Source of the DNA: Glaucostegus cemiculus
Lineage: Eukaryota
Direction: 5' to 3'
DNA length: 64,000 nt
NCBI GenBank assembly: GCA_976551045.1
Contig: CDPCPM010000057.1
Coordinates: 1,364,001 to 1,428,000, forward strand
Shown: positions 1-64,000 of the stretch, piece by piece
How positions within the stretch are numbered: position 1 is the stretch's first letter
How the letters are laid out: every line of letters starts with the position of its first letter
Notes under the pieces: model-generated
Database searches by the model: none
Seen by the model: only the letters and a program-made list of their open reading frames with translations
What the model was told of the DNA's origin: nothing
Made by a program: the position numbers and the translations under genes

Positions 1-830
1 TACAAATCAGGCTCCTGTACCTCCTCCCTGATGGTAGTAATGTGAAGAGGGCATGTCCTGGGTGGTGAGGGTCCTTAATTATGGATGCCGCCTTCTTGAG
101 TCAGCGCCTTTTAAAAATGTCTTCAATGGCCGGGAGGTTTGTGCCCATGGTGGAGTTGGCTAAGTCTACAACCCTCTACAGCCTCTTTCAATCCTGTGCT
201 TTGGAGCCTCCGTACCAGGTGGTGATGCAACCAGTCAGAATGCTGTCCACCATACATCTGTAGAAATTTGCAAGAGTCCTTGGTGACATGCCAAATCTCC
301 TCAAACTCCTAATGAAGCAGAGATACTAGCAATGCCTTTTTTGTGATTACGTCAATGTGTTGGGCTCAAGATAGATCCTCTGAGATGTTGACGCTCAGGA
401 GCTTGAAGCTGAACACCCTTTCCACCACTAACCCCTCCATGAATACTGGTGTGTGCTCTCCCAACCTTTCCTTCCTTAAGTCCGTAATCAATTCCTTGGT
501 CTTGCTGACATTGAGTGCGAGGTTGTTGTTGCAACACCACTGAACCAGCTGATGCATCTTACTCCTGTACACCTCCTCATTGCCGTTAGAGATTCTTCCA
601 ACAGTGGTGTCATCAGCAAATTTATGGATGGTGCTTGAGCTGTGCCTAACCACACAGTCATGAGTGTAGAGAGAGTAGAGCAGTGGGCTAAGCACGCATC
701 CTTGAGATGCGCCTGTGTTAATTGTAAGTGAGGAGGAGATGTTTCCACCAATCTGTACTGACTGTGGTCTCCCGATAAGGAAGTCAAGAATCCGGTTGCA
801 GAGGGAGGTACAGAGGCCCAGATTTTGAAA
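1..830 (-). mobile_element. Rex1/Babar-like LINE, RT C-terminal fragment (degraded)
   Basis: ORF 366..695 [13 protein letters not shown]...[13 protein letters not shown]...[12 protein letters not shown]; frameshifted. Confidence 0.85.
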
Positions 831-1000
831 AACTCAGCAGGTCAGGCAGCATTATGTAGAAAGAGAAGCAGATTTCAAATTTCACATCACCGCCATCAGA
901 TGTGAAACAATAAATCTGTTTCCCTTTCCACAGATGCTGCCTGATCTTCTGCATGATTCTTGCATTTTTTTTGTTTTTTGTTTCAGAATTTCATCATCTG
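830..1000. mobile_element. Short fold-back (Penelope pLTR-like) element
   Basis: actcagcaggtcaggcagcat...atgctgcctgatcttctg inverted arms, shared with other copies in the window. Confidence 0.6.
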
Positions 1001-3384
1001 TTTTATTGACTTTCATGTACTAACACTTGTTAGCTCCATTATCTACTTTTAGACAGGCCAATGTAATTATATTGGGTTTTTTTCGATTGAATAAATCTGA
1101 CATAAATCTGGTTGATTTGACTAACTTGTCTGAGTCTCTGTGTGTTAGGATAAAATTGTAAGATTTTCTATGAACTATGTCTTCTCCCGGATGATGCTTG
1201 ATAGAGCTCCCATCAGAAGTGATTTAGTGAACAGTTACTATGTTTAGGAATGCTGCATTATGATGATCAAAGCTAAAAATCTGCATCATAGATTGACAAA
1301 TTTTCTGTCAACATCCATTATGGAATGAGTCCAAATTTTATCATTTACTTCATAACTAATTACATATATCTTAAGTGACAGAATGAAAACATATGCAGCT
1401 GTGTCTAATGGTTAAGGTTATTATTTGTGGAATAAACAGGACAGAACATCTGGCACTCCTACACCACATCTGGCTGGTTTGTCTTGTTTTTGTGGGTACT
1501 TCAAATTTAGTTGTTAAAAGTATTCTCTGATCTTTTGCACTCCACGTCCAAGTTCTAGATATTTGTGCGATATCGATGTATTCTCTTTTGGTTTCCTTAT
1601 TTTAAACCCTTTCGATTAGATCATTTTAAATGTTAATCTGCATGTTCCTCTTTTCATGCATAATATCTCAAAGTGCACTGTTCTCAAGTTTCTGCTCCTG
1701 TAACTGACCACTAGGAGCCATGCAAGAGCAGTTCTTGGCAATGCCCCTCTATTTGCCTTCCATTCATGCCACAAGGACAGAAATCAGGAATTTACAAACT
1801 AGGGAATAGAAGACATGAAAATTTAAGTTCTTGCCTCCCTCCAGCATACTTGCTTTGCAGGAATCTATGATGTGGAGACTTTCTGCCAGTTTAAATTATG
1901 TTGAATAGTGTTGTTGCTAAACCTTCAGATGTAAAGCTGATTTTCTGCCACAGTTCACCACAGTGCCATTCATAGCAAACAATGGAACCCTTTGCAAGGA
2001 ATGAGTTACATATTGTGCACCAGTGACATTGTTCTTCATCACATGATACTATAAGAACTTAAGAAATAGGAGCAGAAGTGAGCCTATTGGCCCCTCAATC
2101 TTGCACTACCATACAAAAGATCATGATTGATCCTTTACCTCAACTATATGTTCCAGCATGGCTCATGTCCTTGGATTCTCTCAAAAGTCTTTGAATTTAG
2201 CTTTGAACAAGGACCTTGGGATCTTTTGTTATTTTGTAAGTATAATATAAATGCACATACCTACTATATTTGAATGTACTCAATGGCTCTGCATCCATAG
2301 TCACCAAGGATACAGAATACCAATGATTCACAATTTTCTAAATGAAGGTAGTTTTCCTCATCCTGAGTTGCTTGTCCTTTCTATTAATGACTTGAAATCT
2401 TAGGACACTGGAGAAATAGGCTGACCAGTTCTAGTTATGCCTTCATCCTTTGCAAGGACATTGAATCTCAAATTTGTGATATATGGGCTGAGATGAGGGA
2501 ACAAAATGTAACAGTTCATTATTGTCATCAGGGTAGACTTGAAACAGAAAATGGAATCTCAAATTGGAATTCACTGTCCCTGTGTTTTACCATCTGGGCA
2601 TTGGTTATTTCACAGTGTTTTCTCTTTTAATGGGTGTATATTTGCACTATTTGGGTTCCATGAATCAGATCACAGAATGATGGCTCTGAATCCAAGATGA
2701 AATGGCAGGGTGGCTCACCTGGCTCTCTGAAATCAAAACAGCAGACTCTAGTACAGCATACAATGTAAGGGCTGCCCCAAGATTGGAATTGTTGGTGGTA
2801 TGTCACATGATATGTGGATGCCTGGATCTGAAGTTCATATGAACACCTTGAATACTCCCTGCTCTTTATCTTTTTGGAGGTGAAGTGGATACAGTACAAC
2901 TGGTGCCATATTACATTAAATCCCATCTCCCTTTCCTATTTAGAAAAAAAACATGTTGTCTTACTCTCCTTGAATCATTGATGACCACAAGATATTCATT
3001 GATCAAGCTATAATTTATGAAGGATGGAATTTGGTTGTTCTCCTTATTAGCAAGGCAACTTTGTATTTGCTTGAACGTACAGGTCCCACTGATGGAACTG
3101 ATAATGCCCTAGTTATGTTTTCTTTCTGCTTCCACTTTGTCCTCAGTGACTTCATTCAATGTTTTTACTATCGATCAGAAAAATCCTGCTTCATTCTTTG
3201 TTGTCAAGTGGTTCTGGCCTGATTCTTAAATTGAGAGGCATTCTGCCTAATTTGGTTCGAACAATATTCCTTTTAGTTGCCTTAGTATAGTTTTATTATG
3301 TATCCAGATACTTTCAACACAAATCTGGTTTCAAACAGCAGACCCTGCCACTGCTCCTATCTCAATCCGTTCTTCTAATCCTCT

Positions 3385-3970
3385 GAATGAAAAACACGAT
3401 GATGCTGGAGGAACTCAGCAGACCATGCAGTATCCATGGAGAAAAGCAGGCAGTCAACATTTCAGGTCAGGACCCTTCTTCAGGACTGAAGGTAAGAAAA
3501 GGCGAAGCCCAATATAAAGAAGGGAAAAGCAGAGCAGTGATAGGTGGACAAAAGAGGGGAGACAGGGTGGGCACAAGGTGGTGACAGGTAGATGCAGGTA
3601 AGAGATAGTGATAGGCAGGTGGGGGGGGGGAGGAGGGGAGCACAGATCCACAGGATGAGTCAAAGGTAAGGAGAGAAAGGAAAAGAAAGGTGTTAGATAA
3701 AAGAGGGATAGATTAGGAAAGGGAAGAATCATGGTAGGGGTGGGGTTATGGGGAAGGCGGGTGGGGTTACTTAAAGTGGGAGAATTCAGTGTTCATGCTT
3801 TTATGCTGAAAGATTCCAAGATAGAAAATGAGGTGCTAAAGATGCTAACGAGATCCTGAAGAAGGGTCCTGACCATCAGCTTTCCTCCACAGGTGCTGCC
3901 TGGCCTGCTGAGTTCCTCCAAAATCATAGTGTTTTTCATCTAGATTCCAGTATCTGCCATCCTTCATTTC
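3385..3970 (-). mobile_element. Penelope-like element remnant with inverted terminal arms and 14-bp TSD
   Basis: Inverted arms at about 3387-3486 and 3853-3939. Internal 3770-3837 resembles a PLE ORF C-terminus on the minus strand. Perfect direct repeat tcttctaatcctct at 3371-3384 and 3971-3984. Confidence 0.75.
3451..3488 (-). ncRNA. Minimal type I hammerhead ribozyme motif
   Basis: Minus strand CAGTC-CTGAAGA-AGG gtcctga CCT-GAAA-TG-TT-GACTG: stem I CAGTC/GACTG, core CUGANGA, stem II AGG/CCT, GAAA, GUU cleavage triplet. Activity untested. Confidence 0.65.
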
Positions 3971-4399
3971 TCTTCTAATCCTCTTCTTGAGTGAAGTCTA
4001 TTGTCAAGTCCGTCAAGTACGGTGAGATACAGGTACAATGAAAAACCTGCTTGCAACAGTATCACAGGCATATAGATTCAGAGAACACACATAACATAAA
4101 TTATATATAAATTATACAAGACAGTGAAGAAAAAGATTGTGCAAATCAAGACATTAGAGCAGAAACACAATTAGAAACATGAAACAAGAAAACCCAGAGC
4201 AAGAATTGAGAAGTGCGGAGGCAGGTAAGGCCTAACAGTCATTTTCATTCTGACAGGCGTTGGGAGCTGACCCCAATATGAGGACTGCAAAGTGATGAGG
4301 CACATCAGCCAATAAAAAGAAAGTAAGGTATAGTAGAGTAGCTATTTTGGAGTGGTCATTGTGAGAGTGATGTTTGAGTGGTAAGTGCTGAGATTTTGG

Positions 4400-6995
4400 C
4401 TCATGGGGCTTCAGTGAGAAGAGGCTGAGCAGAGGTATAGGTAAGGAACAGTAAGGTCTCTTTAACTTTATTTTTCACATAGCACAGTTGAGGAGGCAGT
4501 TAGGCTAGTGATATTATCCTCCTGCAAGATGTGGGAAATCAGGGAGACTTTCAGTGTCCCTGGTGACTACACCTGTGGGAAGTGCACCCGGCTGTAGCTC
4601 CTGGCTGACCACATAAAGGAACTGGAGCTGGATGCACTCAGGATCATCTGAGGTGCTGAGAGCATCACAGATAAGAGTTTTAGAGAGGTGATCATACCTA
4701 AGGTACAGGCATCAGATAGCTGCGTGAGCACTAGGAAAGGCAAAGGGGGAAGGCAGACAGTGCAGGGTTCTCCTGTGGCCATTCTCCTCACTAACAGATA
4801 TACCTCTTTGGATACTGTTGGAGAGGGTGGCTATTCAGGGGTAGCAGCAGCAGTCAATTCTGCTTGCACTGTGACCAGCTCTAAGGCTCAGCAGGAAAGT
4901 GTGCATTCCAACAGAGTGATAGTGATAGGAGGCTGACTAGTTAGGGGGACAGATTGGTACAAATGTCAGGTACAAAAGGGATGAGGTCCTGCAGAGTGAG
5001 TATAAGGAGTTAGGAAAGAAGTTATAGAGCAGGACCTTAAGGGTAGTGATCTCTGGATTACTCTTTGTGCCATGTGCTAGTGAGCGTAGGAATAGAAAGA
5101 TAGGCCAGATGAATGTGTTGCTGAAGAGCTGATGCAGGGCACAGGGGTTCAGATTATTGGATCATAGGGATCTCTTCTGGGGTAGAGGTGACCTGTACAA
5201 GAGGGACAGGTTGTAACTGAACTGGAGGGGGGTGGGGCAGTATCCTGGCAGGGAAATCTCTAGTTCTACTTGGGAGGGTTTAAACTAGTTTGGCAGCAGA
5301 GTGGGACACTGAGCAGTAGAGCGGCCAATGAGAAGAATGGGGTAAATACTGCAGCCAATAAGAGCAAGTTTTGTTGTCAGGAGCATGATAAAGGGAGAGG
5401 AAAGACTACTGGTTTAAACTGCATTTATTTCAATGCAAGAGGCTTAATAGGTAAGGCAGATGAACGCAGGGCATGGATTGGCTCTGGGGACATTATTGCC
5501 TTAATGGAAGCATGGCTGAGGGAAGGGCAGGACTGATAGCTCAGTGTTCAAAGATACAAATGTACAGTTGTGACAGAGATGCGGGTAACATAGGAGGGGG
5601 AGTTGCCTTATTGATGAAGGACAACATAACAACAGTGCTTAGAGAAGATATCCCTGGGGGAATCATCCAGTGATGCCATATGGGTAGAATTTAGAAATAA
5701 GAATGGGATGGTCACTTTAATGGCACTGCATTACATCCCCACTAATGGTCAGCAGGAGCATATATGCAAGTTGAGAGTTTGGAGATAGCTGTAAGAATAA
5801 TAGGGTAGTTTTAGTGGGAGATTTTAACTTCCCTAATATTGACTGGGCCATCAATAGTGCAAGGGGCTTGGACAGGGTGGAATTTGTTAAGTGTGTCCAA
5901 GAAAGGTTCCTTAATCAATATTTTGAGGGCCCTACCAGAGAGGGTAGCAACTCTAGACCTCCTCTTAGGGAACAAGATAGGGCAAGTGTCAGTAGGGGAG
6001 CACTTTGGGTCATATGGCCATGATTTTATTAATTTTTAAATAGTTACGGAGAAAGAAAGGACTGGTCCTAACCTGGGACAGGGCCAATTTTGGAGGCATT
6101 TGGTGGGATCTTGCAGGTATCAATTGGGTGAGACTGTTTCCTGGTAAAGTGGTGACTGACAAATTGGAGGCTTTTAAAAGTGTGATATCAAGAGTCCAAG
6201 GGCAGCATGTTCCTGATAGGGTAAAAGGCAAGGCTGGCAAGTTTAAGGAACCCTGGTTGATGAGAGCTACTGAGGCTCTCGTCAGGAAAAAGAAGGAGGC
6301 ATACATTGAGCTTAGACAATCAGGAACAAGAGAATCCCTCAATGACTATGAAGAGTGCAGGATTACACTTGAAGGAAATTAGGAGGGCAAGAAGAGGGTA
6401 TGAGATGGACCTTGAGGCAGGGTTAAGGAAAATCCCAAGAGATTCTATAGGTATATTATGAGAAAAAGGGTGGCAAGGAAAGGATTAAGGCCCCTTAAAA
6501 ATCAGCATCGTTGTCTATATGTAGAGCCACAGGAGATGGATGAGATTTTTAATGAATATTTCTCATCAGTTTTTACACAGAAAATGATGGATGCTAAAGA
6601 AATGAGGGAAATGGGTGATTGGCAAATGGCTTTCAATTCAGTTAAGTGTTATGTGTTGCATTTTAGGACATTAGATGAGGTTAGCACTTATACAGTGAAT
6701 GGTCAGGCCCTAGGGAGTGTTGTGGAACAGAGGGACTGAGGAGTACAAGTACATAGTTTGCTGAAAGCAGCATCACAGGTAGACGGTGTGATGAAGAAGG
6801 CATTTGACATGCTGGCCTTCATCAATCAGGGCATTGAGTACAGGAGATGGGACGTTATATTGCACAGAAAGTGGTTGCAGCAGGTACAATAAACGCATTC
6901 AAGACACTTGCTTAAGTATATGGATAGGAGGAGTTTAGAGTGATATGGACCAAATGTGGGCAAATGGGGCTAGTTTAGTGGGCACCTTTGGCAGA
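4400..6995 (+). mobile_element. CR1 LINE copy 1: ORF1 (Zn-finger plus esterase-like), APE endonuclease, internally deleted RT
   Basis: ORF1 SSCKMWEIRETFSVPGDYTCGKC and RVIVIG..LVRGTD. ORF2 CIYFNARGL and GDFNFPNIDW. Jumps to WQMAFNSVKC near 6615; 3' UTR near 6900-6995. Confidence 0.85.
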
Positions 6996-6999
6996 CTAG

Positions 7000-9900
7000 A
7001 TTGGGAGGGAGGTGGGACTCTGAGCAGGAGCAAGTCATGGGATAAAGCAGTAGCCAGGTTTAGTCATCAGGGTAGCCAGGGGCACAGTAAAGGCAGGGAA
7101 AGGAATACTCAGTTAAACTGCATTTATTTCAATGCACAAGGTTTAACAGGTAAGGTGGACAAACTCAGTGCGTGGATTGGCTCTGAGGACTGGGATGTTA
7201 TAGCCATAACTGAAACAAGGCTGAGGGAAGGGTAGGACTGGCAGTTCAATATTCCAGGATACAGATGCTACAGGTGTGACAGAGGTGCTGGTAAGCGAGG
7301 AGGGGGCATTGCCTTTTTGATAAGGGTGGATGTAACCGCAGTACTTAGAGATGACATTCTTGGGGGATCATCCAGTGACGCCATATGGGTAAAACTTAGA
7401 AACAAGTAGGGGACGGTCACTCTAGTGGGGCTATATTATAGATCCTCCAATAGTCAGTGGAAACTAGAGGAGCAGGTGTGTAGAGAAACTGTTCATAGTT
7501 GTAAGAATAATAGGGTTGTATTGGTAGGAGATTTTAATTTCCCCAGTACTGACTGGGCCGCCCAGAGTTTTAAGGGCCTGGATGGGGTGAAATTTGTGAA
7601 ATATGTCCAGGACAGTTTCCTGAGTCAATATATAGAGGGCCTACTCAGGAGGGCACAATACTGGACCTTCTCTGAAGGAATGAAGCAGGGCAGGTAACTG
7701 AAGTGGCAGGGAGCACCTTGGCTCTAGTGACCGTAATTCTATTAGTTTTAAGGTAGTGATGGAAAAGAATAGGACAGGTCTACAGGTTAGGGTCTTAAAC
7801 TGGGGCAGGGCTAATTCTAGGGGAACTAGGCATGATCTAGCAGAGCGCGATTGGGTGAGCCTGTTTGAAGGGAAAGGAACAAATGGCAAGTGGGAGGTTT
7901 TCAAGAGCCATCAGAACTGCGAACTCTCTCATTCCTCCATCTTCCTTGTTAACACTAAGAGATGCTAGGTGCACAGAAATGCACCAGTACTTTAAATGCC
8001 CGCCACCAGCCTGTTCACTTTAATAACAATTTATTTAATTACTGGCCGTATTTAATTTAACCTGCCGTATTTAATTTAATTTAAACTTCCGTAGTTTTTA
8101 ATGTTTTTCTTGTTCAGTGTGTCTGTGTGTCTCTGCTGTTTGCTATTTAATGGGACGAGCACCTGAGGAGGACGGTATCTCGCTCCTATGCATACTATGT
8201 ATGTATATGATTGTGACAATAAAACTGATCCTGATTCTGATTCTGAAGAGTGTGATATCAAGAGTCCAGAAGCAGCACGTTCCTGTTAGAGTGAAGGGGA
8301 AACTTGGTAAGTTTAGGGAACCTTGGCTGACGAGAGATATTGAGGCTCTGGTCAAGAAAAAGAAGGAACCCTACATTGGGTTTAGGAGGTCAGAGATGTG
8401 TGAATCCCTTGATGACTATAAAAAGATTAAGAATACCCTTAAAGGGGAAATCAAGAGGGCAAAGAGAGGGTATGAGATGGATCTGGCAGGTAGGGTTAAG
8501 GAAAATCCAAAGAGGTTCTATACTATATTAAGAGTAAAAGGGTGACTGGGGAGAAAGTAGGTCCCCTTAGAGATCAGCAAGGCCACCTATATTTCGAGCC
8601 ATAGGTGATGTGTGAGATTTTTAATGCATATTTCTGCTCGGTGTTTATTGAGGAGAAAATCATGATTGCTCAAGAGATAAGGGAAATACGTGGGGATGTT
8701 TTAAAGGATGTTCATATTACCAGCGAGGAGGTTTTTGCAGCCTTACAGTGCAGTAAGGTGGATACATCCCCAGGGCCTGACTGAGTGCATCCTCAGACTT
8801 TGTGGGAGGCTAGAGGAGAAATTGTGGAGGCCCTTGTGGAGATGCTCGCTTCCTCTTTAGCCACTGATGGAGTTCCCAAAGACTGGATGCTGGTTAATGT
8901 TGCTCCGTTGTTTAAGAAGGGTAGCAAGGACAAGCCAGGGAACTACAGGTTGATCAGCCTGACGTCAGCAATGGGGAAGTTACTGGAGGGAATACTGAGG
9001 GACAGGATCTACCTGCATTTGAATGGACAGAGTCTGATTAGGAGGAGTCAGCATGGCTTTGTGCATGGGAAGTCATGTTTGACAAACCTTTTAGAGTTTT
9101 TTGAAGAGGTAAGCAAAAAGGTACATGAGGGTAGGGTAGTGGATGTTGTAATTTGGACTTTGGCAAGGCCTTTGACAGGGTCCCACATGGTAGGCTGGTC
9201 TGGAAGGTTAGGCCCCTTGGAATCCAGGGAGAGCTAGTTAGGTGGATTCAAACTTGACTTGGAGGAAGGAAACAGAGGGTGGTTGTTTAAGGTTGTTTCT
9301 CAGAATGGAGGATGGTGACTAGTGTTGTGCCGCAGGGATCAGTGTTGGGACCCTTATTATTCATTATTTATATAAATGATTCGGATGCGAATGCACAAGG
9401 TTTGATGAGTAAATTTGCAGGTGATATGAAATTAGGAGGTGTCGTTGATAGTGAAGAATATCGTAGATTATTGTAGATTACAGGGGAATCTTGATCAGTT
9501 AGGGAAGTGGGCCGAGGAGTGGCAAATGGATTTCAATACAGGTAAGTGTGAGGTGATGCATTTTGGAAAGTCAAACCAGCGTAGGACTTATACTATGAAT
9601 GGTAGGGCACGAGGGAGTGTAATGGAACAGAGGGACCGAGGAGTACAAGTGCATAGTTCATTGAAAGTGGTGTCACAGGTGGACAGGGTGGTGACAAAGG
9701 TATTAGCATGCTGGCTTTCATCGGTCAGGGCATTGAATATAGGAGTTGGGACATTATGTTGCAGTTGTATAAGTTGTTGTTGATACTGCACTTGGAGTAC
9801 TGTGTAGTTTTGATCACTGTGTTATAGGATAAATGAGGTTAAACTGGAAAGAGCGCAGAGAAGATTTACGAGTATGTTGCCAGGACTAGAGGGTCTGACT

Positions 9901-10320
9901 TATGAGTTGGCCAAGCTAGGTCTTTATTCCTTGGAGCGTAGGAGAATGAGGGGAAACCTTGTAGAAACATTTAAAATTATGAGAGGCATAGATAAGGTGG
10001 ATGGTAACAGTCTTTACTCAGGGTAGCGGAGTCCAAAAGTAGGGGGCATAGATTTAGGGTGAGAGGGGAAAGATTTAAAAGGGACCCGAGGGGCAACTTT
10101 TTCATACAGAAGGTGGTGAGTAAATGGAACAAGTTGCCAGAGGAAGTGGTTGAGGCAGGTACAATCATTTAAGAAGCACTTAGAAATGTACGTGGAGGGG
10201 AAGGCCTTTGAGGGATATGGGCCAATGCAGGAAATAGGGACTAGCTGGGTGGATACCATGGTCTGCATGGACAAGTCGCGCTGAAGGGCCTGTTTCCATG
10301 CTGTATTACTCCATGACTCA
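7000..10320 (+). mobile_element. CR1 LINE copy 2: nearly complete degraded ORF2 (APE plus RT) and 3' tail
   Basis: [67 protein letters not shown]; 3' end gggcctgtttccatgctgtattactccatgact. Multiple stops and frameshifts. Confidence 0.9.
7908..8245 (+). mobile_element. Young Rex1-like LINE 3' fragment nested in CR1
   Basis: Closely similar to 22927-23285; (ATTCTG)n tail; AAGAG duplicated at 7903-7907 and 8246-8250; the CR1 sequence resumes afterwards. Confidence 0.85.
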
Positions 10321-10374
10321 ACATCATAGATGGACAACTTACAGCTAAAATTCCCACTTCTAATACATGCAGAA

Positions 10375-10720
10375 AAATTGAATTACCTGAATTTGCAGAA
10401 TTCAATATTAAAAGTCCATAAGATAAAACATGCCCAGATGGAAGATGATGTGCTGTTCCTCAAACACATTGGCATACACTAAAACTGCATAAGAGGCCAC
10501 AGGCAGATGGGTCAGAGTGTGAGGTGGATGGATAGTTAAAAGGTCAGGCAATAGAAAGCTCTGAGTCACCCCTGCAGAAGTTCCTCAAAGCAGTCATCTA
10601 ATTAGTATTTGGTTTCTCTGATGTAAAGGACACATAAATGCAGTACACTTGATTGGAAGAAGTGCAAGTAAATCACTGCTTTGCTTGGAAGGACGGTTTG
10701 TCTTCCTTGTTAAAGAAAAC
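10375..10720 (-). mobile_element. Penelope-like ORF C-terminal (GIY-YIG region) fragment, degraded
   Basis: gaattcaatatt...atgcccagatggaagatgatgtgctgttcctc is the reverse complement of an EEQHxIFHLG-type motif; similar to 38020-38200 and 63750-64000. Confidence 0.55.
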
Positions 10721-11524
10721 ATGCCAACACCAATATCTACAATCAAAACTTTAATCTTTAGTTAAAATTTTTTTCCTAGGTTGGATATACAAACTTTAAA
10801 ATTTAACAAACCAAGTAAAACAAAACATTTTCTTTCATCCAGTTTAGAAAGCTTCATCCGTTTAATGGGTCAGGAACTCAGAGGATTGCTGAGGAACATT
10901 TCATGGTTGTGAGTCCACAAAACATTTGTGCCACTTAAATCACTTACAAACCAAATCATAAGACAGTAAACTCAAAATAAAAATGTACTCATATGGAACT
11001 GGACATTTCCTACAAAAATGGCAAGGCACACAAAGGCTCCAAATGTCAGCTTATCTCAGCAGTTCTTCGATTGAATTCTTTCTGCTGAATATCCTTGGCA
11101 AGTTTACCAAGTGTGCACCTGAAGTAGCTCTTACACTTTTCTGTAAAATCAGGTACATTTGCTAATACTGCCACTATTTTCCCCTGTTTGCCAGATTTTC
11201 TTTATGGAATGCCAGTGCCACTGTCTCCAGTTTCACTTTTAATTTACACACCAGTCTTTCCTCTGAGGATAAATGTTGAGCCAAACACTCTGCTCTCAGA
11301 AGTTCCATCAACCAACACACATCCCTTTCCCTTTTGAGGAGCTATCTCCTCCCTCAGGAGCTTCACAGCAAAACCCATAATTTGCTTGTGTTATCTGAAA
11401 AAACTGCTTTTCCAATGAATCCCACCAATGCTGCCACTAAGACTTTAGCTTCCTCCAAGGATCACAGGTTACCCAAAACGTCAAGGAATAGAAAGTGGAG
11501 CAAAAACTATATTCACTGGATATC

Positions 11525-12075
11525 TGCAAAAAAAAAGAATTTGCCAGTAACTCAGCAGGTCAGGCAGCACTTCTGGAGAGAGAAACAGCATCAAAGTTTC
11601 AAGATCAAGGATTCTTCATCAGAAATGGAAAAATGAGAGAAAGCAAGTTTTTCCTTACGTTTGTCAAGAGGGCGAGGGACAGAAAGATAAAAGGGAATGG
11701 CTGTGACAGGGCAGAGATGAAGGATACTCAGGCGGCTAAATTGCAGAGTACATCCATTTAATCTGTGGGAGTGACCCTGATCTTTCAGTTACCTATCACT
11801 TTATTTCTGTGTTCCACTTCTAGTCTCTCTGTCTTTGGATTCCTGCACCGATCTAACCAGTGCAATGTAATCTTGAGGAATTGTGCCTTAACTTCACATT
11901 TAGATACATAGTGGGATTCACAGCATGATATTGATTTAAAAAATTTCAGTTAAGCAGCCTTTCCTGTTGCTTTCAGACTGGCTATTTCTGATCAAAAGTC
12001 CTCCACCTGTAACATTAATTCAGTTTTTCTCTTCCCACATCTGCCTGGTTTGTTGGGTATTTCCAGCTTTCCCTT
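11525..12075. mobile_element. Penelope-like remnant with inverted arms and degenerate hammerhead (11589-11627)
   Basis: Arm ctcagcaggtcaggcagca; CTGATGA...GAAA on the minus strand; 11830-11950 resembles the PLE ORF end on the plus strand. Confidence 0.55.
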
Positions 12076-12199
12076 TGTTTCAGATGTCAGTGCTCACACA
12101 GCTCCAACACGTTCATTTGGTTCTGTTCTCTCTTTAACAGTTGGCATCAAATGTTATTGTTACCTAAACAACCTTGGTCTCACTCCAGATCCATAGGTT

Positions 12200-14700
12200 C
12201 TGAGCTGGCTGATGAGGCCAGTGTGGGACCCATAGACTCTATCCTGGATGGGGCAGGAGGTTCTTGATGGTGTGGCAGGGTGTGGTATGGAAGATGGTGT
12301 GCTCCTTTCCCCATTTACACTCTGCTTCTGTGTGCTGTGGAGTAAATGGACTTGAGGTTCTCACTGCCATTCCAAATGTTCCTCTTGCATTTTGAGTATC
12401 ATGGATTTCTTCGTCAGTGGGGATTTGAAAACATTCTGGAATTGTTTCCTCTCTTCCCATGACAGAGCTTGGAATAGTGTGTCTTTTTTGGGAACCCAGT
12501 GTTAGGCATGTGAAAAATGTGATCCACCCAGTAGAACAGAATGAGTGTCATTGGGCCTCAATGATATTGGCCTGGAAGAAAACACTGACATTGGTTTGCT
12601 TAAGTTGTGTGGAGAAAGAGTTGGTGGTATATCTGCAGTGCCTTCTATGGTTAATCCACGACTGAGAACCATTCAGGAGGATGGGAATTACACTGCCTGT
12701 TAAATTGTGAATTTGCATTAGGATTGTCATCTTTATCTCATTTTCTCAGACAGTGAAAGGATATACGCTGAAGATGATGGGAAATGTTATCATCAATATC
12801 TGCCTTGAATTTTCCATATTTTCCAGGGTCTTGCCATGGACTTGCAAGGTAGTTGGATTACAGTGTGGTACAGCGGGGCAGAATGGTAGAAGGCCTTTGT
12901 TTTGCAGATTTGAAGTGTTTTCTCACATTCTTAATTGAACGAGTTGACAATGACTTGAAACTCAGCCTCCAAATATTCACGGATGCAAGCATCATCTGCA
13001 TGCTGCAACTCGCTGACTAAACTTGGGGGTGACCTTAGTTCTGGAGTGGAAGCCACTGAGCACTTTTCCACTTGTCCTGCAGATATACGTTTCTCTGGTG
13101 GGAAACTTGTTAGAGGTTAGAGGCATCACTGCAACAAGAAAAACTGAGAAAGATCTTAAGGTGATGGCACTAGCCTGCTCTGAGATTCGGTCAGCTGTGG
13201 ATCCATTGGTTAAGATGTAGCAGACATAAGATGGAGATGAATTTCTGCAGGTAGCCAAGTCTGAGAAGGATGCTCCATGGTGCCTTTCAAATGAAGGAGT
13301 CAAAGACTTGAATGAGGTCGGTAAAGGCCAAGCTGTTGTCTTTAATGCCGCTTCTAACATTTTTCTTGGAGTCGTTGCATGGCAAAGATCATATTCATTC
13401 TGTCTCTGAAAATACAGAATCCACACTGTGATTTGGGGAACAGCTCTTTAGCCACTGGGAGGAGGTTTTTGAAGAGTGCCCTAGTAATGAATTTCCTTGT
13501 GGCAGACAGTGAATGACATGTAACAATGTGTCACACACATTGAGAAGTCTTCCCAAAAGAACAATGAGATTCTGAGAATAGCCGAGAATTGATGGGCATT
13601 TGAGAGAGAATAGGTGAGGGAATGGGACTAATGGAAAGGCTCTGAGAGCGGTTATATACTCTGGGGTAAATTACCTCTTTCCATATTGTAAGGAAAATGA
13701 AATAATATGACACACGACACTGCTTCCCCATTTTTTGAAAAAAACACACAGATTGGACATCTTTACAAATTTAACTGAATCAACAGTTCCCACACTCTGT
13801 CATCTTTACACCAGGCAGATATTGTTGGAGTTTCATCCATTCTGGACTGAACAGTATGGTCTCACCTTGACTCTGATCACCAGCATCATATATTGATTCC
13901 TCTTGAAAAGTCACTTCAGAAATATCTTTGATCCTACAGTTTTTTTTTTGCTCTTCTCCTAATTATTGATCATCATTTTCTACAATTGAAACAGCTGGTG
14001 CTGCTGAATGATTCCCATTGCAACAGTAGCAGAGATTCCCACAAGCGCTGCTTTTTGCAACAATTATATTCCTTTGACCTGGACACGATGTCAGAGCTTC
14101 TATAGTTGGTCCTGGCACTGAACCATTGCTGTGTTTACTCCAGCACTTTGTAATGCTGAAAATTCCTTCCCACCTAAGGAGGCCATTTCCATAGATATAG
14201 CTACCTTGCATGATCTTTCAGATGTTAATCTTTGGACTGGATATCTTTATCCATTAATCCATTCATCCTATCACATGATTCAGAAATGCACTGAAGTTTC
14301 AATGCCACATCAAATCTTTCAGAGTAACTATATAGTTTCTAATTATCTCTCCAGACCTCTGGTTATAGGTTCCGGATCTTTAACTTCCCATAATCTTTGA
14401 TGGCACTGGGTTATGTTGATTTTCTAACTTTTCTGTTACCTCATTTAATGCGATGTTGATTTCAACAAACCAGATCAACTTCTTGTACATGTGTGTGGCC
14501 TCATTCCTGACATCTTCATTCTCACTATGTTGTGATCATGTTATTTATTGGAGACACGTTTCCACCTAATTAATGTATAAATTGGAGGTTTCCTGTGCTT
14601 TATCATAACTGTAAAATTTTTTGATGCAGTCACGTCCATTTTGCTAAGGTCTGCACCTCAGGCTTACTGTGAATAATCAAGAACTTCACAGACTAACCCT
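12200..14700 (-). mobile_element. RTE-clade LINE, highly degraded
   Basis: ORF 12548..12730 VIPILLNGSQSWI resembles the RTE VxPxLLYGSExW motif, followed by W.DH.F.M...FPK. The upstream extent is uncertain. Confidence 0.5.
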
Positions 14701-15354
14701 ATCTTTGTAGTTATATGGGGGTCACTTCAAGTCCTCAACAACTTTCACTATTAATGGCTATAATTCTTTGCTGTGCTAGTTGCCAGTGCAATGTATGTGT
14801 GCTCAGTGGGACCTTAACCTCTAACAAAGTCCATTACAGACTGCACAGACCTATACAAAAGACATGAGAAGCTCAGACAATATGTGTGCAATTTATTCAA
14901 GGGCTCTTCACACATTGGAACTTCCTATAAAACTTTTTTGCAACCCAGCAAAGAGCTCAACCTTCAAGTAACAATCATTGTTCGCAAGCAAAAATACATA
15001 TAATACAACAATAGCCAAATCAACTTTTGTTCACAATGGGAAAATTATTCTGCTGACAGTTTTAGTGAAAGACCATTTGTTCTCACCTCAATTTTTAGCT
15101 AAATAGTAAGAGGAGTGATTTTTATATGCATCCATTATATACCCCCAATAATTGAACTTTTGGAGAAACTTATGAGATCCCACCAAATGGATGAAGAATT
15201 AAGCACACCTGCATTTATTACAAATTGCAATAAAATCCGAACTTGTTTCCAGTACAATGAATTACTTGAAATGTAAACTGTAGTCACAATTTTACCATGA
15301 ATCAGCTGGGGGGTTATTTTAGAAATATTTGCTTTTAGAAATCTTTTAAGATTT

Positions 15355-15660
15355 CTTAATATTGTGATTCCAAATCAGCAGCCACTTTGCACTCAGCAGG
15401 GTCCAATAAACAGCAATCTGATATTCAACCAGTTCATCTGTGTCTGTCAAGGTTGGCTGAGGGGTGAATGTTGTTTGGACACTGGAAGAACTTAATGCTC
15501 TTGGCATCTTTGATTTCCACTTCTGCAATTGCAATTTACAAGTGTGAATGCAGTTTTATATATCATCCAAGGAATGGTATCTCTGACAATGCATTACTAT
15601 CTCAATAAAGGAATGATTGTTGACCTAGATTATTTAATGAAGTGCGATCCAAACTTCTGA
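15355..15660 (-). mobile_element. Deu-domain SINE (SacSINE1/AmnSINE1-like)
   Basis: cagccactttgcactcagcagggtcc...aaacagcaat and tcatccaaggaatggtatctctgacaatgca resemble the Deu core as recalled. Confidence 0.55.
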
Positions 15661-18600
15661 TGTTGACATTGTTAATTAAGAAAGAATATTGAACTATTAT
15701 TATTTTAACCTTCTCTGCTTAATTTGCAATTTCTAGTTTTAGATTTTTCTCCTTCCCCTTTTTTTCTCAATCAGTGGCTTCATGAAGTGAACAGAGAACA
15801 CAAACTGTGCTTTTTGCAGGGCCCCAAATAGTCCTTTGCTTTTGATGTTCAAAATTCACCACATGTGAGCCTGAAACAGTGTATTTATTAAAAAATTAAA
15901 TGTGTTTTTCTTTCCAATTTGGAGTCAGTGCTCGGCACAACCAACCTCATATGATAATTGGAGGTTGGATGGGTGAGGTAGAAGTTCACTGAAAATATTT
16001 GCGAATAAAAATGATCATCATAGGAATTTCATCACAGGAATCAACAATACAAGGAATCAGAAGAATCAATATTATGTGCTTGCAAACACCAATTTGCACT
16101 TACTTGCTGTCAGCTAGATCCTGAGATTTTGCTACACTCAGAGAAAGGAACACGAAAAAAAGTTCAAATGGTATTTTCACATCATGTAAAAACATCTGTG
16201 GTCACCAGACAAGTTTTACAGAATCAAATTAAAGTTTACTTTGCAATATTGAATGGTAATGTTATCAGTGGTTGGATTTTGCTGATTACATCTGAAGCAA
16301 AGTTGTCTACTTAAATGACATAAGAGAGTCTGAGATTCAGCAGTTATGCAGCTGTTGAAACTTAAGAAGCTCCTTCAAAGCCACATGCTGAATTAACTGA
16401 AGACTTTCTCAGCTGGAGTTCCTCATCCCCTCTTTATAAAATCTGATGTAGCTTTTGGTCAGATTGCTGCTGTGCTTTAAACTGGTTACTCCAAAATAAC
16501 CCGATGATTGATGAAGTTCATTTTTGAACAGTTGAGAATTTTTTTTAGCCACTCCAGGAAATATTGCTTAGTCCCTTATAGTTTTATTTGGGGAATAAGG
16601 GAGAATGATGATGACTGAGGGGAAGTTTCTTCCAGTTGTTTTTCCTTACATAGTTGGAAGGTTTACTCCATTCTTGAATCGTTCCTTTGCTATGTTTTGA
16701 AGTTTTGCCAGAATGGAAGGTGAAAATTTTCAATGTTGTATTTTATTTGAGATACTGCTGGCATAATTTTCCCTCCCACCCTTATGCCTCTCAAGAATTT
16801 AGATACTATTATGCTGGCATGAACATCTTTAACTCCTTTTCCACTACAGGACTGATAAATACTATGAGCTCTTCCATCTTCACACAAGGTACAATAGATC
16901 AGAGGAGAACATTTACAGCTTGTGCATCTGCCCCTCAAATCATCCTAAGGTCAAAGGTTGGTTCATGGTTTGATCAGTCTTGACACAAATATTTCAATCA
17001 GTAAACTATGAGTAACTCCATAATAACCAGGTCTTTTGCATAACACTGATGATGCTGCTTAGTTAATCCATGGGGCTTGATTTTCATTCAGTGCTCATCC
17101 AAATAGATGACTGGCAGAACAATTGGATTAGCTTCCTGTAGAGGCTCCTGCACCAATTTAGTGATCAGTCTTTGCTTGCATTGAACTACCAAAGCTGATA
17201 GAGTTTGTTATTTTGGCAGGGAAGGAAGTACAGTGGGATCAGGTTGTTCATTGTATGTCCCAAGAGGAGGAGAATAACCAGAAGGCAAGAATACATCAAG
17301 TACCAACAGCTGTTTATCCTAGACACAACCAAAACAGATATGTCAATACAATTTCATACTATGTTATTCACTTCATATTATTATTGACCCTCTACTAAAT
17401 GTGTAAAAAGGATTTATTTCATTCCATCAGTGTGATCCTACCTTGGGGATGAATAGCTCCAAGAAGTAAACAGGAGTTTTATTTCCCAATTATTACCCGT
17501 ATATACCTAAACAATATTATACAAAAATCGAGCAAGCCGTCTCCCAGCCCCTATGATGGCATCCTAAGACACATTCTTAGTAGGATGTGGTGCAAAGAAT
17601 TCAAATTTAAGGGCACCATTTTAAAGACATGAGGCTAGAAGTTCATTGCCCTCACAGTTAACCTGTTGCACTCAATGTGTCAGCAACTGTTTTGGTTATA
17701 GTCCAACACTTAGCTGAGCAGTGTTTCCTGAGGTTCAAAGTACCAGGTGGTACTGAAATAATCCTGTGGAAGTATGCTGCATGAGTACAGAGTGCAGGTG
17801 GGGCTAGGAAGAGCAATGTGCAGAGCAGAAAGATAGGTTGAGAAACAGGAGTTTGAAACCAGGGTTACTTAATATTGATTGGTGGTGTTCTGTCTTACAA
17901 TCACCAATCAAACAGTGGAGGGAGAGCAGTTTGCTGAGTTGGGAGCTGATTGCTGAGGCAGATGGAGCTCAATAAGTCATGCATTAGGTCAAGAAATTGA
18001 GGCTGGAAAGGGGAAGGGCTTTAGACTGGGCTTGACTGAATGCATGCTAAGGAAGGGGTCTATTGATTAGGGCCTGGAGACCAAAGGATCAGTGGTGCAG
18101 GATGCCATGCAAATGTTGAACTCAGGTTGGGCAGGTGGTTTGGGGTCGGTGCAATGAAGGGGGAGTCTGAGAGATAGCATGTAATTAAATTAAGGACAAC
18201 ATTGGGCAGGGATCAACTCAGGCCTGCATTAGATTATGATAACTGCAGAGAGTATTAAAGCCTCATTGGGATAAGAGTGGCCAACAATAGACAGACTATG
18301 GACCCACATCAACTAACTTCTCCTACCAAACTTTGCACTGGAAATTGCAGAAAATTCATCAACAGCACAAGCATGAATCATACTGTAAACTGCCTGGCCG
18401 AATTTAGGAGTGGTACAATGCAATCCAAAGCCATTGTTAATGAATTACATTCTGGAAACAAATTATCTTAAGACATGCACAGCTTATAGAAAAACATTAT
18501 GTAATTGAATTTCTAAGCAACAGTTTGTCCAAGACCTTTATTAGGATTTGAGGAAGATGGTTCTTTTCCTATCCCAAACTCTAAAATGTAGAGATGGGCT

Positions 18601-19013
18601 ATGGTTTGTCTGAGTTAAAAATTATAGCTGTAGAATATTTATACTTAAACTTTGACTGCTGCAATTCATGTTCAATGTGTTTATTGTTTTTTTGTTTTCT
18701 CTTCTATTGGATTCTTTTTGAGGACAGCACCAAGATATCCAGCTAAATTGGGTTAGCAATATTTCTGCAGACCCAGTCCTTAACTGACATTCTGGAAATG
18801 ATCTAATCAATGTAATTGCATAAAGTAATTAATGTTTAGATAACTTTACTGCTGTTGGTTTGGCTGTATTAAATAACATTGGCAGTGACCTGAAAGCACA
18901 TTTACCTGATTTGACCACAACTGGTTTGTTGCATGAAGCGCAAAAGTAAACATTTCGCATTTTCCAATCAAATTAAATGGAAACACAAATAACAGAGAAT
19001 TAAATACTTTAAT

Positions 19014-19295
19014 AGTGTAGCAGTTAGTGTAATGCTCTACAGTGCCAGCGACTCGGGTTCAATTCCGGCCACTGTCTGTAAGGAGTTTGTACAATCTCCC
19101 CATGTCTGCATGGGTTTCCTCCGGGTGCTCCGATTTCTTCCCATATTCCAAAGATGTACAGGTTAGGAAGTTATGGGCATGCTATGTTGGCACCAGAAGC
19201 ATGGCGACACTTGCGGACTACCCCCAGAACACCACACAAAAAGATTCATTTCACTGTGTGTTTCGATGTGCATGTGACTAATGAATATATATTAT
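19014..19295 (+). mobile_element. tRNA-derived V-SINE (HE1-like), tail type A
   Basis: B-box ggttcaattcc; V-core gagtttgtac..tctccccatgtctgcatgggtttcctccgggtgctcc; tail tttcactgtgtgtttcgatgtgcatgtgactaat. Confidence 0.8.
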
Positions 19296-19436
19296 CATAT
19301 ATAGTCAACAACAGACTTAATAGATCAAGGTATAGCATTATCTAGTGTTAATTTTTATATACCTTATGGTTAATTTCATCAAAGAAGTGGTCTAAATAAG
19401 GACTGATTGAAGTTAACAAGTTTACCAGAGAAGTTA

Positions 19437-19724
<288 letters not shown>

Positions 19725-20149
19725 TTACTATTACAGATTATTTTTAGTGTCTATTGTTCTTCTGTTTTGTTGCATTGACCTTCTTAAACCATACACCGCT
19801 TTCAGTCGAGTAAGTAGAAATATAAGATTATCCTTGATTGTTGCAAATGCTAATCTATCACGGACTATTTGAGATATTCAAAGATGGCCAAAATGAGCCT
19901 TTTTCACTCCTGATGAGGAAGACCTTAACTCTCCAAAATGGCATGATTGAACTTGATTCTATTTATTTTTTAAATAATCTAGAGTTATCAACACAATTTT
20001 CCTTTGGGTTTCTTTCTTTATCTTTTGATTTTTTTTATCTGCTTCATCTGAATTTGAATTTGTTAATTAATTTCTCAGGTCAATGTTCAGCAAATTTTCA
20101 TAAAATATGACGGCAATGTGCATCTTTCCACACAGGAAAGGAAACAACA

Positions 20150-20515
20150 AAAGATTTGTATATTTGTATTTTTATAGCACCTCTCATAACCTTAGACTAT
20201 TCAGAAGAGTCTTACAGTCAATGAAGTATCTTTGAAAGTAAAGCTGCTTTTGTGATATCAAATATGTGGCAACAAGCTCTCATGAACAGCAATGTGATAA
20301 AGACTAGCCATTCATTTTATTTTTAGTGATGTTGATTGAGGAACATAGATATACCTAAGAAAGCAATTTCAAGACTTGTTTTAAAATACAGTACAAAAAA
20401 AACAACACTCCTCAGTCCTGCAGTGCTATGCCAGCCTAAACTGTGTGCTTAAGTACCTGGAGTGGTACTTGAATCTATAAACTTCTGACACAAAGCACTA
20501 CCAACTGAGGCACTA
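20150..20515 (-). mobile_element. Deu-domain SINE in NTMT2 intron 3
   Basis: ttgtatttttatagcacc...acagtcaatgaagtatctttgaa...ctcagtcctgcagtgctatgccagcctaaac...cttgaatctataaacttctgac. Confidence 0.55.
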
Positions 20516-20595
20516 CAGATACAAACTACCCATTAATTAGGAACAGATGAAAAAAATTCTACCAATAATTTATAATTAAAAAGATATCTTTTCTA

Positions 20596-20862
<267 letters not shown>

Positions 20863-21950
20863 TCAAAATTAAATGTACAATATTAGTCTATTATGGATTG
20901 ATATTGGACAGCCACATAATCCATATCATTCTGTACAAGTTCTGCCTGAAAAGCATTTGTATTGCTGGTGAGGTGTAACATAAAACCTATGTCAAGATTC
21001 AACCTGAAGGATTGTAAAGGCCACCTCTATTATTTACAGAGCAAATATTATTTTTCTTATTTTACGGAACTGCTGCTTTTTAGTGTTGGCTTTAATTTTG
21101 AAGATTTATAGACTATAAGCGTCAATGTGGGTCTGTCAGAGTATGCAGCAAGGGCTGATGATGGAGTTGGTGGGTAGGGCTGGTAAACTTTTTGAGCTGG
21201 TGCTGGAGTTTTTGTAGAAGAAGTGAAAGGAGGAGCAAAAAGACAAATGCCTCTACTTGCCTCCAGGCTGTCTGTGTAATTATGCAGCTCTATCCATGAA
21301 CAACAACTTGGGGGTAGTTATTTAATACTGATCATTGGGGGGAATTTAAAAAGGCAGTAGTTATTTTTTAAAAGATTGGGGAATTGGGGGCTATGGAGAA
21401 CTGGCACAGAAGAAGCAGATCAACCAAGATCAGACTAAATGGTGGGCCAGCCTTGAGCAGCTGGGTGGCATACTCCTGCCTCTGTTTTCTTATGTTCTTA
21501 TATTTTTAGGCATGATAGAAGAGACCTTGATTTGTTTTGGGGTGGAGGCAGTAAATGAATTGTGCTCTTAACTGGAGCATGATCTGCAGTGTACTGAAAG
21601 CTCCACTTTTGTGGTTAAAGTTCAGGACTGCACTAAATGTTTATGCCTCTTGCTGATTTTAAGCTGCAACTTGTGATATTTAAGACAATTGTCAATTCAT
21701 TGTTGATTCAAGTTAGTCAATGAATACTTGCACTGCTCCCCCAGAGATAACGATATTTTTCACTGGAGAGTATTCAGTATTTCTCCTGGCAATTGGATTC
21801 CCAAGTATATACAGAATCAGTGGCTACTAAATTATTGTTACATGTCATCTAACAATATTGTGACAAAATCTTTCAAAATTGATTACATTCCATAAAATTG
21901 CAGGTGATCTTGGACCCCTAGATTTGAATAATCCAAGTGATAATCCAAGT

Positions 21951-23285
21951 ATGCACTCTGCACTATATCACTTAGAGAAGAAGGATTCATACTGCCGACT
22001 GCTATTCATCGACTTCAGCTCCGCTTTCAATACCATCATCCCGCAACAGCTAATCAGGAAGTTGAGCGCTCTGGGCATTAACTCTCCTCTCTGCAACTGG
22101 ATACTGGATTTTCTAACTTGCAGGCCGCAGTCAGTCAAAATTGGTGAAACACCTCAAGCACCATCACACTGAGCACTGGCTCCCCACAGGGTTGTGTGCT
22201 CAGTCCGCTCCTGTTCACCTTGTTGACTCACAACTGTGAGGCCAGATCCAGCTCCAACCACATTGTTAAATTTGCCGATGACACGACAGTGGTGGGTCTT
22301 GTCACGAATGACGATGAGTCGGACTACAGAGAGGAGGTGAAACAACTAGCCGTGTGGTGCTATGACAACAACCTCTCCTTGAATGTGGATAAAACCAAGG
22401 AGATGATAGTGGATTTTAGGAGGGGTCACCGTGTGCACGCCCCGCTGACCATCAACGGGTCTGCTGTGGAACAAGTACGCAGCACCAAGTTCCTCTGGGT
22501 GCACATCACCAACGACCTGACCTGGTCCACTAACATTACGGCCCTCACGAAGAAAGCTCAGAAACGCCTCTACTTCCTGCGGAGACTGAGGAAAGTGTAC
22601 CCCCATCCCTCCATCATGAAAACCTTCTATAGGGGGACCATTGAGAGCATCCTAACTCATTGTATCACTGTTTGGTTTGGAAGCTGCTCAGCTGCTGGGC
22701 GGAAGTCCCTCCAGAAGATAGTTAGGGCTGCGGAGTGGATCATAGGTGTCTCGCTTCCATCCCTCGCAGACATATACAAAGACCGTTGTGTGAGGAAGAG
22801 GAAAAGCATAATGGCCGACCCTTCTCACCCCTCCCACCACCTCTTCACAATTTTGCCATCAGGGAGGAGGCTTAAATGTATCAGGGCAAGAACGACAAGG
22901 CTGAACAATAGATTCTTTCCGCAAGCCATCAGAACTGCAAACTCTCTCATCCCTCCATCTTCCTTTGTTAACACTAAGAGATGCTAGGTGCACAGAAATG
23001 CACCAGCACTTTAAATGCCGACACCAGCCCGTTCACTTTAATAACTATTTATTTATTTACCGGCCATTTTTAATTTAATCTGCGTACTAATTTAATTTTA
23101 ACTTCCGTAGCTTTTAATGTTTAATTTTTTTTAATGTTTATTCTGTCGAGTGTGTATGTGTGTCTCTGTTGGTTGTTATGTTATTTTTATGGGACGAGCA
23201 CCTGAGGAGGACGGTATCTCGCTCCTATGCATACTATGTATGTACATGGTTGTGACAATAAAACTGATTCTGATTCTGATTCTGA
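21951..23285 (+). mobile_element. Young 5'-truncated Rex1/Babar-like LINE in NTMT2 intron 2
   Basis: ORFs 21879..22172 and 22196..22987 ([12 protein letters not shown]; [11 protein letters not shown]; [10 protein letters not shown]), split by a 1-bp deletion near 22147; 3' UTR ends gacaataaaa(ctgatt)n. Confidence 0.92.
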
Positions 23286-24600
23286 TAAGAAGATACACAG
23301 GCAGCTACCATGACATTTTCAATTTGAGATTTTTTTTGAACTTTTGAAAAAGCAGAAAGAAAGGATCTTTGTCTGCTTGGGATAACACCTGAAATCTAGG
23401 CTAATTATGTCTGAATAGATGCCTCTCAGATCTATAAAAATTAATTGTGTTTAATTCTACATTATGTGAACTTTTCGTGTTTTGGTGTTCCTGCCAACCT
23501 CCAAGATATCCCTTTTAATGTTGAAAATCATCTACTGTAATTTTTACACCTAGAAAATTTCACCACTGGTGGGTCTCAGTGCAGATGGAGGTTTCTACGA
23601 ACTGATAACAGCAGTCCACAGATGCCTCAATATGTGACTCTGATACTGCCACTGGTTGCAAGGGCTTATGACAAGACTTAGGGAAGACTGTCCTGATCCA
23701 CTGAAGGGTAGGGATCTCCCTGGGAGATCCATGTGCCTGAGGCTGCCATGGAGAAAGCACTTTAACAGCACTGAACCATTTCCCACAGATAAAGGCACCA
23801 ATGACTTTGCTGCCACCTACCCAACAGGCACTGCATATGTGAATTGCACAGATCAAACTTTGAATTCCCTCAAAGGGAGTAAACCACAATTACGATTTCT
23901 TAAAGCAAGGATGTCCCAGTGGCATAATATATTTTGTGAATCCTGATTTGACATTAGTGCAACACAGTCGCTGTTTAACACATCAAATATTGGGGAAATC
24001 CAATTTCTAGGCATAACATTTCTCCAGTTTTTGCTAAGAGCTGAAACCCTTTAAGAATTAAACATATGGTTCTGCTCGGAACTATTTCTAAAGCATATGC
24101 CTTGCTTATCAGAATAAGAAGTCGTTTGAAGCAACATAGGGTAGTTTATTTCCTGACTTGTATTCCACTGTTTTAGGTAAATAGTTAAATGTTCTATTGG
24201 TGTAGTTGACTGTGCTTTGCATTGGTTGAACATAATTAATCAGCTGAAACTCTTCAATTTTCTTAACTATTATTTCAGCTATTGTAGTAAAGCATAGTAA
24301 AAAGTATGTGTGTACCCTATTTTCCCTTCTATATGTAGCACCTGGTACTTACTTCCTTATATTTTTTCTGTCACCTGCCCACTTGCATAGTTTGCCTCCA
24401 ATTCCTTTATTTCCCCCCTCCAATTCCAAAAGCTCTTGGAACCATTTTCTCAGTGACCTAGGGTTCTTGCCATGGCCCCTTACCTGTGCAGACACTTTGA
24501 AACTGCAGTCTGTTGGTTTCAGAGATTATAATATTTATGAATGAGCAAGATGTGCTATGAAACCACCATGTTACTTCCAGTAGGTGCCAGAGGTTTGTAG

Positions 24601-24939
24601 GCAGCACAGTGGCACATAGAGAAGAGCTGCAGCTTCACAGCTCCCGCGATCTGAGTTCAATCCTGACCTCTGATACAGTCTGTGTGGAGTTTTGCACGTT
24701 CTCCCTGTGGCCATTTGGGTTCCCTTTGCGTCCTTCAGTTTCCTCCCAAATTCTTCCCAAAAAGGTGTGCTTGTTAGGTAGGTTAATTGTGACTGCAAAT
24801 TGCCCCTTGTGTGTAATTGAGTGGAAAAATCTTTGGGGGCGAGGAGACAATAAAATGACATTTGTGTAAGTAGGTGTTGGATGGTTAGTGTGGACTTGGT
24901 GGGCCAAAGGGCCTGGTTCTGTGCTGCATGACTATGACT
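24601..24939 (+). mobile_element. V-SINE (HE1-like) with CR1-type tail (type B)
   Basis: gagttcaatcc B-box; tgtgtggagttttgcacgttctccctgtg core; tail gggccaaagggcctggttctgtgctgcatgactatgact resembles CR1 3' ends in this window. Confidence 0.75.
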
Positions 24940-25399
24940 TCTTGGCTTTAAAGCACAATTTGACCTGGGTATAAAAGGAAGTAGAAAGTTAAATGGAAAG
25001 TGATCTGACTAAAAAGATAATTATAATATTAAATTAAGATTATAAAAAGGTTAAAAATGAAGTTTGGAATATTCATGTAAAACGTTCAACGGAATGGAAA
25101 ACAAGTTGGTGGCATGATGAGGATCCAATAACAGTCAGTAACACGATTCAATAACATAAAGGTCGAATGGACATGGTGGACTGAAGGGCCTGCTTCTGTG
25201 CTATAAGACTCTGTGGCCCTTTAAAACCAAAACTTGATTCAAGTGCATTAAGGTGCAAAGTTTTATTTTCTTTTTCTGTCCCAATTTTTTTTATAGTAAG
25301 CCACAAATAAAGCAAGTGAGTTTATGATTTGGAAGAAAAACAATTAATGGCCAAACTAGATGCAGAAGCAATGCGCAATGATTCATAGAATGATAACAC

Positions 25400-26950
25400 C
25401 GTAACATTATGAAAAGTTAAAGCACAGAAGGGGGCCGTTCAGCCCATTGTGTCCATCCAGACCAAAATTGGAGTTACATTGGTTTCCTCTACTTCTCATC
25501 TTTTGGTTCATAGCCTTACAGTTTACAGCTCTTCAAGTTCTCACCTGGTGTGTTTTAAATGTACTGGCTCCACCGCCCTTTCAGGAGGACCTTAACTATT
25601 TCCTCTCTAATCATTTTACCAATTACATTAAATCTCCATCTTCTAATTATTTACTACTCTGCTAAGGGAAGTAGGTCCTTCCTGTTCACCCTGTCCAGGC
25701 CTCATAATTGTGTACACCTCAATCATATCTCTCCTCCAAAGAAAACAGCCTCACCCTACTCAGTCTTTTCTCAAAATCCAAATCCTCCAGCATTGGCAGC
25801 ATCCTCATAAGTTTCCCATGAACCCTCATTTAATTTGATTCATCTGAACCAACTTACACAAGAGATTTGGCTAGGTTCCAAAAATCCACTCTTGCAGACA
25901 TCCCACCATCATAATAATTGTTACCATATGGTTTACTAAACAAATAATAGGCCAGCAATAGAAACTTTTCATGAGTGGCGTGATGAGAAGCACAGTTCAC
26001 CATTCAGTAGTATGTGTCAATGCTATGTTCAAGTCATATTACATATGAACATACAAATTAAGAGCAAGAGTAGGCCTCTCAGCACCTTGAGCCTGTTCTA
26101 CAATTTAATAAGGTCATGGTTAATATGACTGTAACTTGCAATAGACTTTCACATTCTTGCTTATGGAAGAATCTATCTAGCTCTGGATTAAAAATATTGA
26201 GAGACTCTGTTGCCACCACCCTTTGAGGAGGTGAGTTCTAAAGACTCACAAGCCTCTGAAAGAAAAATATTTCTTTCCCGCAGTTTTAGATTCTCCCACA
26301 AGAAGAAATATCCTTGCCACAAGACCCCTCAAATTTTCATTCTGAAATACAGGAGTGTTTCATTCAAATCCCCCTTCACTCTTTACTCCAGTGGACACAA
26401 ACCTAGCCTGTTTAATCTTTCCTCAGAAGACAACCCACACATTCCAGTTATTTCTTTTCTGAACTGCTCTCAATACATTAACAACCTTCTTTAGATAAGG
26501 AGACCAATATTTTACACAGTAATCTCACCAATATCAACATCTCACCAGTACCTCATATAACTGAACCCTAATGTCCCTATTTTTGTATTTAATTCCTCTA
26601 GAAATAAACAATAATTTTATTAGCTTTCCAGATTTCTTGATGCATCTGTGTATGAACCTCTTGTGAATCATTCATAAGGACACCCAAAATCCTCTGTATC
26701 TCAAAGCTCTGTAATCTCTTACTGTTTACATAATATGCTTCCCTTTTTAATTTTCTTCTTGCCAAAATGGACCATTTCACAGTATTCTACATTGTATTCC
26801 ATTTGCCTACTCACTTCTTATCAATGTTCCTTATATCCCATCCACAGCCTAATTTTGAACATATTTGTGTCAAATTTAGCAAGCTTTGGTGCCCTTATTT
26901 GAGCTATTGAAATAAATTCTGAAATGTTGAGGCTGCAGCATTGATATGTG
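25400..26950 (-). mobile_element. Old CR1 LINE 3' fragments (two pieces)
   Basis: Reverse-complement CR1 3' UTR and RT C-terminus, e.g. ORF 26598..26780 RLQSFEIQRILGVLM. Confidence 0.6.
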
Positions 26951-26999
26951 TTGTACTATTTCAGCTTGACAGCTATTGCTTTCCCATCCCCTTGTCTCC

Positions 27000-28010
27000 C
27001 TCATGCCCCTCAGAACCACATTTGTTCCTCTTTCCCCTTCGCACTGCTAGTGTCCAGTCTAATTCACCAGTGCCACTTTTTTGTGACTATTACTATATTT
27101 GACAACATGTCCTTTTATTCCTGAATCTCTCTGAGCATTTGTCACCAAGCATGATTTCATCTGCACTGCCCTCCTTTATGACATTTGTCTAGCCTGGGTC
27201 TGTTATTCCCTGTTGCAATTCACTCAGAACAACTTATTTCCCTATCTCTTGAGGGAGCCCCAAGCTTTCACTGTCATCACTTCATTTCTTTGTTTACATG
27301 CTGTCTTTTAGTGACTTTATCTGTTTGTATGATCAGCTTTTACACAAGTACTGATGATACCCATACCTGCCTCCCTACCATCCTCTCATCAGATTCCTCA
27401 ACCACTACTGTGTTGTTCAGTGTATAAACTGAGGTAATTTTCTTCATTAGCAATTAGTTCCTTTAACTAAACATCAGCTGGACTGAAGCTATGCTATTTG
27501 TCTCCAAGCAAGTATCCATATATTTGTTTCTGGATGCTTTCATCTTCTCCTAAACCTGTTTTGGGTTAATCTTTTCAAAAGCCCCAGTACCTAATCTGAG
27601 CTGTGTTTCAAAATCCACTTTCTCACAAGGCAATTTATTTTGCATTTTGAAACCCCACCCACTTTAATCCACACTTCACCATCCATTGCTATAGAAATGC
27701 TTATTAAAACCATATTCAATATTCTGCCGAGTTTCACCACCAATTTAAAATGATCCAGAACTCCACTGCCCATATACAACTCACTCTGGCCTCATTTTCA
27801 GATCACACCTCCCTTCACTTTCAGTGCCAGAGCCATCAATCATGTCAACCCTGCTCTTCCACCTCCCCCCCCCCCCCAGTTGTGAGCTTACCTTGTGCCA
27901 TTAAGTGCCTCCTTAAAGCCTCTCTCTACATATGTAGTCTTCAGTCAAAACCCTCAGCCCTATTCCCAGTATTGCTAGTCTAGTTAGTTAACTGGTGTAC
28001 TTTGTTACAT
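27000..28010 (+). mobile_element. L2-like LINE RT remnant
   Basis: TDDTHTCL is YADDTQLY-like; ttcctttaactaaacatcagctggactgaagct is FL.LNI..TEA-like; aaaatgatccagaactccactgcc. Confidence 0.5.
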
Positions 28011-28399
28011 CAAAAGTTGCTACAAAAATCTACCTGTGATGATAATGTATTCAATAATCAGGGTATCACAGCTGGTCTTGATTCTGTCCTTGCATAATAT
28101 TATCGCTACACAGAAGTAGAGTCTGCTGGTTTGCAATGTACATTGGAAACTCTTGCCTGATTTTTAGCTCCTCTTCAGCTAACACTGTATAGACAGATTG
28201 AATCTGGGACCTTGCTGGTTTGGTTCCAGATTTGTGTGCTGTTCTCCAACACGAGCATACTTTACTTTAACGAGAACAAAATGCATACTTTTTGTAAAGA
28301 GTGTGACGTTATACACTGCTCCCAAATTATATTTGAAGTTCACCCAGAAATAACTACCATATTGATTTGATTATCCAGGAGTGCTTTTGACATGCATTA

Positions 28400-28666
<267 letters not shown>

Positions 28667-28917
28667 TTAATCCATTTATCAAGGTTTTCACTAACAATTT
28701 TCTTTTCTTTCTGTCTTTTTCATTGTTTGACATTCATTTGTAAGGTGCAATCAAGGAATCATTTCTTAATATTATGTCAAATAGTTTTCAACTAAGACAA
28801 AAACAGTACTTTATTTTTGAGCACTATTAATTAAAGCATTCACAAGCTTGGCATGTTTTATACCATGATATATTTTTTTTAAAATATGCTACGTGTAAAT
28901 ATACACATTGCATATTG

Positions 28918-30398
28918 TGCAGGTGCGGTGCCGGAGGACTGGAGGGTAGCTCATGTTGTTCCATTGTTTAAAAAAAGGCTCTAAAAGTAAACCAGATAAT
29001 TACAGGCCAGCGAGCCTGACATCAGTGGTAGGTAAATTATTGGAAGGTGTTCTGAGAGATTGGGTATACAAATATTTGGACGGCCGAGGGCTGATTAAGG
29101 ATAGTCAGCATGGCTTTGTGCTTGGCAGATCACTTTTAACGAATCTTGTAGAGTTTTTCAAGGAGGTTCCCAAGAAAGTAGATGAAGGAAAGGCTGTGGA
29201 TGTTGTCTACATGGACTTTAGTAAGACCTTTGACAAGGTCCCACATGGGAGGTTAGTTCAGAAGGTTCAGTCACTAGGTATCCATGGAGAGGTTGTAAAC
29301 TGTATTCGAAACTGGCTGTGTGGGAGAAGACAGAGAGTGATAGTGGATGATTGTTTCTCAGACTGGAGGCTTGTAACTAGTGGTGTGCCTCAGGGATCTG
29401 TGCTGGGGCCATTGTTGTTTGTTGTCTATATCAATGATCTAGATGTTAATGTGGTAAACTGGATTGGCAAGTTTGCTGATGACACTAAGATTGGAGGCAT
29501 TGTGGACAGCAAGGAAGACTTTCAAAGCTTGCAGAGGGTTCTGGGCCAGCTGGTAAAAATGGGCCAGAAAAGGGCAGATGGAATTTAATGCAGACAAGTG
29601 TGAGGTGTTGCATTTTGGAAAGACAAATCAAGGTAGGACATACACAATAAATGGTAGGGCACTGAGGAATGCGGAGGAATAAAGGGATCTGGGAGTTCAG
29701 ATACATAATCCCCTGAAAGTGGCGTCACAGGTAGACAGTGTTGTAAAAAAGGCTTTTGGCATCCTGGCATTCATAAATCGAAGTATTGAGTATAGGAGCT
29801 GGGATGTTATGGTGAGGTTGTATAAGACATTGGTGAAGCCAAATCTGGAGTATTGTGTGCAGTTCTGGTCACCTAGCTATAGGGAAGATATCAGTAAGAT
29901 TGACAAGAGTGCAGAGAAGATTTACTAAAATGTTGCCAGGTCTTCAGGAGTTGAGTTGCTGGGAAAGATTGAACAGGTCAGGACTTTATTCCTTGGCGTG
30001 CAGAAGAATGAAGGGAGATTTGATTTCCCTTCATTCAAGGAAGAATGTGAGGGGTATAGACAGAGTAAATGCAAGTAGGCTCTTTCCACCTAGATTAGGA
30101 GAGATAAGTACAAGAGGACATGGCTTTAGGGTAAAAGGGGAAAGATTTAGGGAGAACATTTAGGAGGAAGTTCTTCACTCAGAGAGTGGTGGGAGTGTGG
30201 AATGAGCTGCCATCTGACGTGGTAAATGTGGGCTCACTCTTAAGTTTTAAGAATAAATTGGATAGATACATGGATGGGAGAGGTCTGGAGGGTTATGGAC
30301 TGGGTGCAGGTCAGTGGGACTAGCAGAAAAATGTTTCGGCACAGACTAGAAGGGCTGAATAGCCTGTTTTCTGTGCTGTAGTGTTCTATGATTCTATA
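28918..30398 (+). mobile_element. 5'-truncated CR1 LINE in NTMT2 intron 1
   Basis: ORF 28953..29588 NYRPASLTSVVGK...YMDFSKTFDKVPH...[13 protein letters not shown]...FADDTKIGG; 3' tail tgtgctgtagtgttctatgattcta. Confidence 0.93.
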
Positions 30399-31699
30399 TT
30401 TTTTAAATATCTAAGATTGTTCTAAATGACTCTTCATAGTCTATCAACACACCATGTTCAATTTTACCTACAATTACTACAAGTAAAAAACTTTATTAGT
30501 CCTTTATTTCCCAGTGAAAATAGTTGGGAAAAAGATTTTTGGACAATAAGATATATGATGTAGTTTCAAATAATCAAAAACATGATTTTCCCCTTAGCTT
30601 CAATCAAAAGTGAATGTTTGGTGTTCAACAGTTAAGGACCAAAGACATTAAAAGTTTAGCATTTGACATGTTATTTGGCAGTGATTTATCACCCAGCACC
30701 TCCATCTCCACATGTCTGTTTTTCTAAAGAGGGTGTTTCTCTGAGCTCATTTTTGGAGCTTTTGTTTTTTTCTCCATGTGTGAGCTTGTGGAATCTGCCA
30801 TCAAAATAGGATTGCACCATCAATTCACATAGGAACACCACATGTAATCACCCATTTGGTGTTGGCAGGGCTCTTGTCCTTACACAATGTTTATCTGTTA
30901 AAAGTGAACCAAACAAACTTAGCTTCTGAATATGTATTTGTTTTGTTTTACATTTCTCTGTCACTTAATTTGGATCTGAACGACTAAAAGTTGTCCACAA
31001 TGGAGATAGGTGAGCGGAAATTTTGGTAGTGGTTCTACAGTAAACTGCATTATAGTGGGGGTTTGCATTCATAATTCTCTATTAGGCAATCAAATTACTA
31101 TTCTTTACTATGCTGTCAGGATAGAGGTACTAAATGAAGACCAGATGTTCTTGTACATCTTGTAAAAACTAACTACAAGCAGAATTTGCGGAGACCTTGG
31201 GAGCTGCCCTTGTCTACCATATCACTCAGTAAATGGTTCACTGCTTGGGCCAAAAGGATTAAACACAGGAGAAGAAAATATATAATAACTGAGGGCTGAG
31301 AGTATTATGAGAAAAATATCAGAGACAATTATTAGCAGTGTCACTGCCTTGAGTCTGTTCAAAAGAATGGTAAATTTTATGTCCTCTTTCAACACCATGC
31401 AAATGTTTCCTGTATGAGATTTTGAGGACAAAGTTTGAGTATGTACAGTGTTTTTTAAAATGTTTCTAAAGCAGCTTGAGTAAAATAATTGCTAGGAGTC
31501 CAAATTCTGCTTTAATATTGGAATTTGCAAGTATGATAGTCTGTTGGAGAAATTGGATGTTAGTGGAAATGTATGCTGGAATCTGCTGCATGAATACATT
31601 TGATGATATAGTCTGTTGTATACTCTGATGATATTGTCAAATTGTTTTGTTCAACCACCACCAACCGTGATGTTTGATGGATTAGTACACATTGTGGAG

Positions 31700-32570
31700 A
31701 CAAAATCCTGTTATCACAGTGAAAGTGCATTCATTGGGTCCTGTGGCACTACCACCATTGGTAAATGGGGCAGATTGCAATCAGATCTAGCAACTCAGGT
31801 CTGGGCATGCATGAGGCATTGCAGGGCATCAACAGCAGCAGAACTGTATGCAACCACAATCAGCAACCTCATGGCCCGGCAAATGGGAACATGAGAGAAA
31901 AAACTCTACCAGAGTCACTAGCTCCTGACCTCATTTCAGCTGTCGTCCAAACGTAGACAAGAAGTGAAGTGAGAGTAACTGCCCTTGACATCAAGGGAGC
32001 ATTTGATCAATTATCAAGGAAACCTGGCTAAACTGGGGTCCTTGGTTGAAATCCTACCTAGCACAAAGGAAGATGGTTATTATGGTTGGAGGTCAATCAT
32101 CTCATCCACGGGACATCTGTGCTGGAGTTCCTCAGGGTAGTGCCCTCAGCCCAATCATCTACAGCTGCTTCATCAATGACTTTCCTTCATTCATAAGGTC
32201 AAAAGTAGGGACATTCGCTGATGATTGCACAATGTTAAGCACCATTTGCAACTTCTTAGATAATGAAGCAGACACATATAAATGCATCAGGACCTGGACA
32301 ATATCTAGGCAAGTAACATTTGTGCCATGTAAGTGTCAGGCAGTGACTCCATCCAACAAAACAAAATCCATCTTCCACCCCCTGACATTGAATGGCATTA
32401 CTATTACTGAATCCCCTTCAGGTCAGGAGTGTGATGGAATACTCTCCACTTGTCTGGATGAGTGCAGCTTCAACAACACTCAAGAAGCTCAGCACCATAC
32501 AGGACAGAGTAGCCCACTTAATAAGCACCCCATCCACAACCATTCACACACTCCGCTACCAACGCACAGC
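31700..32570 (+). mobile_element. CR1-clade LINE RT fragment (second family)
   Basis: ORF 32046..32594 SYLAQRKMV...GVPQGSALSP...FINDFPS...FADDCT. Confidence 0.8.
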
Positions 32571-33590
32571 TACAGAGAAAGTGCATTGCAATAAGGTGCA
32601 AGGTCACAACAAGGTAGATCGTGAGGTCAGAGTCCATCTCATTGTATAAGGGAACCATTCAGTAGTCTTATCACAGTGGGATAGAAGCTGTCCTTAAGTC
32701 TGGTGGTATGTGCCCTCAGGCTCCTGCATCTTCTACCTGATGGAAGAGGAGAGAAGAGAGAATGACCTGGATAGGTGGCATCTTTGATTATGCTGGCTGC
32801 TTCGCCCAGGCAGCGAGAGGTAAAGACAGAGTCCAAGGAGGGGAGGCTGGTGTCCGTGACACACTGGGCTGTGTCCACAACTCTCTGCAGTTTCTTGCGG
32901 TCCTGGGCAGAGCAGTTGCCATACTAAGCCGTGATGCATCCAGATAGATGCTTTCTGTGGTGCATCGATAAAAGTTGGTGAGCGTCAAAGGGGACATACC
33001 GAATTTCTTTTGCCTCCTGAGGAAGTAGAGGCGCTGGTGAGCTTTCTTGACTGTGGCATTCACTTGATTTGACCAGGACAGGCTATTGGTGATGTTCACT
33101 CCCAGGAACTTGAAGCTCTCAACCCTCTCGACCTCAGCACCGTTGATGTAGACAGGTGCTTTACACTGCCCCCTTTCCTGAAGTCAATGACCAGCTCTTT
33201 TGTTGACATTGAGGGAAAGGTTGTTGTCATGACACCATGCCACTAAGCTCTCCATCTTCTTCCTGTACTCTGACTCATCGTTGTTTGAGATACGGCCTAC
33301 AACAGTGGTATCATCTGCAAACTTGTAGATGGAGTTAGAGCAGAACCTGGCCACACAGTCAGGAGTATATAGGGAATAGAGTAGAGAGCTGAGGATGCAG
33401 CCTTGTGGGGCACCAGTGCTGAGACTAATCCTGCCAGAGGTATTGCCGACTATCCTCACTGATTGCAGTCTGTTTATTAGAAAGTCAAGGATCCAGTTAC
33501 AGAGGGAGGTGTTGAGTCCCAGGTCTCAGAGTTTGGTGATGAGTTTGCTTGGGATTAGAGTATTGAAGGCAGAGCTGTAGTCAATGAACA
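32570..33590 (-). mobile_element. Rex1/Babar-like LINE 3' part
   Basis: ORFs 33184..33459 ([17 protein letters not shown]...[10 protein letters not shown]), 32788..33099 and 32639..32878. Confidence 0.9.
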
Positions 33591-33599
33591 TTGATCTCA

Positions 33600-33905
33600 A
33601 GACTTGGATTCCAATTCTACTACAACTGTTAGCGAATTCAAATCCAAATAATTAAATTCTGGAATTAAAGAGCTAGTGTCAGTAATGATAAATATGAAAT
33701 GACTGGATTCTTGTAAAAACCCACCAACTTCACTAATCAAGGATACAAATCTACTATCTTTACCCAGTCTGGGCTCTATGTGATTCCAGACCCACCAATG
33801 TGGTTGACTTTTACTTGCCTCCTCAGTTTAGGGGCAATTAGAGGCACACTAAATGCTGGCATAGCCAGCAAAATCCATATCTTGTGAATGAATACATTAG
33901 AAGAA
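33600..33905 (+). mobile_element. SINE with LINE-derived tail
   Basis: tgtgattccagacccaccaatgtggttgact...ggggcaattagaggcacactaaatgctggc; the tail resembles the reverse complement of 44740-44800. Confidence 0.5.
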
Positions 33906-35168
33906 AAAATTGGAGTGTGAAATGCCCAAGGGTAACAGTTATTTTGTTTTGCATATCTAACATCTGTCTAGACATAAAGTTGAGTGGGGCCAAGTTTTTC
34001 TGAACCACACAATCCAACTTAAAACATTATTGAAAATTGTTAACTTGATATAAGTTGCAAGAATTAAGTGATTTTTGTTTCAGGTTGTTTGAATGCCTGC
34101 TGCTCTAAAGCATATATGACCCTTAAGAGACAGAAAAGCATTGACTAGCATTCAGCAGAAGCTTGGAAACCACCAGTGTAGTTTTAAACACTTGTGCATA
34201 GCCTGTGCTGTTGCAACCACCCATGCAGAAGCAGGCTTTCACAATGTCAATGAAACCTGGTTTTGTGAGTACTTATGTGAGCAAGTCTCAGACTGGATCG
34301 GAGAACCTCTTTGACTTTCCTTCAAGAACTCACTCTACAAAATGTCAGTCTAAGTTGCACTGACTGATTTAAAAACAATCAGTTTTGGGTATTTCGGAAA
34401 AGATCCCAAGGATTAGGCAAGGATTCCTCAAAATAAACTGTTTTAACCCTCCTACCCACCCCAAAAATAATGACATCTTTGTTTTATTGACAGTATTTCC
34501 AGATATTTAAGATCTCAAAAATTGCCGTAATTGTTATGCATTCTTGCTGTTTTTATGGTTTTGGTGGTGGGTCATAGTGTAGAGTTGTCATAGTTACAAA
34601 CCATCTATATTTTTAGACAATAAACCAATGGAGACATTGGCAGGATCACTTATTTTTATGTGAAAATAAGAAGGGTTGACTCTCAAGACATTATCAGCAT
34701 TTTAAAAAATACTTTCTGAAGCTGTTCCCAGATCTAGAAATACCCATTTGATTCATTCGATTTTACTTTCCTTGACTGTTACTTATGTAATGCACCTTTG
34801 TGAACTGAATTTCTTGCATATTGGCAGGATCTCATGCCAATATATTTAATGTAACAATAAAAAAATCAGAAATATTACTTTTAACTTTACCAGTCTTGAA
34901 GGGCCTTTTCTAGACATTTTTAATTTGGAAGTGGAATTTAACTTATATTCAATAGACTCCATCACATTGTAAATTGCACCCAAGCTTTCCTTGGCCACAC
35001 ACAAAGCCAAAGAATAAGGTGAATCTTATTGGTTTGTGTAATTGGTGTAAAGACCTAACCTATGCTGTTGTACACCATGCCATTTACAGGTTGTATATTA
35101 TTTGTTAGTCAATATTTCTGACTGATCCACAAATGATTCTATTGAAAACTATACATTTTGTGCAATTA

Positions 35169-35338
35169 AAAACAAAAAAATGCTGGAAATACTCAGCAGG
35201 TCATGCAGCATCTGTAGAACAAGAAGCAGTCAATGTTCTAGTTCCTTTTTCCACAGATGCTGCCCGACTTGCTGAATTTTATCCAGTATTTTTTATTTTT
35301 GCTTCAGATTTCCATTATTTGCAATTTTTTTGATTTTT
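35169..35338. mobile_element. Short fold-back element with about 18-bp TSD
   Basis: tgctggaaatactcagcaggtcatgcagcatctgt...acagatgctgcccgacttgctgaattttatccagta; flanks atacattttgtgcaatta (35151-35168) and atatattttgagcaatta (35339-35356). Confidence 0.7.
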
Positions 35339-35764
35339 ATATATTTTGAGCAATTATTTATTCAATATTATATATAGGACATTATAAATTTTACATATTA
35401 ATTTGACTCTTTTACACACTTATAGACTGTACTGATCTCTACCCAGGTATAATACTTGAGTCTTCTAGTTAAACTGCTCCTTCAGCAAAGTTATTTTCAT
35501 GCATGTGAGAGTTTGAAGCAAACGAGTGACCTATTTTGTAAAAAGGATAATTGTTCTCATGTGATATCAATAAGTCAGAAATAACCGTGATGAATTCCCT
35601 AGATATGGCAATAAGCTTGAATCTGATACTATCCAGTAAATTACTGGTTCTAATAAATGAAAACAAAAATGAAAATAAATGATTCCTGAACCATGGATAC
35701 TAACAACTAATTACAGTTTTTAATAGATTAATATTTCTGTACCACGGCAGATGTCTGGGAGTAA

Positions 35765-35920
35765 CTTACAGTGGCCAATTCTGCAAGATATGAGAGAAAA
35801 CCAGTGATCTGGCAGAAACCTAAATGACTGCAGTCAGAACATGTAAACTCCACACAGACAGCACCCAAAATCAAGATCAAACCCTGGTCTCTGGACCAGT
35901 TACTGCTGCATTACTGTACC
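35765..35920 (-). mobile_element. V-SINE fragment
   Basis: gaacatgtaaactccacacagacagcaccc is the reverse complement of the V-core. Confidence 0.6.
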
Positions 35921-37339
35921 ATATTATAACTCTGCATACTTCAGACGACACGATCAAACTGATGTTAACCTCAGTGGCAGATTGACTGAAGTAAAGGCAG
36001 ATGGGAACAACAGCAGAAGAAGGCTGTTGTTATTTTGGACAGCCAGTCAGGTTGGAGTCTTAGATGAGTATCAGTTTGAGGTGAAGCTGCACCCTGAAGC
36101 TATAGACTGTCCAAGGGAGCAGAGTTTGTGGTAGGGACAATGGTTTTGGCCTTCCATTGGTTAACTAGGGGAAATGATACTTCAATGCTGATATCAGACA
36201 AGCAATATGAGAATATAGATGCAGTTGGAGAAAATAAACAAAGTAGTCAAAAGGTACAAGTGGACATTGTCAATGTATAAATGAAAACTGTGCCTGTATT
36301 GCCGATAGTGTCACCAATGAGCTACATGTGGATGAGGAGGAAGAATGGCCAATAGACAAGAAATCACTGTTGGAGATTCTCTGGCTGTATAAGAATAGAA
36401 GACACACAAATCAAAATACAGGCTGGTATTACAGGAATTAAGGAATAGAGTTACAGTATATAAGGTTCTGACAAGAATGCATTGCTGAAGCAGAAAATTA
36501 ACTATGATCTTAGTGACTGGCAGAGTAGGCTCAAAGGGCTAAACAGCCTACTCCTGCTCCTGCTACTTCATTTGTTCTATTGTTAGCAACCACTCTAAAA
36601 GCTGCAAGAGGCTGGGGTGGGGGGGGGGGCGGTGTGGTGTGGTGGTGGGCATGTACAGGGAGGGAAATTGCTCTCGGGTCACTGTCACAGAGATTATCTG
36701 CATCCATGCTGATCAGAGTGGTTGAAGATGGGAATTGTGTAGGAAAGGACACAAGGTCCTTGGAAAAGTAGGTGGGTCAAAGATGGATTTGTTTAGAAGC
36801 AGGTAACAATAAAGAAAGTTATGGACTGGCGAAGAGGGAAACTACTTATAATGCTAATTGAAATGAAGGCTAAGAAGGGAAGTTGAATGGCTTGAATGTT
36901 TGAGAAAGCATGAGGTAGATCTCATGGAAAAGATGAATGGATGAAGTGTAGAAACAAAATAAAAGAATGGTTTAGTGGTATTGTGGAGGAAGGTTCTAGG
37001 AGATTTTTGAATATAGGAGTATGGGTAAGCTGTTTAGACCTTTGGGCCTATTCCATCATTCAGTAAAACCATGGCTAATCTGTGACCTAATTTCATCCAG
37101 TGTTCCACTTCCCTGAACACCTTTGATAAACAGAAGTCAATCAACTTTGGACAAAATTAACAAGTAACCAATCATCTTCTGATAGTTGTAAGTGAGGGAT
37201 CCAAATTTCCACCATGTTCTATTTGTTGAAATATTTCCTAGCTTCACTCCTATAAGACCCGGCTCTCATAGATTCTGCCTCTGAGCCCCAGATACCTCAT
37301 CATTTCCTCAATCAAAGTACCTTGTTGCCTTAATTCCAG

Positions 37340-37640
37340 GAATAGATATCTTTATCTTGTTTGGTCATATATACATCGAAACACACAGTGAAATGCATCT
37401 TTTGCAGTAGAGTGTTCTGGGGGCAGCCCACAATTGTCACCACACTTCTGGCACCAACATAGCATGCCCACAACTTCCTAACCCATATATTGTTGGAATG
37501 TGGGAGGAACTGGAGCTCTCGAAGGAAATCCATGCAGACACAGGGAGAACGCACAAACTCCTTACAGACAGTGGTTGGAATTGAACCCAGGTCACCGGTG
37601 CTGTAAATCGTTATGGTAACCACTACACTACTGTGCCTAC
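37340..37640 (-). mobile_element. V-SINE, tail type A
   Basis: Reverse complement of the 19014 and 58617 copies. Confidence 0.8.
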
Positions 37641-37779
37641 CTCAGTGCCTGTAATCTTCCCTCATCATTTAATTCCTGGAGTCCAGAAATTATTCCAATA
37701 AAGGTTTGCTGAAGCCCAATGACCTTCCTCAGATTTGATAACCAGAACTGCTCACAATACTTCAGGTACAGTCTAACCT

Positions 37780-38200
37780 AGGATGATTTTAGGTAGGAGA
37801 AAAGGTTGGGAGGGATGGGTAGAATGAAGGCAATATCTTTGATTTGAGAGTGGATGACTTAATGAGGCAGTAAAGTAGCAGTTAAGATTAGATTAAGCTT
37901 CTTTGTTGCATCAGTAAGGAAGTAGGTTGTGCCCCACAGTCCATATTATGCATAAAAAAGAAGTGATGACAGGCAGAAATGGCCAGTTCTGATCAAGACA
38001 GAAAGAAAGAGAAAGTTGCTTAAAGTGTGAGCATTCAGCATTGAGTTCTGAAGGATGAAATGTGCCCAGATGGAAGATGAGCTATTGTTTGTTGAGCCTG
38101 TGTTGGGTCATAATTGTGCAGGAAGCACCAGACAAAACTGTCAAAATGGGGGTGGGATGATGAACTAAAGTGGCAGGCAACCAGTTCGGGAGCAAAAAAA
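37780..38200 (-). mobile_element. Penelope-like 3' ORF remnant
   Basis: gcattgagttctgaaggatgaaatgtgcccagatggaagatgagctattgt, similar to 10400-10460. Confidence 0.5.
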
Positions 38201-38367
38201 CCTGTAACCTTGTGCCAATTATTTCTAAAGGGGAGGAGACAAAAAGAGGTTTAGAGAAGCTGTTGGAGATAAAGAAAAGGAATCCAGAACTTGTGATGGA
38301 TGCACGTCCAAACTGGTTGTACTTCAGATATGGTCAAGTATTTATCATCTCAGCTTGAGAGAGTGAA

Positions 38368-39650
38368 GAACATAAGAATGGAAGTTGGAGGGGGCTTTGC
38401 CCCTTGCCTCTGCTCTGTCATTCAGTAACTTTTACCTCAGCACCACTTTCCTGCACTAACCCTATATCCCTTGGTTCTTTGACATCCAAAAATCAATCAA
38501 TCTTTGCCTTGAATGCACTCAGTGACTGAACCTCCACAGCCCTCTGGAATAGAAAATGTATGTTTCACTATCCATTTTATGAAGGAATTTTTGTTTGTCT
38601 CAGCCCTAAATGGTCAATCCCATATTTTGCGCCTCTGACACCACAGCCAGGGGAAACATCATCTCTGCATCTACTCTATCAAGCCCGATAAGAATTTTGT
38701 ATGTTTCATTAATATTGCATCCCATTTTTCTGAACTCTACTGAATACAGGCCCAGTCTGCCTAAACTCTCCTCATGGGTCAATCCTGATTTTCCACAAAT
38801 TAATCAGATGAACCTTTGTTGCACTCCCTCTATCACAAGTATATCCTTTCTTAAAAAGGGAGATTAGAGATATTTGTATATTCCATGTGTGGTCTCACAA
38901 GGGCTCCATATAATTGAAGTAAGATGTCTCTCCACGTGTACTCAAATCCTTCAGGGATAAAGGTCAATACACTGTTTGCCCTCCTAATTGCTTGCTGAAC
39001 CTGTATGTAAACTTTCAGTGATTTGTATACAAAGATACCCAGGTCTCTCTGAACATCTGCACCTTTCAAATTTTCACCATTTAAAGAATAACTTATGTTT
39101 CTATTTTCTCTACCAAAGTGGACGATCTTATGCTTTTCCATATTATATTCTATCTGTCGGATCACCCATCCACTTGAGTTGACTATAACCCCTTGAAGCC
39201 TCTCTGAATTCTCCTCACAACCCACAATGGTACCCAGCTTTTTGATGATATATCACATGTGATTCCTTCATTCAAATTGTTGATATGGGTGGTGGATACC
39301 TGGAATCCCAGCTCTGCTCCCTGTGGCATCCAACCCAAAAATGACCCATTTGTTCCTACTTACTGTTACTCGGTCCAGGCCTGTATATTATCCCCAACCC
39401 CATGTGGTCTAATTTTATTCAATAACTTCTTATGTTGTGCTTTCTCAAAAGCCTTCTGTAAGTGCAAACATACACATCAACTGGTTTTCCATTTAATTGT
39501 CAGATTCAATAATACAAACAGATTACTGGCTTTACATAAATTCATGCTGACTCTGCCCAATCCAACCAATATTTTCTGGTGCCCTGCAACCACATGTAAG
39601 GCTAATTGGTCTATAGTTCCCTATATTCTTTCTCCCTCCTTTCTAAATTA
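38368..39650 (-). mobile_element. Old CR1 LINE 3' part
   Basis: ORF 38851..39225 VQRDLGIFVYKSLKV...LLQLYGALVRPHMEY. Confidence 0.8.
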
Positions 39651-39931
39651 GTAGGGAAAAATGTGTGGAGAAATAGTGGGGAGAATGTGTTACCTTTTTG
39701 GGGGTTGAATGAGGGTAGATTGGAGAAAAAAATTATCTTTTGTCTTTCTTAAAATTTATAATTTGATCTGATAAATCTTGTGATTACTGGACCAGGTAAA
39801 AGGCTGGATAAGCTGTGGCAAATGGGTTATGTTCTGACTATCCAAGGGCTCTGCATTACCACAAAAGAATAAAACTTCATTTTTCCTGGCAACACTCAAT
39901 TCTTAAGAATAAAAATTAATTAATCGTTAAG

Positions 39932-40157
39932 CAAAAGACAAGCTGCTGGAAGAACTCTGAGTCAGGCTGCAAGTGTGGAAATAAAGGGATAGTCAATGTT
40001 TCAGGTTGAGACTCTGCATCAGAACTGAGAGTGCAGAGGGGAGGTAGCCTATGTAAAGAGGTTGTTACCTCCAATAGATGCTGCCTGACACGCTGAGTTC
40101 CTCTCGCAGCTTGCTTTTTGCTTCAGATCCCAGCATCTTCAATCTCTTATGTCTCCA
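39932..40157. mobile_element. Short fold-back element with 14-bp TSD and degenerate hammerhead (39991-40026)
   Basis: Arms aagctgctggaagaactctgagtcaggctgca and tgctgcctgacacgctgagttcctctcgcagctt; flanks aattaatcgttaag (39918-39931) and aattaatcattaag (40158-40171). Confidence 0.72.
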
Positions 40158-40514
40158 AATTAATCATTAAGTTTACTTACAAGTAAAGAGGTTCATGTTT
40201 TCTAGCTTATGTCATCATTTACACAAAACAAAACTGATCTTCCTTCACCATGAGTTTCCACTTTTCTATTTGAACCAATATAATTATGGTTAGCACAAAT
40301 ATATATTTCCCTATCTTTTTCCTTCTGAGCTTCAGATACATACTTTTCCTTGACATTTCAGTGTGATCTGTCTCCTACTCATAGACTTTAAAAGAATTTA
40401 ACTTGCAGTTCCTGATCTCTCTCAAGCATCCTTTTCTCCCACAATCTACAAACTTTTAAAGCATATTCAATCTATGTTAATCAGTAATTCTTGCCAAACA
40501 CCTCTTCTCTTACA

Positions 40515-41275
40515 AAATACTGGAGCTGCTGGAAACGTGAAATAAAAACAGAAAATGATGAAAATATTCAGGAGGCCAAGGAGTATCCGTAAGAAAGAAA
40601 CAGAATTTTCCTAAAATACAATTGTTTGCTAAACTTCCTCCCTCCCCACTGACTGAAAGGGTTCTTTTTCATTTTCCCAGTTCTTCCATAATTTCACCAT
40701 GTATGCCAATGCATTCTATTTGTTTTCCTTTATCTTCAACCTAGGATTTCCCTTCATTATGGTTGACGGGCCTCTTAATCATATCTGTTCCATTTCTCAT
40801 CTTTCTGCTCTTTCCTTTTCTCCTCCCTCCCAGAATCACAAGCTTTACCCTTGTTCTCACCATTCACCCCACAAGCCTTCACATTAGACAGATAACCTCT
40901 GCTATTTCGGCCACCTCATACATAATGTCTCATGTCTCCATTAATCACATCTTTATCTACACATTCAGCATTCTGAATGGACTGTTCCTTCCATAAGACC
41001 CTGGTTCACTTCTCAAAAATGTTCCCACCTCCCACCAGAATCTTTTGCTTCCCACCTACCAATTGCAAGCATTGCAAGCATTGCATTGCAAGTCATGCAA
41101 TGTCTGCTTTTTTACCTTATTCTATGCACCCACAGGTGAATCAGTGATCTTCTTGTACTTACTCCAAAGTACTACATTATATGGTCTGATCTCTTCTACA
41201 CTGGGGAAACCCAACATATAGACTGCTTTTCAAAATGCCACTTCCACCCAAGCTCCCAAATTCCTGGTAATCGTC
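40515..41275 (+). mobile_element. Penelope-like remnant (pLTR arm plus degraded ORF)
   Basis: Arm tgctggaaacgtgaaataaaaacagaaaatg; later ttctacactggggaaacccaac is (I)GET, GIY-YIG-like. Confidence 0.45.
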
Positions 41276-42999
41276 AATTTTTTGAAAAAGAACTGTTATG
41301 GTAATCAACCTATTGATTGACAGCTGCAAAAACTCGGGAACACCCACATATGTGTAGATACACCGTCATACATTCATAGTTAAAGCAATGCCGTATGTTA
41401 GCACAGAGCTCCAGTAACCTTCCTGCTCTTAATACATTGGCACTTGGGATTATCTGGAGCTGAGCTGATATGAAATGAGTAATCCATATCCTTAAAAAGT
41501 CACACTTTATCAACTATTGCTATTTTGAGTGATCAAATAATGATTCTGCTTAACATTTTATCACAGTTTTAATGAAAGTTTGTTGCATTCCCATAATTCT
41601 TTCACCTCTGCACTACATACTTTTTCTTCCTCTTTCCCACATCTATGATTTTTTTCTATCATTTTTCTAAAGATGCCGTCTTACACGGCGTTCCTCCTTT
41701 CCCCCTATTTTCATTTACAGTGTTGAAATCACAGTTATCTCTCCTCTTACTCCAACTCTTCCATTCCCAGAACGTTAAATCCTTACCTTTTCAGTTTCTG
41801 CTATCATCTACACACTCTCAAAACATGGCTCGACATCTCTCCTATTATTTCTAGTTTTATTTGATCTTGTCATTACTCTTTTAACGTGATGGTGCCCTGT
41901 ATCAGAGCCTTGGCCCATCCTCTGAGTGTATTAAGGAGCTGCCTGTAAGCACAAACATTGAACCATAATGGAAAATTGTTGCAGTTTTACAGTTTGTTAC
42001 GGTACACTGTACTTCGTCTTCTCCAGTATATTTCAGATTATATGGTTGAAATGAACACGTGCTCACAATCATTGAATAATGGATTTAGCACCTTTGGACC
42101 ATGCAAACTTGTTTCTCCAGCGTCGCATATGTTGTGTTTTAAGAGTTTCATTAATCCCCAGTTTTGTATCGGCAGTAGGCTACATGCAATGTGTCACTTA
42201 GATGTAAACATTGAGTGTTTACAAGAGGCTGCAATAACGGAATCCACAGCGGCCAATATCCGCAACATCAAATACGTGCACATCCCCTGTGCAGTCAGTG
42301 AAAGGAAAGGTCCAATCTGTTGGGTGCACGTCTTTGTTCAATTGTTTGTGCAGGTGCTTTGAAGGGTGCTACTCCATCTCGCTAACTATTTCGGTAAAAT
42401 TAGTACACGTTATTTGCACAAATAACATAAGAAGGAAGTAATATATCGAAGGATTAACATGATGTTGCCCTGGACTTTGTTTTGTGGTTGTTCTGTGGCT
42501 GCCGACATCATTAACGGGACCAAATACCGATCGTTCACAGTAATAGCGATAAAATTAGCATGCTGCTACTGTATATGCTCCCTAACCACCCACTCTCCGT
42601 TTTTCTCGTAGACGTGGCTCGTTACTGGATTTTAAAATCAGTGCCATTTTCTTTTCAACTGGAAAAAATAAACTCTTCCTGTACTGCGGATCATTGAATT
42701 TTCTACACCTGTCAGTATGCTGCACTACCGAATCATTATCATGACAACTTGTAATGCCCTTCAACAAGGTTTTATTGGGTTAACGATTAACTGTCAATAC
42801 GCAGGATATCCCAGGTAAAAGAAGGAAATCCTTGTCTGTTGGGATTGGAAATGTATGTAATTCAGGATCTCTCTCACGTTACCTTGCTAAGTGTGCTTGT
42901 GTTATCAGACGGTAATTTAACCAAAATCTGCAATGATAAAACGTTGTCTAGGAATCTGAAATACATTTGGACACAATTTAGTAAATGATCCCTTTAACA

Positions 43000-43560
43000 T
43001 TCAAATTCACCTGTGGCGGGCATTCACTCGGATACTTTCATTCTCGCCGCCGTGCCGAATCTCTGTAGGCGACCGGACCGCAGCGTCACTCAAACTCACC
43101 CAGGGGCAGCCCCTCCAAGAGAAAGAGGTAGCTGGCAAAAAAGTCACTTCTGATAGTTTTATGAAGGAAGAAGGACATGCTGTTGCGGCACATGATATCA
43201 TCGGTGTCGTCCCAGCGCAATTTAAACGCGTCGTGGGCTTTTTTCCATTCCATCTTTTCCCCCATTTTCTGCTAGAGTCTGTAATGTCACTGGATTTTCG
43301 CGCTCTCTCTTCCGGCAGCGTTGTTGTTGAAGCTGCCACTATGCTGTTCATACACCTCGGTGCGAATGTTCTCGGTCCCTGCTGCAACTGTTGACGCTAC
43401 CCTTGAAACTGATCAGGCCCTGTTCGCCAGTTAGGTGCTGAAAACGCGTCCCTCAATATGAGTTACAACCCTTCCCAGCAACCAGATCCTTGTGCTTGTA
43501 AGCTGACCTAATGCGGGCACGTTCTGGAGAGACTAAATCCTGGCGTTAAAATAACCTTGA
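43000..43560 (-). promoter_or_regulatory. CpG-enriched NTMT2 exon 1 / promoter region
   Basis: Elevated CpG density around and upstream of the NTMT2 start codon; the TSS cannot be determined from sequence. Confidence 0.5.
43100..43265 (-). CDS. NTMT2: NTMT2/METTL11B coding exon 1
   Basis: Manual translation MGEKMEWKKAHDAFKLRWDDTDDIMCRNSMSFFLHKTIRSDFFASYLFLLEGLPL resembles the human NTMT2 N-terminus (MAHRGAHFAFRSRWQKTDDELCRHSMSFILHKAIRNDFFQSYLYLLEKIPL, recalled). In-frame TAG upstream; phase-1 donor G|GTGAGT at 43100/43099. This frame is not in the ORF track. Confidence 0.93.
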
Positions 43561-44739
43561 AAAAGAATTTTACTGAGTGTGAAGTGACAATGTTGCAATG
43601 AAAGCTCGTAGACAACTTTAAACACCCACAGAAGTTGAACAGGAAACTTGTGGATCGGTGGTATGCCAGTCAATATAAGTGTTGTTTATTGTTTTTGCAA
43701 TGTTTCGATTATCGTTGAGCGATTGTGCATATAGTCAGTTTCTTAATACACCGAGAAAATGGGCACGGGCTCAGAATGCAAAGGCCAGGGAAGATATTAG
43801 CATTGATATCAAGCTCATGTATTCGAAGTGTGCAGATTGTAACAGGAACTGAAAGATGAAGATAAACATTTAAAGTCCTGCGATTGGAAGAATGGATTTA
43901 AAAGAGGAATAATTGTAAGTTTAACACTATAAAACTGAAAAGGAAAATGTACTGTTCATAAACGAAGGAAGAAGGCAAGAAGAATGTAGAAGGCAAGGAA
44001 GTCGGAGGCCAGAACTAAAAAGATTATCAATTGCACAACAAGCTTTTCATTAAAACTGTAATCATATGTTAAGCAGAATCATTGTTTATGGAATGCCATT
44101 GTCATGCTATGAAAAGGAATACATGTAAATCTTAGGTTCACCTGGGGACAGAATCTGGGAGCTGTTCAGGTAAAAGAAATAGAAAGGCTTTAAAAATGCA
44201 CGAAGTCATAAACAATCAGGGTGAATGAGTTTGCAAGAAATAATTGCTTTATAAAGTCGTAAGAAGTAGTACATTTGGGAAAGATGGTGAGAGGAAGGTT
44301 TGGGAAGCAGAGGATACATCACTTGGAGGACATGTATCCATTGACTATTGGTATTCAGGCAGGGTTGTAAGTACACCAATGCTTTAAATGAATTATTTTA
44401 TGTAGGTTGTTTATATTATTCCAAAGATAGCATTTAAATGAAGGCTGACTTGAGAAATAAGAACAGAAGGGTCCCAAAGCCTATGAAATTTGATCCTTTG
44501 AGTATACCAAATCCCTCTACCTAGTAAACAATTGTATTTGTACTACCCATTGCTTCTCTTCCAAGTATTCCAACTGATAGATTATTCCAAATCATTATCA
44601 CCTGTTGAAAGAGTACATTTCTTCTGTATTTTCATGAAAAGATGAGTCCACCAATCATTCTCACAAAATTCACAGCTGTGGTTGCAGAACTTTGAAATGG
44701 AGCATTGCAACTGAATATGAGGGTGGGAAGAGGGGTTTG

Positions 44740-45720
44740 ATGGGACTGGTCAACAATGGCAAGGGCAGCACTTACTGTCCATCCCTTCACCGACCTTGAG
44801 AAGGTGATGGTGAGCTGCCTACTTGAACCACTGTCATCCTCATGGTGAAGGTATTCACACAGTAGGGTAGAGTTGGGCATTCCAGTATCTGGATTCATTT
44901 GCAGTGAAGGGACAATATATTTTCAAACTGGAGGAAAATTTGCAGGTGGTGGTGTTCCCATTGATCTGCCACCTTTGCCCTTTCTGGGTGCTTGAGGTTA
45001 TAGGTCTGGGAGATGTTGTTGAAGTTACTTTGGTGAGTTAGTGCATACCATTTTGTAAACGGTACACAGTGCAGCCAGGCAGTGGAGGGTGTGAATGCTG
45101 AGGATGATGAAATTGGAGCCAATCAAGTGGTGTGCTCTGTCCTGAATGGAGTTGAGCTTCAAAAAGAAACTGGAGATGCTGGAAATCTGAATAGAACATG
45201 CTAGAAAATCTCAGTAGGTCAGGCAGTATCTCTAGAATGAGAGGCAGTTAACATTTCAGAATCTATCTTGGTCGCCCCACTCTTTATGTAGTGGACCCAG
45301 TTAAGTTTCGGGCCAAAGGTGATTTTCAGGATATTGATGGTGTAGCATACAATAATGGTAATGCTGTAGAATGTCAAGGGGAAATGGGTAGATTCTTCTT
45401 GGAAATAGTTATTGTCTGGCATTTGTATGGCAAGCTGTTACATGCCACATCATTCCATTCTGATTGCTATCTAAGTCTTGCTGCATTCAGGCACGAACTA
45501 CTACAATTGTCCGAGAGTTTCAAATGGATTGGAACATTGTGCAAACATCAGCAACAATCCTGCCATGGTAAAAGGAAAGTCACAGATGAAGTAGCTAAGA
45601 TTGTTAGACTGTGCCTAAGGAACTAGTGCACTGACGTCTTAGGACTAACCTTCAACAACCACACCATATGCTTTTGTGCTGGGTATAACTCAAGTCAGTG
45701 GAGAGTTTTTCCCTTCATTA
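44740..45720 (-). mobile_element. CR1-clade LINE 3' part, same family as 31700-32570
   Basis: ORF 45219..45422 PLTFYSITI parallels PLTLNGITI in ORF 32046; interrupted by a fold-back arm at 45165-45260. Confidence 0.6.
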
Positions 45721-46099
45721 TAGACTCATAGATTGCTTTGCATGGAAGAAGGGCATTCATCCCATCAAGCCTTTACAAGTTCTATACTAACAATGCTGTT
45801 CGATCCATTGCTGGCTCTTACTCCATAGGCCAGCATTTATTCCTCCCTCCAGTGTTCATCCAGTTCCCTTTTGATAATAATAATTGAATTTGCTTCTCCT
45901 GCACTTTTAGGTAATGAGTTCCAGAATATGATTATTTACACTATAACATTTTTTCTTCCTGTCACGGTTAGTTCCTTTGCTCATTGCCTTAAATTGGTGC
46001 ACTTTTGTGTTTGATTCTTCCACCAACGGAAACAGTTTGTTTCGACCAATTTTCAACCCTTTTGCCATAGTGGGCTATTACAACTCCCTGTGTTACTGA

Positions 46100-46402
46100 G
46101 TCATAGAGAAGTACAGCACAGAAACTGACCCTTCCACCTACTGAGCTCTTGCCGACCATCAACCATCCATTTACACTAATCCTATTTTAATCCCATTGTT
46201 TTATTCCCCCCACATTCCCATCAACTCCCCCTAGATTCCACCATCCTCTGACACACTATGGGTAATTTACAATGGCCAATTAACCTACCAACCCACACAT
46301 CTTTGGGATGTGGGAGGAAGCATCTGGAGGAAACCCACTCGGTCACATGGAGAACATGCAAACTCCACTCAGACAGCACCCAAGGTCAGGATTGAATCTG
46401 GG
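46100..46402 (-). mobile_element. V-SINE with CR1-type tail
   Basis: gtcatagagaagtacagcacagaaac...ctttgggatgtgggaggaag...gagaacatgcaaactccac...ggattgaatc. Confidence 0.75.
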
Positions 46403-47439
46403 CTCCTGTACCTCCTCCCGGATGGTAGTAACGTGAAGAGGGCATGTCCCAGATGGTGAACATCCTTAATAATGTGTTATGTTGGTCGCACCCACACAAA
46501 TTATTTTCTGCATATCCATTTAAAGATAACTTCAACATGAAGTCATATGGCTACAACAGTGATGCACATGGTCCAGAAATTTTGTAAAATTTATATATAA
46601 TTGACGTTTTTCTTGTGGATGTTGTGTATCTGATGATATGTGCCTGTGATGCCGCTGCAAGTAAGTTTTTCATTGCTCCTGTGCATACATTAACTTATGC
46701 ATATGACAATAAACTCATCTTTTTTTTATTTTGAACTTTAAACTCCAAGGAGAACAATTGCAGATTCTTGAATTTATTCACATAAACTAATTTTCTCTTC
46801 TCCTGGATCAATTGTCCTAAATCTGTTCTGCATCTTCTCCAGACTGCACATCTCTTCTCTGGTGCCCATGACCAGAAATACACACACAATACCATGCAGA
46901 GCCAGTATTTTACAGAGATTCAATGTTTTCTCTTTGCCTTGTAGGCTCTGTTTCTATTTACGAAGTCCATGATCCTATATGCTTTTGTAAGTAGCTTTCT
47001 CAAGTTCTCCTGCCATGTTCGAAGTTTTATTCACATACAGATCTCTTAGTTTATGTACTCCTTTTAGAATTGAACATTTTATATTATAATGCCTTTTACA
47101 CATTCTTCCAACCAACAGTAATCACTTAGCTTTTTCCTTCTTCAAAATTTCATCTAAATGTATCTGTCCTTTCCACCCGCCTGCCTAAATCCTCTTGAAA
47201 TCTATTGTTAATCACCTCACAATTTACCACCCTCCAAGTACAGGACAACATAGATTTCAATTTTACTAAATTTCCTTACTGTTCTCAGTCAAATGATGCT
47301 TTGACATAATGGGTCAGTCTTCCTCAACTCACCTCCGGAATTTAGTCCTTTAGTATTTTAGACCAAGCTATAATGAGATTTGGAGTTGAGTAGGCTGCCA
47401 GAACCATTGAACATAAATGTGCAGATTATTGTTAAGGTT

Positions 47440-48355
47440 TATTATCATGAAATTTGTTGTTTTGTGGCAGCAGTACAGTGCAAGACAGCAATACTCTATA
47501 AGTTACACAAATAAATAAATAGTGCAAAAGAGGAATAACAAGGTAGTGTTCATGGCTTCATGAACTGTTCAGAAATCTGATGGCAGAGGGGAAGAAGCTG
47601 TTCCTGAAATGTTGAGTATGGGTCTTCAGGCTCCTGTTCCTCCTCCTGGATGGTAGTAATGTGAAGAGGGTATGTCCCAGGTGGTGAAGGTTCTTAATGA
47701 TGGATGCCACCTTCTCGAGGCACCACCTCTTGAAGATATCCTTGATGGCAAGGAGGGTTGTATCCATGATGCAACTGACTGAGTCTCCAACCCTCTGCAG
47801 CCTCTTCTGATCCTGCACTTTGGAGCCTCCATACCAGGTTGGTGATGCAACCATCAAAACCAATCTGTAGAAATTTGCAAGTGTCTTTTGTGACAGTCCA
47901 AATCTCTTCAAACTCCTAATGAAGTAGAGCCACTGGCATGCCTTCTTTGTGATTGCATCAATGTGTTGAGCCAGCCTAAGATGTTGATACCCAGGAACTT
48001 GAAGCTACTCACCCTTTCCACCGCTGACCCCTCAGTGGAGACTGGTGTGTGTTCTCCTGACTTCTCCTTCCTTAAGTCCACAAGCAATTCCTTGGTCTTG
48101 CTGATATTGAGTGTGAGGTTGTTGTTGTGATGCCACTCAACCAGCTTATTTCTCTCACTCCTGTACACCTCCTCCTTATCATCTGAGATTCTGCTAACAA
48201 GTGGTGTCATCAACTAATTTATAGATGGCATTTGAGATGTGCCCAGCCACACAGCCATGAATGTGGAGAAAGTAGAGTAGTGGGCTAAGCATGCATCCTT
48301 GAGGTGTGCCTGTGTTGATTGTCAGTGAGGAGGTGATGTTACTATCGATCCACAC
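47440..48355 (-). mobile_element. Rex1/Babar-like LINE 3' part between NTMT2 and KIFAP3
   Basis: ORFs 47908..48213 and 47558..47911; same subfamily as 1-830. Confidence 0.88.
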
Positions 48356-49917
48356 TTTTTAATATTACATCTTTCTGTGGAAGAATAAATTGGTAGTTAG
48401 CCAGAATGGATTTGCCCTAATTATTTGAAGGCAAAATATACTTTGGCAATTTTCCACATGATTGGTTCCAGAACTTGAACAGCTTAACAATATGCTTGGT
48501 TGGTTCAGGAGCATAAGTTTCTAGCATTTCAAACGAATGGTCTTTGACCTTAAATATTAGTATTGTTTCTCTTTCTAAAAATACTGCCTAACTTGCTGAG
48601 TGCTTCCAGCATTTTTAGTTTTTTTTTATCTCCAGCACAAAAGTCAAGATGTTATTGAGTTCCACAGACATTGCTGCATCCAGTGTTCTCAGCTGTTCCT
48701 GTTATCTTATGGAGTGAATTAAATTGGTAAATGATTGTCCTCTAAATTAGCTGGAATTTTAGAGAGAAGCCAAAATAGACCATCCAATCCATACTTCTGG
48801 CTGAAGATGGTTGCTGATTCTGCATTCTGCTCTTTTCCACTTACATGCAGGACTTCACTATCATTGAGTTCTCTTCCTTGATATTCTTGAATCCTCTTCC
48901 TTTTATTAGCTGTTCTGTTGTCCATCATTATTCATAACCGGATATGGTTGAACTGATCTTGGTGTGTTTGTAGTTCTGTGCTATAACTTCTGTGGTGGTG
49001 CTTATTTTTAGATATGCCTGGCATAACTACAAAAAAAAATCTATGGATAAAAATAATCAGATATAGACATAGCTTGGACTTTTATGAATGAACAGCCTGA
49101 TTATTGTAAAGCAGAAAACATATCTATTACATGGGTAGCTTTTTGGTATGAGTCTTCTCATTAGAAGCTAATGATCCAAAAAATCATTTTATTTAGTTAT
49201 AATTAGTTTTGAAGCAACTGGCATGTGTGGGGATGTAGAATAATTGTTTGCATATGGGCTACAGGGATTGTAATACTCCCCAGTGATACTTCATTTCAGA
49301 TCTTCCATGCTACCCAGCATCTGAAGTTGATCACTACTTGGAAATCTGGTTATGCTGCTTATGAGTGCCATATAACTCTGCCACAAAAGCACTGATTCGA
49401 TTTTGATTGAAATCGAATCTGACTGGTTTATTTTGGTCGTGAGTGCCTGGAGCTCAGGTAATTTTTATAAATAATTGAAGGCTGGGCAAGACAATATGGC
49501 AATATTGGAATCCGGAGGGTACAATGGCCTAAACTCGTTTGGGTTTTACTCACCGTACGTAATTTTTTCCACTGTGGTTGGGCATCCATTTTTGTCTGAT
49601 TACACTTTTGGGAAGATTTCACGACATTTTGCCGGAGATGCCATCCGAATGCAATTGTTTTCGATGCACTTACCAATTTGTAATGCAACTTCGGCCGGGG
49701 TGATCTCTCCCTGGCCTATTGGTGGTGCTGGCGGCGGAGTGGCGCCCCAGTTTGTTCTGACGTTCGGGCTCGGCACCGCCCACCGCTCGCAGTTGTGGGA
49801 CGGTTGCACTTGTCACAGGCAACCGGGCGGAGATGTGAAGGTAGCCGCGGTGTCGGTGAAAATCAGCGAACAAAGAAACGGCTTCCAGCTGGAGCCGAGC
49901 GGCAGCGGCCTGGAGAA

Positions 49918-49949
49918 ATGCAGTCGGAGGATGCTCGCTATCTGAAGAG
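49918..49949 (+). CDS. KIFAP3: KIFAP3 (kinesin-associated protein 3) coding exon 1
   Basis: ATG CAG TCG GAG GAT GCT CGC TAT CTG AAG AG|GTTGGT = MQSEDARYLK(R), matching the human KAP3 start MQGEDARYLKR (recalled). Phase-2 donor, inside a CpG island, and divergent from NTMT2 as in human 1q24. Confidence 0.88.
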
Positions 49950-49983
49950 GTTGGTGCTGCGGCGAGTGCGGCAGCAATTTGCG

Positions 49984-50008
49984 GGCTGGCTGGCTGGCTG
50001 GCTGGCTG
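49984..50008 (+). repeat. (GGCT)n microsatellite at the start of KIFAP3 intron 1
   Basis: ggctggctggctggctggctggctg. Confidence 0.85.
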
Positions 50009-51034
50009 TCGCCGGCGGTGGGTGGTGGCGGTGTCCGTTGTCTTGTCAACGGGCTGGGCTGGGCCGGGCCTGACAGTAGGCAGGGCTCAGCCTTACAGCC
50101 CGAGGCCGCCGTTACTGCGCTTTTTATTTGGGGCCACGGCTGTGTTTAGTTTTCTTAGAGGAACACCTGGTGCAGGCAAATAGCACAAGCGAGTAGAAAA
50201 TGTCAAGTTATTTTTCAGGTTGATGACATTTCGTCAGACCTAACCTGAAACATTATTTCTTCTTCTGCTGGTACCTGTCCTGATTTACAGCATGATCTGT
50301 TTGTGTTTCAGGTTTCCAGGGTTAGTATTGTTTATTCATTATGTTAATTAAAGCCGGCACTATTTTTCCTAGCATCAGCCTCCTCTTGATTTTGCCACCC
50401 CATCCTCCATTTATGTACCCAAGGGAAACGAGGTTTTCCACTGGTTTCGCTTGAACATTTGCTTTGAATTGTTTTAGCGTTCCCGCTGACGTAACATTTG
50501 TGGTCTTTGACTTTCATGAACAGGTCTTACTCTCGTACAAGTAATCGGGTGTTTCATCTTGACTATTGATTTTTGACCATCCATTTTGATTTTTGCCTCA
50601 TTCCAGTCGAGCTATTCTCATATCATCTAACTTTTGCATAGGCTGAACATGTATGGTGACAAGATGCATTACAATCTCACTCCTTTTCCATTGCTGAATC
50701 ACCGTTTTTTCCACATTTCGTCCACATTGTCCACTTTGCCTTTTGTCCATTGTGGAAACTCCTCGAGCATATCAGTTATTTGGGGTAATGGGTTTATATC
50801 TCTATCTTATATAATAGAGTTTGGCATTCATTTACATCTATGCTCCCACCAAGTGGAAGGCAAATTGGTGTGAGATTAAGGCCTCCAATAAATCTACCTT
50901 GTTTTCTCAAACCAAGTTAAGTCTTGACTTGCATGTTTAGATTATGACTTTAGTGTTGCTTTAAAGGACTCAGGAGGTGAAAAATTATAGTTATGGGAAT
51001 GTGGAGATGAGGTTACAGTCAGATTAAATTTTAT

Positions 51035-51210
51035 TTACAGTAACCTACCCGTACGTCTTTTAGAATGTGGGAGGAAACCGGAGTACCTGGAGGAAACCCA
51101 TGCAGACACAGGAGAACGTACAAACTCCTTACAGTCAGCGACAGGAATCGAACCCCGATCACTGGCGCTGTAACAGCGTCACGCTAATCGCTATGCTATC
51201 GTGCCGCCCC
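51035..51210 (-). mobile_element. V-SINE (CpG-rich, tRNA head well preserved)
   Basis: Reverse complement gggcggcacgatagcatagcgattagcgtgacgctgttacagcgccagtgatcggggttcgattcc, followed by the V-core. Confidence 0.8.
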
Positions 51211-54200
51211 ATAATTCTGGCCAAATTGCAGTCACAATATTAAATGGTAAAGCGGGCTCAAAGGGTTGAGTTGCCCACTCCTACTCCATGCTTGTGTGTG
51301 CAAATGTCAATGCAGTTGAACCATGCTTTTTGACTCATTTCACCTTTTGATCATATGATCTGCAAGGACATCCAATGAAGATTTGAGCATATTCAAAGGA
51401 TAATTTTGATAAACTTTAACATCAAAACAAAATGAGAGATTCAGAATTGGAGGTCCTAATTTCCATCCTTAGAAGTTGTGTTAATTTCATTGTGATTTAC
51501 ACTTGTTCTGGGAAAGCTGCTTCTGCAGGAATTCAAGTTGAGAAAGATGAGCAATTTTGGTTTAATTTCATCTGCTTAAATATCTCTTAATCTACACTCA
51601 TTAACTTTTTTAATTTCCCTACTAATTAATATGAACTTGAAATGTAATTCATTGCAAAGCATTTCATATGCAATATTCTGATGAGGTACTTTGTATATCC
51701 AAATATGGTAATCTAATGTGACAGCTTTCTTATAGTAGGAAACCAGTTGAAGTATTAGACCCAAGCACATGAACTGCATTGCTGCAGTGGAGAATATTTA
51801 CATTATTGATGAAGGAATGGAGGGAGAAAAAGATTCTTTTCAGATGTTATCATTGTTGTCCAGTTACTCGAGTCAGAATTTTGTGCTTTCAGGTCCTACT
51901 TTAGAGGTCTGAGTTCATAATCTGATTTGATGTTTCAGCAGAGTACTGAGGGAGAGCTACATTGTCAATGGTGCCTTTTTTTTAAAGACCCCTTCTTCCA
52001 TAGCCCCTACTTCTCTACAATAACGATGGAACTCCCTTCAGAATCATCCATACTGGTTTTGTGTTTACTTTTTGTAAAAGTTCATCTTTTTACTCAGTGA
52101 TTAGACTTCTGATAACTCACTCTTAAGTTGTCATTGTTAAGTTGGCTTGTTATGACCAATCTGTTTTTCTTCTCACTCCCATCCCTTCTCGATTTTTTTT
52201 TTTAATGTATTACATGGGTACAAATTGTTGCTGCTGTTCATTTTTGTTAGATTTTAATATAGCTCACTCTGCAGGATAGGCAATACTTTCAAGTCTATTA
52301 TGGGTTTTCCCTTGCTTTTAATTTCCTTAGTTATAAGTTTAACATTTCTACTATCATCGTTCTATATATTGTGCATTAGTGAAGTATTACACAGTGACAA
52401 AGAAAATTAATCTCTCCTGTGATCTTTGTATTAGTACCACACAGATGTTCTGTGTATTTGCTCTTTGACACATTTGACCCTTGATCTAAACTAATCCTGA
52501 GCAATTGAATGAAAGGCTGTTTTGGGAATAAGTAAGAATTCAAAACATGTGATGCAACAAAGCTGGAGCAGACCACCGAAGACTAGATGTTTCAAATGGA
52601 TAGAAAATAGATGGATGAATATTTTGGCCTTTGGAAGATATTTAATTCTTGTACTACTTAGAATTACATACGGTTGTGTACACACAATTTTGTGCTGGGT
52701 GGCAATTCCCAGGATTGCCCATTCTGTTCATCTCACAGTGAGTTGCTGTACTATGGGTGGCTTGCAGTATGAAAGGATATTTGGATGAGGCTGATATCAG
52801 AGTATTAACTTCAGTCATTGAAGGAGATGACATAATAATTTTAATCGAGCAGTGGTACTGTAATTTTGTAAAATGGGGAAACAATTGAGGTTTCTGTTTG
52901 TGTAAAGATAGTTTTTATTCTTTCAATTTCCCATCCCAAGCCACAAGCAAAGTGTGGTAGAGAGAGTTTGTGACTTGATCCTTATTTTCTTTCTCTAAAC
53001 ATGCCACTTGTATAAAATTTAAAATGAATGATCAATGAGAAAAGATTGTTCAGGCTAGTACAGCATGCTATTTTAGTTCTTGTTGGATCCATGTGTGCAC
53101 TTTCCTGCTCAAGGGCTTGACGTGAAAGTTCAAAATGATTTGTCTTTGTGCGTAAATTAGAATTTGCTTGAAATTGTTCCAGCATTTAAAATATCTGCCA
53201 TGACTTTTTTTCCAATCAGTATGGTGTTTCCCATGTGCAAAAGAAACAGAATTGTAGAGTGTAATCTGTGCAGTGAAGCAAAGGAAGAATAGTGTGCAAA
53301 ATTTCAAGTGCCTTGGTAGTTGGGAAGGGGAAGGATTAGTGGAAAGAGCTGTGTGTGATGGAAAATGTGGTAGTTTGACCACACTGTTTTCTCCCACCAA
53401 AATATTAGACTTTTTTTTCTTTGTCTTCCACTTCCATCCCCCATCCCTCCAAAAAAAAAAATGTTTTCACTTGTTAATGATGTTCCCTTTGCTCCTTTGT
53501 TTCTGGACTAGATTATTTTTGCTTCTTGCCTTTGTTCTTTTTCATTTCAATGTTTTTTAAGACTGCTTCTTCCATTCCATCCCAAGAAAACCCTTTTCTT
53601 GAAGTAGTTTCTGGTCCCTCTTTCCATATGTCTTTTCCTTTTGTTTTCCTGGTTTGCCTATATTCACCTTTGTCCCTGACATTGGTTATGAGAAGATTAA
53701 TAAGTAAATGGCATAGTAGTACATTATAATTAAAACAAAGGCCAAGTTATTATTTAATTCCTTTCTTAAATACAACTTTAAGAATTGGTGGTTAAATGTA
53801 ATTACCACAGCATAAAGGTAAAAAATGATAAATTAATTCTGAAATGCATTGAGGAAAAAAATCCTTCACTTTCATTACATGGTCACAGTCACTTCATACC
53901 TAATCCTTTTGTTTAAAGGAGTTGCCTTGTCAAATTTACAAGTAAAACAATGTATTGGCAAACTTGTGCTGTAAAGAATTTCAGTTACTTTGGCTGATTT
54001 CCTGACTGACTTGCAATCAAGAGCAACTACAAAGGAAGTTATGGCAGATGCAAAAAATAAATGAACCCTATTTTTATAAATACATGGGCATAGATTTGTT
54101 TTCCCAATGGTAAAATATCAAAAGTAACTCTAATTGCCTTTTTAATGTTAACAATATTGTATTTACTATGTGATATTTTCATTCTATTGAAGATTTAAGT

Positions 54201-54584
54201 AGAAAGTGGATAGTTTGAATCATTAAGGAAAACATTTTTAAAGTTGGGTTTTTATTTATAATAATTCAGACTTTTGTATGCTTGGTGCTCAGTCATATAT
54301 AAAATTTGGTAGAATTCAAGAGCTGAGGTGTGTGTGCAACAAGGAGCTATCATCCTGGTATAATATTAAAGTCTTTACCTAATTTGTTGCATTTCAGTAC
54401 TTTATAACTTTGTTAGGGATTTGGTGATGGGAATGCTATTTAATATCAAAGTTGGTAGTCTTGCACTTCTATGGCATTAAATATCATGTATGATATTTAT
54501 GCCATTAATATGAATGTTGTCAAGGTCTTGGGCATGGGCTGCCTCATTTGCTGAGGAGTTGCAAATGGAATTGAATGTTGTTCA

Positions 54585-56277
54585 GACGTAAGAAATCTCC
54601 CAGAGGTACGGATGGACAAAAGGCAGAGAGTGATGGAGGAACTGAAGTGGATTGACATTAGGAAAGAAATGGTGATGGGTAGACTAATGGGGCTGAAGGC
54701 TGACAAATCCCCAGGTCCGGATGGTCTGCATCCCAGGGTACTGAAGGAGGTGGCTCTAGAAATTGTGGGTGCATTGGTGATCATTTTCCGACATTCCCTA
54801 TATTCTGGGTCAGTTCCTGAGGATTGGAGAATGGCCAATGTTATCCCACTTTTTAAGAAAGAAAGGAGGGAGGGAGAAAACGGGGAACTATCGTCTGGTT
54901 AGCCTGATGTCTGTGGTGGGGAAGATGCTAGAGTCCATTATTAAGGATGAAATAGCGGCATATTTGGATAGCAATGATAGGATTGGGTCGAGTCAACATG
55001 GATTTACTAAGGGCAAATCGTGCTTGACTAATCTACTGGAGTTTTTTGAGGATGTAACCAGGAAAATAGACGAGGGAGATTCGGTGGATGTTGTGTACCT
55101 CGACTTTCAGAAGGCATTTGATAAGGTGCCGCACAGGAGATTGGTGGGTAAAATGAGGGCTCATGGAATTGGGGGGAGGGTATTAACTTGGATAGAAAAC
55201 TGGTTGGCAGATAGGAAACAAAGGGTAGGGGTGAATGGATATTTCTCGGAATGGCAGGCCGTGACTAGTGGGGTGCCGCAGGGCTCAGTGCTGGGACCGC
55301 AGCTGTTTACGATATATGTTAATGATTTAGACGAAGGCATTGAGAATAACATTAGCAAGTTTGCTGATGATACAAAGTTGGGTGGCAGTGCGACATGAGT
55401 AGAGGAAGTTAGGAGGATTCAAGGTGACTTGGATAGGTTGGGTGAGTGGGCAGATACTTGGCAGATGAAGTTTAATGTGGATAAGTGTGAGGTTATCCAC
55501 TTTGGGAGCAGGAACAGGAAGGCGGATTATTATCTGAATGGTGTGGAGTTAGGTAAAGGGGAGGTACAAAGGGATCTAGGAGTCCTTGTTCATCAGTTGC
55601 TGAAAGTGAATGAGCAAGTGCAGCAGGCGGTGATGAAGGCTAATGGAATGTTGGCCTGTATTACGAGGGGAATTGAGTACAAGAGCAAAGAGATTCCTTT
55701 GCAATTGTTCAGGGCCCTGGTGAGACCGCCCCTGGAGTATTGTGTACAGTTTTGGTCTCCGGGGTTAAGGAAGGGTATCCTGGCTATAGAGGGCATGCAG
55801 CGTAGGTTTACGAGGTTAATTCCAGGGATGTCGGGACTGTCTTATGCAGAGAGGTTGGATAGACTGGGATTGTACATGCTGGAATTGAGAAGATTGAGAG
55901 GGGATCTGATTGAAACATACAAGATTGTTAAGGGATTGGACAAGACAGAGACAGGAAATATGTTCCAGATGTTGGGGAAGTCCAGGACCAGAGAGCATGA
56001 TTTAAGAATAAGGGGTAGGCCATTTAGGACAGAGGTGGAAAAACAACTTCTCCCAGCAGGTTGTGAGTCTGTGGAATGCACTGCCTCAGAGGGTAGTGGA
56101 GGCCAATTCTCTGGGCACTTTTAAGAAGGAGCTAGATAGGTTTCTTATAGATAGGGGAATCAAGGGATATGGGGACAAGGCAGGAATGGGATATTGAGTG
56201 TTGAGGATCAGCCATGATCTCAAAATGGCGGAGCAGACTCGAAGGGCCAAATGGTCTACTTCTGCTCCTATTGTCTA
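54585..56277 (+). mobile_element. 5'-truncated CR1 LINE with 7-bp TSD in KIFAP3 intron 1
   Basis: ORFs 54612..54902, 54838..55398 ([22 protein letters not shown]) and 55429..56124; ttgttca at 54578-54584 and 56278-56284. Confidence 0.93.
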
Positions 56278-56348
56278 TTGTTCACTAATTACATATGCTT
56301 TTGCCCTTATGATGGAAGGTCATTGATAAAGCAACTGATTGGGCGCAA

Positions 56349-57210
56349 GTCATAGAATACTACAGCACAGAAACAGGCCCTTTGGCCCACCTACTCCATG
56401 CCGCCTTGATCTTCTGCCTAATGCAATCTACCTGCACCCAGACCATCTCTCTTAAACTCCTCCCATCCACGTACCTATCCAAATCTCTCTTAAATGTTAC
56501 AATTGAACCCGCGTCTACCACTTCTGCTGGCAGCTTGTTTTACACTCGCACCATCCTCTGAGTGAAGAAGTCACCCCTCAGATTCCCCTTAACTATTTCA
56601 CCTTTCACCCTCTAACTATGTCCTCGAGTTCTAGTCTCACCCAACCTTAGGGGAAAAGCCTGCATGCTTTCACCCTATCTATACTCCTCATAAGTTTGTA
56701 CACAAAACCTCCCCTCATTCTTCTGTGCTTCAGGGAATAGTCCTAACCTATTCAACCTTTCCCTGTAACTCAGGTCCTCGAGTCCCAGCAACATCCTTGT
56801 AAATTTTCACTGCACTCCTTCAAGCTTATTGATATCTTTACTGTAGGTAGGTGACCAGAGCTGCGCACAATACTCTAAATTCGGCCTCGCCAATGTCTTG
56901 TACAATTTCGCATAACATCCCAACTCCTGTACTCAATGTCCTGATTTATGGAGGCTGAAGTGCCTCAAGCTCTCTTTATGACCCTATGTACCTGTGATGC
57001 CACTTTCAAGGAACTATGCATTTGTATTCCCAGGTCTCTTTGTTCTACTGTACACCTCAGAGCCCTACCATTCACTGTATAAGTCGTAACCTGATTTGTC
57101 CTCCCAAAGTGAAACACCTCACACTTATCAGCATCAAATTCCATCTGCCTTTTTCAGCCCATTTTCCAAGCTGGTCAAGATCATGCTGCAAACTTTGATA
57201 ACATTCCTTG
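56349..57210 (-). mobile_element. CR1 LINE 3' part
   Basis: gtcatagaatactacagcacagaaacaggccc is the reverse complement of the CR1 tail; RT C-terminus follows. Confidence 0.85.
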
Positions 57211-57641
57211 TATTCTCAAGTCTTTGACATGAGGATGTCCTGGAGATTGGATGATTGACCTCTGAAAATCTTGATCATTTTCCTTTGTGTGAGGGATGAC
57301 TGTAGACAATGAGCATTTTCCTGTTGATGTCCTTGACCAAATTTACTGGGACTCCTTGATGCCCTTTGTCAAATGCTGTCCTGATGTCAAGGACAGTCAT
57401 TTTCATCTAGCCCTGGGAATTCAGATCTCTGAACCAAAACTGAAGTCTGGAGCTGAGTGTTCTTGATGAAACCTGATTTAAGGATCATTGAATAGGTAAC
57501 TGGTGATTAAGTCCTGCTTGATAGCTTCCACCATTTTGATGATTAAGAGCAGTCTCAATGGACAATAATTAACTTGATTTGATTTGTCTGCAGTTTGTGT
57601 ACAGTTTTCCACATTGTTGGGTCTAAGCCAGTGTTGTAACT

Positions 57642-57850
57642 TCTATAAAAACAGAAAATGCTGGCACTCAGCAGGTCAGATAGTGTCTCTGGAAAGAGAA
57701 ATAGAGCTAACTGTTCATGTCTCAGCACTTTCATAAGACTCTAGCATTGTTTATCTTTCCACACGTGCTGCCTGACCTGCTGAATACTTCCAGCATTTTC
57801 TGTTTTTATTTCAGATTTCGAATATCTGTATTTATTTTTTGATTTTCAGT
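57642..57850. mobile_element. Short fold-back element
   Basis: aaaacagaaaatgctggcactcagcaggtcag and ctgacctgctgaatacttccagcattttctgtttt arms; ttgtaact on both sides. Confidence 0.7.
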
Positions 57851-58129
57851 TTTTGTAACTGGTGTTGTTCCCTTGATGATCTGAGGATGGCTCAAAATTC
57901 TTCAAAGACAATGGAGTACTTGTCAAATTGTAATCACAGTGAGAAGAAGAATGTAGGGGTAATAGCAGCCAAGTTGTGCACAGAAATATCCCACAAGCAA
58001 CAATATCCCTATTTTAGTCATTGGTTAAGAGTACAGATGTTGGCCAGCACCTCAGAAGGACTTCAACTTCGCTGCTATTCTTTGAATCCTAAATTAGGTG
58101 TGAGATTTTAAATCTGAAGTATTCAGCTT

Positions 58130-59520
58130 AATGAATTTAACTTGGGGAAAAGTAGAGGCAGGAGTAGGCCATTCATCCCTTCAAATATTGTCTGCCAATC
58201 AGCCCTTCATTAGTTTCAAAACTATATTCCCACTTTCTCCCCCCTCCCCCATTACCCTTGATGATATTCTATCTAGATATTCATCTATTTCCTCCTTAAA
58301 TATATTTGTCAGCGGCCTCAGCAGCCCTTTGGTAGTGAATTCCATAAGTTTGCCACTTTCTAAGTGAAGAAATTTCTTTGTCCCAGTCCTAAATCTCCTT
58401 CCCTGTAACATGAATCTAGGCATCTCACTCAGGGGAACATGCCCTTTGGATCCAGTCATTCCAAGCACGTAGAAATTTTCAGTTTCAATTGGATCCACTC
58501 TTATTTTTTGAAATTCACATGAATATCAACCTAGTTGACTTAATCATACTTCATATGGTTACAGTCTGTCCGTGGGAAATGTATGCTTTTCCAGATAGGA
58601 GACCATAAGTCCTACCATGGTAGTATAGCAGTTAGCATAATGCTATTACAGCGCCAGCCACATGGGTTCAATTCCAGCCACTGTCTGTAAGGAGTTTGTT
58701 GTTCTCCTTGTGACTGCGTGGGTTTCCTCTGGGTGCTCTAGTTTCCTCCCACATTCCAAAGACGTACAGGTTAGGAAGTAATGGGCATGCTATGTTGGTG
58801 CTGGAAGCATGGTGACACATGTGGGCTGCCCCCAGAACATTCTATGCAAAAGATGCATTTCACTGTTTTTCGATGTAGATGTGATTAATAAAGATATCTT
58901 AACTATATGTAATGCTTCAGGTGTGGTCTCACCAAGACCCTATATAATTTAAGCAAGACATTCTTGCTCCTTGCATCCTTGCTATGAAAACTGGCATATC
59001 ATTTGTCTTCTTAACCGTTTACTGCACCTGCATGTTTTTGGTGACTGGTGAACATCAACCCTTCCCAGTCTCTCACATTTAAATAATATTGTCTTTCTGC
59101 TTTTAATACTGAAGTGTTTAACTTTATGCAGGTTATATGGCATTTGCTATGTTGTTGCCCACTTGCATAGTCTAGGTCACTTTGAAGCCTCTTTGTATCT
59201 TCCTCGCAAGTTACAATTCCACCCTGTTTGGTGTTGTTAGCAAACTTTGAAATATTACTTTCTGTTCCCTCATTCAAATCATTGATGTATATTGTGAATA
59301 GCAGTGACACAAAGCACTGACCCCTGTGGGATCCCATTGCTCGTCACCTTGGAAAAGACCTATTTATTCCTATTCAGAGTTCTCTCAGCTGCATTTCAGT
59401 TTATGCAAATCCATTACCCATGTGCTTTAACTTTCTGCACTGAACCTTTCACATGGGACTTTATCAAAGGTGTTCTGACAATGCAGGTACATCACATCTG
59501 CTGATTTTTCCCTTAACTAT
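58130..59520 (-). mobile_element. Old CR1 LINE 3' part, interrupted by a V-SINE
   Basis: ORF 59011..59337 LLFTIYINDLNEGTESNISKFANNTK and ORF 58199..58498. Confidence 0.78.
58617..58900 (+). mobile_element. V-SINE, tail type A
   Basis: Collinear with 19014-19295. Confidence 0.8.
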
Positions 59521-60144
59521 TCCGCCAATTATATCCTCAAAAAGGATGGTAGTTTAATATTTAAATGAGGATTACATTTTACAGAGTGATGTAGTCAACA
59601 TATGAACACCAAGTCTGATTAAAGTGTTGTTGCACCTCTGCAGCACAAACGCAATGACTGAGCTTGAGTAACTATTTTATAAATGTTGATTCTCTCATTG
59701 AGAATCTGATTTTGTGTAGTTTGAAATGCTGCAAATAATTTTGTGATTAGATTGCAATGAATGAGTGAACCATGGTTGATAATTAGATCACATCATGACA
59801 TTTACAAAAATAGATTGATATATGCCACAATAAAACCTAGATAAAGATGTGATTTTTGTGCCACACGCTTTCAGCGACACAGCTATATGTCAGGAGCATT
59901 AATGGGAGAACATTTGATATGGGTGTGTAACCCTGATAGGCTAATGTTTCCTTGTCTTTATTTGACACTGCATTTATGGATGCTTAAGAAAGTAGTACTC
60001 TCACAATGTAATGTTAACAAAGGCCACTTCCCAATAAAATAAGAAAAGTATTGATTTGTTGTTATTCCAACTGGAAATACCTGGCCAAAAAGATTCATAG
60101 TGAATAATTATGTATGAAATAGAGATTAGTTCCAGAATATGCAG

Positions 60145-60409
60145 TTAAAACAAGGTGCTGGAAACATTCAGCAGGTTGGGCAGTATCTGTGGAAAGAGAA
60201 AATGTTGGTATTTCAAGGTGAAGAGCTTTCATCAGAACTGGGAAAGGAAGAGACAAGTTAGCTTTAAATTGCCAGAGATTGTGGGGGAGAGATGAATGTG
60301 AAAAGGGCTTATCTCTGAGGGTGAGGCCAGGGTTACCGTGGAAATAATTTGTCAATGTTGTCCCCGGTGAATAGCTTAATGAGTAAAATTAGAGCTGTTA
60401 AAACTGCAG
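60145..60409 (-). mobile_element. Penelope-like element, first segment (pLTR arm with degenerate hammerhead 60204-60238)
   Basis: gctggaaacattcagcaggttgggcagtatctgtggaaagaga arm; minus strand GTT CTGATGA AAG..CTT GAAA; appears to continue at 61505-61665 and 63750-64000. Confidence 0.55.
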
Positions 60410-60747
60410 ATGCTGCTTCAAGAAGACAACATCCATCATCAAAGATCCCCACCATCTGGGTCATGCCATCTTCTCGCAGCTGCCATTGAGCAGAAGGTAC
60501 AGAAGTCTGAAGTCCCACACCACCAGGTTCAAAAACAGCTACTTCCCTTCAACCATTCAGTTCTTGAACCAACCCTAGTACAACCCTAATCACTAAAGGT
60601 TAGTCACATAATGGCCACTTTGCACAAAATGGACTTTTTTTTTGTTCTAATTGTTCTTTCTTGCAAAAATTGTGCTTAATTTATAGTTTTCTTGTGAATG
60701 CTGCTTATGGTATGTGCTTGTGCTGCTGCTGCAAGTAAATTTTTCAT
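60410..60747 (+). mobile_element. Rex1-like LINE 3' end (resumes at 61453-61506)
   Basis: catccatcatcaaagatccccaccatctgggtcatgcc...gcaagtaaatttttcat | tacacctgtgcatacatgtactgtgcatatgacaataaactcgac. Confidence 0.75.
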
Positions 60748-61450
60748 AAAACATAGATACCTACAGCACAATTCAGGCCCTTCAGCCCACAAAGCTGTGC
60801 CGAACATGTCCCCACACTATTAGGCTTACCCATAGCCTTCTATCTTATTTACCTCCATGTACCTATCCAACAGTCTCTTGAAAGACCCTATCGTATCCAC
60901 CTCCACCACCATCTCTGGCAGCCCATTCCACGCACTCGCCACTCTGAGTAAAAAAAACTTACCCCTAACATCTCCTCTGTATCTTCCCCCCCAGCATCTT
61001 AAACCTATGTCCTCTTGTGGCCACCATTTCAGCCCTGGGGAAAAGCCTCTGACTATCTACCCTATCCATACCTCTCATCACCTTATACACCTCAATCAGG
61101 TCCCCCCTCATCCTCCTTCTCTCCAAAGAGAAAAGGCAGAGTTCCCGCAACCTGCTATCATAAGGCATGCTCCTCATCCCAGGCAGCATCCTTGTAAGCC
61201 TCCTCTGCACCCTCTCTATAGCTTCCACATCCTTCCTGTGGTGAGGTGACCAGAACTGAACACACTACTTCAGGTGGGGTCTGACTAGGGACCTATACAA
61301 CTGAAGCAGTACCTCCCGACTCCTAAATTCAATCCCTCGACCGACGAAGGACAATACACCATATGCCTTCCTAACCATGGAGTCAACCTGCGCAGCCGCT
61401 TTGAGCGTCCAATGGACTCTGACTCCAAGATCCCTCTGATCCTCGAATCC
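60748..61450 (-). mobile_element. CR1 LINE 3' part nested in a Rex1-like 3' UTR
   Basis: ORF 60965..61228 ERVQRRLTRMLPG...ERRRMRGDLIEVYK. Confidence 0.88.
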
Positions 61451-61669
61451 TGATTACACCTGTGCATACATGTACTGTGCATATGACAATAAACTCGACT
61501 TTGACTGTAGGAAAGTCCCAATAGGTCAGACTGGAGAGAGAAAAGCTGAGCCAATATTGCAGATAGATGACCGACAAAAGAACTGGCCAGTTCTGATACA
61601 GACAGAAAGCATTATAAGATACAGAGTTGAATCTGGAATGTTGTAATGCACCCAAGCAAATAAGTTCTG

Positions 61670-63745
61670 GAATAAACAAGCCTTTTTCAAGCTGGATGAA
61701 TGTAACTAGTGGATGCCCCAAGAATCAGTTCTTGGCCCTCAATTATTCACTCATTATATTAATGACTTGGAGGATGGGGTAGCATTTAAGGTTTCCAAAG
61801 GTGTTTGTGTGAGTGGAGAGTGGGTGGGGCGCATGCTGTGTTGAGGAAATCAGAATCAGTTTTATTGTCACAACCATATACATACATGGTATGCATAGGA
61901 GCGAGATACCGTCCTCCTCAGGTGCTCGTCCCATAAAAAAAGAATAACATAACAACCAACAGAGAGACACATACACACTTGGCAGAATACACAGTACAGA
62001 ACATTACACATTAGAAGCTATGGAGATTGAAATTGAATTATTACGCAGATTAAATTAAAAGTGGCCAGTAAATAAATAAATAGATCTTAAAGTGAACGGG
62101 CTGGTGTCGGCATTTAAAGTGCTGGTGCATTTCTGTACACCTAGCATCTCTTAGTGTTAACAAAGGAAGATGGAGGGATGAGTGAGTTTGCAGTTCTGAT
62201 GGCTTGCAGAAAGAAACTATTGTTCAGCCTGGACGTTCTTGCCCTGATACATTTAAGCCTCCTCCCCGATGGCAAAATTGTGAAGAGGTGGTGGGAGGGA
62301 TGAGAAGGGTCGGCCATTATGCTTTTTGTCTTCCTCACACAACGGTCTTTGTATATGTCTGCGAGGGATGGAAGCGAGACACCTATGATCCACTCCGCAG
62401 CCCTAACTATCTTCTGGAGGGACTTCCGCCCAGCAGCTGAGCAGCTTCCAAACCAAACAGTGATACATTGAGTTAGGATGCTCTCAATGGTCCCCCTGTA
62501 GAAGGATTTCATGACTGAGGGATGTGGGTACGCTTTCCTCAGTCTCCGCCGGAAGTAGAGGCGTTTCTGAGCCTTCTTCGTGAGGGCTGTAATGTTAGTG
62601 GACCAGGTCAGGTCGTCGGTGATGTGCACCCCCAGGAACTTGGTGCTGCGTACTTGTTCCACAGCAGACCCGTTGATGGTCAGCGGGGCGTGCACACGAT
62701 GGCCCCTCCTAAAATCCACTATCATCTCCTTGGTTTTATCCACATTCAAGGAGAGGTTGTTGTCATGGCACCACACGGCTAGTTGTTTCACCTCCTCTCT
62801 GTAGTCCGACTCATCGTCATTCGTGACAAGACCCACCACTGTCGTGTCATCGGCAAATTTAACAATGCGGTTGGAGCTGAATCTGGCCTCACAGTCGTGG
62901 GTCAACAAGGTGAACAGGAGCGGACTGAGCACACAACCCTGAGGGGAGCCAGTGCTCAGTGTGATGGTGCTTGAGGTGTTTTCACCAATTTTGACTGACT
63001 GCGGCCTGCAAGTTAGAAAATCCAGTATCCAGTCCAAATTTGGACTCTGCAACAGGATAGGTTGAGAAAACTTGACAAATGGAGTCTAATGTGGGAAAGT
63101 ATGAGGTCATGCACTCGGGTAAGAGATAGAGATTTAAACAGAGAGATTGCAAAATAGTGGAGTGCAGAAGGATCTAAATGTTCTTGTGCATGAAACACAA
63201 AATAGGCAGATAGGTGCAGCAAGTAGTTAGGAGGCCAAATAACATATTGGCCATAATAGCAAGCGGGTTGTAGTTTAGAAGTAGAGAAATATTGCAGTGT
63301 ATTGATGAGGCTGCAATTGGAGTACTATGTATAATTTTGGTCCCATTATTTACGAGTGGATATACTGACGTTGGTGACAGTCCAGAAGAGTAGGCTATTT
63401 TCTGGAATGAGGATTGTCATATCATGAACAGCTGAAGAAGTTGGATCTGTATTTTTTTTTGGAGTTAAGAATGAGTGGTGATCTTGTTAAAACATAAGTG
63501 GGCATGAGAGGGTAGATAGTTTCACTCGTGGGAGCGTCTTGAATAAAAATGTAGTTAAAAGATAAGGGGGTGATATGTAGGAATTTCCTCTCACAGGATG
63601 GTGAATCTCTGGAATTCTCTGCCCTGCAGAGCTGTTGAGGAAATATTTAAAGAGGAGATGGATACATTTTTGAAAGATCAGGGAAGTGAATACAAAGGGA
63701 GTTGAGGCGGTTGCCTACTCCTATTTTCTTGTGTTGTATTTTCAG
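61670..63745 (+). mobile_element. Old CR1 LINE 3' part, split by a young Rex1-like copy
   Basis: tgtaactagtggatgccccaagaatcagttcttggccctcaattattcac..attaatgacttgg before the insertion; RT C-terminus and 3' UTR after 63040. Confidence 0.7.
61851..63035 (-). mobile_element. Young 5'-truncated Rex1/Babar-like LINE with uninterrupted RT C-terminal ORF
   Basis: ORF 62141..63052 (303 aa, no stops) is nearly identical to ORF 22196..22987; ctgattctgat tail; AAAT at 61847-61850 and 63036-63039. Confidence 0.93.
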
Positions 63746-63749
63746 ACAG

Positions 63750-64000
63750 TTGATAAGGTGCTCTTCCTTGATACTTAGGACCCCGTCATAATAGTGCTCA
63801 AGGCCACAGACAGGTCAAAGCGGGATGTAAAATTAAAGTAACAGAAACTGAAAGTTTGGGTCACTGCTCAGGACTGAACTTGGGTGCACGTTTGATTTCT
63901 CTAATATAGAGGAGAACACATTGAGTGCCAAATGCAGTATACTAGATTGGAAGAAGTATAAGTGAATTGCTGCTTCCTGGATGTTTGAGAGGGAAGAAGT
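63750..64000 (-). mobile_element. Penelope-like ORF remnant
   Basis: Collinear with 10440-10700 (aggccacagacagg...caaatgcagtatactagattggaagaagt...gaattgctgcttc). Confidence 0.55.

Follow-up and report, generated by a model that had tools for sequence, protein, structure and literature searches.

Minimal hammerhead ribozymes have been reported as motif pairs on opposite strands, 100-700 bp apart, and, at thousands of copies, in fish as well as in coelacanth and frog, sharks or rays not being named in the accessible portions of that paper (PMC4209133). Insertions of EN+ Penelope-like elements (PLEs) are described as carrying an inverted 5'-truncated pseudo-LTR (pLTR), a one-sided tail of 30-40 bp and a target-site duplication (TSD), along with TATA and initiator-like (Inr) motifs in the pLTR (PMC3846280, PMC8557442). 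A TATA plus Inr-like motif was noted in one such pLTR (PMC3846280), a TATA-less internal promoter was described for Penelope of D. virilis (PMC2377424), and a CX2-5CxxC linker between the reverse transcriptase (RT) and endonuclease (EN) domains was given as a mark of the Neptune clade (PMC8557442). For PAc, a Poseidon element of the green anole, the protein was found in vitro to cut and extend both strands, with two start sites which bound the tail and which do not differ between the strands, and uncut RNA was used, the hammerhead being unnecessary for insertion (Frangieh et al. 2024, PMC11167929).

The window analysed here is a stretch of 64,000 nucleotides from Glaucostegus cemiculus. The unit found at its positions 3371-3984 is probably a single old EN+ PLE insertion, in which two truncated hammerhead-bearing ends stand head to head within a 14-bp TSD; most plausibly, each of the two nicks of a staggered cut primed its own reverse transcription. 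Its features are collected in Table 1.

Table 1. Positions of features of the head-to-head PLE unit, counted along the 64,000-nt window
Feature	Position	Strand	Basis or remark
Left TSD copy	3371..3384	+	14 bp
Left arm: 5'-truncated PLE 3' end, terminating at the family's tail-less 3' end	3387..3837	-	family comparison
PLE ORF C-terminus after the GIY-YIG domain: final 22 codons and stop	3765..3835	-	translation matches longer family copies
TATA-like box of the pLTR, 31 nt upstream of the Inr-like A	3513..3518	-	TATATA in the family, 1 change in the window copy; putative function
Minimal type I hammerhead motif	3451..3488	-	core sequence and family comparison
Stem I 5' strand	3484..3488	-	sequence
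Inr-like A, predicted transcription start	3487	-	predicted from the 5'-end pile-up
Hammerhead core CTGAAGA	3483-3477	-	
Unpaired A	3476	-	
Stem II	3475-3472 with 3467-3464	-	
GAAA	3463-3460	-	
Decayed palindrome	3459-3458	-	
GUU triplet	ending at 3456	-	
Hammerhead cut site	between 3456 and 3455	-	predicted
CpG-decay changes in the hammerhead	3464, 3459, 3452	-	
Filler between the arms, 16 nt	3838..3853	no strand	no source found; longest match to the family only 7 nt
Right arm: second pLTR-end copy with broken hammerhead, first base 2 nt past the Inr-like A	3854..3939	+	family alignment
PLE tail, 33 nt, right arm only	3940..3972	+	two discrete family 3' ends
Right TSD copy, first 2 nt common to the tail end	3971..3984	+	perfect 14-bp direct repeat

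The sequence-only reading of this DNA had described two inverted arms of about 100 bp inside a perfect 14-bp direct repeat, and the repeat is present exactly as described. The mirrored ends are also real, a repeat search pairing 3382-3456 with 3870-3944 (79%) and 3465-3485 with 3854-3874 (100%), but the arms differ in extent from that description: the left one is 450 nt long, with only its last ~100 nt mirrored in the right one, and the right one, which spans 3854-3972 overall (119 nt), reaches 33 nt further at its 3' end. Read on the minus strand from 3837 to 3387, the left arm runs through the ORF end, 3' UTR, TATA-like box, hammerhead and tail-less end, and matches the family majority sequence at 86% over -376 to +69 relative to the cleavage site. 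In the pLTR part, non-CpG divergence from the majority amounts to 9.7% for the right arm and 3.3% for the left, and the CpG observed/expected ratio of the window is 0.24. The right-arm hammerhead keeps CTGAAGA and has lost GAAA, as had been noticed, and the loss of both GAAA and the triplet was traced to a deletion of 13 nt that has a short direct repeat at either side. One reading of the breakpoint places it at the cut site, and the deletion was considered as a trace of cleavage, yet the short direct repeats at the breakpoints and its rarity (11 exact genome matches vs 4,642 for the intact sequence) mean that slippage suffices. The idea that the right arm represents a second stem I variant was likewise rejected, the alignment placing it in the same family.

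A 36-letter pattern located downstream of the hammerhead had 4,914 exact matches in the 2.85-Gb genome and 0 in a reversed control, and for a hammerhead pattern of 33 letters, degenerate at three CpG sites, the numbers were 4,642 and 0, respectively. The best 60 matches to both arms align as a single family whose 3' ends fall sharply at two points separated by 33 nt; in the window, each arm has a different one of the two. Longer copies extend ~3 kb upstream into a single ORF, of which the window keeps only the codons listed in Table 1, with a YIDD-type RT, a C-x4-C-x2-C linker and, C-terminally, a GIY-YIG endonuclease; Pfam matches in these copies (GIY-YIG PF01541, E 2e-4 and 5e-3; RVT_1, E 3e-5) all score below the curated cut-offs, and one of the four ORF pieces scanned was without a match. 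These RT and GIY-YIG remnants bear out the Penelope-like origin proposed for the unit, and on sequence grounds the family is classified as an EN+ PLE. The linker separating RT from EN would make it Neptune-like, although the same linker is common to Nematis and is insufficient alone. About 3 kb of the element was assembled, in which no copy joining the tail to the ORF start was found, and a PDB search returned nothing relevant. An older hammerhead family had 574 matches in the genome. At least two hammerhead-bearing families other than the main one were seen (loci L250-L269 and L235, and the RNA reads), an older one having U as the likely source base at 11.1 and a 4-bp stem I, and another, abundant among the RNA reads, having a GUC triplet and a 5-bp stem I.

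The 38-mer singled out on the minus strand at 3451-3488, with its core, GAAA and GUU, reads as claimed, and its assignment as a minimal type I hammerhead of a pLTR agrees with the features held by the majority of 336 family copies (a set that includes loci picked by hammerhead patterns), namely a 3-bp stem I, CUGAAGA, one unpaired A, a stem II opened by G10.1-C11.1, GAAA, a CG palindrome and GUU. The CUGANGA/GAAA core is kept in this majority sequence. It was also correctly proposed that the TG of the window is a CpG-decayed CG palindrome, CG being the family majority (C 65% and T 34% at the first position, G 72% and A 26% at the second); C11.1 is C in 63% of the copies. The window copy was, however, less well formed than described. 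Its three CpG changes have turned the conserved G10.1-C11.1 pair into G-U (3464), abolished the palindrome, now UG (3459), and supplied the fourth pair of stem I (3452). Two of the five stem I pairs originally drawn are no family feature, and the AGG/CCT pairing of stem II is not the one predicted for the window copy itself, which in isolation folds into stems I and II with stem II in the G10.1 register (G-U, G-C, G-C, U-A after an unpaired A); the CpG changes at 3464 and 3452 created, respectively, the A-U pair and the fourth pair of stem I, which are therefore accidents of decay. The predicted stability of the 38-mer is no greater than that of shuffled sequences (z -0.96), and a covariance-model check with Rfam over 2500-5000 gave no hammerhead match at E<=10, and the window motif therefore rests on core sequence and family comparison. 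Between families the inner stem I pair differs, U-A in the older and C-G in the main one (U-A 13, C-G 6, U-G 4 and other 1 of 24), this compensatory change being a single event and the stem II letters being fixed by the search pattern.

To locate the 5' ends of the copies, we used 150 ends that came from 90 loci and had their anchor downstream of the ribozyme; of 164 distinct pieces, we omitted the 14 that begin downstream of +21. The results showed that 17 of the 81 copies reaching -33 to -28 stop there, where the rate seen downstream would give 5.3 (p 4e-5), for a single interval chosen after the data were seen, and that further upstream the stop rate per nt drops from 0.012 to 0.003-0.005. 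No excess was observed at the hammerhead cleavage site (7 seen vs 8.5 expected), a negative outcome for this indirect test of the self-cleavage proposed for the ancestral RNA. In the family sequence the A of TCAGT is at -31, and TATATA sits 31 nt upstream of it. Transcription therefore likely begins on stem I of the hammerhead at a TATA/Inr-like site, a start site read only from motifs and copy ends, and the integrated cDNAs likely derive mostly from uncut RNA; such a start would account for the retention of no more than three pairs in stem I. A cap-templated extra G before the start A was looked for by hand in the first 100 of 246 matches and was rejected, the preceding base being C in 41, A in 26, G in 21 and T in 12. 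Some family 5' ends at -21 to -16 from the cleavage site were noticed in passing.

The layout of the window unit was then compared with 427 pieces carrying a 3' end, from 269 loci plus the window, among which 66 distinct head-to-head pairs were found, the window's included; 26 of the 66 come from loci picked because they resembled the window or matched hammerhead patterns, and piece ends were taken from BLAST with a possible error of a few bases. A TSD of 9-16 bp encloses 25 of the 66 pairs, in comparison to 0, 0 and 1 of 66 in shifted controls and to only 4 of 58 solo copies, and it is 14 bp long in 8 of the 25. After two older-family pairs were dropped, 64 pairs remained for the end rule: 53 are tailed at one end and tail-less at the other, 3 are tailed at both, 1 at neither, and 7 have an intermediate end, so that one of each was found in 53 of 57 (p 6e-12), and all 25 TSD-bearing pairs are of this kind. 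Among the 53 one-tail pairs, the arm extending further 5' is the tail-less one in 26, as in the window, and the tailed one in 18, and the two are within 10 nt in 9. At two loci (L219 and L122) two same-strand tailed ends are followed by an identical 56 nt, which suggests that an older copy took in a short one and that the duplication was long. At another (L233), a long ORF-bearing piece borders on its upstream side on an inverted tailed end from a different hammerhead family, and the two may be a pair of mixed families.

The published explanation for such inverted ends is a self-priming fold-back, in which an antisense RNA hairpin is copied with two tailed arms and the endonuclease trims one tail upon insertion (PMC3846280, PMC8557442). 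We consider it unlikely here. Later trimming would indeed leave one tailed end with either arm free to be the longer, the arms overlap by microhomology at 18 of 64 junctions, and certain junctions fall inside the hammerhead stems. Paired arms also share 25 derived changes, or 0.0046 per nt vs 0.0019 for permuted partners (0 of 500 permutations), the excess stemming mostly from three long pairs. On the other hand, the hairpin would need loops of 350 nt in the window and of more than 2 kb at locus L215, three or more filler bases are found at 32 of 64 junctions, the ends cluster at a sense-strand start motif, and the in vitro reaction runs on sense RNA with two start sites (PMC11167929). In the 26 of 53 pairs, the window's included, where the tail-less arm is the one extending further 5', neither arm can be a copy of the other, and the name fold-back given to the window unit is probably wrong, neither of its arms containing the other. 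The arms further differ in 16 of 51 pairs, the window among them, at a C-to-A variant, not of the CpG-decay type, located +58 after the cleavage site (3398 and 3928 in the window). This variant occurs in 28% of copies, in comparison to 1-3% at other CpG cytosines, and the adjacent G is decayed in 1 of 83 vs 37 of 201; it behaves as if it had already been present at insertion and may reflect either a single-base variant of the source or a hot spot of copying, no clear linked second marker having been found among the family copies. Even less probable, and by a wide measure, are two independent insertions, the second beside or within the first; the abundance of the family and the greater divergence of the right arm would be in line with them, but both arms lie inside one perfect 14-bp duplication, an enclosing TSD is found in 25 of the 66 pairs, and the strict head-to-head layout with its one-tail rule would not be expected.

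Two other alternatives concern the hammerhead and the start of the transcript. That the window copy is a working or host-retained ribozyme is suggested by the presence of every core base and by the predicted folding of the isolated 38-mer into stems I and II, but it is highly improbable. At their age, roughly half of the family copies still have the core in any case (103 of 195, the set having been chosen in part for the core), and in 60 motif-blind copies 24 of 562 core positions (4.3%) were changed, in comparison to 57 of 847 in the stems (6.7%) and 73 of 1367 in the flanks (5.3%), with core G12 being A in 16 of 54 copies; since the core decays as fast as the flanks, there appears to be no post-insertion selection on the hammerhead. 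In the window the palindrome and G10.1-C11.1 are decayed, a same-strand partner is absent, and whole-element folding predicts hammerhead stem probabilities near 0, the motif pairing with the opposite arm in a hairpin. PLE hammerheads reportedly cleave as dimers, as a 2017 paper is said to describe, and the predicted dimer energy is -2.8 kcal/mol for the window copy vs -12.3 for the family majority, neither dimer being the most stable fold. For RNA beginning at the predicted start, a hairpin with downstream pyrimidines is predicted to outcompete the hammerhead fold in both majority and window sequences, although it was not favoured in one of two natural copies folded. Three RNA runs with the same species label contained thousands of family reads on both strands, with no pile of starts or ends, and zero reads on the unique left flank of the window insertion; as the reads are family-wide and very few are 99% alike, they say nothing on the window locus beyond that empty flank. 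Judged from these models, the genomic copy in the window is likely inert and would no longer cut itself. As for the 5'-end pile-up, its cause could be splicing rather than a transcription start, with the 3' splice site placed on stem I as it is in Penelope of D. virilis (PMC4209133): a polypyrimidine tract and CAG end exactly before the first base of the right arm, the CAG on the 5' strand of stem I is also compatible with an acceptor, and the same tract exists in the older family. We nevertheless doubt it, given that no upstream exon is shared among 30 copies starting there, that the window's 16-nt filler taken as a spliced leader has only 4 genome matches with unrelated flanks, and that 11 of the 17 ends are located no further downstream than -31.

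Priming at both nicks is thus favoured over a simple fold-back by the one-tail rule and the non-nested arms, and it is the best account of the pair counts together with the two-strand, two-start-site result obtained in vitro (PMC11167929). In this mechanism, the PLE protein would cut both target strands ~14 nt apart; one 3' end would prime at the tail-less site and copy 445 nt into the ORF end to give the left arm, while the other would prime at the tail site and run off near the 5' end of the RNA to give the right arm, and the two cDNAs would be joined with filler. The 5' end of the source RNA would be near the TATA/Inr start on the first stem of the ribozyme, its minimal hammerhead would need a partner RNA or the protein of the element to cut, and most copies would have been made from uncut RNA. 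Where both arms extend past the predicted start, as in 11 pairs, one monomeric RNA cannot supply both, and tandem transcripts or two RNAs are needed. Counting against priming at both nicks are the 39 of 64 pairs with no TSD scored and the derived changes shared between arms, which also fit a common template. A more specific version, which we put forward tentatively and hold somewhat less likely than not to be correct in full, is that the protein acts as a dimer, priming at the tail site on one strand and at the tail-less site on the other, whereby tail, inverted arm and 14-bp TSD would form one signature, and the short arms would be run-off copies of uncut RNA starting on stem I, with the competing hairpin silencing the ribozyme.

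Elsewhere in the window, shorter and more decayed pieces, 70-88% similar over 30-80 nt to the ends of this PLE or to the end of its ORF, were seen at 35164-35237, 40065-40155, 57758-57828, 11546-11578, 10382-10461, 45198-45259 and 821-851, those at 35164-35237 and 57758-57828 matching in both orientations and perhaps being small inverted pairs. Degenerate CTGAYGA...GAAA motifs on the minus strand near 60235, 50237 and 11622 resemble hammerheads of older PLE families. RVT_1 matched 7 of the 11 long open frames (366-833, 8785-9237, 22148-22987, 28950-29588, 32007-32594, 54781-55398 and 62141-63085), apparently LINE remnants, and no host gene was identified among the window frames of at least 150 aa.

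The PLE architecture and the hammerhead motif are already published, and the locus in the window is an ordinary decayed repeat; the value of the family lies in its use as a fossil record, which bears on how inverted PLE ends are formed and on the role of the hammerhead. A two-sided priming account of these ends was not found in print in a limited literature search, with supplements outside its scope. The counts (one tail per pair, non-nested arms, and ends at the start motif rather than at the cut site) give specific predictions for an in vitro PLE system.

Similar to the minimal hammerheads of PMC4209133, the family has the CUGANGA/GAAA core, an unpaired base between 9 and 10.1, G10.1-C11.1, palindromic 15.2-16.2 and no stem III, and it differs from them in a stem I of only 3 bp and a stem II of 4-5 bp, with CpG decay in the window copy. 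The non-LTR retrozymes (bioRxiv 10.64898/2026.07.22.740005) likewise carry a type I hammerhead of PLE pLTR origin, whereas they are tandem non-coding repeats; the window unit, with inverted, non-tandem arms and an ORF remnant, was not taken as one of them. With the EN+ PLEs of PMC3846280 and PMC8557442 the family shares the head-to-head layout, the one-ended tail, the TSD, and the TATA and Inr-like motif, while its TSD is ~14 bp in comparison to 8-10 bp in rotifer PLEs, and the layout ascribed there to antisense self-priming and endonuclease resolution is, by the counts in this family, better fitted by two primings. The family resembles PAc in having two 3' ends, or start sites, which bound the tail and in lacking ends at the cleavage site, and unlike PAc, a Poseidon element, it has the cysteine linker of Neptune and Nematis. 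Another difference is that each site is coupled to one end in the family pairs, a rule left unexplained by the PAc assay because the start site there is equal on both strands (PMC11167929).
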